Assembly (NCBI GenBank): GCA_963662405.2
Contig: CAXXKT010000001.1
Coordinates: forward strand, 2,496,001-2,560,000
DNA from: Syntrophales bacterium
GTDB taxonomy: Bacteria > Desulfobacterota > Syntrophia > Syntrophales > UBA2210
Reading direction: 5' to 3'
DNA: 64,000 nt
Of this stretch, positions 1 through 64,000 are shown piece by piece. Within the stretch, counting starts at the first letter, position 1; the number at the start of each line of letters is the position of its first letter. The position numbers and the translations under genes were made by a program. A model generated the notes under the pieces. The model was not told the origin of the DNA. It was given only the letters and a program-made list of their open reading frames with translations, and ran no database searches.

Positions 1-881
1 GCCGGCTTGTCGCGGAGCGCTACGCCCCGGGATTTGACGCCGATATGCCTCTCCTCGGGTGGTCGATGGCCAAGAGCGTCACCAACGCCCTCGTCGGGAT
101 CCTGGTACGGGAGGGGGCGCTCGATATCCACCGCCCGGCCCCGGTCCCCGAGTGGCAGGGTCCGGACGACCCCCGACGCGCGATTACGCTCGATCTGCTC
201 CTGCGAATGAGCAGCGGCCTCGCCTTCGAGGAGCGGTACGATCCCCTCTACGACGCGGTGGACATGCTCTACGGGAGTTCCGATTTCGCGGCCTTTGCCG
301 CCGATAAATCCCTTGCCTTCGAGCCGGATGCAACGTGGAGCTACTCCAGCGGTACGGCGAATATCATCGCCCGTATCGTCCGGCGGGCGGCGGAGGAGCG
401 GCATGATCACTACTACGATTTTCTGCGCCGGGAACTCTTCGACCGGATCGGAATGACCAGCGCCCTCATGGAGGCCGATTCGTCGGGGACCTTCGTCGGC
501 TCGTCCTATTGCCTTGCCACCCCGCGTGACTGGGCCCGCTTCGGTCTCCTCTATCTGCAAGACGGCCTGTGGGGAGGGGAGCGGGTCCTCCCGGCGGGGT
601 GGGTTGCCTACAGTACGACCCCGACGGAAAAGGCCCCCCGGGGGGAGTACGGCGCCCTCTTCTGACTGAACGCCGGAGCGCCGGATAATCCCGCAAACCG
701 CCTCTGGCCGAGCGCGCCCCGTGATACCTTTGCTGCAAAGGGATATCAGGAGCAGGCGGTAATCGTTATCCCCTCGCGCAAGGCGGTCCTCGTCCGTTTC
801 GGGGCGACGTCGCGTCGCACGGCCTGGGATACCGACCGGTTCATCGCCGATGTCGTGGCGGCCCTCCCGCCGGGGGAGTGA
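1..881 (+). pseudogene. Serine hydrolase, beta-lactamase class C-like; 5'-truncated by window edge; in-frame TGA at 663-665
   Basis: SxxK (WSMAKS) and YxS (WSYSSG) motifs. The frame continues after the TGA as LNAGAPDNPANRLWPSAPRDTFAAKGYQEQAVIVIPSRKAVLVRFG... to a TGA at 879-881. Confidence 0.75.
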
Positions 882-1029
882 TTGGGGGGTGCTCGATGGC
901 AAAGGAACGGGTCTCGAGGAGACAGAAGGACCTATCGCGGCTCCTGCGTGAACGGAGCAGGGTCCGGAAGGATCGTGTCAGGAAGGGGAAACGACATGAG
1001 AAGTGAGGATATACGAGAGAGGTGAAAAA

Positions 1030-1686
1030 ATGATGACGTGGGAAGAAATCTCTGAATTGGTAATGACGCGGCGCTCGGTCCGCCGTTTTGAGGACCGGCC
1101 GGTCCCGGAGGACCTCCTTCTGAAGGCCCTGGAACTGGCGACCTGGGCCCCCAACGGGGGGAATCAACAACCCTGGCGGTTTCTGATTGTTACCAACCGG
1201 GAACTGATCGGGAAGATGGCGGATGCGGTAAGGGGCAAGACCGAACTGATGGCTTCCTGGCCGGAGGCCGGGCAGTTTGAAGAGACCGTGGCGCGATGGC
1301 GGAAGAGTTCCGATTTTTTCCGGGGGGCGCCGGCATGCATCGCGGTCCTGATGGGGCGTTATTCCAGCATCGCCGATCAGATCCTCCGGGAGCGCGGGGA
1401 GCAGGATCCCGTTGCACGCGAGATCCGCTCCTGGCGGGATACCGGGAAGTCCAGCCTCCAGAGTGCGGCCGCGGCCACCGGTTACCTCTGTCTCTTTCTC
1501 CATTATTTCGGTCTGGGGACCACCTGGATGTCCGGTCCCCTGCAGGCCAAGAAGGAGATCGAGGAGCTTTTGGACGTTACCGGTGAATGGGACCTGGTGA
1601 ACCTCGTCCCCGTGGGATATCCGGCGAAGGTGCCCGAGACGCCGCCGCGCAAGCCGATTGAAACGGTAGTCCAATTCTTCCGGTAG
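1030..1686 (+). CDS. Nitroreductase family protein
   Basis: RRSVRRF, WAPNGGNQQPWRF, GLGTTW and VGYP motifs. Confidence 0.9.
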   Translation: MMTWEEISELVMTRRSVRRFEDRPVPEDLLLKALELATWAPNGGNQQPWRFLIVTNRELIGKMADAVRGKTELMASWPEAGQFEETVARWRKSSDFFRGAPACIAVLMGRYSSIADQILRERGEQDPVAREIRSWRDTGKSSLQSAAAATGYLCLFLHYFGLGTTWMSGPLQAKKEIEELLDVTGEWDLVNLVPVGYPAKVPETPPRKPIETVVQFFR

Positions 1687-1791
1687 CCGGCACAACGGGT
1701 GACCCGGAGAATTCCCCTGCCGACGATCTGATGCTGATGCCGCTATTCTGTTTCCAGACTCACCCGTATATTCTTTTGGAAAGGTAACATT

Positions 1792-3891
1792 ATGGAAAAA
1801 CTGTTTTATCCGGCATCGATCGTCATCATCGGCCTTTCTTCAAAACCGAGCAATATCCCCCGGATCACGTTGGAGAACCTGCTCAGGTGGGGATACCGGG
1901 GGCGGATATTCGGTGTCAATCCCGCCGGCGAGGATGTCCATGTCGACGGGATTCGGATGTACCGGAATATCGAGGATCTTCCTGAGGTTCCCGATCTCGC
2001 CTTCTGTCTGGTACCGGCACGGTATGTCCCCGGGATGGTCGAACAGTGCGGCCGGTTCGGGATCACGCGGATGGCGATTCCTACGGGAGGCTTTGCTGAG
2101 TTCAGCGCGGAGGGAGAACAACTTGCCGCCCTCACCCTTGAGAGCGCGCGAAGGTATGGTGTGCGGTTCGTGGGCCCCAACGGGGTCACGGTTGCGAACA
2201 CGGCGAACGGTCTCTGCCTCCCTTTTATCCCGCTCCATCGGGCCCCGGCGGGAGAGATGTCCATTATCGCCCAGAGCGGTGGTGTCTCGCTGATGATGCT
2301 CAATTTCCTTCTGGATGAGAACGTGGGACTCGCGAAATTCGCCAGCATCGGGAACAAACTCGATCTCGATGAGGTCGATTTTCTGGAGTACTTCGGGACC
2401 GATCCCGAGACGAAGATCATCTGCCTCTATCTGGAGAGCATCGTTCGGGGGAGGGCCTTTGTCGAGGCGGCGCGGAAGATCGATAAGCCGATTATTGTCT
2501 ACAAGGCCAACACTACCGGAGCGGGGGGAAAGGCCGCCATGAGCCATACCGCTGCGGTGAGCAATGATGATGATATCATCGATTCCGCCCTGGAGGGGGC
2601 GGGGGTGATCCGCATCCACAATTTTCTCGATTTCTTTGCCATGGCGAAGGCCTTTCAGCTTCCACCCATGAAGGGGAGACGGATAATGGTCATGAGCCCC
2701 GCCGGCGGTTTCTCCGTCCTCACGGCGGACCTGTGCGAAAAGGCGGGATTCGAATTCGCCGACCTGGGTGATGATTTCTATCAGGGATTGCAGAAATTCA
2801 GCAATGCCGGGGTGATCAAGTTCTCCAACCCCCTCGATATGGGGGACATCTATGACCCGCAGCTCACGGCGCATGTGATCTACGCGGTGATGCACTCACC
2901 CCAGGTCGATGGTGTCGTCTTCGTGAGTCAGCGGCCCCAGATGCCCCAGGGGGAGAACGTCTTTCACCGCATGTTCCTGACCGATCTCTCCAAGGAGACG
3001 TGGGGGGCGATCCTCTCCGCCGGGAAGCCTTTCGGGCTCTGCCTCTTCGGGCCGACGCGACAGATTCAGCAGACAAAGCGGTATGTGTCCTTTCCGGTCT
3101 TCGACAGCCCGGAAGAGATGGTCCATGCCCTTGCCGTTCAGATGCGGTTTTACTCCCGTGAGCGGATTACCCCCGCCGAAGAAATCCCCGCGGGGACTGA
3201 TCTGGACAGCGCTTGCGCATGGATGAAGGGGAGGGAAGGGAATTTCGGGGAGGAGGGCCTGGCGCTCCTGCGATCATTCGGGATACCGGTTCCGGAGTCC
3301 TTGGTTGCCCGCGATGCGGATGAAGCGGCAGGGCATGCCGAGCGTCTCGGCTACCCCGTGGTGATGAAGGTGGTTTCGCCGGATGCCCTCCACAAGACCG
3401 ATGCGGGTGGCGTCTTTGTCGGTGTGGGGGATGGTGCCGAAGTGAAGGAACGGTTTGCCGTGATTCGAGATAACCTCTTCCACTTCAAGGCGGAGGCCCG
3501 TTTCGAAGGGGTGCGGTTGCAAGGGCTGGCCCCGGAAGGGTACGACCTGTTCGTCGGGGGGAAGAATGACGAATCCTTCGGTCCCGTGGTCTTTTTCGGG
3601 ATGGGGGGGATCTACGTGGAACTGTTCGGCGATGTGGCCAATACACTCTGTCCGGCGCAGAGTGGCGAGATAAGAAAGCGCCTCGAACGGCTGAAGGCAT
3701 TTTCCGTCCTGGGAGGGTTGCGGGGCCGGAAACGAGGTGACATCGATGCCTTTATCGACCTTGTTGAGAGGGTGTCGCACCTGCTGGCCGCCTTCCCGGA
3801 GATAAGGGAACTGGATATCAATCCGGTGCGGGTCTTCGGCGAGGGGAAGGGTGTGATGGCCCTTGACGCGCGTATGCGGATTCAGCAATAG
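1792..3891 (+). CDS. ADP-forming acyl-CoA synthetase (fused CoA-binding, ligase and ATP-grasp domains)
   Basis: GPNG, AQSGG, GNKLD, catalytic SHT; C-terminal HKTDAGGV, FGPVV and ELDINPV. Confidence 0.9.
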   Translation: MEKLFYPASIVIIGLSSKPSNIPRITLENLLRWGYRGRIFGVNPAGEDVHVDGIRMYRNIEDLPEVPDLAFCLVPARYVPGMVEQCGRFGITRMAIPTGGFAEFSAEGEQLAALTLESARRYGVRFVGPNGVTVANTANGLCLPFIPLHRAPAGEMSIIAQSGGVSLMMLNFLLDENVGLAKFASIGNKLDLDEVDFLEYFGTDPETKIICLYLESIVRGRAFVEAARKIDKPIIVYKANTTGAGGKAAMSHTAAVSNDDDIIDSALEGAGVIRIHNFLDFFAMAKAFQLPPMKGRRIMVMSPAGGFSVLTADLCEKAGFEFADLGDDFYQGLQKFSNAGVIKFSNPLDMGDIYDPQLTAHVIYAVMHSPQVDGVVFVSQRPQMPQGENVFHRMFLTDLSKETWGAILSAGKPFGLCLFGPTRQIQQTKRYVSFPVFDSPEEMVHALAVQMRFYSRERITPAEEIPAGTDLDSACAWMKGREGNFGEEGLALLRSFGIPVPESLVARDADEAAGHAERLGYPVVMKVVSPDALHKTDAGGVFVGVGDGAEVKERFAVIRDNLFHFKAEARFEGVRLQGLAPEGYDLFVGGKNDESFGPVVFFGMGGIYVELFGDVANTLCPAQSGEIRKRLERLKAFSVLGGLRGRKRGDIDAFIDLVERVSHLLAAFPEIRELDINPVRVFGEGKGVMALDARMRIQQ

Positions 3892-3910
3892 AAAAAGGAG
3901 TAGATAGAAT

Positions 3911-4711
3911 ATGGATCGTGCACGGATAAACGGTATCGATATGGCGTACCGTGTCAGTGGCAAAGGAGAGCCGGTGGTTCTCATCGGGGGGTTCGGTATG
4001 ACCAAGGAGGGATGGGCGGATCAGTTGGTCCCCTTGGAGGAGCGGTTCCAGGTCATCACATTCGACAACCGGGGGGCGGGGGAAAGCACGGTCCCGGTGG
4101 AGCCCTTTACAATAGATGATATGGCGGACGATACGGTTGGTCTCCTCGATTATCTCGGGATCGATGCGGCGTATTTTTTCGGTGTCTCCATGGGGGGGCT
4201 GATCGCCCAGATGCTGGCCCTGGATTATCCCGACCGTGTCCGGAAGGCGGTCCTGGGCTGCACGAGTCACGGCGGCCGGCATGCCGTCCAGCCGAAGCCG
4301 GAGGTCATGGAGGTCCTGGCATCCGTCGCCGCCGTGGGGGTATCGGCCGAAGAGGCGGCGCGGAGGCGACTCCCCATTCTCTTTTCCGACCGGTTTCTCC
4401 GGGAGGAGCCGGGGAAGGTTGAGACCTTTGTCGAACGGTCGATCCGGTATCAGCCGACACCGCAGGGTGCCACCGGGCAGATGCGGGCGCTCAGTTTCTT
4501 CAATGTGAAACGGCGTCTCGGGGAGATCCGTTGCCCCGTCCTGGTGATGACGGGGAGCGAAGACCGTATGATGCCCCCTGAGAATGCCGGGCTCCTGGTC
4601 GAAGGCATCTCCGGGGCCGAGCTGTATATTGTCAAAGGTGCCGGACATAGCTTCTTCCTGGAAAGCCCCGAGGTAGTCATCCGGGTCCTAATCGATTTTT
4701 TCAAGGAATAG
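3911..4711 (+). CDS. Alpha/beta hydrolase (PcaD/MhpC-like)
   Basis: GVSMGG nucleophile elbow, FDNRGAG, GAGH. Confidence 0.9.
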   Translation: MDRARINGIDMAYRVSGKGEPVVLIGGFGMTKEGWADQLVPLEERFQVITFDNRGAGESTVPVEPFTIDDMADDTVGLLDYLGIDAAYFFGVSMGGLIAQMLALDYPDRVRKAVLGCTSHGGRHAVQPKPEVMEVLASVAAVGVSAEEAARRRLPILFSDRFLREEPGKVETFVERSIRYQPTPQGATGQMRALSFFNVKRRLGEIRCPVLVMTGSEDRMMPPENAGLLVEGISGAELYIVKGAGHSFFLESPEVVIRVLIDFFKE

Positions 4712-4862
4712 GACGGGACGGGGTATCTCGGGAAGAGGTTTTTTGCCCGGTGTGTCATTATTCCTTGACAGGGGCGTATGCTTTGTATAGTCCCGCAAGG
4801 GAGCCGATGTGTTATTCCATTGAAACGGCGGTTGAACCATTACTATGTGAGGAGGCGTGAAG

Positions 4863-5612
4863 ATGAGGCTGAATGACAAGGTGGCAATCATAACGGGTTC
4901 AGGGCGTGGTATCGGCGAAGGAATCGTTATGCGATTTGTCGAAGAAGGAGCGAAGGTCGTCGTCAATGATGTCAATGAGGCGGATGCGAACGCGGTCGTC
5001 GAAAAGGTGAAGGCCGCGGGCGGTCAGGCCGTGGCCGTTATCGGGAGCGTGGCCTCCCGGGACGTGGTTCAGAACATGGTCGATACGGCGGTCAACCAGT
5101 TCGGTACCCTTGATATCATGGTGAACAACGCCGGCATCACCCGTGATGCCATGCTCCACAAGATGACGGACGAGCAGTGGGACCAGGTGATCGCCGTCAA
5201 CCTGACCGGTGTCTTCTACGGGATTCAGTGCGCGGCGCGGTATATGCGCGAAAAGGGCTCGGGGAAGATCGTCAATATCTCCTCAACCAGCGCCCTCGGC
5301 AACGCGGGACAGCTCAACTATGCCGCATCGAAGGCCGGTGTGATAGGGATGACGAAGACCGCCGCCAAGGAACTCGGTCCCAAGAATGTCAATGTCAACG
5401 CGATCGCCCCCGGGATGATCTGGACCGACATGATGAAGAACATGCCCCAGGATGCGAAGGATCGGTTGGACGCGATGCTCCCCTCCATCGTTCCCCTGAA
5501 CCGCAAGGGGTCGCCCCTTGATATCGCCAATCTGGCGCTCTTTCTGGCCTCCGATGAGAGTTCATTCATCACCGGCCAGGTCATTTTCTGCGAAGGCGGC
5601 ATGAAGATGTAG
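4863..5612 (+). CDS. SDR oxidoreductase, FabG/acetoacetyl-CoA reductase-like
   Basis: TGSGRGIG, NNAGITRD, YAASK; GAGGAGG ribosome-binding site. Confidence 0.92.
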   Translation: MRLNDKVAIITGSGRGIGEGIVMRFVEEGAKVVVNDVNEADANAVVEKVKAAGGQAVAVIGSVASRDVVQNMVDTAVNQFGTLDIMVNNAGITRDAMLHKMTDEQWDQVIAVNLTGVFYGIQCAARYMREKGSGKIVNISSTSALGNAGQLNYAASKAGVIGMTKTAAKELGPKNVNVNAIAPGMIWTDMMKNMPQDAKDRLDAMLPSIVPLNRKGSPLDIANLALFLASDESSFITGQVIFCEGGMKM

Positions 5613-5620
5613 GATATTCA

Positions 5621-5656
5621 GGGGGATGATAGCGGTGTTTATCATCCCCCGTCTTT
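5621..5656 (+). terminator. Hairpin, likely intrinsic terminator after the SDR gene
   Basis: GGGGGATGATA-N8-TATCATCCCCC followed by GTCTTT. Confidence 0.6.
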
Positions 5657-5804
5657 CCTCCGGCAGTCGGTTACGACAGACATCGGTTGTTGACTGTTCG
5701 TCCTGAACGGTATAAAATCCTTCCCGAAATCGATATATCTTCAGACGGAAGATAAGCGGAAATCTTCCCGGACTACATGCCACCCGGCAGGAAGGAGGGA
5801 ACCC

Positions 5805-6098
5805 ATGCCGATATTTATGATGTTCGGAAAGTATACCAAAGAGGCCTTGGCGCATGCCTCTTCTGAGAGGACCACGGAGGCCATGGAGATCATCAAGCGG
5901 AATGGGGGGAAGGTGATATCGATGTACGCCGTGGCGGGGGAGCACGATCTTGTTTTTACCCTTGACCTCCCCGATATGGAGAAGGCGATGGCCACATCGG
6001 TGGCACTCAACAAACTGACCGGGATATCTTTTACCACCTCCCCGGTCGTCGATGTAGAGCAGTTCGACCGCCTGCTCTCCGAGGTGAAAGATCTCTGA
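5805..6098 (+). CDS. GYD domain-containing protein
   Basis: 97 aa; GGKVISMYAVAGEHDLV pattern; GGAGG RBS. Confidence 0.8.
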   Translation: MPIFMMFGKYTKEALAHASSERTTEAMEIIKRNGGKVISMYAVAGEHDLVFTLDLPDMEKAMATSVALNKLTGISFTTSPVVDVEQFDRLLSEVKDL

Positions 6099-6119
6099 AT
6101 GAGATGACCATGACGATTA

Positions 6120-6968
6120 TCACGACGCGATCAGGACCAGGGCCGCCAGGGCGACGGCAACGCCGAACCACTGGCGCGCACCGAGACGTTCCCTCAGAAT
6201 CAACCAAGCGAGCAGGACGGTTACGGCGGGGTACAGTGAGGTAAGGATCGTTGAAACATCGAGTCTTCCCAGGCTGGATGCGAGGGCGAAGAGGATGTTC
6301 CCTGCGGCGTCGAAGATCCCCGCGAAAAGGATGATGAGAAACAGGCGTACGCCCCACGGGGAGGCCGTTTTCTCGCGGCGCGTCGTGATGAATATCGATA
6401 CCATCGCAATCGAGACGACCCGCGCCGCCGCCAGCGGCCAAAAGATGGCGGTCTCGCTGACCTGATTGATGCAGATAAAGAAGAGGCCGAAGCCCGCTCC
6501 GGCGAGGACGGGGAGTCCCACCTCGCGAGTGCGGATTGAAACGGCACCGTTGCCGCCTGCGAGATACCAGATCGCGCAGATTCCCAGCAGGAGACCGGCC
6601 GTATGACCCGTTGAGGGGGTTCCTTCCAGGAAGATCCCGATGATAATGGGAAGGACGGCTCCCACGACGGCACTGATCGGAGCGACGATCCCCATGCGCC
6701 CGGCGGAGAGTCCCGTGTAAAGGGCGATAAGCCCGAGTGTCCCGAAGAGACCGGCCAGTCCGCCGAAAAGCAGGTTTTCGCCGGAGGGGATTGCCTCACC
6801 CAGCGCGACGGCCAGCGCAAGCAGGAGTATGAGGCCGAAGATCTGTGATACGACGATGACGCCGAAGACACTGCTCCGTTTCGTCGCCAGCCCGCCGCAG
6901 AAGTCGCCGGTGCCGAAACTCACCGCTGCAGCCAGGCCGCAGATCATCGCCAAAGCCTCCAATCCCAT
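6120..6968 (-). CDS. DMT/EamA family transporter
   Basis: About 10 TM helices; SFGTGDFCGG, GRMGIVAPISA, SLYPAVTVLLAWLILRERL. Confidence 0.85.
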   Translation of the reverse strand: MGLEALAMICGLAAAVSFGTGDFCGGLATKRSSVFGVIVVSQIFGLILLLALAVALGEAIPSGENLLFGGLAGLFGTLGLIALYTGLSAGRMGIVAPISAVVGAVLPIIIGIFLEGTPSTGHTAGLLLGICAIWYLAGGNGAVSIRTREVGLPVLAGAGFGLFFICINQVSETAIFWPLAAARVVSIAMVSIFITTRREKTASPWGVRLFLIILFAGIFDAAGNILFALASSLGRLDVSTILTSLYPAVTVLLAWLILRERLGARQWFGVAVALAALVLIAS

Positions 6969-7147
6969 TAGGTCCTCCGTGTCGTTCGTATCGCCTCCGC
7001 TCCTAGTGCCTTTCTCCGGTGATGTCAAGTAAATTGCGCCCCTCGTCTTGTGCCGGTTCGGAGCGGAACCATCATTCTCTCTTGCTTTTTCTTTTCTCCA
7101 TCGATTATATGGATGGTCACTGAACTGCGGGAGAGAGTGCGAGAGCC

Positions 7148-8347
7148 ATGGACGATCAGAAGACGGAGGACAGCGAACAGCAGGAAGGACTGAATCCCCA
7201 CTCCTACGTCATGCCGGTCGTCTTCCTGACCGGTGTCTTCTGTATCAATTTTATCTCTCGTATCATTCTATCCCCGCTTGTCCCTGCCGTTGAGGCGGAC
7301 CTGGGGGTCGGTCACGGGGCCGTCGGGTCGTTCTTTCTTTTGATTACCGCCGGATACTTTGTTTCTCTCGTGGGCTCCGGTTTTATCTCGTCGTGGATTT
7401 CCCACCGCTTGACCATCGTCCTTTCCTCCGTATCGCTTGGTTGTGTCCTGGGCCTCGTCTCTCTCGCGGGCTCGGCGGATGTCATCGCCCTGGGGATGTT
7501 CTGTATCGGTCTGGCAACCGGCTTCTATCTCCCCTCGGGGATAGCGGCCATTACCGACCTCGTGCATCCCGGACGGTGGGGGAGGGTACTTGCCATTCAT
7601 GAACTCGCTCCGAATATGGCCTTTCTGATGGCCCCTCTTATTGCCGAGGCGCTGCTCCTTTTTTTCTCGTGGCGGGGGGTCATTGCCGCCATAGGGATCG
7701 GTGCCCTCCTCATGGGGGTGTTCTTTTCGCGTGTCTGCCGTGCGGGTGATTTCCATGGTCAAAAGCCGGAAATGCGCTCCTCTCTCGCTCTCTTTCGGAA
7801 TCCACCATTCTTGATCATTACCCTCCTCTTTTCGTTGGGAATCGGGAGCACGATCGGTGTCTACTCCATGCTCCCTCTCTATCTCGTTGTTGACCACGGG
7901 ATCGAACGGGTGGAGGCGAATACCTTGATTGCCCTCTCTCGTCTCCTGACGCTCGGGACCGTCTTCCTGGGGGGATGGGCTGCGGACCATTTCGGCAAGG
8001 TCAGGACGATCAGGACTGTCTTCTTCATTACCGGAATCCTAACGATCCTTCTCGGATTCGTTCCCGCCCCTTGGATACGGGGTGTTGTGCTCTTTCAGCC
8101 CCTCTGCTCGGTCTGCTTTTTCCCGGCGGGGTTTGCGGTTCTCTCCGCCATTGTCCCCCCCGCGAGTAGAAACATAGCCGTTTCTCTGTCGATCCCCATG
8201 GCCTTCCTGGTGGGGGCGGGGTTGTTCCCGGCCGGGATCGGTATTGCGGGTGACGCGGGGATTTTCGGGACCGGGTTTATAGTGGTGGGAGGGTTGATCT
8301 TCACGGGGAGTTTCATCCCCGGGTTTGTGCGATTGAAGGACGAGTAA
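7148..8347 (+). CDS. MFS transporter
   Basis: About 12 hydrophobic segments; GGWAADHFG motif. Confidence 0.85.
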   Translation: MDDQKTEDSEQQEGLNPHSYVMPVVFLTGVFCINFISRIILSPLVPAVEADLGVGHGAVGSFFLLITAGYFVSLVGSGFISSWISHRLTIVLSSVSLGCVLGLVSLAGSADVIALGMFCIGLATGFYLPSGIAAITDLVHPGRWGRVLAIHELAPNMAFLMAPLIAEALLLFFSWRGVIAAIGIGALLMGVFFSRVCRAGDFHGQKPEMRSSLALFRNPPFLIITLLFSLGIGSTIGVYSMLPLYLVVDHGIERVEANTLIALSRLLTLGTVFLGGWAADHFGKVRTIRTVFFITGILTILLGFVPAPWIRGVVLFQPLCSVCFFPAGFAVLSAIVPPASRNIAVSLSIPMAFLVGAGLFPAGIGIAGDAGIFGTGFIVVGGLIFTGSFIPGFVRLKDE

Positions 8348-8547
8348 TCGGAAGATACTGTGCGGTGACGTTCCCCATCGGTTGCGAATCCGGGGGGGGA
8401 TGGAGGGAGTCGTAGGCGCATAGAAACCGGACGATCATCGGGTAGTCCGGCGACATAATCACAGAAAGCGTTTTAAAGAATCGAACTCGAAGGGCTTTCC
8501 TGCGAGGGGAAAAACATGATGGACATGATACGGGGGAAGGGCACGAA

Positions 8548-9816
8548 GTGAGAGACTCAAGGATATATTACGGATGGTTTGTCGTGGGCGGTCTTGTGGG
8601 GGTTGCCTTTTTCGGTCCCATGGGGCGCTATATCCTCACCTCCCTCTTCCCGTTCATCATGGAAGATCCCGGTTGGTCACGGCAGACGATCGGGCTTGCC
8701 TTTACGATCCATTTCTGGGCCTACGCCTTCTTCGCCGTCCTTGCGGGGCGAATGGTTGACCGAATCGGGGGGAGAAAGACCATCGCGGCAGGAGGCGTCC
8801 TGATGTTGGTTGGACTGATCTGCTTGTCATTGATGCGTCAGATATGGCAGTTCTACCTTATATTCGGTGTTCTGCTGGCGGCCGCGGTTTCCATGACCCA
8901 TTTCGTTCCGAATACCGCCATTGTCAGGAAGTGGTTTGTCAAAAAAGCCGGGATGACGACGGGGATGGTCGGGGTCGGAACGGTTCTCGGTCTCGCCGCT
9001 CTGCCTCCCGTGATAAGCCGGATCAGTGCGACGATGGGGTGGCGGTCTGCGTGTCTTATCTGTGCCCTGGTCATCGGTACCATGATCATTTTGATCGCCG
9101 TCCTGATCATAAAAAATACGCCCGAATCCATCGGTCTGAAGCCGTATGGCGAAGGCGACCCCGTTTTCACCCCTTCAAGAGGCACTGGTCCCGCTATCCC
9201 CGGCCGGTGGGTTGAATTATCCCTGCGTCAGTCGCTCCACACAAAGGCATTCTGGTATTTTTTTATCGTCTATTCGCTGACCGGGATCCCGTTGCAGGGG
9301 ATGTTGAGTCACGTGATCATATGGGGTGTCGAGGTCGGGGTCCCCTCCGAGCATTCGGGATTGATCATGGCGGTACTGGCGCTCCCTTCAATCCCCCTCC
9401 GGATTATGGCGGGATGGCTGGGGGATCGCTTCGGCAAGAAACAGGTCCTCGTCTATTTCAATCTGTGTGCGGGGTTGCTCTGGTTGTGGGGCTGGTTCTT
9501 TATCAAGGACGGCACAAGTTTTTTTATATTCTGTTTTCTCTTGGGGTTTGTCTATTCAGCTCCCCTCTCGCTCTATACGCCTTTCCTGGGGGATATCTTC
9601 GGCCGATTCTCGGTCGGGACACTGATGGGGGTCCTTACCCTCGGTCATGGGATCATCGGGGGCGCCGGTCCCTTTTTGTGGGGATGGATTGCCGATGTGA
9701 CCGGTTCCTATGCCGTCAATTGTGTCATCTGTGCAGGGTGTTATCTGCTGATCGTCGTATTTCTCTCCATGATTGATCCGTTGGCATCCGAAAAGGTCCG
9801 GGAACACACGGCCTGA
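8548..9816 (+). CDS. MFS transporter (OFA/monocarboxylate-like)
   Basis: GRMVDRIGGR and GWLGDRFGKK motif A; PESIGLKPYG. Confidence 0.88.
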   Translation: MRDSRIYYGWFVVGGLVGVAFFGPMGRYILTSLFPFIMEDPGWSRQTIGLAFTIHFWAYAFFAVLAGRMVDRIGGRKTIAAGGVLMLVGLICLSLMRQIWQFYLIFGVLLAAAVSMTHFVPNTAIVRKWFVKKAGMTTGMVGVGTVLGLAALPPVISRISATMGWRSACLICALVIGTMIILIAVLIIKNTPESIGLKPYGEGDPVFTPSRGTGPAIPGRWVELSLRQSLHTKAFWYFFIVYSLTGIPLQGMLSHVIIWGVEVGVPSEHSGLIMAVLALPSIPLRIMAGWLGDRFGKKQVLVYFNLCAGLLWLWGWFFIKDGTSFFIFCFLLGFVYSAPLSLYTPFLGDIFGRFSVGTLMGVLTLGHGIIGGAGPFLWGWIADVTGSYAVNCVICAGCYLLIVVFLSMIDPLASEKVREHTA

Positions 9817-9861
9817 TCGATGACTCTCGGGGACAACGGCACGAGATAGCACTTCGATTTT

Positions 9862-10719
9862 TCAGCTCGTCAGATAGCGGCACAGTTCATCGTAGACGCG
9901 GGCGGTATCGAAGTAGCCTTGGTCATAGGTTGCGTAAAGCCTGCCTGTATCCCGTTCGATCCGTCCTGCGGGTAGTGCCGACCGGGGACGGATGATGAAT
10001 GCCGCGCCGCTCTGTTCCATCTCATCGATGAGCCCCATTGTTTCGTTGTAGCCGTCCTGCCTGCGGGAGAGGGCGTCGGACAGGCCGGGGAGACGGGGAT
10101 AGACAATGCGCGCGAGGCTCCCGACGGGGGAGGGTTTTTTTCGATACCCCTTCGGTCTGGTCAGGACGAGGACATGCCGGGCATTCCCATCGTTAATACT
10201 TCTCCTGATCGGAACGGAATCGGAAATCCCGCCGTCCATCAGGATCAGTCCGTTAAAAGAGACCGGCCTGGATATGAAGGGAAGGCAGGTTGAGGCCTGG
10301 AGAATCGAGAAGTACTGGTCCCCCAGATGGTTCTTCTCGAAGTAGAGCGGCTGCCCGGTCATGCAGTTTGTGACCACGGTGACGCAAGTGACGGTGCTTT
10401 TCCTGAAGGTTTCATGGTCGAACGGGACGAGGGAATTGGGGATCGTGTCGAAGATGAAATCCATCCCGAACAGTTCTCCTCCCGTCAGGAGGCGTCGATA
10501 GCTGAGATAGCGTGAATCGTTGACGTACCGGGTATTGACGATGCGATTCCGCTCAGGTTGGCGGGAGACATAATTGGCGGCGTTACAGGCCCCCATGGAG
10601 ACGCCGATTATATAGGGGAAGAAGAGATTTTTGTCCATAAAGAAACGGAGGACCCCCGAGGTATAAATTCCCCGCAGCCCTCCCCCTTCGAGAATAAGGG
10701 CGCTGTGTTTCAAGTCCAT
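9862..10719 (-). CDS. Patatin-like phospholipase
   Basis: EGGGLRG, GVSMG, DGG. Confidence 0.92.
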   Translation of the reverse strand: MDLKHSALILEGGGLRGIYTSGVLRFFMDKNLFFPYIIGVSMGACNAANYVSRQPERNRIVNTRYVNDSRYLSYRRLLTGGELFGMDFIFDTIPNSLVPFDHETFRKSTVTCVTVVTNCMTGQPLYFEKNHLGDQYFSILQASTCLPFISRPVSFNGLILMDGGISDSVPIRRSINDGNARHVLVLTRPKGYRKKPSPVGSLARIVYPRLPGLSDALSRRQDGYNETMGLIDEMEQSGAAFIIRPRSALPAGRIERDTGRLYATYDQGYFDTARVYDELCRYLTS

Positions 10720-10810
10720 AGAATCAAATTACCTGTCGAGCGTGGCTGTCTGTTATCATCGTAGTGTCCATGATACGATTTTTTCGGTAATGGTTCAAGG
10801 GGGGGGCGGC

Positions 10811-11986
10811 CTAGTTGAGGAGGTGTTCTTCGAAGACCTTGACTTGGTTGCGATCGTCCTTTGCTTTATAAAGGGCGATATCGGCTTCCTTTGCTAACTG
10901 ATCGAAAGACTTCTCGCCGTGGAAGGTGCTCGAGACCCCGAGACTGATCGTGATATAAATCGGTTTTTCTTCGAAGAGTACCGCCGAACGTTCGATCTCC
11001 AGGCGGAGCCGTTCTGCGATCTCGAGGGCATAGGCCCTCTCCGTCTCCGGGAGCAAGACCATAAATTCTTCGCCCCCTGTTCGTCCCAGGATATCCCCGG
11101 ATCTCAGGCTGCGTGTGATGACGGATGAAAAATGCTGAAGGGCCCTGTCTCCGGCCGCGTGTCCGTAGGTGTCATTGACGTCTTTAAAGTGATCGAGGTC
11201 TATGGCGATCAGGGACAGCTCCGAACCGTTCCGATTCGCGGCGGCCCGGGCCTTTTCGATAAGCTTGATGAATGAACGCCGGTTGAAGGCATCCGTCAGG
11301 GAATCGACCTCCGCCTGTTGCTTGACTTGAAACATGAGATGATCCAGAATCAAAAGGACATAGGCTAGGGTAAAGGCGAAAACGGCGATGAACGATTCGC
11401 AGAATGTCGCCTTTGCCATCATGCCCCCCTCCACGAACGCTCGCATGTCGGGGATGGTCAGTACCACGGTCGAGCGAATGAGATTAAAGATGCCGTGCAG
11501 GGTCATCAGGATGGCGAACCCGGACGTCAGTATGCGATTGGACCGGGTAATGCCGGCAATCTCGAAGGCGATGAAAAAGCACAGGCATGCGATGAACGCA
11601 GTGACGAGGGAAGAACGCAACGCCTCGTTTTTCTCAAAGTATGTCAGATAGATCATGATCCCCGTAACGAGGATGACAAAGGCGGGAAAGAGGGCACATG
11701 CCTGATGTGCCTCCGCTTTTCCCCTGTGTGCCCGAAATCCGATGTACAGGGAGTAGAACCCCGCCGTGATGGAGATATTAAAGGCAACGGTGAGGAGGGG
11801 GTGGGGGGTCGTCGTCTCTCCGGCGAGGAAGAGAAAGCTCATGATAAACAGCAGATTACCCAGAGCCCAATAGTGAACCCCCGGGACACCGGGGTTCCAC
11901 CTGAGGATTACAAGAGATATGACCAGAACCGCGACCAGCAGAATGAAATTGGCCGCTATCAGTGTTGGGACGTACAGTATCTCCAC
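10811..11986 (-). CDS. Membrane-bound diguanylate cyclase (paralog A)
   Basis: N-terminal multi-TM sensor; DLDHFK, RSGD I-site, GGEEF. Confidence 0.9.
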   Translation of the reverse strand: MEILYVPTLIAANFILLVAVLVISLVILRWNPGVPGVHYWALGNLLFIMSFLFLAGETTTPHPLLTVAFNISITAGFYSLYIGFRAHRGKAEAHQACALFPAFVILVTGIMIYLTYFEKNEALRSSLVTAFIACLCFFIAFEIAGITRSNRILTSGFAILMTLHGIFNLIRSTVVLTIPDMRAFVEGGMMAKATFCESFIAVFAFTLAYVLLILDHLMFQVKQQAEVDSLTDAFNRRSFIKLIEKARAAANRNGSELSLIAIDLDHFKDVNDTYGHAAGDRALQHFSSVITRSLRSGDILGRTGGEEFMVLLPETERAYALEIAERLRLEIERSAVLFEEKPIYITISLGVSSTFHGEKSFDQLAKEADIALYKAKDDRNQVKVFEEHLLN

Positions 11987-12251
11987 AACAAAAGATCTTC
12001 CTTTCTATCCGTGTGTCTCGTTCGATCAGGAAAAGCGAAGGCTCGAGGGGTACAAAACAGCCCACTCATACACCATATCGGCATCAATTGCCATTCTCAT
12101 CTTACCGCCTGAATGGTACAATTCTCCCCAGGGGAAGGGCGATCAAGGGGGACCCTCGGTCTGTTGGCGGGATGCCGTTGCCGTGGATGACGCGAACCAA
12201 AGGACTACTTTTCCGATTCCCCCTGGGGCTTTCAGTGATGGAGAGATTCTT

Positions 12252-13475
12252 TTATAGAGTAGGGTTTGTCTGTCCCGACCAACCGGTGGTGAGTTTGCCG
12301 TCATCGCCTTCCTCAAAGAAGGCCACCCTGTTGCGTCCCGCTCTTTTTGCCTTGTAGAGGGCGATGTCGGACTCCTTCGCCAAGAGGTCAAAACTCTTCT
12401 CTCCGTGTGGGGCGTTGGCGACCCCCAGGCTAATGGTCAGCGCAACTCGGATTGCTTCAAATTGTACGACCGATTGCTCCACATTCATACGGAGACGCTC
12501 GGCAACGCCGGAGGCCTCTGACATCTCTGTGTCAGGGAGGAGAACCATAAACTCTTCACCGCCCATGCGCCCCAATATGTCCCCGGGTCTCAGGCTTTCG
12601 GTTACCGTGGCGGAAAAATGTCGGAGGACCGCATCTCCGGCCGCGTGACCGTAGGTGTCGTTGACTTTTTTGAAGCGATCGAGGTCTATCGAGACGAGGG
12701 AAAGGGTTGTTTGATCACGTCGCGCGGTGGCGAGGGCCTTTTCGACCAGCTTGATGAAGGAACGGCTGTTGAAGACATTCGTCAGAAAGTCGATCTCGGC
12801 CTGCTGCCGAAGCTGCCCCAGCAGATGGTCCGATATGAGAAGGATATACCCCACGGTGAAGATGAAGATCGCGACGGAGGATTCGATGAAGGCCAGCGCT
12901 GCCATTCCGCCCCCTTCAAAAAAGGCCTTTGACGGGGGAATGACCAGGGTCGCAACGGAGCGGGTAAGGTTCCATACACCGTTGAACATAATCAGGACGG
13001 CAAACCCTTGGGTCAGGAACCGGTCTCGACTGGGAATCCCGGCGACCTCGATTGCGATAACAAAGCAGAGAAACGCCGTGACCCATGAGACAAGAGCAAC
13101 GCGGAGCGCCAGGTCCCGCCACCCGTATGTCAGATAGGCAAACGCTGCCGCAAAGAGGAACACAAGCAGCAGGAGTGGAATGATGGTTGCCATGTCTGCG
13201 GCCTTTTTCCCCCGATGGGCCCGAAATCCGAGGTACAGGATATAGAAGCCGATTACGATAAGGGTATTTGCCAGGACGATGCTGTAGAGAGAGGGGATCG
13301 TGGTCCTTGAAAATATGAGGAGGAGACCGGAGGCGTTGACCAGGTTTCCCACGACCCAGTAGCGGACCCCCGTAACCTCCGGGTTCCACTTCAGGACCAC
13401 AATATTGATCATCACGGCCACAAAAATCAGGATGATGTTCATTGCTATCAGTGTCGGAACATCCAACATCTTCAC
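12252..13475 (-). CDS. Membrane-bound diguanylate cyclase (paralog B)
   Basis: Colinear with paralog A from the GTG start (VKMLDVPTLIA vs VEILYVPTLIA); RPGD I-site, GGEEF. Confidence 0.9.
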   Translation of the reverse strand: MKMLDVPTLIAMNIILIFVAVMINIVVLKWNPEVTGVRYWVVGNLVNASGLLLIFSRTTIPSLYSIVLANTLIVIGFYILYLGFRAHRGKKAADMATIIPLLLLVFLFAAAFAYLTYGWRDLALRVALVSWVTAFLCFVIAIEVAGIPSRDRFLTQGFAVLIMFNGVWNLTRSVATLVIPPSKAFFEGGGMAALAFIESSVAIFIFTVGYILLISDHLLGQLRQQAEIDFLTNVFNSRSFIKLVEKALATARRDQTTLSLVSIDLDRFKKVNDTYGHAAGDAVLRHFSATVTESLRPGDILGRMGGEEFMVLLPDTEMSEASGVAERLRMNVEQSVVQFEAIRVALTISLGVANAPHGEKSFDLLAKESDIALYKAKRAGRNRVAFFEEGDDGKLTTGWSGQTNPTL

Positions 13476-13757
13476 GGCCCTCACTTGCCGGACGGTGTTA
13501 CCGCCCCACATGAGTGGAAGCAGATGCGCTCCTGAAAAGCAATGCACGCATCGAAACGGTGTGACAAATCTATTTCCCCTTACTATACCATATCTTGGCA
13601 TCAATCTCCATTCCCATCCTCATGCCGGCAACAGAACGCCGTGAAGAAGGGATCAATAAGGAGTGAAAGCTGGAAAGGGAGCTGAAATCAGCGACGAAGG
13701 AGGCGAAATCCACGGCGGGGATATGTTATGGATGTCCCGCGGTTGTTCGTGAGGGCG

Positions 13758-14690
13758 TCAGGGTCCGGTCGGGAGGGAGCCCCGGCGATTAAACCGATAG
13801 CAGCTGCCGTCCTGTTCCTTGGCGAAGCCCTTCACTTCCGATGCAATCTGCGAGATTTCTCCATAGTGGGAAAACCGATTACCTTCAGAAACAGCCACCC
13901 CGATGGATATGCTCAACAGGGGGAACTGTCTTTCCGCTCCGGCCCGGTCGTGACTCAGGATGTAGCCGAGGTCTCGATCCCGGGGGTCATAAAAGGTGGG
14001 AATAATGCGGTCGAATGCCGTGATTACCTCACGGCAGGTTTCTTCGATCAGGGCGGGTTCCGTCATAAAAACAAAATCGTCCCCGCCGATATGTCCCACG
14101 AAGCTGTTTCGAGACTGCCTGCCTTTGGTTATGTTCAAAAGCAGCCGTCCCGTGATTCTCAAGACCTCATCGCCCCGGCTGAAACCGTAGGTGTCATTGT
14201 AGGGCTTGAAGTTATCCAGGTCCGCATAGGCAAGGGCGAACGGTTCATTCCGGTCAATACAGCTCTGAATCTGGCGGTTGATGGAGATATTGCCCGGGAG
14301 ACGGGTCAGGGGATTGACCTCGACTGCTCGCTGTGCACGGAGGAGGCAGAGCCTGACCCTCATGACGATTTCCCGCTCCACGTCGTTTTTCCAGAGATAA
14401 TCGTCCACCGGAAAGGCGTCCCAGCCGGAAAAAGCGTCCGGCTTATCGAACAGGGCGATGATGGGCAGGCCGGAAAAGAGGGGATCATCCTTGAGGATGT
14501 TCAAGAATGTTGCCGTTTCCGGATCGGCTCCTGCATCGACGATGAGCAGGAGGGGCATCTCGTTACAGATGGTGTCGTATGCCGACGAAAAACGACTCAA
14601 TGCCACCGGGTCTCCCTCCGCGGAGAGTTTTTCGGCGAGTATGGACGTCATCGCGGCATCGGGAGACAGGATAAGGATGGTTCGAGACAT
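13758..14690 (-). CDS. Degenerate REC plus GGDEF-domain protein (GGDDF)
   Basis: NPLTRLPGN, DLDNFKPYND, GHIGGDDF. Confidence 0.85.
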   Translation of the reverse strand: MSRTILILSPDAAMTSILAEKLSAEGDPVALSRFSSAYDTICNEMPLLLIVDAGADPETATFLNILKDDPLFSGLPIIALFDKPDAFSGWDAFPVDDYLWKNDVEREIVMRVRLCLLRAQRAVEVNPLTRLPGNISINRQIQSCIDRNEPFALAYADLDNFKPYNDTYGFSRGDEVLRITGRLLLNITKGRQSRNSFVGHIGGDDFVFMTEPALIEETCREVITAFDRIIPTFYDPRDRDLGYILSHDRAGAERQFPLLSISIGVAVSEGNRFSHYGEISQIASEVKGFAKEQDGSCYRFNRRGSLPTGP

Positions 14691-15527
14691 TTATGAGACC
14701 TCGGTTTCCGAAGATGCGGCCTCTTCCAGTTCCGCCAGGATACCTTTCACGTCGCCGTCGGATAGCTGCAGCAGGCTCCAGGCGTTGGGATCGAGATCAG
14801 GCACGCGGGCATCACAATCGCTGCCGATTCCCCGCGCACGGACCAGCACATCGGAGACGTGAACGATGGCCGTTTCCAGAACCGCCTGCTTCGATAACTG
14901 GGGACGGTGATGGTATTCAAGTGCTTCCACGAGGTTTATGGGGAATCGCCACTTCCGTGCCAGCCAGGAACCGACATCGGCGTGCGTGGCTTCGAAGAAT
15001 ATCCTTTCGGCCTCGTGAAGCGGGATGCCCTCCGCGTGGGCATGTTCCCGGGCCTTTTCATATTCCGTGGGAAATTGAAGGATGAGGATCACCTTGCCGA
15101 TATCGTGAAGCAATCCGCAGACGGATACCTCTTCCGGTTCTTTGATCTCTCTCTTCTGGGCGATCAATCGAGACACGACGGCGCACCCCATGGAATGTTC
15201 CCAGAGACCGGAGATGGTGTTCTGCATCAGTTCGAAGACCGATACACCGAGAAGGAGACCCCTCACGACATTGAGACCCAGGAGCATGATGGCGTGTGAT
15301 ATGGAGGATATCCTGTTGGGAAAGCCATAGGCGGCGGAATTGACCATCTTGAGAATCTTGCTGGTCAAGGCCGGATCATTGGATATAAACCGTCCCAGCT
15401 CGTCGATCGACAGCCGGGGGTTTTCCAGCATGGACGAGATTTGTTTCAAGGTCGAGGGAACGGTCGGGAGCGCGCTGATGGATTCGACCTTGTGCCGCAT
15501 GATGGTGGCGCTGATGGGTTCACTCAT
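14691..15527 (-). CDS. HDOD domain protein
   Basis: DPALTSKILKMVNSAAYG, LWEHS, GLLHDIGK, YHH. Confidence 0.92.
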   Translation of the reverse strand: MSEPISATIMRHKVESISALPTVPSTLKQISSMLENPRLSIDELGRFISNDPALTSKILKMVNSAAYGFPNRISSISHAIMLLGLNVVRGLLLGVSVFELMQNTISGLWEHSMGCAVVSRLIAQKREIKEPEEVSVCGLLHDIGKVILILQFPTEYEKAREHAHAEGIPLHEAERIFFEATHADVGSWLARKWRFPINLVEALEYHHRPQLSKQAVLETAIVHVSDVLVRARGIGSDCDARVPDLDPNAWSLLQLSDGDVKGILAELEEAASSETEVS

Positions 15528-15813
15528 AAAGATCCACGATATGTTGTCTGACGATTTGTTTTATGTGCGCCATGATCTCATTGTCTCCGCTGTTCCCGAA
15601 CCGGCTGTTCAGTGACGCCATGGCTTCGTCAAGGGAGATTGGTTGCTCCGCCGGGCCGTGGATAGAGACGAAACCGATTTCCATGGACTGTAGGCGCGTT
15701 ATAACGCTTTCGGTGAGGAGTGAGCCTTCACCAAGGAAGACTGTTGAACCCCTGAGGATAGGTTTCGCCAGTTTCATCCCCGGTTCGAGCCTGTCTGGAG
15801 TGAGCTTACGCAT
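15520..15813 (-). CDS. Hypothetical protein overlapping the HDOD gene
   Basis: LEPGMKLAKPI resembles N-terminal modules of HD-GYP proteins; overlaps the HDOD start. Confidence 0.7.
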   Translation of the reverse strand: MRKLTPDRLEPGMKLAKPILRGSTVFLGEGSLLTESVITRLQSMEIGFVSIHGPAEQPISLDEAMASLNSRFGNSGDNEIMAHIKQIVRQHIVDLYE

Positions 15814-16069
15814 GATCTTACAACCGATCCGTGATGAAGCCCCCGATCGTGACTTTACCCGCGGTCGCCACGAAAGAGAACTGCGATTTTGAAACATAGC
15901 GGTCGTGTAAGCCGATACCCCCGAACAGAGCGTTCACCCTGAAGGTTGACAGGAAGGTGCTTCCACGGCTTAGGGAGGATAGGCAAAACACTGCTGTATG
16001 TCAACGAAAAAATCGTCTTGGCGTTTTCCCTGATCGAAGCAGTCTGGCTGGTGATTTCCGTATATCCGG

Positions 16070-16168
16070 GGACCGATTGTTTGCTTCCCTTCCTGGGCTT
16101 GCCAGGAAGCGGGCAATTCCATCACCGGGCGGACGGTCATGGTAGAGGGGGGATGGACCAGCATGTGA
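16070..16168 (+). pseudogene. Remnant 3' end of an SDR gene
   Basis: Translates as FL/ACQEAGNSITGRTVMVEGGWTSM*, an SDR C-terminal pattern, with a frameshift; no N-terminus found. Confidence 0.55.
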
Positions 16169-16262
16169 CGGCTGAGGATCCGATTGCGGGACCCCTCATT
16201 TCTGTGGTAACCTTCCATGAGTGTTTGTGTATGGGGGGTCATTGATCGGCAAGGAGGGACCC

Positions 16263-17216
16263 ATGAGAAAAATATTGGTAGACTTCACCTTGGGGAAGGA
16301 GCACCTTGCACAATTGCGAAATAGTTGTGATGAGTGTGAGGTGGTTCTTTGTGCCGACAGGGGGATTTTCTCCGAACAGCTCAAGGACGCGGAAATCCTC
16401 ATTACCTATCTCCATCCCATTCCGACGGAGATGATAGAAGGTGCCTCACGGCTCAGATGGATACAGGCCCTGACGGCAGGGGTCGACATGCTCCCTCTCG
16501 ATATTATCCATCGGCGGGGTATCATCATTACCAGCGGAAGAGGGATCCACCGGATATACATGGCGGAGTATGCCATCGCGGCGATGATCATCCTCGCGCG
16601 GAACCTCCATCATATCTTCAGGAATCAGATAGAGAGGAAATGGGATCGCTCGGCGCCTCAGGGAGAGATCTACGGGAACACTCTCGGGATCCTCGGTCTG
16701 GGGAGTATCGGCCGGGAGATCGCGAAAAAGGTATCCTGTCTCGGGATGCGGGTGATCGGTGTCAAGCGCACCCCGGGGCCGGTGGAGTCAGTCGAAGAAG
16801 TCCACGGATTTGGCGGAATGAATGAGGTCTTCAGCAGAAGCGACTATGTGATCAACCTCCTCCCCGATACGGCAGAGACGCGGGGGGTGATCGACAGGAG
16901 TTGCTTTGACCTCATGAAGGATACGGCCTGCTTCATCAATATGGGCCGTGGTGCGACGGTAAACGAAAAGGACCTGGTCGATGCCCTCCGGACGAGAAAG
17001 ATTCGCGGGGCGGCCTGTGATGTCTTTGCCACCGAACCACTCCCGGACGATAGCCCCCTGTGGGGTCTTGACAACGTCATCCTGACCCCTCATGTCTGTG
17101 GGGTGTCCCTCACCTACATGGAACGGGCAATACCTATTGTCCTCCGGAATCTGGGCGCATATCTGACCGGTTCCGGGAAGATGGAGAACGTGGTGGATTT
17201 CGCGACGGGGTATTGA
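16263..17216 (+). CDS. D-2-hydroxyacid dehydrogenase
   Basis: GLGSIG, INMGRG, DVFATEPL, TPH. Confidence 0.92.
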   Translation: MRKILVDFTLGKEHLAQLRNSCDECEVVLCADRGIFSEQLKDAEILITYLHPIPTEMIEGASRLRWIQALTAGVDMLPLDIIHRRGIIITSGRGIHRIYMAEYAIAAMIILARNLHHIFRNQIERKWDRSAPQGEIYGNTLGILGLGSIGREIAKKVSCLGMRVIGVKRTPGPVESVEEVHGFGGMNEVFSRSDYVINLLPDTAETRGVIDRSCFDLMKDTACFINMGRGATVNEKDLVDALRTRKIRGAACDVFATEPLPDDSPLWGLDNVILTPHVCGVSLTYMERAIPIVLRNLGAYLTGSGKMENVVDFATGY

Positions 17217-17617
17217 TCCATCACCGATTCGTTATCCTCCTGACGGGTGCCTCCAGCCGGGAGGTTGTTCTTACACCGCATCCTTCCATATTCTTCTATC
17301 CAGGCAGTTCAAAATACCTGTGCCATTATTGCCTTTCATGTCCCGAATATCAGATCCTCAAACCGTTTCTCCCCTTTTTGCCTTCTGATCATCTCCCGCG
17401 ATCATGTGCCTCCAACAATGTGTGTGGTGCCCTCCTAAAGAAACGCTCAGGACTACCGATATCCCGGTAAAGCACACCATCTTCTCCGCGAGGGCCGGAG
17501 ACGGAACTTCATCGCTGCGTGATATGCTCAGAAACGTCCCTTTGCCTGACGAGATGGAGGGCTTCTCGTGTATCGGCGATCAAAAGAGCGGATAAACATA
17601 TGGTGGAGATAGGCACA

Positions 17618-19651
17618 ATGATGTGTCCCCGAATGAAATATTTCTGGTTGGTCTTCGTTCCCGTGGCGATATTGACCTTCTGCCGGATTGGTCTCGTCAG
17701 GGCCGAGACAGGAGACCTGACCGGCCTGAGTATCGAGGAACTGATGAGTGTTCAGGTGACCTCGGTGAGCAAGAAGGCCCAGAGTCTCTCGGACAGCGCA
17801 GCTGCCATCTTCGTTATCACGAATGACGATCTGAGACGTTCCGATGTTACCACCATTGCTGATGCCCTGCGTATGGTCCCCGGCATGAACGTGGCGCGGA
17901 TCAATGCGAACAAGTGGGCGGTGAACAGTCGGGGGAGCACCAGCCGTTTCGCCGGCAAACTCCTGGTCATGATTGATGGACGCAGCGTGTACACCCCTGA
18001 CTTTTCCGGTGTGTACTGGGAAGTACAGGACGTGATGCTGGAAGATGTCGAGCGGATCGAGGTTATCCGTGGTCCGGGTGCGGTACTCTGGGGGACCAAC
18101 GCGGTCAATGGGGTTATCAATGTCATCACCAAACACGCGGCGGACACGCAGGGCGGCATGGTGACGATCGGGGGCGGGACCGAGGAGCGCGGTTTCGCCG
18201 GGGCCCGATACGGGATGTCTCTGGGTGAAGGGGCATACGGACGCCTGTATGTCAAGGGATTCAGGCGTGATCAATTCGTTACCGAAACGGGGAACAATGC
18301 CGGGGATGACTGGGGTATGCTGAGAAGCGGCTTCCGCTTGGACTCTACCCCCAACGCCACCGACAGTATCACACTGCAGCGTGACATCTATGAGGGGGAG
18401 ATCAATCGGTGTGTTACCCTCTCATCATTGGTGCCTCCCTATTATCATTCCCTTGAAGATGATGTCGACCTGTCCGGCGACAATCTTATCACCCGCTGGC
18501 AGAGAACCATTTCATCAACCGAGGAATGGACGGTCCAGGTCTCCTATCACCGGACGGAGCGTGAGGAGGCCCTTATTTCCGTGCGGAGAAACACCCTCGA
18601 TCTTGATCTCCAGCATCGGCTCGCGGTCAGTGCTCGGCATGATGTGGTCTGGGGAGCGCGGTACCGCTATACCCATGACAAGGCGGAAAGCTCGATGTTC
18701 TCCATCCTCGATCCGGCGAGTCGAAGCGATGATCTTTTCAGCCTCTTCGTTCAGGATGAAATTACGATCGTTCCGAAACTGCTGTTGCTGACGGTAGGAT
18801 CAAAATTCGAACATAACGATTACAGCGGGTACGAGGTACAACCGAGCGCGCGTTTGCTCTGGGCACCTTGCCCCACCCACAAACTGTGGGCGGCGGTATC
18901 GCGGGCGGTTCGTACCCCTTCACGCTACGAACAGGACGGGTGGCTTATCAATGTCGTGATGCCCCCTCATTCACCCCCCAGCAATCCGACACCATTTCCA
19001 ATGGCCGTCACCGCCGCCGGTAGTCAGAAATTTGACGCCGAGGACCTGATGGCCTCTGAAGTCGGATACCGGTTCGTGCCGGCCCGGGCTTTCTCCGTTG
19101 ATGTTGCCGTTTTCTACCATGACTACGAGGACCTTCGAAGCATTGCCTATGATCCGATTGTAATCCATGGGACGTATATCGAGCAACCGCTTCGATTTGA
19201 AAACGGTTTTTCCGCATACAGCTACGGCGTCGAAGTGGCGGCGTCATGGCAGGCGAATGCCCTGCTGAAACTGAACCTGTCCTACAGCTACCTCAACAGC
19301 GACATGGAGGAAGGCGTGGAAGTCGGTGACGAACCGCGACATATGGTGTCGTTACGGGCGGCCGTCGACCTGAGGAAAGACATCGAGTGCGATATCTGGT
19401 TCCGGTATGTCGATCAGGTGACCGCGCTGTATACGGGCTCGCCGGATCTGTTATACACGATAGACGCATATGTGGCCCTTGATCTGCGGTGCGCGTGGCG
19501 ACTCAGGAAGAACCTGGAACTTGCCCTGGTCGGCCGGAACCTTCTCGATGACAGCCATGTGGAATTCGTTCAGGAGGCGTACACCTCGCCGACCGAGGTC
19601 GAGCGGGGGGTGTACGGTATGGCGACATACCGGTTTGAATTGATCGCATGA
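17618..19651 (+). CDS. TonB-dependent outer-membrane receptor (start uncertain)
   Basis: LSIEELMSVQVTSVSK, LLVMIDGRSVY, ERIEVIRGPGAVLWG plug; beta-barrel C-terminus. Confidence 0.9.
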   Translation: MMCPRMKYFWLVFVPVAILTFCRIGLVRAETGDLTGLSIEELMSVQVTSVSKKAQSLSDSAAAIFVITNDDLRRSDVTTIADALRMVPGMNVARINANKWAVNSRGSTSRFAGKLLVMIDGRSVYTPDFSGVYWEVQDVMLEDVERIEVIRGPGAVLWGTNAVNGVINVITKHAADTQGGMVTIGGGTEERGFAGARYGMSLGEGAYGRLYVKGFRRDQFVTETGNNAGDDWGMLRSGFRLDSTPNATDSITLQRDIYEGEINRCVTLSSLVPPYYHSLEDDVDLSGDNLITRWQRTISSTEEWTVQVSYHRTEREEALISVRRNTLDLDLQHRLAVSARHDVVWGARYRYTHDKAESSMFSILDPASRSDDLFSLFVQDEITIVPKLLLLTVGSKFEHNDYSGYEVQPSARLLWAPCPTHKLWAAVSRAVRTPSRYEQDGWLINVVMPPHSPPSNPTPFPMAVTAAGSQKFDAEDLMASEVGYRFVPARAFSVDVAVFYHDYEDLRSIAYDPIVIHGTYIEQPLRFENGFSAYSYGVEVAASWQANALLKLNLSYSYLNSDMEEGVEVGDEPRHMVSLRAAVDLRKDIECDIWFRYVDQVTALYTGSPDLLYTIDAYVALDLRCAWRLRKNLELALVGRNLLDDSHVEFVQEAYTSPTEVERGVYGMATYRFELIA

Positions 19652-20222
19652 AGAAAGATGCACGCATACCATACCTCAGCACGAGTCTCATCTGCTCGTG
19701 TATTTTGTTTCTCTTGTTTTTGCTCTGGTGGGCGAACGAGGATATCGGTGCGGCACCTGTGGACGAGTACGCACTCAAGGCGGCCTTTGTTTTGAATTTT
19801 AACCGTTTTGCCCAGTGGCCCGAGAGCTCCTTTGACGGGGGGAACGATCCCTTTCGTCTCTGTGTCGTGGGGGGGGAGACAGTGGAACATGCCTTTCGCG
19901 TCATAGACGGCAAGGAGGTCGGTGCCCGTCAGCTCCACGTGTATTTCGCACGGGGGGTTGCGGATGTACAGAGGTGCAACACCGTCTTTATTGCCAAGGA
20001 TACCGATCGTTCCACTGTGCTGCGGATATTTGCGGCGGTCAAGGACAGGCCGATTCTTACGGTTGGTGAAACGGAAGAATTTATCAGGCTTGGGGGGATG
20101 ATTAATTTTTTCACCGAAGAAGGGCGACTGCGTTTTGTGATCAACCCTGAAAAGAGTCGCCAACAACGGATCAAACTCAGCTCCCGTCTGTTGAGCCTGG
20201 CGGTTATTGTGGAGGAGATGAG

Positions 20223-20226
<4 letters not shown>
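19648..20226 (+). CDS. YfiR family periplasmic protein
   Basis: Signal peptide; [34 protein letters not shown]. Confidence 0.85.
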
Positions 20227-23119
<2,893 letters not shown>

Positions 23120-23123
<4 letters not shown>

Positions 23124-25246
23124 CTTCAAGAAGACAGGCGATAGAAAATCCGCTGGCCCTGATTGTCGATGACGAAACGTCTCTTCGCATCACCATGGGC
23201 GCGGCTCTCAGGAAGGCCGGCTTTAATGTCGTCGAGGCGGAGAATGGTCGACATGCCCTCTCTCTTTTCCGCGATGAGAGACCCGACCTTGTCCTCCTTG
23301 ACGTTGTCATGCCCGAGATGGACGGTTTTGAGACCTGCAGTGCCATCCGCACGTACCCCGAAGGGGCATACACACAGGTGCTGATGGTGACCGGGTTGGA
23401 TGATACCGAATCCATTAATCGCGCGTTCGATGCCGGCGCCGACGGGTTCATCCCGAAGCCGGTCAATCTCGCCATGCTGGGGCACCAGGGCCGGTATATG
23501 CTGCGGGCCGGTCGTGCCTTCAGGGAGCTGTACCGGAGCAGAAACCGTCTGTCCAAAACACAGCGGCTCGCCAAGCTCGGTAACTGGCAGGTGGACCTTA
23601 CCACCAATGAATTTACCTGCTCCTCAGAGGCCAAACGTCTCCTTGGATTAAATCGAAACGGGAACAAAGTGACCTTTGATGATTTCCTGGCCCAGATCAT
23701 CGAGCAGGAACGCAACACGGTGCGACGTGAAATTAACAAGGCGGTAAAGGCAAAGAAAACAATCAACCTTGATTACCGTATCCTTCTCTCGAATGGAACG
23801 CAGAAGCACATACTCAACCAGGGGGAAATACTCTACGGTGAGAACAGAGCCCCCGAGATGATGCTGGGAGTTGTACAGGACGTGACCCAGTTGAAAGAGG
23901 CGGAAGAGGAAATCCGTCTCCTGGCTTTCTACGACGGACTGACCGGCCTGGCGAATCGCATGCTTTTCCAGGATCGACTGGAGCTTGCAATTGCCACGGC
24001 CAAGAGGAACAATCAGATATTCGCCCTCTTGTACCTTGATATTGATAACTTCAAGCGAGTGAATGACTCCCTTGGGCACCATATCGGTGATCTGCTCTTG
24101 AAACACGTGGCGGAGACACTCAAAAAAAATATCCGCTGCGGCGATACGGTCACGCGACTCGGTGCCGATTCCATGGATTCGATCATCGCCCGACTCGGGG
24201 GGGATGAATTTACGATTCTCCTTTCCGATATCGGGGATACGGAGAGCGTAGCAAAAATTGCCAGGCGCCTGATCGAGGCGATTCCGACCACGTATAACTG
24301 TAACGGACATGACGTTTCGGTGACCGGCAGCATCGGTATCAGTGTTTTCCCCGAGGATGGAGCCAACTCCGAAACGTTGATGAAAAATGCCGACTCTGCC
24401 ATGTATCAGGCAAAGGATTGCGGCAGAAATAATTACCAATTCTATGAGGAATCACTCAATCGCGCCGTTATTGAACGGTTTGCGCTCGAAAAGGACCTGA
24501 GAGAGGGGCTGCGGAAAGGGGAGTTTGTTTTTTATTATCAACCCCAGATAGAGATCGTCACGAGAAAGATCGTCGGCGCCGAGGCGCTGATCAGGTGGGT
24601 GCACCCCCGGAGGGGTTTGGTTATGCCGGATGAGTTCATTCCCGTCGCGGAAGGATCTGATCTGATTATTGATTTTAATAAATGGGTCTTGCAGGCGGCA
24701 TGCCGGCAGGTGCGTGCGTGGGAGGAGGCCGGTCTTCCATCGGTAAAGGTGGGGGTCAATCTCTCCGGATATAAATTTGTCCATCAGGGTATCGTGCAGA
24801 GTATCAGGGATGCCCTCAGGACCTTCCGGGTCGATGCATCCAGACTGGAGATAGAAATAACGGAAAACGTCCTGATGCAGAATACCGACGAAACGGTCTC
24901 GATACTGAATCAGATAAAGGCGCTTGGTGTCACCATGTCCCTGGATGATTTCGGAAAGGGATATTCATCCCTGAGTTATCTCACCACATTCCCCTTTGAT
25001 GCCATCAAGATCGATCGTTCCTTTGTCATGGATTGCACCCGACAGCAGGAGAACCGCGTCATTATCCGGACGATCATTGCCATGGGACACAGTCTCGAAA
25101 AGAAGGTCGTGGCGGAGGGCGTTGAAACGGAAGAGCATCTCGATCTGCTGAGAGAATATAACTGTGATGAGGCGCAGGGCTATTATTTCAGCCGTCCTGT
25201 CCCTGCCGATACATTCGCCGGTCTTCTGACCCGGGGAACCATGTGA
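23120..25246 (+). CDS. REC-PAS-GGDEF-EAL protein
   Basis: [28 protein letters not shown]. Confidence 0.95.
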
Positions 25247-25388
25247 CGAAATCGCCCCCTCCCTGGGCACGAGAGCGTTGCCTTCTTTCTCCTTGACATC
25301 CCATTCCTGTCTTTTTATGGTGGTGCACCCGGGGGAGATATCCCGAACCACAGGCAGCCGTCGCCGTGTTATCAGATTGGGGGGAAAT

Positions 25389-26777
25389 ATGCGGTCCGTT
25401 CGAGAGGTTATGGAATCCAGAAATATTGCCGTCTTCGGTGCCTCACAGGACCCCTTCAAGCCGGGGGCGCTCCTGATGGAGGTGTTGTGTCAAACGGGGT
25501 TCAAGGGCCGGGTCGCCGGGATCAATCCCCGCGGTGGTTCATATCGTGAAGTGCCCCTGTATCCTGCTCTCGAGGACGTTCCCTTCGATATCGATCTGGC
25601 CGCCATGATCATTCCCCCCCGTGCGGTGCCTCAGGCACTGAGGGACTGCGCCCGCAAAGGGGTCAAGGGGGTGGTGATATCTTCCGAGGGATTCGCCGAA
25701 GCGGGTGAAGAGGGGATGGCTATCCAGGAGGAAATCCGCTCGATTCTGCGCTCCGCCGATATCCGTGGCTTCGGGCCGAACACGCTGGGGCTGGTCAATA
25801 CCGAAACGGGGCTCCTGACATCGTACTTTGCGAACAAAAACACAATTATCCCCGGTTCCGTCGGGTTCGCCGCCCAGTCGGGGATCTTTGTGGGGGCGTT
25901 GCTCCTCTACATGAGTTCCTTTCCCGTCTATCGGATCTCGAAGGGCTTGGGTCTGGGGAACAAGGTGGACGTTGACGAGAGCGAGGCCCTGGACTATCTG
26001 GCCGGGGATGAGCAGACACGGATCATCGGTCTCTATCTGGAGGATATCCGAGACGGAAGACGGTTCTTGGAGGCGGCCCGGAGCGCCGTCAGAAGGAAAC
26101 CGGTGATTCTCCTCAAAGGCGGGCGGAGCGAGGAGGGGAGCGCCGCTACGGCGTCCCACACGGCAAGTCTCGCCGTCAATGACGCCGTCCTCGACGGAGT
26201 CCTTCGCCAGGCGGGGGTCCTGCGGGTGACGGGGGTCGATGAGATGCTGGCGACGATCATGGGGTTCCAGTGGGCACCTCTCCCCCGGGGGAATCGGATC
26301 GCCCTGGTCACCTTCAGCGGGGCCCAGGCGATCATGTCTGTCGATCAGGCGGCCGACGAGGCCCTCTCCCTCGCCCGGTTCGGGACGGAGACCATGGATA
26401 GGCTCTCCACCGTCATATCGACCTATCCCAAGCGGAAAAATCCGATCGATACCTATCCGGACATGAACGTGCACGGCTTTGAGAAGACGTCGACGGAGAT
26501 AGTCGCGGCTCTCCTCGATGATGACACCGTGGACGGGATCTTCTTTATCACCTTTGCCGCCTACGGTACGGAGATGATGGGCCCGCTGGTGGAACTCGTC
26601 AAAGAGAAGGGGAACAAGCCCTTTTTCGTGTCTCTCCTGGGGGATGCCGATGACATCGCCGAATCACGGGCTTACCTGATGGAACGACACATCCCCGTCT
26701 TCGATTTTCCGGAGAAAGGGGTACGGGTTTTCTCCCGGATGTGGCGGTACGCGCGCAGGGTCGGATCGCCGGTCTGA
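25389..26777 (+). CDS. ADP-forming acyl-CoA synthetase alpha-like subunit
   Basis: GPNTLG, AQSG, GNKVD, ASHT; no ATP-grasp domain. Confidence 0.88.
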   Translation: MRSVREVMESRNIAVFGASQDPFKPGALLMEVLCQTGFKGRVAGINPRGGSYREVPLYPALEDVPFDIDLAAMIIPPRAVPQALRDCARKGVKGVVISSEGFAEAGEEGMAIQEEIRSILRSADIRGFGPNTLGLVNTETGLLTSYFANKNTIIPGSVGFAAQSGIFVGALLLYMSSFPVYRISKGLGLGNKVDVDESEALDYLAGDEQTRIIGLYLEDIRDGRRFLEAARSAVRRKPVILLKGGRSEEGSAATASHTASLAVNDAVLDGVLRQAGVLRVTGVDEMLATIMGFQWAPLPRGNRIALVTFSGAQAIMSVDQAADEALSLARFGTETMDRLSTVISTYPKRKNPIDTYPDMNVHGFEKTSTEIVAALLDDDTVDGIFFITFAAYGTEMMGPLVELVKEKGNKPFFVSLLGDADDIAESRAYLMERHIPVFDFPEKGVRVFSRMWRYARRVGSPV

Positions 26778-26791
26778 GAGGGCCTGCTTCC

Positions 26792-27025
26792 CTACTCCAC
26801 GGCATCCCTGATCAGGTCCTTTACGCCGGCCTTCACCAGGACCGGATCGAGGATCAATTGGAGCCCTTTGGTCCCCCGGGCGTCGACGAGGGTCTTATCA
26901 AGGCTGATCTCGCTCTTCTTCAAGACCTTGACTTCATTTTTGTCCAACAGGATGAAGTGATAATTCAGCGCCGCCCCGAAGGCGAGAATCGCTCCCACGG
27001 CGATGATCACCAGGATCTTGTTCAT
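26792..27025 (-). CDS. Small membrane-anchored hypothetical protein
   Basis: 77 aa with an N-terminal hydrophobic helix, downstream of panB. Confidence 0.6.
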   Translation of the reverse strand: MNKILVIIAVGAILAFGAALNYHFILLDKNEVKVLKKSEISLDKTLVDARGTKGLQLILDPVLVKAGVKDLIRDAVE

Positions 27026-27079
27026 AGTCTGTCTCCGTTATCCCGCATCCACGTTTTCCCCCGGAGGACATGGTGCTTA

Positions 27080-27895
27080 TCAGTACGAGTGCTCTTCCCC
27101 CGGGAAGGCCCCGCCTTTGACATCTTCGATGTAGTGTCCGACCGCGTTTTTGATTTCCGTGCTGAGGTCTGCGTACTTTTTGACGAATTTCGGGGTGAAT
27201 CTTTCAAATGTCCCGAGCATGTCGTTGACGACGAGGACCTGGCCATCGCATTCGACCCCCGCCCCGATCCCGATGGTGGGGATCGCCAGGGCCCGGCTGA
27301 TCTCACCTGCCAGCGTTGCGGGGACGCACTCCAAAACGATGGAAAATGCACCGGCCTCTTCCAGGGCCTTGGCATCCTCCATCAGCTTGCGGGCCGCCTT
27401 GGCGTCTTTCCCCTGCACCTTGTACCCACCAAACTGGTGGACTGATTGGGGAGTCAAACCGAGGTGTCCCACCAGGGGGATCCCCGCGGCGGTGATCTTC
27501 CCGACGGCCTCCGCCACCTCTCGTCCCCCTTCCAATTTGACGCCGTGGGCGCCGGTCTCTTTCATGAGCCGCCCCGCGTTTCTCACCGCCTCCTCGACAG
27601 AGACCTGGTATGACAGGAAAGGCATGTCGGCGATCACCATCGCACGCTGTGCCGCACGAACGACGGTCTGTGTGTGGTGGATCATATCCTCCATCGTGAC
27701 CGGAAGCGTGCTGTCGTACCCCAGGACGACCATCCCGAGCGAGTCTCCTACCAGGATCATGTCCACCCCTGCTGCGTCCACCAGCGCGGCGATGGAGTAG
27801 TCATACGCGGTCAGCATGGAGATTTTTTCACCCTCCCGCTTCATCTTCAATATCGCGGCCGTTGTTACCTTATTGATCTTCCCCTGTGTACTCAT
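27080..27895 (-). CDS. panB: 3-methyl-2-oxobutanoate hydroxymethyltransferase
   Basis: [28 protein letters not shown]. Confidence 0.97.
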
Positions 27896-28772
27896 CTGTA
27901 TTTCCTTTCAACAGTGATGTTAACTCCGCGGCCTTGCCCGCGGACAGTGTCTTGTTCCCGAGTGCTATGCCGACGGTGAAAAGGCCCATCTCCCGGTACA
28001 GATCCAGGAGATGCGGCATCTTTTCATCGAGGGCCTTCAGATGTCCCTGGATGGTTCCGATGTCGCCCCGGGCGATGGGACCGGTGAGCGATTGCTCGGT
28101 TCCTCTTTCTTCGATATTGCGGATGGTGCCCCGGACGAGGGGCCAGAAAGACCGGATCGCATCGTCTTCCTCCATCCCGAGATTCCCGTAGATTTCCTTG
28201 ACCAAGTTCATGAGCGTGACAAGATAGTTGGATGCCATGCAGGCCGCCGCGTGATAGAGGGGCTTGTCCCTGTCCGCCACGAAGAAGGATGTCCCTCCCA
28301 GGTCGCGTACGATCCGTACCGCCCAGTCCCTGATCTCGCCCTCGGCGGTGATGCTGAAGGTGCTTCCCGGAATGGTTTCGATGACCCCTTCGATATCGGC
28401 GAAGGACTGGAGCGGATGGATCGTGCCGATCTCCGCACCGGAGTTGCGTGCCGGTGCCAAAAGACCGAGCCCTCCTGCCCCGCTCATATGGACGACCCTC
28501 ATACCGGGGGCAAAACCACCCCCCCGGGCGATCTCAGCGCAGACGGTTTGTATGATATCGTCGGGTGTTGTAATGAAGATGGATCGTGAGGATCGTGCGG
28601 CCTGGAGGGGTGATTTACAGGCAATTCCGCCGGTATACCCCACTCCCCGATCGAGGGCCTCCGGCGAAGGGTCCGCGACGGCGACTATCTCGTATCCGGC
28701 ATTCCGGAGAAGATACCCTACGGCGGTGCCTACCTTGCCCAGCCCTATGATGGCGATCGGGTCTCTGTTCAT
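27870..28772 (-). CDS. Rossmann-like plus DUF2520 protein, probable PanG-type ketopantoate reductase
   Basis: [35 protein letters not shown]; overlaps panB. Confidence 0.85.
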
Positions 28773-28776
28773 CTCA

Positions 28777-28895
28777 TAAAAAAGGGGCGCTCCGACCGAT
28801 TTTCGGAAAGGCCCCTCAGGATATACTGCCACCGCACATTCTGTTTTCGACCATTCCGTCTCAGTCCGACGCTTCCGGATCCAAGCGGTTTTACA
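28777..28895 (-). ncRNA. Putative pan RNA motif leader with intrinsic terminator
   Basis: Minus strand CCGCTTGGATCCGGAAGCGTCGGACTGAGACGGA, then GAGGGGC...GCGCCCCTTTTTT just before the start; TTGACA upstream; located 5' of pantothenate genes. Motif identity is from recall, not a search. Confidence 0.6.
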
Positions 28896-29073
28896 GACGC
28901 GCTATCACAGGGGGCGGCGACTTGTCAACAGGTATTTGCCGTATCGTCCGCCTTTTTATCCCTTGTATTTCTCAGGGGAGTGATTATACTAGTTTCGTGT
29001 TGTACGATACTGATCCGGAAGTGCCGCGTAATCAGAATGATCCGTTGCCCCGAGCCTATTCTTCAGGAGTGAT

Positions 29074-29718
29074 ATGAAATCGGTTACATTGATGGTCTTT
29101 GATTTTGACGGGACCCTGGTGAAATCCGGGGATGATCTTGCTGCCTCCGTGAACCATACCCTGGATACCTTAGAACTCCCGCTTCTCGATACGGATACGA
29201 TCATCGGCTTCATCGGCGACGGGGTGGCGAAGCTGATTGAACGGTCCCTGGGCGATGAATACCGGCACCGGTTTGAAGAGGCGATGGGAATATTCGGCGC
29301 TCATTATGCGGACCATCTTCTCGATACGACGTGTCTCTATCCGGGGGTGTGCGATACCCTGGACCATTTCCGGGAAACGAAGAAAGTGATTGTGACGAAT
29401 AAACGGTACGATTATACGCTCAAGATTTCCGATGCCCTGAGGATTGCCGGTTGCTTTGAGGAGATTATAGGAGCGGACAGTTTCCCCGTCAGGAAGCCCG
29501 ATCAAGGAATCCTCCTCCCGCTCCTCGATCGCTACGGGGCGAAAAGGACGGATACCGTGGTTATCGGTGACGGAACCAACGATATCCTTCTGGCCAAAAA
29601 CAGCGGGACTCTGAGCTGCGCGCTTCTGAACGGCCTCGGGAACAGGGCGCATCTCCTTGCCCTTCGTCCGGATTATTGTTGCGAGGAGATTGCGGAATTG
29701 AAAGAGCTGTTTGCGTGA
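29074..29718 (+). CDS. HAD phosphatase (Gph-like)
   Basis: FDFDGTL, TNK, RKP, IGDGTND. Confidence 0.9.
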   Translation: MKSVTLMVFDFDGTLVKSGDDLAASVNHTLDTLELPLLDTDTIIGFIGDGVAKLIERSLGDEYRHRFEEAMGIFGAHYADHLLDTTCLYPGVCDTLDHFRETKKVIVTNKRYDYTLKISDALRIAGCFEEIIGADSFPVRKPDQGILLPLLDRYGAKRTDTVVIGDGTNDILLAKNSGTLSCALLNGLGNRAHLLALRPDYCCEEIAELKELFA

Positions 29719-29739
29719 CGGGCAAACCGGATGTGACTC

Positions 29740-31113
29740 ATGATGCGGAAAGTGAGAGAGACGATCGAGCGGCACACAATGGTCACGCCCGGTGACCGGG
29801 TGGGGGTTGCCGTGTCCGGCGGGGCAGATTCAGTCACCCTCCTGCACCTGCTTTTTGAACTTGCCGACGAGTATAATCTTACCCTGACAGTGCTTCACCT
29901 GAATCATGGTATCAGGGGTGAGGAGGCCGACCGTGACGAATCGTTCGTGAAAAAACTGGCCGAATCGATGGGGATTCCCTGTGCGGTCGAACGGGTTTCC
30001 GTCCCGAAGCTGCGCCGGCAGCGGGGAGGGTCCATCGAAGATATCTGCCGGCAGGAACGATACGCCTTCTTCGACCGGTCAGTCCGCAAACAGGGACTGA
30101 GCCGGATCGCCCTGGGACATACCTTGAACGATCAGGCGGAGACGGTGATCATGCGCTTTCTCAGGGGGAGCGGACTGGATGGATTAAAGGGATTCCTCCC
30201 GATCCGTGAGAGGATCTACATACGTCCCCTTATGGAGGTGACGCGCGATGAGGTGGTCTCTTTCCTGAAGAAGAGAAAGATTCCCTTTATAACGGACAGT
30301 TCGAATGAAGATCCCGCATTTGCGAGAAACCGGATACGAAACCATCTGGTCCCGGAGCTCCGGGACCAGTATAATATGAGGCTGGAGGAAAATATCAGTC
30401 GGACAGCCGGGATCCTCCGGCTCGAGGACGATTTCATCCGTGAATCGGTCGCGGGTATTGTCAGCGAGTGGGGGATCGATCTTCACAGGGCCTGTCTCCC
30501 GGTCCTGAAACTGAGGCAACTCCATCCGGCCCTCCGGTGGAGACTGATCAAGACGATCCTCGAGGGGCATTCGCCTCAGAGGAACGGAATCGGGTACCTC
30601 CACGTAAAGGCCGTGGCCGAACTGATCGATGGCTCCGGCCCAAGCGCCTCCGCGGATCTTCCTTTCGATCTTGTGGCCCGGCGGGAGTATGATGACTTGG
30701 TTATCGAACCGAATGACGGATATCCTGATGCAGGAGATTTTGCGTACGATGTCCTGATCCCGGGAGGGGTTGATATTGTTGAGACGAGGCAGCGAATGGC
30801 TTTTGACCTGGTCGACGCGGGGGAAGTCGATCCCCGGTCGAGCAACCCCGTTTTCATGGACCGGAATGCCATCTCTTTTCCCCTTGTCGTACGGAACATC
30901 AGACCGGGAGACCGGATACAACCCCTGGGTATGGGCGGGGTAAAGAAGGTGGCGAGGCTTATGGTGGATGAAAAGGTGCCGAAGGCCGCACGGGGATCGA
31001 TTCCCCTCCTCACTGATCGTACATCGGTTCTCTGGGTGCCGGGTGTGCGCCTCAGCGACCGGGTGAAGATAACGGATATGACGGAAAAGGTGGTAAAAGC
31101 GGAAATTATTTGA
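29740..31113 (+). CDS. tilS: tRNA(Ile)-lysidine synthetase
   Basis: AVSGGADS PP-loop, HTLNDQAET, RNRIR. Confidence 0.96.
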   Translation: MMRKVRETIERHTMVTPGDRVGVAVSGGADSVTLLHLLFELADEYNLTLTVLHLNHGIRGEEADRDESFVKKLAESMGIPCAVERVSVPKLRRQRGGSIEDICRQERYAFFDRSVRKQGLSRIALGHTLNDQAETVIMRFLRGSGLDGLKGFLPIRERIYIRPLMEVTRDEVVSFLKKRKIPFITDSSNEDPAFARNRIRNHLVPELRDQYNMRLEENISRTAGILRLEDDFIRESVAGIVSEWGIDLHRACLPVLKLRQLHPALRWRLIKTILEGHSPQRNGIGYLHVKAVAELIDGSGPSASADLPFDLVARREYDDLVIEPNDGYPDAGDFAYDVLIPGGVDIVETRQRMAFDLVDAGEVDPRSSNPVFMDRNAISFPLVVRNIRPGDRIQPLGMGGVKKVARLMVDEKVPKAARGSIPLLTDRTSVLWVPGVRLSDRVKITDMTEKVVKAEII

Positions 31114-31150
31114 TAGTGAAAAATCTCAAAATTACTGACAGGAGTGAATA

Positions 31151-32959
31151 GTGAATCAATCGCAGAAAAATATTGCGCTCTGGATTGTGATCAGTCTGGT
31201 ATTCGTCTTTCTCTTCCAAATGTTCAATCAACCGCAGGGGAAAAAGGAAGAGATAGCCTACAGCGATTTTATCGGTTACGTCGACAAGGGACAGGTAACC
31301 GAAGTGACCATGCAGGGGGAGAATATCGACGGAAGACTTGCCGATGGGAAGGAGTTCAAACTCTTCGCCCCCTACGATCCGAACCTGGTATCTCTCTTGA
31401 AGGATAAGGGCGTGCGGATCTCGGCCAAACCGGCCGAAGGGTCTTCGTGGTATATGACCATCCTGATATCGTGGCTCCCCATCATACTCCTCATCGGCGT
31501 CTGGATCTTCTTCATGCGGCAGATGCAGTCCGGCGGCGGGAAGGCGATGTCCTTCGGTAAGAGCAGGGCCCGTTTGATGACCGAGAAGACGCAGAAAACC
31601 ACCTTCGCCGATGTGGCGGGGGTCGATGAGGCCAAGGAGGAACTGGAAGAGGTCGTCGAATTCCTGCGTGATCCCCGGAAGTTCACCAAGCTGGGGGGAC
31701 GGATCCCGAAGGGGGTTCTCCTGGTGGGTCAGCCCGGGACGGGAAAGACGCTTCTCGCACGGGCGATCGCCGGTGAAGCGGGGGTTCCCTTCCTGAGTAT
31801 CAGCGGCTCCGATTTTGTCGAGATGTTCGTAGGGGTCGGCGCATCCCGCGTCAGGGACCTGTTCAATCAGGGGAAGAAAAATGCCCCCTGCATCATCTTT
31901 ATCGACGAGCTTGATGCCGTCGGGAGGCAGCGGGGGGCCGGTCTTGGCGGCGGGCATGACGAACGGGAGCAGACCCTCAACCAGATGCTCGTGGAGATGG
32001 ACGGGTTTGAGTCGAACGAAGGGGTGATCATCATGTCGGCCACCAATCGTCCGGATGTCCTCGATCCCGCGCTCCTCAGGCCGGGTCGATTTGACCGTCA
32101 GGTGGTGGTTCCTCTCCCGGACGTCAGGGGAAGGGAAAAGATATTTGAGGTGCATGTCAAGAAGGTGCCGCTGGAAGACGCCATAGACCTGTCCGTTATC
32201 GCCCGGGGGACACCCGGGTTTTCCGGAGCCGATATAGAAAATCTGGTCAACGAGGCAGCCCTGTATGCCGCGCGGCAAAATAAGGACAAGGTTTCCCTGT
32301 CCGACCTGGAATTTGCCAAGGACAAGGTCTTGATGGGGACGGAACGACGGAGCATGGTCATCAGCGATGAAGAGAAGAAAAACACCGCGTACCATGAGGG
32401 GGGACATGCCCTTGTCGCCAAGCTGATCCCCGGAACCGACCCGATACACAAGGTCACCATCATACCGCGGGGACGGGCCCTTGGCCTGACGCAGCAGCTG
32501 CCGGTGGATGAGAAGCATGCCTATCCCAGTTCATACCTGATCAATAATATCACGATTCTCCTGGGGGGGCGTGCCGCCGAGGAACTGATCCTGAAGGATT
32601 TTACGACGGGTGCGGGAAATGATATAGAGCGCGCCACGGAGATTGCCCGGAAGATGGTCTGCAACTGGGGGATGAGCAAGGTCATGGGACCGCTGACCTT
32701 CGGGAAGACGGAAGAACAGGTCTTTCTCGGGAGGGAGATCGCGACCCATAAGAATTACAGTGAAAATACGGCTGAACAAATAGACGAAGAGATCTCACGC
32801 ATCGTGACGGAAAACTACGAACGGGCAAAGAAGCTTCTGTCCGACAATATCGATACGCTCCACCGACTTTCCCAGTTACTCCTCGAAAAGGAGGTGCTCA
32901 ACACCGAGGAAATCGATGCGATCATGGGAGGCCAAGTCGCGGAAGAGGGGCCTGAGTGA
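31151..32959 (+). CDS. ftsH: ATP-dependent zinc metalloprotease FtsH
   Basis: Two TM helices, [19 protein letters not shown]. Confidence 0.98.
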
Positions 32960-34149
32960 GATTCCTGAACATCACCTCTCCCGCTCGGGCGGAGGAGGAA
33001 CTGAAGCGAGTCGGCGTGGACTGGCCGGGTATTGAGGCCATGCTCCCCAAGATGGGGACCGTCACGTTGCTTCTCGATGGGCTCGAATGTAAGGTTGCAA
33101 ACATCCTGAAACAGGAGATGCTGTCCATCGGCGGAGATGTCGCCGTGGCGCGTGAGTCGGTCGCCTGCGGCATCGAGCGTACCGATGCGATCCTGATCGG
33201 GACGCCGAAACAGATGGGGCGACTTGCCGATAAGCTGGCCCCGCAGCCTTTTGGTCTCAGGGGAATATCCGATGATATGAGAAGGATCCTCTCCAACGTT
33301 GCCCGGGACGCCTTTTCGCTCCGGACCCCGCGGCGTGAGATCGCTGTCGGGGCGAAGACCCTCGTTATGGGGATCGTGAATATGACCCCCGATTCCTTTT
33401 CCGACGGAGGGATGTTCGACAGCGTTGAAGAGGCAGTCGGCCACGCGCGGCGGATGGAAGAGGCCGGTGCCGACATCATCGATATCGGAGGGGAATCCTC
33501 GCGACCGGGTTCGGAGCCTGTCACTGCGGTCGAGGAGGCGGCCCGGGTTATCCCCGTGATAGAACGGCTTGTTGGTGTCTTGACTGTCCCGGTGTCGATC
33601 GACACGACAAAGGCGGTCGTTGCCCGCCATGCGCTGGAGGCCGGGGCGGAGATCGTCAATGACGTCAGCGCTCTGAGATTCGACGAAGGTATGGCCGAGG
33701 TCGTTGCGTCTTACGGGGTTCCCGTCGTCCTGATGCACATGAGGGGGCAGCCCCGAACGATGCAGGTGGGGGACCTGTCGTACCGGTCACTCATGGGCGA
33801 GATAACCGGGTTTCTTGGGGAGCGGATCGGATCGGCTGTCGCGGCGGGGGTGGACGAAGAACAAATCGTGATCGATCCCGGTATCGGTTTTGGGAAGACC
33901 ACGGCGGACAATATCGCCATCCTGAAAAATCTCAGGGAACTGAAGACCCTGGGACGGCCGATCTTGGTTGGCGCGTCGCGGAAGCGATTTATCGGTCAGA
34001 TCACCGGCCAGGATCGTGCGGAAGATCGCATCGAGGGAACGGCGGCGGGTGTTACTGCCGCCATCCTGAACGGGGCGCATATTGTGAGAGTGCACGATGT
34101 GGGTTTTATGGAACGCGTTTCCCGGATTGCTGATGAGATAGCGAGATGA
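32956..34149 (+). CDS. folP: Dihydropteroate synthase with N-terminal extension
   Basis: MGIVNMTPDSFSDGG, DPGIGFGK, SRKRF, RVHDV. Confidence 0.96.
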   Translation: MRFLNITSPARAEEELKRVGVDWPGIEAMLPKMGTVTLLLDGLECKVANILKQEMLSIGGDVAVARESVACGIERTDAILIGTPKQMGRLADKLAPQPFGLRGISDDMRRILSNVARDAFSLRTPRREIAVGAKTLVMGIVNMTPDSFSDGGMFDSVEEAVGHARRMEEAGADIIDIGGESSRPGSEPVTAVEEAARVIPVIERLVGVLTVPVSIDTTKAVVARHALEAGAEIVNDVSALRFDEGMAEVVASYGVPVVLMHMRGQPRTMQVGDLSYRSLMGEITGFLGERIGSAVAAGVDEEQIVIDPGIGFGKTTADNIAILKNLRELKTLGRPILVGASRKRFIGQITGQDRAEDRIEGTAAGVTAAILNGAHIVRVHDVGFMERVSRIADEIAR

Positions 34150-34523
34150 TACATGCCGTGGGGACGGACATCGTCGAGGTGGAGCGGATCGCGCAAATCC
34201 TGAAAAGATGGCCTGAGCGATTTGTCAGGAAGGTCTATACCCGGGAGGAAATACGGTACTGCACGGCAATGGCCTATCCCGCGCAGCATTTTGCGGCTCG
34301 CTTTGCTGCGAAAGAGGCGGCGTTCAAGGCAATGGGCCGGGGGATAGGCGGGGGCGTCGGATTGACCGATGTGGAGGTCATTACCGGTCCGGAGGGAAGA
34401 CCGGAACTGCGTTTTTATGGGAAGGCGAGAGAAATAGCGGACAGGACCGGCATAACGGAGAGACACATCAGCCTTTCCCATACCGACCGATATGCCGTAG
34501 CTGTTATTGTCCTCGAGAAGTAG
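34146..34523 (+). CDS. acpS: Holo-ACP synthase
   Basis: GTDIVE, RFAAKEA, ISLSH. Confidence 0.96.
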   Translation: MIHAVGTDIVEVERIAQILKRWPERFVRKVYTREEIRYCTAMAYPAQHFAARFAAKEAAFKAMGRGIGGGVGLTDVEVITGPEGRPELRFYGKAREIADRTGITERHISLSHTDRYAVAVIVLEK

Positions 34524-34526
34524 TGG

Positions 34527-34997
34527 ATGACAACTGTTGATTTGATTTCGAACAGCCCCGGCGAGACGCTGGAGATCGGAAGGGTTATCGGAGAACACCT
34601 GACCGGCGGGCAGGTCGTGGCCTTGACGGGCGAACTGGGGGCGGGGAAGACCTGCCTGACCCAGGGGATCGCCCGTGGTTTGGGAATTCCCGAGAGGGAG
34701 TATATCACCAGTCCCACCTTCACGCTGATCAATGAGTATCACGGGCGAATTCCCCTGTATCACATGGATGTATATCGGCTGTCCGGTTCTTGTGATATGG
34801 AAGATATGGGGTATACGGAGTATTTTTACGGAAAGGGGGCCGTCGTGATCGAATGGGCCGAGAAGGTTGCCGATATCCTTCCCGCCGGTGTCGTGATGAT
34901 CAATCTGGAATATGGCGACGAGACCACAAGGAAACTCAAGATTTCATGTGAATCGAATGTGCCTTGTGTCGAAATGTTGAAAGAGAGAGGAGCTTGA
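34527..34997 (+). CDS. tsaE: t6A biosynthesis ATPase
   Basis: GELGAGKT, SPTF, HMDVYRL, IEW. Confidence 0.96.
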   Translation: MTTVDLISNSPGETLEIGRVIGEHLTGGQVVALTGELGAGKTCLTQGIARGLGIPEREYITSPTFTLINEYHGRIPLYHMDVYRLSGSCDMEDMGYTEYFYGKGAVVIEWAEKVADILPAGVVMINLEYGDETTRKLKISCESNVPCVEMLKERGA

Positions 34998-35000
34998 TAG

Positions 35001-36224
35001 GTGGCAGTAATTGTGCAGAAGTATGGCGGCACCTCCGTGGCCGACCTTGAAAAGATTCAGGCTATCGCACGGAGAGTGGCGAGGACCAGGGAAGACGGAA
35101 ACGACATGGTGGTTGTCCTCTCGGCCATGGCGGGCGAGACTGACCGGCTTGTGCAACTGGCAAGCAAGGCCGCCGGGGGAGATCCGGACTGGCGTGAATA
35201 CGATGTGATCGTCTCTTCGGGAGAACAGGTAACGATTTCGCTCCTGGCGATTATGCTCAACAAGATGGGATGCGAGGCCGTATCTCTCCTGGGTGACCAG
35301 GTGCGGATACTGACCGACACGGCCCACGGCAGTGCAAAGATACTCGATGTCGAAACCGAACGGATAGCAAACGAACTGAAACGGGGACGGATAGTCGTTG
35401 TAGCCGGCTTTCAGGGGGTCGACAGCCAAGGAAATATCACCACGCTGGGGAGAGGCGGCTCGGATACGACCGCCGTGGCCATCGCGGCCGCGCTCAAGGC
35501 CGATTTTTGTGAGATATTTACCGATGTGGATGGAGTTTATACGACGGACCCCTATGTATGTAATACGGCGAGAAAACTGAAGAAGATATCGTACGATGAG
35601 ATGCTGAGCCTGGCGGGTGCGGGGGCGAAGGTTCTGCATCACCGCTCGGTCGAACTGGCCAAGGCATTTGAAGTCCCGGTGTATGTACGGTCTTCTTTCA
35701 GCGAGGATAGTGGAACATTGGTTACCAAGGAGGATGAAGAGATGGAACGAGGGCTTATCACAGGTGTGGCGTATGACAGAGATCAGGCGAAGGTGACGGT
35801 GGTCCATGTGCCGGACAGACCGGGCATTGCCTCTCAGGTCTTTACCCCCCTGTCAGATCATAATATCGTGGTCGACATGATTATCCAGAATGCGAGCAGC
35901 GAGGGGTATACCGACCTGACCTTCACCGTCTCTCGGAAGAATATCGAAGAGGCCCGGGCCCTTCTTGACGCAGCCGCACAGGAGATGGGTGCCTTGCGGG
36001 TGGAATATGATCAGAATATCTCCAAGGTCTCCATCGTCGGCGTCGGCATGCAGAGTCAGTCGGGTGTTGCGGCGATGATGTTCGAGGCGCTTGCCAAGGA
36101 CGGGATCAATATCTTGATGATCAGCACCTCCGAGATCAAGATATCGTGTGTTATAGAGGCGAAATATACCGAACTGGCCGTCAGGGTCCTGCATGATGTC
36201 TTTGGTTTGGAGCAGGAGCCGTGA
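35001..36224 (+). CDS. lysC: Aspartate kinase
   Basis: VQKYGGTSV, TLGRGGSD, two ACT domains. Confidence 0.96.
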   Translation: MAVIVQKYGGTSVADLEKIQAIARRVARTREDGNDMVVVLSAMAGETDRLVQLASKAAGGDPDWREYDVIVSSGEQVTISLLAIMLNKMGCEAVSLLGDQVRILTDTAHGSAKILDVETERIANELKRGRIVVVAGFQGVDSQGNITTLGRGGSDTTAVAIAAALKADFCEIFTDVDGVYTTDPYVCNTARKLKKISYDEMLSLAGAGAKVLHHRSVELAKAFEVPVYVRSSFSEDSGTLVTKEDEEMERGLITGVAYDRDQAKVTVVHVPDRPGIASQVFTPLSDHNIVVDMIIQNASSEGYTDLTFTVSRKNIEEARALLDAAAQEMGALRVEYDQNISKVSIVGVGMQSQSGVAAMMFEALAKDGINILMISTSEIKISCVIEAKYTELAVRVLHDVFGLEQEP

Positions 36225-36241
36225 ACGATATGTGAGGTCCC

Positions 36242-36814
36242 ATGAAGGGGAGACAACTCTGCGGGGCAATGGGAATCGTGATCATGGCGGTTTCCCTCTA
36301 TATCGCCCGGGATCTTCTCCGGTATGCGCAATCTCCGGGGGAAGTTGTCGTTTCGTCTCGGTGGGAGGAGATGGGAATCGTGGTTGAGCTTGCCGGCGAT
36401 CCTGATCATGCCGGGATCTATTTTCTTCCCGAGGCATCGACGCTCGGCCATCTTCTCCAGAAGGCGGGAGCCGACGATGTCGTCAGCTTCGCCGGGAGCA
36501 CCCTTGCTGAGGTGGTCCGTGCCGGCGACCGGGTCACCTGTGACACGACCCGCCATCGGGTCACCATCGGTGATATGTCGGTCGCTACCCGGCTGGCCCT
36601 CGATATGCCGATCGATCTCAACGGGGCGACGCGTGAAGAACTGATGCTTATCCCCGGAATCGGACCCCATACGGCGGGGATGATCGTCGAGCTCAGGGAA
36701 AGAAGAAAAACCTTCTTCCGGGTGGAGGAATTGGAAGAAATCCCCGGGATGGGAAAGAAACGATATAACGGAATACGGGAATATCTGTACGTTCAGGAGC
36801 CTACTTGTTCTTGA
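36242..36814 (+). CDS. comEA: ComEA-like helix-hairpin-helix protein
   Basis: N-terminal [25 protein letters not shown]. Confidence 0.8.
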
Positions 36815-36850
36815 CAGAGATAAGCGATAGTGATATCTGAGCGGGAAAGT

Positions 36851-36927
<77 letters not shown>

Positions 36928-36943
36928 TTTTTTTGTAGTAAGG

Positions 36944-36968
36944 AAAACCGCCGTTACCGGCGGTTTTT
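36944..36968 (+). terminator. Intrinsic terminator
   Basis: AAAACCGCCG-TTAC-CGGCGGTTTTT. Confidence 0.8.
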
Positions 36969-37013
36969 GTTTGAGGCGGATGTTGATGCCGTATTCGGCG
37001 GCGCTAATCACAG

Positions 37014-37042
37014 TTGACAATCGGACTTGCGATTACTACTAT
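37014..37042 (+). promoter_or_regulatory. Sigma70-type promoter for tRNA-Leu/tig
   Basis: TTGACA-N17-TACTAT. Confidence 0.75.
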
Positions 37043-37061
37043 AGCAATACTCTTGTAGAAT

Positions 37062-37148
37062 GCGAGAGTGGCGGAACTGGAAGACGCACTGGACTTAGGA
37101 TCCAGCCCGCGAAAGCGGATAGGGGTTCAACTCCCCTCTCTCGCACCA
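37062..37148 (+). tRNA. tRNA-Leu(TAG)
   Basis: CTGGA-CTTAGGA-TCCAG anticodon arm, long variable arm, CCA end. Confidence 0.96.
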
Positions 37149-37215
37149 TGCCCAAGGGAAAGCCGGGTGCTGGTTCGTATCGCGAGTTCCTCAACATCTA
37201 TAAAGGAGAAGGTGA

Positions 37216-38538
37216 GTGGACACTAACGTAACCATAGAAGATGTCAATCCGGTTCAGAAGAAGTTATCTTTCGAGGTGTCGTGGGAAGACGTAAAGCAGG
37301 AGCTCGATTCTATATACAAGACGGTGGGAAAGAGCGCGAAGATCAGGGGATTCAGACCGGGGAAGGCCCCCCGGGCTGTTCTCGAAGCGCACCATGGAGA
37401 ACGGGTCGAAGAGGAAACGATATCGAATCTGATCACCCGGCGCTATAGCGAGGCCGTCGAGGAACATAACCTGGAGGTCGTCGCGCAGCCGGTTATCGAT
37501 CAAAAAGGGATTACGAAAGGCGAGAGTTTTCTCTTTACCGCGACCGTTGAGATCCAACCGAACGTTGAGCCCCGGGACTATACCGGTCTTGTCCTGGAAA
37601 AGGAAAAACTATCCGTTCTCAAGGCGGATGTCGATGAACGTCTCAGCCAGATACAGCAGATGTATGCAACCCTTGAAGATGCAAATGATGACCGAGCCCT
37701 TGCCAACGACGATTTCGCCATGATCGATTTTGCCGGAACGCTCGATGGTGAGGCCCGCAAAGAGCTTGAAGCCCAAGACTACACGCTCCAGATCGGTTCC
37801 GGCAGCTTCGTCCCCGGTTTCGAGGAACAATTGATCGGAATGAAGAAGGGGGAGACAAAGGATATCACGGTCACCTTCCCCGAGACGTACGATGCGAAGG
37901 ATATCGCCGGGAAAGAGGTATCCTTTTCCGTGACCCTGAAGAATGTTCGCGAAAAGGTTCTGCCGAAGCTGGACGAGGAGTTTATCAAGAATTTCGAAAA
38001 ATACGAATCCCTGAAGGACCTGAAGGACGATGTGAAGAAGTCGCTCCAGGAAGAGGGAGAGAGCCGGATCAAGACCCAACTGAGAGGCTCGATTGTCGAC
38101 AAGCTCCTGGAGAGAAACGAATTCGAGGTTCCCTCCGCCTGGGTGGAACGGCAGATCTATACCATGATGCTCGATACGCGCCAGAAAATGGTACAGAACG
38201 GGATGCCGGACGATAAGGCCGCCGAGTTTTCATACGGGATGCATGACCGGTTCAAGGAACAGGCCGCAAAGATGGTCAAGGCGTCCTTTATCCTGAACAA
38301 GATTGCACAGAAGGAGTCGATCGACGTCACCGATGAGGAAATCGAGGAAAAGCTGAAGGAAATTGCTCAGCGGTACGGACAGGACTACGAGAGCGTCAAG
38401 GGCGTCTATGATGAAAATGGAATGAAAGAGCGGCTCAAGGATGATATGGTCGAGCAGAAGACCCTCGATTTTATCGAAGAGAAGGCGACGGTAACCGCCG
38501 TCAAAAAATCGAAGAAGGAAGCAAAAGGAGAAGAATGA
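37216..38538 (+). CDS. tig: Trigger factor
   Basis: [12 protein letters not shown] domain [11 protein letters not shown]. Confidence 0.97.
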
Positions 38539-39125
38539 TGCCGCTCATCCCGATGGTCATTGAACAGGACGGCAGGGGGGAACGATCCTTCGACATCTAT
38601 TCCCGACTCCTGAAGGACCGGATCATCTTTCTCGGGTCGGCAATCGATGATGATGTGGCGAACCTCGTGATTGCCCAGATGCTGTTTCTGGAATCGGAGG
38701 ATCCGGATCGGGAGATATTCTTCTACCTGAATACGCCCGGCGGTGTGGTCAGCGCCGGTCTGGCGATCTATGATACGATGCAGTATATCCGTTCCGCCGT
38801 TCACACGATCTGCATGGGTCAGGCGGCGAGTATGGGCGCTCTTCTCCTGACGGCGGGGGAACCGGGAAAGAGGAGTGCTTTGCCCAACTCCCGGATCGTT
38901 ATTCACCAGCCTCTTGGCGGGTCGCAGGGACAGGCAACCGATATCGGGATCCAGGCCAAAGAAATATTGCGACTAAAAAAAGATCTTAACGGCATCCTGG
39001 CCCGGCATACCGGTCAGACCTTTGAAAAGGTTGAAAGAGATACCGAGAGAGATTATTATATGACAAGCAACCAGGCTAAAGAATATGGCATAATTGACGA
39101 AATAATTATAGAACGAAAAAAGTGA
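38535..39125 (+). CDS. clpP: Clp protease proteolytic subunit
   Basis: DIYSRLL, GQAASMG, HQP. Confidence 0.98.
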
Positions 39126-39138
39126 GGGGAACGGTTCA

Positions 39139-40419
39139 ATGGGTAAAACTCCTGATAACGGCGAGCGGGATCTGCTTTTTTGCTCATTTTGCGGGAAGAC
39201 GCAGAATGAGGTCAAGAAGCTGGTCGCCGGTCCAACCGCTTACATCTGTGACGAATGCATAGAGTTGTGTCGGTGCATCGTCGAAGAAGACGGAAAGCGG
39301 GATATCAGAGATGTCAAGGAAGATATCCCCGAGCCCAAGGATATAAAGAAATTTCTTGATCAGTATGTAGTCGGGCAGGAACGGTCGAAAAAGATCCTTT
39401 CCGTCGCCGTGTATAATCACTACAAGAGGCTTTTTTCCGGGGTCGAGATGAACGACGTCGAGCTTCAGAAGAGCAATATCCTCCTGATCGGTCCGACCGG
39501 TTCGGGGAAGACGCTCCTGGCGCGTACTCTTGCTCGGATGCTTGATGTCCCTTTTGCCATTGCCGACGCCACGACCCTGACCGAGGCAGGATATGTTGGG
39601 GAGGACGTTGAAAACATCATCTTGAGTCTTCTCCAGAATGCAAATTATGATGTGCAGCGGGCTTCACACGGGATCGTCTATGTCGATGAGATCGACAAGA
39701 TATCGAAGAAATCAGGGAACCCCTCTATTACCCGGGATGTGTCCGGCGAGGGGGTTCAGCAGGCCCTCCTGAAGATCATTGAGGGGACCCTGGCGAACGT
39801 GCCTCCCAAGGGGGGGCGAAAGCACCCGCAACAGGAATTTATACAGGTTGATACTACCAATATCCTGTTCATCTGTGGTGGGGCGTTCAACGGCCTGGAA
39901 GATATTATTGAAAAGAGACTGAACGTCAGTTCCATGGGGTTCGGGGCCGATATCAAAAGCAGGAAGGAACAGAATGTCGGCGAGATCCTTTCCGATGTCA
40001 GGCCCGAAGATCTCCTGAAGTACGGTTTGATTCCGGAGTTTGTGGGGAGGCTTCCGGTTATCGGAACCCTCTATGATCTCATTGACGAGGACTTGGTGAG
40101 GATACTCGTCGAACCCAAGAATTCCATGGTGAAGCAGTACAAAAAGATGTTTGAGATAGAGGGGGTCAAGTTGACCTTTACCGATGAAGCCCTGAGGGCC
40201 ATAGCCAAATTGTCCGCGGAGCGTAAGTCGGGTGCGAGGGGACTTCAGGCCATTATGGAGGATACCATGCTGGACATCATGTATGAGATCCCTTCACGGA
40301 ATGATATACGTGAATGCCTGATCAATGAGGATGTGGTCTTAAGTAAAGAGAAACCGATCCTGCTCTACGAAACTATCTCCGAGGATGGGGAAGGGGACGA
40401 GCAGGAAAAAACGGGATAG
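39139..40419 (+). CDS. clpX: Clp protease ATPase subunit
   Basis: CSFC..CDEC zinc finger, [21 protein letters not shown]. Confidence 0.98.
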
Positions 40420-40433
40420 TAGAGATATAACAT

Positions 40434-42860
40434 ATGTTTGATTTTAAATTAACAAATGAAGAGATACCGGGGAGCGTACTGCCGATGCCGCTCTTGCCTC
40501 TGCGGGACGTGGTCGTTTTCCCCTATATGATCGTACCTCTTTTTGTCGGTCGGGAAAAGTCGATCAATGCCTTGGAATATGCCATGCAGCATGACAAGGA
40601 GATATTTCTTGCCGCCCAGAAGAGTGCCGAGATTGATGATCCGACGCAGGAAGACGTCTATATGACCGGGACCATCGGGAACATCATACAGTTGCTTCGT
40701 CTCCCGGACGGGACGGTAAAGGCCCTGGTCGAGGGCATCCGAAGGGGCTTTATCAAACGCTATATCAACAATGACGACTTCTTTATGGTTGATATCGAGG
40801 AGCTTGATGAACAGAAGGCCCCTGGGGCGGATGCCGAGCTTGAGGCGTTGCTACGGAATATCACGGACGCCTTTGCGAAGTACGCGAAGATCAGCCGGAA
40901 GGTACCCTCCGAACTTTTGGGCTCTTTGTCCTCAACAGACAATCCGTCAAAACTGGCCGATACCGTCGCCGCACACCTGTACGTGAAGCTGGAAGAGCGG
41001 CAGAAGGTGCTCGAGACGGCGGACGTTATTGAAAGGCTTGAAAAAATATACGCCCTGATGGTGGCCGAGATCGAGATCCTGGAGGTTGAGGGGCGGATCA
41101 GAAAACGGGTCAAGTCCCAGATGGAAAAGACCCAGAAGGATTACTACCTGAATGAGCAGATGCGGGCCATCCAGAAGGAGATGGGGGAAGACGACAGTTT
41201 CAAGGCCGAGATACGGGAGCTGGAGAAGAAGCTGAAGGAGAAGCGGCTGACCGAGGAGGCCTACCAGAAGGTCAAGCAGGAAATAAAAAAACTGAAGATG
41301 ATGTCTCCCATGTCCGCGGAGGCGACCGTTGTGAGGAACTATGTGGACTGGATACTGGCTCTCCCCTGGTTTGAAAAGACGAAGGACGAAACGGAGCTGA
41401 AGGAATCCGAGGCGATCTTGGAAGAGGACCATTACGGTCTGAAGGAGGTCAAGGAACGGATCCTTGAATACCTGGCCGTCCAGACCCTCTCCACCAAGAA
41501 GAAGGGCTCTATCCTCTGCCTCGTCGGTCCTCCGGGGGTGGGAAAGACCTCCATTGCAAAGTCGATTGCCCGAGCTACCAACAGGAAATTTATCCGTTTG
41601 TCGCTCGGCGGCTTGCGGGATGAAGCCGAGATCCGCGGCCACCGGAGGACCTATATCGGGGCGATGCCCGGGAAGATCATTCAGCTTCTAAAAAAGGCCG
41701 GTTCGAGCAATCCTGTCTTCTGCCTCGATGAAATTGACAAACTCAGTTCCGACTTCAGAGGTGACCCCGCGTCGGCCCTTCTGGAGGTGCTTGATCCGGA
41801 GCAGAATATCGCCTTCAATGACAACTATCTCGAGGTTGATTATGACCTGTCCGATATCATGTTCATCACCACGGCCAATGTACTCCAGACAATTCCGGCC
41901 GCCCTTCAGGACCGGACCGAGGTGATCAGGATCGCGGGGTACACCGAACCCGAGAAGTTGAACATCGCGCAGAAATACCTTGTTGCGAAGGAAATCGAAG
42001 CAAACGGTTTGACCGACGAGGATATTACCTTTACCGATGGGTCGTTGCTGACGATCATACGGCAATACACGCGGGAGGCCGGGGTGCGGAACCTGGAAAG
42101 GGAGATTGCCTCGGTATGCAGAAAGGTGGCCCGGAAGATCGTTACCGAAGGGAAGACCAAGACCATCCGTGTGGGGGCAAAATCCGTTGAGAAGTATCTC
42201 GGCGTGCCGAAGTACCGGTTCGGTGAGATCGAGGATAAAGACCGCGTGGGGTTGACGGTCGGTCTCGCGTGGACGGAGGTCGGCGGGGAGCTGTTAACGA
42301 TCGAGTCGTCTATTATGCCGGGAACCGGGAAACTGACCCTGACGGGGAAACTGGGAGACGTGATGCAGGAATCGGCCCAGGCAGCACTGACCTATGTCAG
42401 ATCGCGGGCGGAGATCCTGGGACTGGAGGAAAACTTCTACAAGGAACTGGATATCCATGTCCACGTCCCTGAAGGGGCCATCCCGAAGGATGGACCGTCT
42501 GCCGGTATCGCCATGGCCACGTCCATCGCATCAGCACTTCTGAAGAGAACGGTCCGAAGCGATCTCGCGATGACGGGAGAGATTACCCTCCGAGGGAGGG
42601 TTCTTCCCATCGGCGGGCTGAAGGAGAAATTGTTGGCAGCCCATCGCGGGCACATCAAGACCGCGATCATACCGATCGAGAATAAAAAGGATCTTGCCAA
42701 TATCCCTGCCAATGTCCTGCGGGAGGTCGAGGTAATCCTGGTGGAAAACGTGGATGATGTTCTTGCGCGGGCGTTTACACCTGGCGATACTTCGGAGCTT
42801 GAGTATCGAGGCGGAGTGAAATCCGCGACCCGAGAGGAAACAATACGCATCAATGCGTAA
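40434..42860 (+). CDS. lon: Lon protease
   Basis: [22 protein letters not shown]. Confidence 0.98.
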
Positions 42861-42928
42861 ATAGTACTTGACAGGGGACCTTTTTTTGATTAGGTTCCCA
42901 GCTTCGGTTACAGGGTGTTGAACGTTAT

Positions 42929-43004
42929 GGGCGGGTAGCTCAGCTGGGAGAGCGCCACGTTTACACCGTGGATGTCACAGGTTCAAGTCCTGTTCCGCCT
43001 ACCA
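42929..43004 (+). tRNA. tRNA-Val(TAC)
   Basis: CCACG-TTTACAC-CGTGG anticodon arm, CCA end. Confidence 0.96.
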
Positions 43005-43011
43005 TATATGC

Positions 43012-43088
<77 letters not shown>

Positions 43089-43096
43089 GAAAACAC

Positions 43097-43131
43097 GAGG
43101 GGTACGGTCTGTATGACCGACCCCTCTTTTT
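43097..43131 (+). terminator. Intrinsic terminator after the tRNA pair
   Basis: GAGGGGTACGGTC-TGTAT-GACCGACCCCTC-TTTTT. Confidence 0.8.
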
Positions 43132-43301
43132 GCTCTATGCCGAGAGCTGAAGTCTGAGAGAATCATTCCTTCACTCCATTCCAAGTCTCCCCACAAAATC
43201 TCTCGACAATATAGCATGATAGCGTTAACTGCCTGGCAGTTTTCATGTTGTGATATCTTTTGCTTGGTACGGCGGAAGTCAAAGGAAGGGATTATGGCCT
43301 G

Positions 43302-43354
43302 ATCATCAAAGCCCTGTTTCTTAAAACGAGAGACAGGGCTTTTGTTTTGGATGG
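43302..43354 (+). terminator. Terminator-like hairpin, copy 1 of a paralogous element
   Basis: GCCCTGTTTC..GAGACAGGGC followed by TTTTGTTTT. Confidence 0.7.
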
Positions 43355-43438
43355 CCGGTTGCATGAACGGGAAAGAGCTGACGATATTTTTCCAAGTCTA
43401 CCGGTTTTGCCGGTGATTAGAGCGATACATAAAGAATG

Positions 43439-43489
43439 AAATGAAAACATACGTTTTCATTTGACATTATATTACGTATCGATTACATG
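43439..43489 (+). promoter_or_regulatory. Palindromic operator abutting a TTGACA promoter of the HD-GYP gene
   Basis: AAATGAAAAC-ATAC-GTTTTCATTT overlapping TTGACA at 43461. Confidence 0.55.
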
Positions 43490-43548
43490 TAAGTGCGTAA
43501 GTATCTCTTATTAAACAGGTAGCACGTATAATTACAGAGAGGCTTCCG

Positions 43549-44700
43549 ATGAGTGATACATCGAAAAACAATGCCGGATCCATTCAAGAAATACAAACCT
43601 TACGGCGGAGAATCCGTGAACTCGAACAATCGGTAGAAGCGCTCAAGCACATAGAAGAAGACCTGCGGGAGAGTGAAACAAAGTACCGGTTTCTCACAGA
43701 GAACATGGCTGACGTATCATTTACGGTTGATCTGGATTTACGAACAACCTATGTGAGCCCTTCCATTGAAAAAGTCCTGGGGTTTACCCCCGAAGAAAGA
43801 AGATCTCAAAAAGTCGAAGAACAGTTGACCCCTCAGGCCTTACAGTTGGCCTTCGATATAATGGCGGAGGAAACAAAGCAAGAAGAGGCAGAGGAAGCGG
43901 ATCCCGATCGTTCCCGAACCCTGATTCTGGATTATTATCACAAAGACGGATCCATAAAGATCCTTGAGACGAACCTCCGTGGTATCCGTGAAAAAGATGG
44001 AACGTTGAAGGGCTTCTATGGATTGTCGAGAGACATTACCGATCGGAAAAGGGCAGATGAGGAACGGAAGAAAAATCTCGAACATCTCAGAAAGGCACTG
44101 GGAACCACGATTCAGATCGTTGTATCTCTCACGGAAGCACGAGATGCGTACACCGCGGGACACCAGCAACGAGTTGCAAACCTTGCGCGTGCCATTGCCA
44201 GTGAAATGGGCTTGCCCCGAAATACGATCGAAGGTATCAGAATCGCCGCTTCAATCCATGATATCGGCAAGATGTCCGTTCCCATTGACATACTGGCAAA
44301 GCCGGCAAAATTGACAGAGGCTGAGTTCGGGCTGATCAAAGAACACCCGGGGAAGGGCTACGAAATTATCAAGGATGTGGATTCCCCGTGGCCGCTCGCC
44401 GAGATTGTGTACCAGCATCATGAACGAGTGAACGGTTCCGGGTATCCCCTGGGCTTGGAGGGAGAAGACATCCTTCTGGAAGCACGAATCATAGGAGTAG
44501 CCGATGTGATAGAGGCAATGGCTTCACACCGGCCCTACAGGCCTGCGTTGGGAATTAATGTGGCCCTCCAGGAAATAGAAGAGAACAGCGGTATTCTGTA
44601 TGATCCAGATGTCGCGGCGGCCTGTCTTAAGATTTTCAGAGAGAAGGGGTTTGTCCTATCCGAGGACAATATGGCATGGAGTATCGTTGGAGAAGGATGA
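43549..44700 (+). CDS. PAS plus HD-GYP phosphodiesterase
   Basis: YTAGHQQRV, HDIGK, HHERVNGSGYP, RPYR. Confidence 0.94.
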   Translation: MSDTSKNNAGSIQEIQTLRRRIRELEQSVEALKHIEEDLRESETKYRFLTENMADVSFTVDLDLRTTYVSPSIEKVLGFTPEERRSQKVEEQLTPQALQLAFDIMAEETKQEEAEEADPDRSRTLILDYYHKDGSIKILETNLRGIREKDGTLKGFYGLSRDITDRKRADEERKKNLEHLRKALGTTIQIVVSLTEARDAYTAGHQQRVANLARAIASEMGLPRNTIEGIRIAASIHDIGKMSVPIDILAKPAKLTEAEFGLIKEHPGKGYEIIKDVDSPWPLAEIVYQHHERVNGSGYPLGLEGEDILLEARIIGVADVIEAMASHRPYRPALGINVALQEIEENSGILYDPDVAAACLKIFREKGFVLSEDNMAWSIVGEG

Positions 44701-44881
44701 CTGTTGCCCTGCATCCCGAACTGTCTCGATGGGGCCCCTCAGGATGATGGAATTACCCACCAGACCATCTCATATTTATTGACAGAACACTGCAACAGGG
44801 TTAATTTATCACAAGATTCCTGACCAGTTTGCACTCATCTGTTTTTTTCAGCAACTGCACCCGCAGATGGGGTATCGTATA

Positions 44882-44935
44882 ATCATCTTTGCTCCGTTTC
44901 CTCAAAACGAGAGGTGGAGTTTTTGTTTTTGATGG
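44882..44935 (+). terminator. Terminator-like hairpin, copy 2, in the 5' region of the GGDEF gene
   Basis: GCTCCGTTTC..GAGGTGGAGT followed by TTTTGTTTTT. Confidence 0.7.
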
Positions 44936-45004
44936 ATTGTTTCAATGAGAGAGACACGGATGGTCCCGGTCTTGCACCCTCATCTCAATAGAGGAGACAA
45001 TCTT

Positions 45005-46363
45005 ATGAAGGATCAATCCAAGACAGATAAGAGGCTGGTTCCCCCCCACAAGAAAGTTCCGAAGCAAAAGCAGACGGAGCCAAAAGACCCACAGATAGAA
45101 AAGGCAGGCAGGGAGAACATCGCGCTCCGGGATATTCTTCTGGCAAACCTTCCTGCGGGAATCGTCATTATCGATCCGGTGACCAGGATAATCGAAAGTG
45201 TGAACAAAGCGGCTGCGGACATGTTTGGTGTTCAGGACGAGTATATCCTTGGACACAAGTGCCACGAGTTTCTCTGCCCTGAGACGGATGGTGCCTGCCC
45301 CGTATGTGATCGGGGGCTGATAATTGAAAACGCGGAACGGGAAATGGTCTGTGTCGATGGAAGCAGGCTTCCCATCCTCAAATCCGTCAAACGGGTACCC
45401 ATAAGCGGTCGGGAAAAATTGCTGGAGTGTTTTCTTGATATCCACACCCTGAAGCTGGCGGAAAAGAAACTCAAGGAAAGCGAGTCGCGGCTGCGCGCTA
45501 TCAGCGATTCCGCTCAGGACGCTATCCTGATGATGGACCCCAAAGGGCGTATATCCTATTGGAATCCGGCTGCTACCACTATTTTCGGTTATACGGAGAC
45601 CGAAGCCGTCGGTCAGGACCTGCACCGCCTGATTGCCCCGCCGCGGTATCATGAAGCGCACTATGCCGCTTTCCCGTTATTCCAACGGGAAGGGCGGGGA
45701 ACAGCAGTGGGGGAAACACTCGACCTGGAGGCAATGAGAAAAGACGGAAAGGAGATTGCGGTGCAGCTGTCGCTTTCGTCGGTCCATATGGAAGGGGCGT
45801 GGCATGCCGTCGGAATCATCCGCGATGTAACGGAACGTAAAGAGGCGGAAGAAAAGATCCGTCAGATGGCCTATTATGACGCCTTGACCGGTCTTCCCAA
45901 CAGGACACTGTTCTCTGATCGCTTGAACACTGCGCTGGCCCGGGCCCGGAGAGATAAAACAATGGTAGGGGTTGCCATGCTCGACCTCGACAAATTCAAA
46001 GACGTCAATGACACGCTCGGCCATGATCTCGGAGATCTTCTCCTCAAGGCGACGGCACAGCGACTCAGCGCAGCCCTCAGAAAGAGTGATACCGTCGCAC
46101 GGTTCGGCGGTGACGAGTTTGTCCTGATTCTCCCCGACCTGTCAGAGGTAGCAACCGCGACAGCGGTCGTCCAGAGGATCATTGACGGCTTTCGCGAGCC
46201 CTTTGTTGTGGACACCCACACCCTTGCCGTGACGACCAGCATCGGCGTTGCGATCTATCCCGTCGATGGAACGGATAAAAATCTCCTTCTCAAAAATGCC
46301 GATATCGCCATGTACAAGGCAAAACAGGCAGGCCGAAACCGATACCGGTTTTTTACCTCGTGA
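45005..46363 (+). CDS. PAS-PAS diguanylate cyclase
   Basis: Two PAS domains, YDALTGLPNR, RKSD I-site, GGDEF; GAGGAG RBS. Confidence 0.93.
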   Translation: MKDQSKTDKRLVPPHKKVPKQKQTEPKDPQIEKAGRENIALRDILLANLPAGIVIIDPVTRIIESVNKAAADMFGVQDEYILGHKCHEFLCPETDGACPVCDRGLIIENAEREMVCVDGSRLPILKSVKRVPISGREKLLECFLDIHTLKLAEKKLKESESRLRAISDSAQDAILMMDPKGRISYWNPAATTIFGYTETEAVGQDLHRLIAPPRYHEAHYAAFPLFQREGRGTAVGETLDLEAMRKDGKEIAVQLSLSSVHMEGAWHAVGIIRDVTERKEAEEKIRQMAYYDALTGLPNRTLFSDRLNTALARARRDKTMVGVAMLDLDKFKDVNDTLGHDLGDLLLKATAQRLSAALRKSDTVARFGGDEFVLILPDLSEVATATAVVQRIIDGFREPFVVDTHTLAVTTSIGVAIYPVDGTDKNLLLKNADIAMYKAKQAGRNRYRFFTS

Positions 46364-46457
46364 AGGGACAAATTCATGGTGCTGGAAAAAAGAACGGCTT
46401 GACCATCCGGGATATCATGTATATTTTTTCTCCATAACAGCAATGGAAAGGGATGTG

Positions 46458-47321
46458 ATGAGCTGGATAACTATCGATGAAACAAGGTGTAACCTGTGTG
46501 GCCTCTGCGTGGTGCGGTGTCCCTCCGTTTTCACAAAGGTGGACGGCCGGATCGTGGCGCAGGCGGATGAGGAAAACTGCAACGGCGGTGGACATTGCAT
46601 ATCGCTGTGCGAAGGCGGGGCCATCGTCCACAGCGAGCTGGACATGACCAACTTTCCGCCCGCTTTCGAGGACGCCAATTTCGAGACGGAACAATTCGTC
46701 CGGTTCATACGGAACAGGCGAAGTCATCGCCATTTCAAAAGGAAGCCCATCCCCCGGCCTGATCTCGAAACCCTGATCGATGCGGTACGCTATGCGCCCA
46801 CGGGAGGTAACGCCCAGGCCGTCGAGATCATCGTCGTGGAAAACAAGGACACGATGAAGAGGCTCTCCGACGATACCGTCGACTTTTTCATCAACGCGGG
46901 CAATAAGGCCCGGGAGCTCATCGCGCAGCTCACCACGGAGGGGAAAGAAGCGCCGGAAAGCCTCGTTCGAACCCGCCGCTACGGGAGGCGATTTAAGGAG
47001 GCACGCGACGCGGGACTGGACCCTATCTTCCATGCTGCCCCGGCGGTCCTGATCTTTCATGGACCTCGGGAAAAGGTCTCGACCAAAGATGACTGTGTGA
47101 TCGCTTCTACCACCCTGAGCCTCCTGGCACGGACCATGGGTATCGAGTCCACCTACCTCGGCCTCCTGGTCATCGCGGCAGGAGAGACCCGGAGCATACG
47201 TTCGGAACTCCGGCTTCCCCCCGGAAACGATATCCTGTCGGTGCTGATCATGGGATATCCCCGACTCACCTATCGTTACAATGTGGATCGAAGGCCGATT
47301 CAGACGCGCTGGATACCGTAA
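46458..47321 (+). CDS. Nitroreductase with N-terminal ferredoxin domain
   Basis: CNLCGLCVVRCP, CNGGGHCISLC, RRSHRHF, YAPTGGNAQ. Confidence 0.9.
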   Translation: MSWITIDETRCNLCGLCVVRCPSVFTKVDGRIVAQADEENCNGGGHCISLCEGGAIVHSELDMTNFPPAFEDANFETEQFVRFIRNRRSHRHFKRKPIPRPDLETLIDAVRYAPTGGNAQAVEIIVVENKDTMKRLSDDTVDFFINAGNKARELIAQLTTEGKEAPESLVRTRRYGRRFKEARDAGLDPIFHAAPAVLIFHGPREKVSTKDDCVIASTTLSLLARTMGIESTYLGLLVIAAGETRSIRSELRLPPGNDILSVLIMGYPRLTYRYNVDRRPIQTRWIP

Positions 47322-47367
47322 GGGGGAACTTGAGGCCGGCCGGAAGATCGATTTGAAAACTCGAAAG

Positions 47368-47479
47368 TTTTCGGGAATAATAGGGGAATAATAGGGACAG
47401 CGCCCATTTTCGGAATAATAGGGAATAATAGGGACAGCGCCCATTTTCGTCAAATCAGAGAAATGAGGGACGTTCCCTT
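47368..47479. repeat. About 40-bp tandem duplication with GGGAC motif, plus a third related motif
   Basis: GGAATAATAGGG(G)AATAATAGGGACAGCGCCCATTTTCG twice; AATGAGGGACGTTCCCTT follows. Confidence 0.85.
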
Positions 47480-47509
47480 GGTCTTTCAGTCATAAAGGTT
47501 GAATCTGAA

Positions 47510-47764
47510 TCAGTAGCGGTATCTAAGTTGAGCGATATGAATTGCATCTTCGGTAGCTTTACAGACGAACCTGTGTTCGTCTCTAATTCGCTTGGACCAG
47601 TAGCTGGAAAGGGCGTGCTTTAAGGACTCAGGTTTGCCGATACCTTCGAAAGGGGTGCGTTTTGTTTCCTCGATGAGGGTGTTGATGCGGCGAAGGATTG
47701 TTTTGTTGGTCTTTTGCCAGTAGAGGTAATCGTCCCAGGCGTGGTCGGAGAAGATGAGTTTCAC
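47510..47764 (-). CDS. yoeB: Txe/YoeB toxin
   Basis: AWDDYLYWQ, GIGKPE, WSKRI..EHR. Confidence 0.93.
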   Translation of the reverse strand: MKLIFSDHAWDDYLYWQKTNKTILRRINTLIEETKRTPFEGIGKPESLKHALSSYWSKRIRDEHRFVCKATEDAIHIAQLRYRY

Positions 47765-48012
47765 TCCATGAGATCCTTTTCGGTCCCCCGGCCGTTTTCG
47801 AGCTGGGCTATGGATTCGATCAGCCGTCTCATGTTTTCCGGTGACCGCAGCAGATAGGCCGTCTCTTCGAGGGCCTCATAGTCCTCGAGAGACATGATAA
47901 CGACCGATTCTGAGGATTTCCGCGTGACAATCACCGGGTCCAGGTCTCTGCAAACCTTCTCCATTGTTTTCGCAAGATTTTGCCTTGCTGCCGTATAGGT
48001 TATCGTTTGCAT
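47761..48012 (-). CDS. yefM: Phd/YefM antitoxin
   Basis: YTAARQNLA, SLEDYEALEETAYLLRSPEN; 4-nt overlap with the toxin gene. Confidence 0.93.
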   Translation of the reverse strand: MQTITYTAARQNLAKTMEKVCRDLDPVIVTRKSSESVVIMSLEDYEALEETAYLLRSPENMRRLIESIAQLENGRGTEKDLME

Positions 48013-48201
48013 TTCGGCACCTCCCGTACAGCATGTCGCACATATTGTGGACGGGTTGTCAATGTGATTTTACACGTGATTTTACAGGAAAGCGGGGCAG
48101 GGCGGCCATGCTGAATAATTAGTAATGGACGTAGGAGATCATCACCTCCCACGTCCATGAACATGTCCAGGAACCTTTTAAATCCGTGTGTGTCAGATTG
48201 C

Positions 48202-49878
48202 TCAGGCCCTCTGCCGTCGGAGCCGCCGGAACGTGATCCCGGCCAGCAGGCCCATGAAGACGATCATGCCCCATTCCGACAGGGTAGGGATGGACGCAGG
48301 CGCGGCAGGCAATTCACCCTCAAACGCCCCGATATCACAACGAGATCCCACCGGCCGGGCCACGCCGCGCTGGTCGGTGGCCAGACACGAGCCGGGGTTG
48401 GCCGCATCGATGGCCGGGCTGCCGGTGATCAGGGCACACGTGCGGGTAGGGCCTCCGTTGTCCTGCAGCGGGCCGAGATTCGGATCGGCGCCGGTAATAT
48501 TATTGGTCGTTGTTCCGGCAAAAGTGCAGCCGGTTGTGTCCTGAATGAGATTGTAGTCCTGCGAAGTCAATACGGCGGTATTGTAGGTGTAACAATCCGC
48601 GCCCCCGCCGCTGAGGTCGCTGTTTTGGGCGATGATCGTGTTCCCAACCTGAATAATAGTGCCCCAGTCTGATACAAAGAGTCCACCGCCGTTACCCGTA
48701 CCGTTGTTATCGCTGTCGGCCGTATTACCGGTGATGGTCACGTAATTCAGGGCCATGGTCCAATCACGGAAATAAATACCACCACCATCGGTAGCCGTAC
48801 TGTTCCCGGAGAAGGTGCTATTGGCTATGGAGGCCCCCTCGTTGATATGATAAAGGCCACCGCCACCGTTTCCATTGATCCCTGTTGCGGCGTTCCCGGA
48901 GAAGGTGCTGCCGGTGATGTTCAAAATGCCATTGCTGCTAATACCGCCGCCGCATCCATACTGGCCGGTGGCCTGGTTGCCGGAAAAGGTGCTGTCCGTC
49001 ACGATGAGCGTAACTATCCCGCCATCCGCACCGGTAGCAATGCCGCCGCCTTCATAGCCGCTGTTGCCGGCAAAGGTACTGCCGCTTACCGTGATCGTAC
49101 CATCACCGGCAAACAACCCGCCCCCGCCGTAGCCGTTGGCGCACGTATTGTTAGAACACGTGCTGTTAGTAATGCCAACAGTGCCGTAGGTTGCGATGCC
49201 GCCGCCGGCTGGCGAAGTACCGGTCGCCGTGTTTTGACTGAGGGCGCAATCGGTGATGGTGAGCTGGCCGCCGGTCGCATTGTAGATCCCACCGCCTCTG
49301 CCAACACCGGAAGAGTATGTTACGGTGTTGAGGGTGACGGTGTCGTTGTTCAGGATCAGCGTATCGCCGTTGTTGTGGATGCCGCCGCCATTTTCACCGG
49401 TGACGGCGCCGTTGCGAATAGTGACGTCAGAGATATTGACCGTAATACCGCCGGTTCCGGCAGGGTCAAGGTGAAAGATCCGGTCTATGCCGCCGCCGTC
49501 AATAATGGTGCTTCCCGCGCCGGCGCCGGCGATGGTCAGATCGCCGCCGGCCGCCAGGACGTCCAGATCGCCCGTTGCGTTGGCGTTTTCACCGGACCCG
49601 GCAACGGTCAGGGTATAGGTGCCGGCTGGTATGTTGATGGTATCGGCACCGGCGTTGGCATTGGCACTGTCAACCGCCCCGCGCAGGCTGCAATCGTTCG
49701 GAGCGGCCGTGCAGGCGGTGCACAACGGGTCGTCAGCGTTCGTGTCAACATCAAAAAATAAAGCGTAGACTGCTGTGGATGGGGTGGCGACATTCACCAG
49801 TACTGCCAGGAGCGCGGCAGCAACAACTGAACGAAACCGGGGAGTGAGATTGTGCCGGAGGGAAGCGCTTTGGCCCAT
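48202..49878 (-). CDS. Surface protein: CSLREA-like N-terminus, beta-helix repeats, choice-of-anchor Q-like domain, IPTL-CTERM
   Basis: Signal peptide; DCSLRGAV, FSGN/GGG repeats, LGPLQDNGGPT..DQRG..CDIGAFE, IPTLSEWG-TM-RRLRR. Confidence 0.88.
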   Translation of the reverse strand: MGQSASLRHNLTPRFRSVVAAALLAVLVNVATPSTAVYALFFDVDTNADDPLCTACTAAPNDCSLRGAVDSANANAGADTINIPAGTYTLTVAGSGENANATGDLDVLAAGGDLTIAGAGAGSTIIDGGGIDRIFHLDPAGTGGITVNISDVTIRNGAVTGENGGGIHNNGDTLILNNDTVTLNTVTYSSGVGRGGGIYNATGGQLTITDCALSQNTATGTSPAGGGIATYGTVGITNSTCSNNTCANGYGGGGLFAGDGTITVSGSTFAGNSGYEGGGIATGADGGIVTLIVTDSTFSGNQATGQYGCGGGISSNGILNITGSTFSGNAATGINGNGGGGLYHINEGASIANSTFSGNSTATDGGGIYFRDWTMALNYVTITGNTADSDNNGTGNGGGLFVSDWGTIIQVGNTIIAQNSDLSGGGADCYTYNTAVLTSQDYNLIQDTTGCTFAGTTTNNITGADPNLGPLQDNGGPTRTCALITGSPAIDAANPGSCLATDQRGVARPVGSRCDIGAFEGELPAAPASIPTLSEWGMIVFMGLLAGITFRRLRRQRA

Positions 49879-50161
49879 GCGGTATGTACCTCCTGTCAAT
49901 TATATATAATACTGAATATGTGAGATTAAGAATGTCGGTTCACTACGGGTGGTTCGGAAATAATTGATCTTTTCCCGAAAAGCAAACCTTCCGGTACGTT
50001 ACTAGGCAGCGGCTGTTAAGTCAAGAAAAACATGCCCAGGGTTGAATATTTTCTGATCCGATAGTGGGATGGGAATACCTCGGGAAATCAGGAAAACGGG
50101 GGACGCTTTCCACATTGTAGGTGGGGGAAACCGCAGTCTCCCCCATCGATGAACATGCCTG

Positions 50162-50728
50162 TTATGCCTGCACCATGGCACCGTTCCTCTTTTTTGCCTG
50201 CGCCATCACCGCGATGCCCGCGAGAGCGGCGATTACACACAGAACGATATACAAGGCGAATGCCATGTGGTAGCTCTTCGTGTAGTCATAGATCAACCCG
50301 GAGAGGGGCACGCCCACGGCGGTCCCCAGCGTCGTGAAGATGTTCAGGAAGCCGTAGATGACGGCGAAGTGCTTCTGCCCCAGGACGCGGGCGGTCATGA
50401 GCGACGGGAGGACGGTCCGGACGGCGATGGAGAAGCCGAAGAGGACGTTGAAGACAATCGCCACCCACAGGAGCTGTGAGCCGTACAGGAGGGCGATGGA
50501 GATCATCAGGCCGATCATGCAGACGAGGTAGCTCTTCAGGAGTCCCAACCGGTCGGCGTGGCCCCCCACCAGGACCTTCCCCACAATGAAGCATGGTCAT
50601 GTGCAGTGACATGAGCGTTGCCGCCAGTGTGGAGGAGAACCCTATGTCGGTGAGGTAGGGGACGATGTGGTGAAGGACACCCATGTTGGCGGTGGCGATC
50701 AGGAGGATGATGGCGGCCAAGAGCCAGG
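50162..50728 (-). pseudogene. C-terminal MFS transporter fragment with a +1 frameshift near 50589
   Basis: WLLAAII..HIVPYLTDIGFS continues in another frame as IVGKVLVGGHADRLG..LIYDYTKSY; N-terminal half absent. Confidence 0.8.
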
Positions 50729-50835
50729 GGGAAATCTGGGGACATCTTACCTATTTCTATCGAAAGCTATTCGTGTCTGACGACTCCAATACTTCTGACT
50801 CTATAATCCGGACCGGATAAATCTTCTTCAACATA

Positions 50836-50871
50836 GTGCCACTCCCCCGACTCCTGCCGGGGGAGTGGCAC
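50836..50871 (-). terminator. Perfect 14-bp hairpin after nifJ
   Basis: GTGCCACTCCCCCG-N8-CGGGGGAGTGGCAC; no clear U-tract. Confidence 0.6.
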
Positions 50872-50882
50872 CGCTCTAAAGG

Positions 50883-53800
50883 CTATAGACTCGCAAGCCT
50901 TTTGTACCCCTCGAATCTCTCTTTCGCCTCCTCTTCGGCCATCTGATAGACCTGATCGGCCACGTCGGGGAAGAGTCGTTTCAGGCTGGAGTACCGGACC
51001 TCGCCCTTGATGAATTCCTGGAAATCTCCTTTGATATCAGTCGAATCCAGCTGGAAGGGATTTTTGCCTTCCGCCCTGAGGAGCGGATTATAGCGATAGA
51101 GCGGCCAGTATCCGGCCTCGACGGCCTTTTTCTCTTCCTCCTGGCTTTTCCCCATATCGATGCCGTGGTTGATGCAGGGCGAGTAGGCGATGATCAGGGA
51201 AGGGCCGGGATAGTTTTCGGCCTCGATTGCCGCCTTCAGGAACTGCGACTTGCTCGCCCCCATCGCCACGGACGCGACATAGACGTATCCGTACACCATG
51301 GCCATGCGGCCGAGATCTTTCTTGCGGACCGGCTTCCCCTTGGCGGCGAATTTCGCGACCGCCCCCATCTGGGTCGCCTTCGATGCCTGTCCTCCCGTGT
51401 TCGAGTAGACTTCGGTATCCAGCACCAGTATGTTGAGGTCATGATTCTCGGCAATCACATGGTCCAGTCCCCCGTATCCGATGTCATACGCCCAGCCGTC
51501 GCCGCCGATGGCCCAGATCGATTTTTTGACGATCAGATCTTTCAGCCTCAGTATGTTATTCAGCGTGTCCTTCTTCGCCCCCACCGATCGCAGGATCTCG
51601 GTTGAAAGGGCCCCTTCGATCCGGAATCTCAGATCACTGGTCACATCCGGATCGTTCATATGATCGAGCCACGATTGCAACAGGCCCTTGAGTTCCGTTG
51701 AGATATTCTGCCCGACGGCCTCTCTGATATGCATGGCCAGTTTCTCACGCCTCCCTGAAATACCCGCCTCAATACCCAGGACGAACTCCGCGTTGTCTTC
51801 GAAGAGCGAATTGGCCCACGCCGGTCCGTGTCCGTACTCGTTGACGGTATAGGGACAAATCGGTGCAGAAGCACCGTAGATGGAAGAGCAGCCCGTCGCG
51901 TTGCCGATGATCATCCGGTCGCCGAAGAGCTGCGTGATGACCTTGATGTACGGGGTCTCGCCGCAACCGGGGCAGGCACCGGAGAACTCGAAAAGGGGTT
52001 GGCGAAACTGACTCCCCTTGACCGTGTGTTTCGCCATCAGATCGTTCCTGACGGGGACGGTCAGCGAGAATTGATGATTCGGCACCTGCGCCCCGCTCTG
52101 GGTGCTCAGCCGTTTCATGACGAGCGATTTTTCTTTTGAAGGGCAGACCTCCGCGCAGCTCCCGCACCCGAGACAGTCCCGGGGACTTATCTGGATCCGG
52201 AACCGGAGGCCTTTCAGCTCCTTTCCCTTGGCTTCGAGGGTTGCGAAAGATCCCGGGGCCGTTGCCAGTTCTTCCTCCGACACCAGTACCGGCCGTATGG
52301 CGGCATGGGGACAGACAAAGGCGCACTGATTGCACTGGATGCAGTGTTCCGGGATCCACTCCGGCACGTTGATCGCGACCCCGCGTTTTTCATACTGGGA
52401 GGTCGCCGTGGGAAAGATCCCGTCGGGGGGGAGGGCGCTTACCGGGACCTGTTCCCCCCGTTGCAGGGTCATGGGGAGCATGACCGAGTTGACGAATTCG
52501 GAGACATTGTCCAGGGGGTATTCGCTGCGTTGCACCCTGGCCCATGATTCGGGCACCTCGATGACCTCGATGGACCCCAGCGCCTCATCGACGGCGCGTA
52601 TGTTCATATCGACGACCTGGTCGCCTTTCTTGCAGTATGCCTTCCGGATAGCCTCTTTCAGATATCGGATGGCATCATTGGGGGGGATCACATTTGCTAT
52701 CTTGAAGAAGGCGGCCTGCATGATCATGTTGATCCGTCTGCCCAGACCGACCTTGTCCGCGATCCTGAACGCGTCGATATTGTAGAAATGCAGATGTTTC
52801 TCCGCGATGATGTTCCGCAGACCGACGGGCAGCTCCTTCTCCATCTCCTCGACCGTCCACGGGGAGTTCAGCAGGAAGCTGCCCCCCTCGACGATCCCTT
52901 CGAGGAGATCGAACTGGGTGACATACGCCGGGACATGACAGGCGATAAAGTCGGCGTGTTTGATCAGGTAGTGCGACAGGATCCGGTTCGGGGAGAAACG
53001 GAGATGGGAGACGGTGACGCCCCCGGATTTTTTGGCGTCGTACGCGAAATAGGCCTGGGTGAACATGTCGGTCTTTTCCCCGATGATCTTGATGGCCTCC
53101 GTGTTGGCGCCGACGGTTCCGTCCGAGCCGAGCCCCCAGAATTTGCACTGGGTTGTCCCGGGGGGCGAGGCGGAGAATTCCTCCCCGACTTCGAGCGACG
53201 AGTTGCTCACGTCGTCGTTGATCCCCACCGTGAAGGATCGTTTCGGCTCCCACTGATCGAGGTTTTCGTAGACCGCCTTGACCATGGCGGGGGTAAAATC
53301 CTTGCTCCCGAGGCCGTATCGTCCGCCCACGACCAGCTGCCCGAAGCCGCCCTCGTTGATGGCGGTACTGACGTCCTGATACAGGGGCTCGCCGATGGTC
53401 AGGGGGGTCTTGATCCGGTCCAGGACCGCGATCTTCTTGACCGATCTGGGGAGGACCTTGAAGAAGTGCTCCCGGGAGAAGGGGAGGTACAGTCTGACCT
53501 TGATGAGGCCTAGACGGGCCCCTCGCTCGTTGAGATAGTTGATGGTTCCCTCGACGACGTCGCAGCTTGATCCCATGGACACGATGATCTTGTCCGCCTC
53601 GGGATGACCGACGTAATCGAAGAGATGGTAGGGCCTTCCGGTCAGCTGGCTCACCTTTCGCATCTCCTCCTCGATGATCGAGGGGAGCCGTGCGAAATAG
53701 GGGGAGCATGCCTCGCGGTTTTGAAAGTAGATGTCCGAGATCTGCGATGTGCCGCGGGCCTGCGGATGTTCGGGGTTCATCGCCTTTTCTCTGAAGCGTT

Positions 53801-54401
53801 CGATGGCGTACCAGTCGATCAGCTTGGCCATATCCGGGTAGTCGATCAGCTCGACCTTCTGAACCACCATGGAGGTTCGGAAACCGTCGAAACAGTGGAC
53901 GAAGGGGAGACTGGCCTTGATGCTCGCGAGATGAGCGACGAGACCGATATCCATGACCTCCTGGGGGGAAGCCGATGAGAGCAGGGAGAATCCGGTCTGA
54001 CGGACCGCGTTGATGTCGGAATGATCGCCGAATATGCAGAGGGCGTGGCCGGCAACGGACCGTGCCGCCACATGGAAGACCGTCGGGAGCAGTTCACCTG
54101 CTATCTTGTACATCTCGGGTATCATGAGCAGAAGGCCCTGGGATGCGGTATATGTCGTGGACAGCGCCCCTGCCGCGAGTGCCCCGTGTACGGTGGCGGC
54201 CGCACCGGCCTCGGATTGCATCTCGACGATGTCGAGTACCTGACCGAAGAGGTTCTTCCTGCCGCGGGCGGCCCATTCGCTGCAGTACTCCCCGATCGTA
54301 CTCGATGGGGTAATCGGGTATAATGCCGCGACTTCACTCATCGCATACGAGACGTACGCCGCGATCTCATTTCCTTCCAGGGTCCTGTTACATCCAGCCA
54401 T
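50883..54401 (-). CDS. nifJ: Pyruvate:ferredoxin (flavodoxin) oxidoreductase
   Basis: YPITPS, two CxxCxxCxxxCP, FSGACPGCGE, GGDGWAYDIG, NTGGQ. Confidence 0.97.
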   Translation of the reverse strand: MAGCNRTLEGNEIAAYVSYAMSEVAALYPITPSSTIGEYCSEWAARGRKNLFGQVLDIVEMQSEAGAAATVHGALAAGALSTTYTASQGLLLMIPEMYKIAGELLPTVFHVAARSVAGHALCIFGDHSDINAVRQTGFSLLSSASPQEVMDIGLVAHLASIKASLPFVHCFDGFRTSMVVQKVELIDYPDMAKLIDWYAIERFREKAMNPEHPQARGTSQISDIYFQNREACSPYFARLPSIIEEEMRKVSQLTGRPYHLFDYVGHPEADKIIVSMGSSCDVVEGTINYLNERGARLGLIKVRLYLPFSREHFFKVLPRSVKKIAVLDRIKTPLTIGEPLYQDVSTAINEGGFGQLVVGGRYGLGSKDFTPAMVKAVYENLDQWEPKRSFTVGINDDVSNSSLEVGEEFSASPPGTTQCKFWGLGSDGTVGANTEAIKIIGEKTDMFTQAYFAYDAKKSGGVTVSHLRFSPNRILSHYLIKHADFIACHVPAYVTQFDLLEGIVEGGSFLLNSPWTVEEMEKELPVGLRNIIAEKHLHFYNIDAFRIADKVGLGRRINMIMQAAFFKIANVIPPNDAIRYLKEAIRKAYCKKGDQVVDMNIRAVDEALGSIEVIEVPESWARVQRSEYPLDNVSEFVNSVMLPMTLQRGEQVPVSALPPDGIFPTATSQYEKRGVAINVPEWIPEHCIQCNQCAFVCPHAAIRPVLVSEEELATAPGSFATLEAKGKELKGLRFRIQISPRDCLGCGSCAEVCPSKEKSLVMKRLSTQSGAQVPNHQFSLTVPVRNDLMAKHTVKGSQFRQPLFEFSGACPGCGETPYIKVITQLFGDRMIIGNATGCSSIYGASAPICPYTVNEYGHGPAWANSLFEDNAEFVLGIEAGISGRREKLAMHIREAVGQNISTELKGLLQSWLDHMNDPDVTSDLRFRIEGALSTEILRSVGAKKDTLNNILRLKDLIVKKSIWAIGGDGWAYDIGYGGLDHVIAENHDLNILVLDTEVYSNTGGQASKATQMGAVAKFAAKGKPVRKKDLGRMAMVYGYVYVASVAMGASKSQFLKAAIEAENYPGPSLIIAYSPCINHGIDMGKSQEEEKKAVEAGYWPLYRYNPLLRAEGKNPFQLDSTDIKGDFQEFIKGEVRYSSLKRLFPDVADQVYQMAEEEAKERFEGYKRLASL

Positions 54402-54580
54402 TTTCTTTCTCCTTTTCGCCTCAACCGCAATCCAGTCAAGAACATCGTAGTCGTTATGTCGGTTACTTCAAAGAGCGCTCGCGCTGTTCGATCCGGTATC
54501 ATCAAGGAATCCTGTCCTGATCCCTTGCCTTTCACTTCTCATTTTTTTCTTTATCCACCCCACGGGGAGGTGTCCCAAAT

Positions 54581-54653
54581 AAAAAAGCCGCATACCCTCG
54601 TTCCGAGGTGCGGCTTCTCACAAAAAAGCCGCGGGGTTCAGGGCCCGCGGCTT
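54581..54653 (-). terminator. Two tandem intrinsic terminators in the nifJ leader
   Basis: AAGCCGCGGG-CCCTGAAC-CCCGCGGCTTTTTT (54622-54653) and AAGCCGCACCTCG-GAA-CGAGGGTATGCGGCTTTTTT (54581-54616). Confidence 0.85.
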
Positions 54654-54678
54654 GGTTTCTTCATTTAGTTTGGATGAA

Positions 54679-54765
54679 TCAAGCAGCTGACCCCATAAGT
54701 ACTACGGCGAGTACGTATACACGCTTAAGAGATACCGCTACTGCTTTTCCAAACGGACCGATCAT
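54679..54765 (-). CDS. Putative 28-aa leader peptide MIGPFGKAVAVSLKRVYVLAVVLMGSAA
   Basis: GAAGGA RBS 9 nt upstream; six GTA codons; terminator immediately downstream. Confidence 0.75.
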   Translation of the reverse strand: MIGPFGKAVAVSLKRVYVLAVVLMGSAA

Positions 54766-54796
54766 GTATCACTATCCTTCCGTGAAGTGTGGCGCG

Positions 54797-54824
54797 ATTT
54801 TACACGAAGCGAACATATTGTCAA
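54797..54824 (-). promoter_or_regulatory. Sigma70-type promoter of the nifJ leader
   Basis: TTGACA-N16-TAAAAT. Confidence 0.75.
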
Positions 54825-55103
54825 GGTAAAATGGAAACTATTATTGGTGAGTCAATCTTTGGTGCCGTATTTCAATTAGATACAAAGACTCTTCTTTCTT
54901 TGGCGTGGCCTGTCACGCCGGAGATACCTTGAGATATGGCAATTTCTTGACAAGATTGCCATCGAGAGGGTAATGACAGCGTATATTCCGTTTGATGGGC
55001 GGCAAGAGTCTCTGAACGAGACGCCCCGTGGATATCATACGCTGATCATTTCAGCCCCTCTTCCCCGGGATGAGAACCGGAGTTTCAAGGAGTCGCTTAT
55101 CGC

Positions 55104-56654
55104 ATGCAAAGACGTAAGATATTATGGGTAATCGTCATCGTATCGGCTTTGTTCTTTTTCCTTTCAGGGACGGCGTTTGCACAGGAAAAAATGATACACC
55201 GGCACGATCTCCTCGCTCAGGCCAAGGATAAGGGGAAGGTACGGGTTATTGTCACCTTCGGGGTCGCCGGTTTGGAGACGAAGCAGCGGGCATCGCGTCT
55301 GTCACGTGTTCACCCCCCGGGGGCCAAACGCTCCTCTCCCGATCTCGACGCTTTGCGCAAGGCCGATGCGGACCTGGCCGAGACGATTCGGCGGTCATCT
55401 GCCGATCTCTTTGCGGGACTGCGGCTGGACGATGCGATCACGCATGTCTTTCAAACCGTGCCGCAGGCAGTGCTCGTCGTTGATTATGACGGCCTCCTGG
55501 CACTGGAGGACAGCCCCCGGGTGACGAGGGTGGTGGAGGACAGACTGACACCGGCCCCCGACCCTCCCTCGGTAAGCACGACCAGGAAACTTCATGCCGT
55601 AGAGAGCTATGGGGTAAACATCATCAATGCCCCCCAGGCCTGGGCAAGGGGGTATGACGGAGCGGGCTGGTATGTGGCCGTGCTGGATACCGGTGTCCGC
55701 ACGAGCCACGAGATGTTCGCGGGCAAGTATATCGTGGAGGCCTGCTTCAGTACCACATGGGGGACTTTTTCATCATCTCTCTGTCCCGGCGAGGTCCCGG
55801 AAGCGGAAGGTCCCGGTTCCGCCGTTCCGCCGGATCGGTTCGGCCACGGCACCCATGTCAGCGGCATTGCGGTCGGCAACCAGCCGGGCGGCGATCAGAA
55901 GGGCGTGGCGCCCGCGGCCGGTCTCATCGCTATCCAGGTCTTCAGCTATATCCCCAGTTGGGGTGATATCGGATCTTATTCTTCCGATCAAATCAAGGGG
56001 CTGGAATATGTGTACGGCCTCCGCGCCACATACCGTATCGCCTCGGCCAACATGAGCCTGGGAGACAGTGGTTCGCATAGTAGTTACTGCGATAGTGATG
56101 CACGGCGACCGGCTATTGAGAATCTGCGGGCGGCCGGTATCGCGGTGACCATTGCCGGTGGTAATGATGGATATTGCGGAGGAGTGAACGCCCCGGCGTG
56201 CGTCTCATCCGCCGTGGCGGTGGGGGCCTCGGACTCTTTCGACGATCCCTATTCCTGGAATAACTGGCATCCGGTGATGCAGGATATTTTCGCCCCGGGT
56301 GTGTCCATCTATTCGGCAGGCGCGTGGTCCGATACGTATTATAGTACACGGTCCGGCACGAGTATGGCAGCGCCTCACGTGGCCGGGGCCTGGGCCATCT
56401 TCCGCCAGGCCGCCCCGATCGCCACGGTCGACGAGATCGAGGAGGCCATGAAGATAAGCGGCGTCATCATCGAATCAGGCTGCGACACGGAGCCGTCATC
56501 CGGCCCCCGCCTCAACGTGTCAGCCACACTGGCTTATCTCCTGACGACGTTTCCTGTTCCCACCCTGTCCGGGTGGGGGATGATCATCTTTGCGGCACTC
56601 GTGGCCGGCGCGGCGATCGTATTCATGAGGAAAAAAGACGGTATGTCTGTTTGA
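55104..56654 (+). CDS. Subtilisin-family (S8) protease with IPTL-CTERM
   Basis: Signal peptide; VLDTG, HGTHVSG, GTSMAAPHVAG; VPTLSGWG-TM-RKK. Confidence 0.93.
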   Translation: MQRRKILWVIVIVSALFFFLSGTAFAQEKMIHRHDLLAQAKDKGKVRVIVTFGVAGLETKQRASRLSRVHPPGAKRSSPDLDALRKADADLAETIRRSSADLFAGLRLDDAITHVFQTVPQAVLVVDYDGLLALEDSPRVTRVVEDRLTPAPDPPSVSTTRKLHAVESYGVNIINAPQAWARGYDGAGWYVAVLDTGVRTSHEMFAGKYIVEACFSTTWGTFSSSLCPGEVPEAEGPGSAVPPDRFGHGTHVSGIAVGNQPGGDQKGVAPAAGLIAIQVFSYIPSWGDIGSYSSDQIKGLEYVYGLRATYRIASANMSLGDSGSHSSYCDSDARRPAIENLRAAGIAVTIAGGNDGYCGGVNAPACVSSAVAVGASDSFDDPYSWNNWHPVMQDIFAPGVSIYSAGAWSDTYYSTRSGTSMAAPHVAGAWAIFRQAAPIATVDEIEEAMKISGVIIESGCDTEPSSGPRLNVSATLAYLLTTFPVPTLSGWGMIIFAALVAGAAIVFMRKKDGMSV

Positions 56655-56805
56655 TGAACTCGTCCGGATCGACGATGCCGTATATCCGAAGAAGGGGGAC
56701 TCAAAGGTGTCCGTCATAGTCGACAAGCCCGTTCATATGGGTCTCGAAACGCTTGAGGGAAACGATCGGTCGTCACGCCTCTTTACTGATATGCTTTGCA
56801 GAGTG

Positions 56806-56825
56806 CCCCGCGGCAAGCCACGGGG
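56806..56825. repeat. REP-like GC hairpin at the intron insertion site
   Basis: CCCCGCGGC-AA-GCCACGGGG ending 8 nt before the intron. Confidence 0.65.
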
Positions 56826-56833
56826 AGCTTCTC

Positions 56834-58714
56834 GTGTGCCCGGCATGGGCAGCAGCTTGGAGGTGAGAGTCCTCTACAGGTCCTGATGGTGGAAACTGTT
56901 AGCCGAGGGCAAGGGCGTCCATCGCGAGGTGGGGTCTGAAGGAAGCCGGAGGCAAAATCCCGATCCGAGGAACACGAATCGCATATCAGGCTGTATCATT
57001 GGGGCGAGCTTACGTGAGAAGGCGAAGCCCGTAGCCATCAAACGGTGATGCAGTAAATGCGGCGGATGCGGGGTGAAGGCGGCTGTTCTTACCCGGGGAG
57101 GTCTGGGAACCTGTCGGAGACGACAAGGGGTTTCGCAAGGGACTCTGAACGGTTTCCAGAAGTCAGCAGAGGCCGTATTAGGTGTGGCGCAAGCCGGGCT
57201 GAAGGGCCGAACGTGTGGTCGGTGGTGAGACTCAAGGATTCGTGGTCGTGGAGATGCGGCAACTTTCATTATTCGATGAAGGCCTTCTGTCATGTTTGAA
57301 GGGTGAAGCCCCGAGGAGAGATGGGAGGAGGTATCAAGCGGCGGCGGCATTGGAGAGATCCGAACCCATCATGGTTGACCTGATGCAGGAGGTAGTGAAC
57401 AGGGAGAACGTGATTCGCGCATGGAAACGAGTCAGGGCGAACAAGGGGAGCCCCGGCATTGACGGGATGACCGTCGATGAACTGACGGATTACCTGCGGG
57501 AACACTGGCCGCGGATTCGGGAGGAGTTGTTGACAGGGGAGTATCGCCCCCAACTGGTGAAAGAAGTAGTGATTCCGAAGCCGGGAGGCGGGACCAGACG
57601 GCTTGGTATCCCCACGGTGACGGATCGATTTATCCAGCAGGCAATTTTGCAGGTGCTCGATCCCCTGTATGATCCGACCTTTTCGGACTACAGTTATGGC
57701 TTTCGTCCTCGTCGCCGTGCTCATCAGGCGGTGAACCGAGCGAAGAGATGCATATCTGAAGGATACGAATGGGTGGTCGATATTGACCTGGAGAAGTTTT
57801 TTGACCGGGTGAACCATGACATCCTCATGGGGAGACTGGCCAAGAGGATCGGTGACAAGCGCATTCTCCGGGTTATTCGTCGGTATGTGCAGGCCGGGAT
57901 CATGGTCAATGGGGCCGTACAGGAAAGGTGGGAAGGGACGCCGCAGGGCGGACCCTTATCGCCGCTGCTGGGCAACATTCTTCTGGACGCACTGGACAAG
58001 GAGTTGGAACGGAGGGGTCACCGATTCTGCCGGTATGCGGACGATGTGAACATCTATGTCAAGTCTCAGCGCGCCGGGAAGAGGGTGTTTGAATCCATTG
58101 AGGCATTTTTGCTCAAGCGGTTGAAGCTTCGGGTGAACCGGGACAAGAGTGCGGTAGCCCGATACCATGAGCGGGGATTCTTAGGATTCGGCTTTACCTC
58201 CGGGAAACTCCTCAAGATCAAGCTGACGGGCAAGGCCCTGAGGAACTTCCGGGACCGAGTCCGGGCGATCACGAGGCGATCTCGGCGCGTCTCCATCAAC
58301 CGGATAATCGAGGAACTCCAGACGTATTTGAGAGGATGGATCGGGTATTTTCATCTGATCGAGACGTGGACGATTCTGCGGGATCTGGATAGTTGGATGC
58401 GCAGGAGGTTGCGGTGTTTCATGGTCAAACAATGGGTAAACAACTGCCATACCCGTTATAAGAACCTGATCCATCTGGGAGTAGGGAAAGATCAGGCGCG
58501 TATCGCGGCAGGGTCAAGCAAAGGACCTTGGGCGTTGTCCAACATGAAACCGCTGAAGATTGCTTTGTCCAATCGGTTTTTTGCCGAACGGGGTTTTCTT
58601 GGACTCTGGGGTCAGGCTCAAACATTGGGCAAGACTACATGAACCGCCGTGTACGGACCCGTATGCCCGGTGGTGTGGGAGGGCGAAGGCCGTGAGGCCT
58701 TCCCCTATCCCGAT
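56834..58714 (+). mobile_element. Group II intron, bacterial class C (IIC)
   Basis: 5' end GTGTGCCCGGCATGG; domain V GAACCGCCGTGTACGGACCCGTATGCCCGGTGGTGT; domain VI ending CTATCCCGAT; inserted after a hairpin. Confidence 0.92.
57254..58642 (+). CDS. ltrA: Group II intron reverse transcriptase/maturase, no endonuclease domain (start uncertain)
   Basis: NKGSPGIDG, RLGIPTVTDR, GTPQGGPLSP, RYADD, RGWIGYF. Confidence 0.95.
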   Translation: MRQLSLFDEGLLSCLKGEAPRRDGRRYQAAAALERSEPIMVDLMQEVVNRENVIRAWKRVRANKGSPGIDGMTVDELTDYLREHWPRIREELLTGEYRPQLVKEVVIPKPGGGTRRLGIPTVTDRFIQQAILQVLDPLYDPTFSDYSYGFRPRRRAHQAVNRAKRCISEGYEWVVDIDLEKFFDRVNHDILMGRLAKRIGDKRILRVIRRYVQAGIMVNGAVQERWEGTPQGGPLSPLLGNILLDALDKELERRGHRFCRYADDVNIYVKSQRAGKRVFESIEAFLLKRLKLRVNRDKSAVARYHERGFLGFGFTSGKLLKIKLTGKALRNFRDRVRAITRRSRRVSINRIIEELQTYLRGWIGYFHLIETWTILRDLDSWMRRRLRCFMVKQWVNNCHTRYKNLIHLGVGKDQARIAAGSSKGPWALSNMKPLKIALSNRFFAERGFLGLWGQAQTLGKTT

Positions 58715-59008
58715 TTCACAATCACTCTGTCTGACATTTGTGACAGGCCCGGCATGCTCTGGTGCCCAGTTCGTTGAGATGGACCGCCATTGTCTCCGCA
58801 CCGGCCTTTGAGGTCCCCCGTAAAACCTCGTTGACGGTGGCGTTTGTATTTGCTGGTCTTTCCTGGATTCTCCAGGGAAGCAACTATCTTTATTATGATA
58901 TCTCCTCTTTTGCGTCGTTACTATGAAACTGCCGTTTATGTAAAACTGCCGGGAAACGATCCCGCCTGATGCTGGAGTGATAGTGTCATGAGGCACATTG
59001 TCACCGAC

Positions 59009-61231
59009 TCACCGGGCCTCAACACGACAGGGAACGAAGCGGTGCATGGGGGTTCCCACAAAGTCCCGATTGGTGTTTTTCGTTATTCGGTTGATGTTGA
59101 CGCCGTATTTTACGCCGTCATAGACCAGACCGAAACCGTGCGGAATGACGACGTGGCCCTTTCGTGCATCGGTGGTGACCTCTGCTTCAAAGGTCTCATG
59201 GCCGGCTTCCGTGGTGACCCTGACCATTTGTTCATCGACGATGCCGAGAGCCTCCGCATCAGCGGGATGTATCGCCAGGGTGCAAGTCCTTTTACCTTTG
59301 TTCCACGCCGGGTCTCGCATGGCGGTATTGGCGTTCATGTCCATATGCCTTCCCGCCATCAGGATCAGCGGGAAATTTCCATCCGGCCTGAGCTGCTCTT
59401 CTTCCTCGTCGGGATTTATCTTCTTGATCCAATCCTCCACTTCCGGATTATGAAGCTGAATTTTCTTGGTCGGGGTCGATATATTGGCCTCCAGGTTCTT
59501 TTCCGGATCGCGTATCCCGACCAGTACCCCTTCCGGATGGTCCATGATGGCCCGATACAGGGACAGGCCCTGATCGGGTCCGGCAGGAAAACCGGCCTTG
59601 GCCGCCTCTTCCTGTCGCGTCTTGGATGGCAGCATAAACAAGGGAAAGATACTGGCCAGATGGGCCGAACCCAAGGCCGGGCCCAGTGTTTTCGCGACGA
59701 CAAAGTGCACAGCCCCGGCATTTTCCGGCGAAGCCGTCATAAATTCCCCCAATTTCTGCCCGTATGTCTTGAGGTCGCCACTTTTGGCCGCTTCGTACAG
59801 CACATCGGGAATCGGGGGGATGAGGCCCATGGCGTCGGCCAGCATGGTGAAGATCTCGGCATTTTCCTTCTGCTCTCCCTGGGCCTCCACCACGGGACCC
59901 CGCATCCGTGCGTAAACATTTTCGAACCCCGTGCCGGGATCCCCCTCCCAGGACTCGAAAGCCGTTTTGCAGGGAAGGACGTAATGGGACAGGGCGGCCG
60001 TTTCGGTCATGGCGATCTCAGCCACTACCAGCAGGTCGAGCATTTGAAAGGCCTTTTCATAGGCCGTCGTATCGGCATAGGACCGCAGGGGATTTGCGGC
60101 CCAGCAGAGGACGGCCCGCAGGCGCTCCGGATGATCATGCATAATTTCTTCCGGCAACACATTCGGCGGGAACATGCCGTTGATGGCGGGGATATCCGTC
60201 GATAAGGTCCTCCATACCTTTGGATCCCTGGGGTCCGACCTGGATCCACCGCCCTGCAGATAATTTCCGCCCGGCACGCCGAGGCGTCCGCAAATGGCCT
60301 GTAAGACGATCAGCAGATAGGACACCAGCGCGCTGTGCCGGTTCATCAATATACCGAGATCGTCAATAATGCTTGAACGGCGCGTGGCAAATTCCCGGCA
60401 GACCCTGACGACCGTGTCATAATCAAGCTCGCAGACCTTCAGCGCCGCCCTGATGTCGAAGCCGGCAAACCAGGGCAGGATCTCGTTGAAGCCGTCCGCA
60501 TGCCTGGCAATATATTCCGCGTTCTGGAGACCTTCCTCCAGAATGATGGCAATCATGGACTTGAGCAGGAGGGCGTCCGTGCCGGGACGGATGGCCAGAT
60601 GGATATCGGCGAGTCGGGCGGTTTCCGTGAGGCGCGGGTCCACGACGACCAGAAGCCGGTCCGGGTCTTTGGACATCTTCTGCAACCGGCGCGGCGCCTG
60701 AGGAAAATGATGGGCCATCATGGGATTCTTACCGATCAGTATCAACATGTCGCAGTTCTCAAAATCCTCTTCCATCTGGATATTTTGGCTTCCCAGGGTC
60801 AGACCGTGGGCCCAATACCGGCCGGAAAACTCCTGGTTCGCCGCGGAATAGTTCCACCGTGACCCGAGCCGCCGGACGAAGCGAACGGGAAAACCTATGC
60901 TTAAAAAGGCAAACTCCCCGCCGCCGACCATCGAAGCCAAAGATCGGGAACCGTGCTGAGCAAGGATGCCTTTAAGCTTTTCGGCAATCTCGCTGATGGC
61001 CTGATCCCAGGAGATCCGCTCAAATCTATCTCCCACCTTTTTCAGGGGATACCGCAGCCGGTCCTTGTTGTGCTGATGGTAAGCGACGTTCAGCCCTTTC
61101 CGGCAGACATATCCCTCACTGATGGGGCTGTTCTTGTCACCGCGGACCTTGACAATCCGGTTGTCTTCCACCTGGACTTCCAGTCCGCACCGGTTAGCGC
61201 ACAATACACAAGCTGTTTTCTTCCACGGCAT
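59009..61231 (-). CDS. Molybdopterin-dependent oxidoreductase, cytoplasmic
   Basis: CVLCANRC..C cluster, DRLRYPLK, VVVDPR, IRPGTD, IHPADA; no Tat signal. Confidence 0.92.
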   Translation of the reverse strand: MPWKKTACVLCANRCGLEVQVEDNRIVKVRGDKNSPISEGYVCRKGLNVAYHQHNKDRLRYPLKKVGDRFERISWDQAISEIAEKLKGILAQHGSRSLASMVGGGEFAFLSIGFPVRFVRRLGSRWNYSAANQEFSGRYWAHGLTLGSQNIQMEEDFENCDMLILIGKNPMMAHHFPQAPRRLQKMSKDPDRLLVVVDPRLTETARLADIHLAIRPGTDALLLKSMIAIILEEGLQNAEYIARHADGFNEILPWFAGFDIRAALKVCELDYDTVVRVCREFATRRSSIIDDLGILMNRHSALVSYLLIVLQAICGRLGVPGGNYLQGGGSRSDPRDPKVWRTLSTDIPAINGMFPPNVLPEEIMHDHPERLRAVLCWAANPLRSYADTTAYEKAFQMLDLLVVAEIAMTETAALSHYVLPCKTAFESWEGDPGTGFENVYARMRGPVVEAQGEQKENAEIFTMLADAMGLIPPIPDVLYEAAKSGDLKTYGQKLGEFMTASPENAGAVHFVVAKTLGPALGSAHLASIFPLFMLPSKTRQEEAAKAGFPAGPDQGLSLYRAIMDHPEGVLVGIRDPEKNLEANISTPTKKIQLHNPEVEDWIKKINPDEEEEQLRPDGNFPLILMAGRHMDMNANTAMRDPAWNKGKRTCTLAIHPADAEALGIVDEQMVRVTTEAGHETFEAEVTTDARKGHVVIPHGFGLVYDGVKYGVNINRITKNTNRDFVGTPMHRFVPCRVEAR

Positions 61232-61252
61232 GATCTTTTCTCCTATAAATCA

Positions 61253-61960
61253 TTAAGCGTTTTTGGGGATTTCGAGGAACGGCGCCAGATTCGGGCGGTG
61301 CCGCACGTCCGTCAGGACGGGATAGCGGAAGCCGTCCGCGTGCGTGTCCCCGAGGGCCTTCATCATCAAATCCACCTTGCTCTTCGGGATCGTGAAGATC
61401 ACTTCGTGGTCCTGGGTGGATCCGAAGACCCGATCGCCGCCGGATGGAAGGATGAACTGGTTTAGATCCGTCTTGATTGTTCTTGCCACAATGTCGCCGC
61501 AACTGCCCATGCCTGTCGCGACGGTCGGTGCCATACCCCCGCCGCCGTTGACCGCCGCCTGGGCCAGACGCATGGCCTGAGCGGAATTGACGTAAAGGCA
61601 GATCATTGCCGGATCGAAATCGGCCCGGTCGATGGGTGCCGAGACCAGAGAGGCGTATTTGCCCGGCTCATGCCGCTTCTCCTCGTCGCCGGGCCGCGCC
61701 CCGGGCGGATTGTCCAGAAAGCCCATGGTGGCGTGACCGCCGACGCAGCACTGATCCTCTTTTCCGACGGCGATGGTCCAGCCGTAGCGTCGGGACAGGG
61801 CCACGGCCTGGCAGAGGGCGATCTGATAACCCAGATCCTTGACGGGGGTTCTGACCTTGGCCGGGAGGGCTTCGTGGGCCGTGTACAGTTTGATGGCAAC
61901 AGAAAAGGTTTGAGGCCTGATATACGTATTTAATATGTCGCTGACGTGTTTTAAATCCAT
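61253..61960 (-). CDS. DUF169 family protein
   Basis: IALCQAVALSRRYGW, NSAQAMRL, SCGD, GDRVF. Confidence 0.8.
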   Translation of the reverse strand: MDLKHVSDILNTYIRPQTFSVAIKLYTAHEALPAKVRTPVKDLGYQIALCQAVALSRRYGWTIAVGKEDQCCVGGHATMGFLDNPPGARPGDEEKRHEPGKYASLVSAPIDRADFDPAMICLYVNSAQAMRLAQAAVNGGGGMAPTVATGMGSCGDIVARTIKTDLNQFILPSGGDRVFGSTQDHEVIFTIPKSKVDLMMKALGDTHADGFRYPVLTDVRHRPNLAPFLEIPKNA

Positions 61961-62058
61961 GGCATTCTCCCTTTTTTTGATAGACGAAACGCCTGCTCTC
62001 GCAGTGGCTTTTCGCTGGCCTTTTAACCGGCGATATGCCGGTGCCGCGGGGAATCTGT

Positions 62059-62769
62059 TTACTGAAAAGTCGGTAACCCCGAAGCCGTTCCAGCTTCCTT
62101 TTCTAAGATTCCAAAAGTCTTCATGAATTCTTCGGTTTTCTCCGGAGTGCCCTCAATCGTCAAGGTCTGAGCCAGGCGGCTCCGTTCAGAGCGGGGAGAT
62201 GTAAACACCGTTGCCCACGTTTCCGGCGTTGTCGTGACGGTGACATCGGCATGGGCATGGGCATGGGCATGGGCATGGGGATTCTCCTCCTTGCTGCTTG
62301 TCCAACCGTCATTACCGAAGGAAAGCGTGTACATCGCCTGAGGGAATCGCAGGGCCCATGTTGCCTGACGATTCAGTCGCTTCCCTCGTTTATTGAGATA
62401 AAAAATCAGTCCCCTCATCATTAAATCCGGATGCACAACCTCGCCGGGAAGGGGCGGCCGCATGGCCCACCGAATCCCCCAGGTAATAAGTGCCTCAACA
62501 ACAGGTGCCAGATCGCGACCGGCAGGAGTCAGGTCGTACCAGACTTCGCGTCGTCCGGGCTTGTTGTCGCGCACGACGATCCCCGCCGCTTCCAGATCCC
62601 GAAGGCGCTGGGTCAGCCATTTCGGCGTGATATTATTTAAATAGGCAAGGAGGTCCGTAAAACGTTGAGGTTCCCGCAAGAGATCGCGGATGATGAGCAA
62701 GGACCACTTATCGCCGATCTTCTCAAGCGCGCGGGCAACGGGACAAAAATGCCGATAAGATTGAGTCAT
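62059..62769 (-). CDS. HxlR-family regulator with SCP2-like C-terminus
   Basis: FCPVARALEKIGDKWSLLIIRDL, RLRDLE, YDLTPAG. Confidence 0.9.
   Translation of the reverse strand: MTQSYRHFCPVARALEKIGDKWSLLIIRDLLREPQRFTDLLAYLNNITPKWLTQRLRDLEAAGIVVRDNKPGRREVWYDLTPAGRDLAPVVEALITWGIRWAMRPPLPGEVVHPDLMMRGLIFYLNKRGKRLNRQATWALRFPQAMYTLSFGNDGWTSSKEENPHAHAHAHAHADVTVTTTPETWATVFTSPRSERSRLAQTLTIEGTPEKTEEFMKTFGILEKEAGTASGLPTFQ
62248..62277. repeat. (GGCATG)x5 in-frame tandem repeat encoding (HA)5
   Basis: Five exact copies seen in the sequence. Confidence 0.9.
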
Positions 62770-63007
62770 ACAGAAGTCCTTTACAAAGTATAGTATCTAA
62801 TAGATAGTAAAGCGTCGGTGATATGTCAATACAAATATTTGCTCATGGATTTTGTGTTCCATGTGCATTGGATCATCCCCTGACCGTCTGAAGAAATATC
62901 TCTTGACAAGATATCGTCTGAGGGTTAGTCGGGTCAGGGTGTCTATTGTTCCCGTCGGGGTTTCTTTGAAGACCCCGATACCTGATGAAACAGAGAACCG
63001 TTTCCAT

Positions 63008-64000
63008 ATGCACAGACTCGAATCCATTATCCGAATATTTACATTTTCTCTGATTCTGGGGTCTTGTATTCGGATAGGTGGCGTCCTCGGTTCGGTGTTG
63101 GCCTTCTCAACGAAGCGCTATCGCCTTGCTTCATTTGGATGTGCCTTGCTTGTGGCAGGGGTTCCCGGCTGCGCCTTGCCGCCCTCCATGGCAAGTATCG
63201 ATACCATCCTTGCCAAGGAAGGGAGAAGCGGTCTTATGCATTATGGGTACCGGTGCACGTCGGGCGCACACCGCGGCGCATCCGCTGAGTATAAAGAAAA
63301 CACCATGGCCGCATTGAAGGCCGCGGAGGAGGATAAAAAATATGCCTTCATAGAGTTCGATGTCCAGTACTCAAGGGACAAAAAGATCGTCGTCTATCAT
63401 GATAAAAGCATGATCAGGCTTTTTGGCAGCATGAAGCGGATAGGGGAGGCGACATCTGCCGAGCTGTCGAAGTTGTCAGGAGGGGAAATCGTCTCCTATG
63501 ATGAAGTCATCGGTCTCCTGCAGAAGAAACTGAACATTGAGATCAAGTCACAGGGAGACAGGGAGGAAGATGAACGATTGGTCGATGAGATCGTCGCGGA
63601 TATTCGGGCCCGCGAACGGGGCGACGATGTATTGATAAGCTCTATCTCAAGTGATGTCATCAGATACGTCAAGCGCACGTATCCCGGTATACTGACCGGG
63701 CAGGTGTTCTGGTTGACGGCTTCAACGTATCTGCGCTTCGATGGTCTGACGAAAAGACTGTACGACGATATCAACGCCAGCCACGCGGATTACCTCATGC
63801 TGCATGTGGCCAACCTGCGCAACATCGATGCCCTGCTGAAATTCAAACCCCGGGGGAAGACCATTGTCTTCTGGGATTTCGACGACTCGATATACATTGT
63901 CCATAGGGATCTCTCAGACCGGCTCTGGGGAGAATCCGGCCTCAGGACATTCCTACAAGCTGTACGCTATGGGCTTGCATCGCCCCCAGACCCACCACCC
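63008..64000 (+). CDS. Glycerophosphodiester phosphodiesterase family protein, 3'-truncated by window; not in the ORF track; start uncertain
   Basis: Manual translation: GAHRGASAEYKENT, IEFDVQ..VVYHD, NIEIK; possible lipobox VPGC. Confidence 0.85.
   Translation, partial: MHRLESIIRIFTFSLILGSCIRIGGVLGSVLAFSTKRYRLASFGCALLVAGVPGCALPPSMASIDTILAKEGRSGLMHYGYRCTSGAHRGASAEYKENTMAALKAAEEDKKYAFIEFDVQYSRDKKIVVYHDKSMIRLFGSMKRIGEATSAELSKLSGGEIVSYDEVIGLLQKKLNIEIKSQGDREEDERLVDEIVADIRARERGDDVLISSISSDVIRYVKRTYPGILTGQVFWLTASTYLRFDGLTKRLYDDINASHADYLMLHVANLRNIDALLKFKPRGKTIVFWDFDDSIYIVHRDLSDRLWGESGLRTFLQAVRYGLASPPDPPP

Follow-up and report, generated by a model that had tools for sequence, protein, structure and literature searches.

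The window analysed here is a stretch of 64,000 nucleotides from the genome of a Syntrophales bacterium (G000). Its minus strand carries nifJ (50883-54401), which encodes a homodimeric pyruvate:ferredoxin oxidoreductase (PFOR) of 1172 aa (TIGR02176, 1784 bits with a cut-off of 911; PDB accession nos. 6cin and 1b0p). On the same strand, a promoter, a short open reading frame (ORF) and terminator hairpins occupy 54581-54824, and a poorly conserved spacer (54402-54580) containing the nifJ ribosome-binding site (RBS; 54416-54405) separates them from the gene. A GC-rich hairpin follows the nifJ stop codon. Behind nifJ lies a fragment of an MFS transporter in two frames and without its N-terminal half (50162-50720, minus strand), which is not conserved behind nifJ in genomes G001 or G003. 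The nifJ region is flanked by secreted proteins whose C-terminal tails look similar by eye, namely, an S8-type peptidase with an IPTL-CTERM match (55104-56654, plus strand) and a Gly/Thr/Asn-rich surface protein (48202-49899, minus strand). The window also contains a group II intron whose reverse-transcriptase ORF is intact (56918-58642, plus strand; Rfam D1D4 matches at 56918 and 57124).

Anatomy and folding of the leader

The sigma-70-type promoter (54797-54824; all leader coordinates refer to the minus strand) consists of a -35 box TTGACA (54824-54819) and a -10 box TAAAAT (54802-54797) separated by 16 nt, with 11 of 12 positions matching the consensus. A scan of 54300-55300 found one promoter-like site, the mean in shuffled sequences being 1.0; taken alone, this match is not above chance. 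TTGACA is found at the same position in 24 of 25 aligned leaders, and the scan found no promoter-like site in the spacer. An RBS (GAAGGA, 54775-54780) lies 9 nt ahead of the ATG of a 28-codon leader ORF (54679-54765), which possesses a Val/Leu control block (six Val codons, all GTA, and three Leu codons), five Ala codons and a conserved G[T/S]AA motif at its end. A small conserved hairpin is present within the ORF in the consensus fold (54699-54714) and is possibly a pause hairpin. Strand 2 (54679-54694), the 5' arm of an antiterminator, comprises the final five ORF codons together with the stop among them, while strand 3 (54640-54655) serves both as its 3' arm and as the 5' arm of terminator 1 (strands 3:4 and U tract, 54622-54653, -19.8 kcal/mol). 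This is followed by a conserved terminator 2 (strands 5:6 and U tract, 54581-54616, -19.6 kcal/mol). In an alternative 4:5 helix (54610-54632, -12.8 kcal/mol), the 3' arm of terminator 1, when freed, could bind terminator 2 through the 5' arm of the latter.

The initial annotation had described a promoter, RBS, leader ORF, antiterminator arms and one terminator here, and all of these are present on the minus strand where it placed them. The short ORF with its RBS lies between promoter and terminator and is conserved in homologues, it contains a run of cognate regulatory codons, an intrinsic terminator stands ahead of the structural gene, and a ribosome that has reached the end of the ORF could cover the 5' arm of a mutually exclusive antiterminator (assuming a footprint of 9 nt beyond the A site). 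It is the conservation in homologues that is decisive: it bears out the proposal of an ilv-type ribosome-mediated attenuator ahead of nifJ, and on this basis the element is judged to be a real and conserved leader-peptide attenuator of a known kind, very probably a functional one. What the initial annotation overlooked is its origin as a duplicated ilvB leader and the second terminator (54616-54581).

Codon use in G000 ORFs of at least 450 codons was used to calculate chance figures. The probability of at least six Val among 27 codons is 0.01, and that of all six being GTA, given Val, is 3e-6; GTA accounts for 12% of Val codons in these ORFs. Val makes up 48%, Leu 15% and Ala 3.9% of the twelve codons ahead of a conserved Gly in 69 distinct homologues. 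Val occupies positions -5 and -3 in 67 of these, and 291 of the 400 Val codons in the control block are GTA, while peptide length and N-terminus are free to vary. The signal, as read from these codons, would be Val first and Leu second. Alanine, which had been proposed as a third signal, drops out: besides its rarity in the control block, it is encoded at the ORF end by two codons that belong to the antiterminator arm, so that a ribosome stalled there would favour termination. Elsewhere in the window lie the one gene found in G000 for tRNA-Val(TAC), a reader of GTA (42929-43001, plus strand), and panB (approximately 27098-27871, minus strand); their sharing the window with the leader is probably a coincidence.

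Pairing between the ORF end and the 5' arm of the terminator, as had been suggested for the antiterminator, is supported by covariation. The arms 54694-54679 and 54655-54640 form 13 of 16 pairs (11 of 16 in the nifJ leader of G001). Across the alignment, 95.1% of cells in the 2:3 helix are paired, with 34-55% in slid controls, and twelve cells are changed on both sides, a count equalled by one of 500 shuffles, the related sequences not being independent. The double changes are confined to three of 14 pairs (173 of 500 shuffles as high, with the same non-independence of kin). When 20 homologues were folded to a consensus without constraints, the 2:3 helix emerged together with the small hairpin within the ORF. 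Ribosome-free pairing of the 2:3 core is 0.61-0.87 in five of six leaders and 0.33 in the nifJ leader of G001, and the helix is less stable in three of the nifJ leaders (-17.6 to -18.9 kcal/mol) than in ilvB copies (-22 to -31 kcal/mol). Folding with ribosome-covered codons, a check proposed with the initial annotation, was applied to a transcript ending before strand 4 with the footprint assumed above: core pairing is 0.74 at stalls up to Val21 and 0.63 at Leu23, so that 2:3 is kept for stalls up to Val22/Leu23, and is lost from Gly25.

The protector that had been proposed fared less well. Its AAGCAG/CTGCTT pairing occurs in a single-sequence fold and is absent from the consensus fold of 20 homologues. 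GTACT/AGTAC corresponds to the conserved local hairpin in the ORF, which does not overlap the antiterminator arm. No conserved 1:2 anti-antiterminator was found in the consensus fold, and the leader is therefore not assigned to the three-hairpin subtype (trp or Corynebacterium glutamicum ilvBNC).

Both terminators are conserved among the 25 aligned copies (98.2% of cells paired, 15 double changes, matched by none of 500 shuffles), and a pattern search located terminator 2 at 77 of 80 loci. The 4:5 helix is paired in 98.7% of cells in the ilv family, where it displays no double change and is matched by 500 of 500 shuffles. In terminator 2 the innermost counted pair varies, but there is hardly any variation in the outer stem; pairing of strand 4 with strand 5 would explain this constancy. 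A genome-wide preference for this stem was considered and rejected, the outer stem occurring in six of 97 terminator-like hairpins, five of which belong to these attenuators. The tandem design recurs in related Phe and trpE leaders, their 4:5 helix folds in all 21 cases examined, and an A-U pair stands at the place of ilv's G-C; the same Phe/trpE pattern would be expected if terminator 2 had arisen as a duplicate of terminator 1. A relay through 4:5 probably disables terminator 2. Under ample Val-tRNA, a ribosome would reach the last codons and cover strand 2, terminators 1 and 2 would form and transcription would stop. A stall at any codon up to about Val22/Leu23 would leave strand 2 free to form 2:3, and the freed strand 4 would capture strand 5, whereby both terminators would be blocked and nifJ transcribed. 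Translation of the leader and its response to amino acids are predicted from this arrangement. If real, the relay is a compact design for tight, switchable termination.

Descent from the ilvB leader and capture by nifJ

One close paralogue of the leader was identified in G000 (79% over 136 nt, E 1.6e-25), located directly before ilvB-ilvN (here ilvB1-ilvN). A covariance model built from 25 copies, which match it by construction, scored above 120 bits at 32 places, spread over 29 of 38 family genomes, two matches being present only in G000, G001 and G003; of 151 genomes sampled within the class, 126 also contained a match. When 185,579 genomes were scanned for an exact pattern, 85 stretches were obtained, with record titles mostly of Syntrophales, its families or Deltaproteobacteria. 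Among the 80 of these that were analysed, 76 lie before an ilvB-type gene, one before nifJ (the same leader as that of G001, counted once) and one before a PLP-dependent aminotransferase-like gene, the downstream gene being unplaced in two. Because 76 of 80 precede ilvB-type genes, the element is the ilvB leader of the order Syntrophales, with the nifJ copy derived from it. Searches of Rfam at gathering and E-value thresholds matched no leader, T-box or riboswitch family to the leader; the G001 copy gave a sub-threshold Thr_leader match (30.5 bits, gathering 55). The copy before the aminotransferase-like gene (L407:2046-3500, minus strand, G094:C2; also L219) contains extra Tyr codons and has A-U in place of G-C through changes to each arm of terminator 1, and is a second co-option.

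Of the 339 genomes searched in the order, 22 carry nifJ, and in three of these the leader precedes it (G000, G001 and G003), all belonging to the genus of the window. Among 80 metagenome PFOR loci, of which nine are without upstream DNA, one (L127) also possesses the leader. The nifJ copies of G000, G001 and G003 form one branch (SH-aLRT 99, quick tree). In the sisters G050 and G051, a tRNA lies directly upstream of nifJ, as it does in the more distant G011 and G019. The spacers of L127 and G003 are homologous (score 78, shuffle maximum 41), and a single gain of the leader at nifJ would be the simplest reading.

Between terminator 2 and nifJ, the L127 spacer retains the 5' UTR of ilvB and a decayed remnant of roughly 17 ilvB codons (score 80 in comparison with the ilvB region of G005, shuffle maximum 50; four of six ilvB regions beat all 200 shuffles). 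This fossil of the donor points to copying from ilvB to nifJ; the same test was not significant in the spacers of G000, G001 and G003. By eye, alignment places the GTG start of the genus's ilvB copies out of frame at 54772-54759, where a 7-nt duplication-like insert gives a new in-frame ATG at a good RBS distance.

Identity among the four nifJ leaders is 71-80%, as against 41-48% at four-fold sites of the nifJ genes behind them; selection has thus preserved the leader at the nifJ locus. Most pairs of nifJ spacers are near the shuffle level of similarity, and the G001 spacer is about 85 nt long. L127 retains 2:3 via a double change and has lost the G[T/S]AA motif. The locus shows regulatory rewiring in progress, in which a whole ilvB leader has been copied onto a gene of central metabolism, while a sister gene bears a second leader of independent origin.

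The nifJ enzyme and other leaders of the lineage

The nifJ product is a full homodimeric PFOR in which TPP, Fe-S and substrate motifs are present, and belongs to a divergent clade with a long stem (0.45). Every clade member that covers these positions retains T31, E64, R114, L121, I123, I841 and N1001, of which T31 and R114 bind pyruvate and L121, I841 and N1001 line the pocket. Changes fixed in the clade include A219S (Ser in 16 of 17 members), N221I, P222S and E179V. The PFOR of Desulfovibrio africanus (DaPFOR) is described in PMC5020499 as highly pyruvate-specific, with a narrow pocket formed by Leu121, Ala219, Ile843, Asn996 and Met1202, and a residue of StOFOR1 matched to Ala219 is described there as affecting specificity. 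Three of these five pocket residues are identical in the nifJ product, 219 is Ser and the 1202 region is absent (the Moorella chain, at 1171 aa, is of similar length).

Neither the Val leader nor the pan motif is found before 12 of the 17 nifJ-clade members, so the enzyme does not need this control and the leader appears not to be a general rule for the clade. Upstream regions across the clade are very variable, with a tRNA, a pan motif, an ilv leader or nothing. In G036, from another family, a pan motif with a terminator precedes a nifJ belonging to this clade (79% identical; L033:6752-6837, minus strand; 43 bits, gathering 36.2). This motif is close in sequence to a panB leader (L343), and the other 11 pan matches among the 151 genomes all precede pan genes. 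A 13-nt likeness, noted by eye, between the Val/Ala codons of the window and the pan hairpin of G036 was dismissed as chance, G000 having no pan match. Valine, leucine and pantoate all derive from 2-ketoisovalerate, itself formed from two pyruvates; capture of a Val/Leu leader and of a pan motif would therefore point to biosynthetic supply, although the two captures do not separate pyruvate from 2-ketoisovalerate as the product. A lack of de novo Val synthesis in nifJ genomes was rejected, as ilvC, ilvD and panB are present in all five genomes tested.

Ten POR_N-type genes were identified in G000, which also carries ilvB1N, ilvB2NCD and cimA-leuACD. A screen of this genome for a promoter, short ORF and terminator gave 12 matches, eight of them sensible leaders, among which are the iorAB and Leu-rich leaders described below. 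Plus-strand leaders (C1:784470-784640, C1:2089050-2089260, C1:2177240-2177400 and C3:185300-185460) comprise Trp leaders before a TrpB2-like gene and, with tandem terminators, before trpE, as well as an Ile-rich one before ilvB2-ilvN-ilvC-ilvD and an Ile/Leu-rich one before cimA-leuA-leuC-leuD (short Ile-rich ORFs with terminators, the cimA one identified by eye). Two further Trp leaders in a row (G000:C1:2013130-2013260 and 2014660-2014790, plus strand; L293) precede, one each, a gene for a PaaK-like acyl-CoA ligase and the adjacent iorAB, which encodes indolepyruvate:ferredoxin oxidoreductase (IOR). The iorAB Trp leader, with terminator and antiterminator, is present at all 16 family loci (L325-L340), which suggests synthesis of Trp from indoleacetate by reductive carboxylation.

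A Leu-rich leader with terminator and antiterminator (G000:C1:1294230-1294400, minus strand; L292) precedes a tetrameric porCDAB-type operon and was found in 25 of the 26 loci with enough upstream DNA, of 30 examined (L295-L324). The alpha subunit gives almost equal POR and VOR scores, and the enzyme may make the 2-oxoacid of Leu from isovaleryl-CoA. In G000 alone of 30 loci, porB of this operon is frameshifted (L292:1212, near 1291711 of G000:C1). One low-depth contig (depth 2.3, run X2) is without a base at this site, and an assembly error is possible. Replacement of a broken por operon by nifJ was dropped as an explanation, G001, G050 and G051 holding both genes and the frameshift possibly being an assembly error. 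The tetrameric POR of best pyruvate score is without a leader, and leaderless tetrameric POR occurs in G000, G003, G036 and G217.

At G000:C1:2712780-2720964 (plus strand; L294), a Phe-rich leader with tandem terminators is followed by a LIV-type ABC transporter and, in G000, also by two CoA ligases, one of them PaaK-like. The Phe leader precedes the ABC transporter in 16 of 18 weak model matches examined, the other two being trpE leaders, and is conserved across the family (L091-L105, L108 and L109). This looks like Phe-controlled uptake and activation of phenylacetate. Judged from these comparisons, amino-acid leaders on 2-oxoacid:ferredoxin oxidoreductases are a lineage-wide pattern. In rumen anaerobes, it is described in PMC7356843 that carboxylation of acetate, isobutyrate and isovalerate and the use of phenylacetate serve amino-acid synthesis.

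Interpretation and relation to known systems

The reading preferred here, with a probability of roughly 0.55, is that an attenuator responding to Val and, secondarily, Leu was copied together with its promoter from ilvB1-ilvN and controls an accessory biosynthetic nifJ with pyruvate as its product. This enzyme would supply pyruvate from acetyl-CoA, CO2 and reduced ferredoxin for the synthesis of Val, Leu, Ile and pantoate, its direction and substrate being those that we infer from sequence context. The anabolic role suggested in the initial annotation gains indirect support from the pan motif on a sister nifJ and from the Trp and Leu leaders on other oxidoreductases. Against the preferred reading, the leaderless tetrameric POR makes a second pyruvate synthase look redundant, residue 219 is Ser with 221-222 changed, and 2:3 is weaker in three nifJ copies. 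The same attenuator could instead govern an enzyme whose range has widened, or moved, to branched substrates and which forms 2-ketoisovalerate directly from isobutyryl-CoA and CO2; nifJ would then be the Val member of a salvage set that comprises a CoA ligase and IOR for Trp, a tetrameric oxidoreductase for Leu and a transporter with CoA ligases for Phe. This is the main alternative, though a doubtful one, and pyruvate is favoured as the product. Both leaders of the clade report on products of 2-ketoisovalerate, but pyruvate supply accounts for them equally well. The other leaders of G000 precede genes whose enzymes would convert a shorter acid to the cognate 2-oxoacid, and a separate POR exists, but VorB-like and other oxidoreductases are already present and no CoA ligase lies beside nifJ in the neighbourhoods examined. 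Similarly, the long stem of the clade and its fixed changes at 219 and 221-222 fit a shift in substrate, given the influence on StOFOR1 specificity ascribed in PMC5020499 to the residue matched to Ala219, but L121, I123, I841 and N1001 are unchanged, a change from Ala to Ser enlarges no pocket and DaPFOR is highly pyruvate-specific by the same account. Carboxylation of isobutyrate to Val is itself known from rumen anaerobes, as described in PMC7356843.

It is quite improbable that the leader was captured mainly as a promoter, its attenuator being a decaying or weakly tuned passenger and nifJ catabolic or general in function. The variability of upstream regions in the clade, the weaker 2:3 in three of four nifJ copies and the loss of G[T/S]AA in L127 would agree with this, but a passenger would lose its two terminators first, and in all four copies the terminators, open ORF, GTA codons and 2:3 persist despite diverged silent sites and spacers. 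Far less credible still is an autonomous unit that encodes a small hydrophobic peptide or a small RNA and ends in a double terminator, with nifJ transcribed from its own promoter. The peptide is indeed hydrophobic, both hairpins are strong terminators and the whole leader folds into the terminators at equilibrium (single-sequence fold). Such a unit would not account for GTA making up 291 of 400 control-block Val codons (12% genome-wide) or for a peptide whose length and N-terminus vary freely; moreover, the element directly precedes ilvB, nifJ or an aminotransferase gene, and the spacer, about 85 nt in G001, has no promoter-like site. A joint reading, in which Syntrophales mark 2-oxoacid:ferredoxin oxidoreductases with cognate leaders, the nifJ clade makes 2-ketoisovalerate and one stall disables two terminators, is tentative and rather unlikely as a whole. 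Isobutyryl-CoA carboxylation would, in that joint reading, explain why two lineages of the clade gained different leaders, one for Val and the other for pantothenate. Sequence alone rarely tells the direction or substrate of 2-oxoacid:ferredoxin oxidoreductases, of which uncultured syntrophs carry about ten, and an amino-acid leader before such a gene would be a readable label of biosynthetic use and of the likely amino acid.

Attenuators of ilvB were reportedly predicted in delta-proteobacteria by Vitreschak (2004) and Lopatovskaya (2010), so the ilvB copy of the leader may not be new; to our knowledge, nifJ, ior and por targets do not appear in those lists. In the full-text literature, from which subscription journals are mostly absent, no paper was found on a leader peptide or attenuator with PFOR or nifJ (supplements or RegPrecise could list such targets), or on Syntrophus with PFOR, branched-chain amino acids and attenuation. 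Among the matches listed by separate searches, no paper was on the subject of IOR with Trp attenuation, Syntrophus was not mentioned and the term "tandem terminators" was absent. It is outlined in PMC2965389, the main text of which does not contain the word pyruvate, that attenuators hop between genes, that different sensors regulate the same gene and that a rimP leader possesses tandem terminators; the nifJ leader differs from these hopping attenuators in that its donor gene has left a fossil in one copy. The pan motif, for its part, is described from pan operons (PMC2864571).

The nifJ product matches the homodimeric PFORs of D. africanus and Moorella thermoacetica (PDB accession nos. 1b0p and 6cin) over its full length and has T31, E64, R114, L121, I123, I841 and N1001 in common with them, but differs by A219S, N221I, P222S and E179V and by lacking the C-terminal extension that carries Met1202. 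Control of ilvB by alternative terminator and antiterminator hairpins is shared with the three-hairpin attenuator of Corynebacterium ilvBNC, as described in PMC11857589 and PMC10272879, whereas that model, compared by description and Rfam only, has an anti-antiterminator and one terminator (PMC11857589), unlike the nifJ leader. The ilvBN, ilvGMEDA and leu attenuators of E. coli and Salmonella, in the account of PMC1183508, likewise combine a short ORF, biased cognate codons, a terminator and an antiterminator overlapping the ORF end; in comparison with them, the nifJ leader controls a 2-oxoacid:ferredoxin oxidoreductase, has two tandem terminators and is without a conserved 1:2 protector. What appears new here is the kind of target, nifJ, and the second terminator added to an attenuator of known kind.
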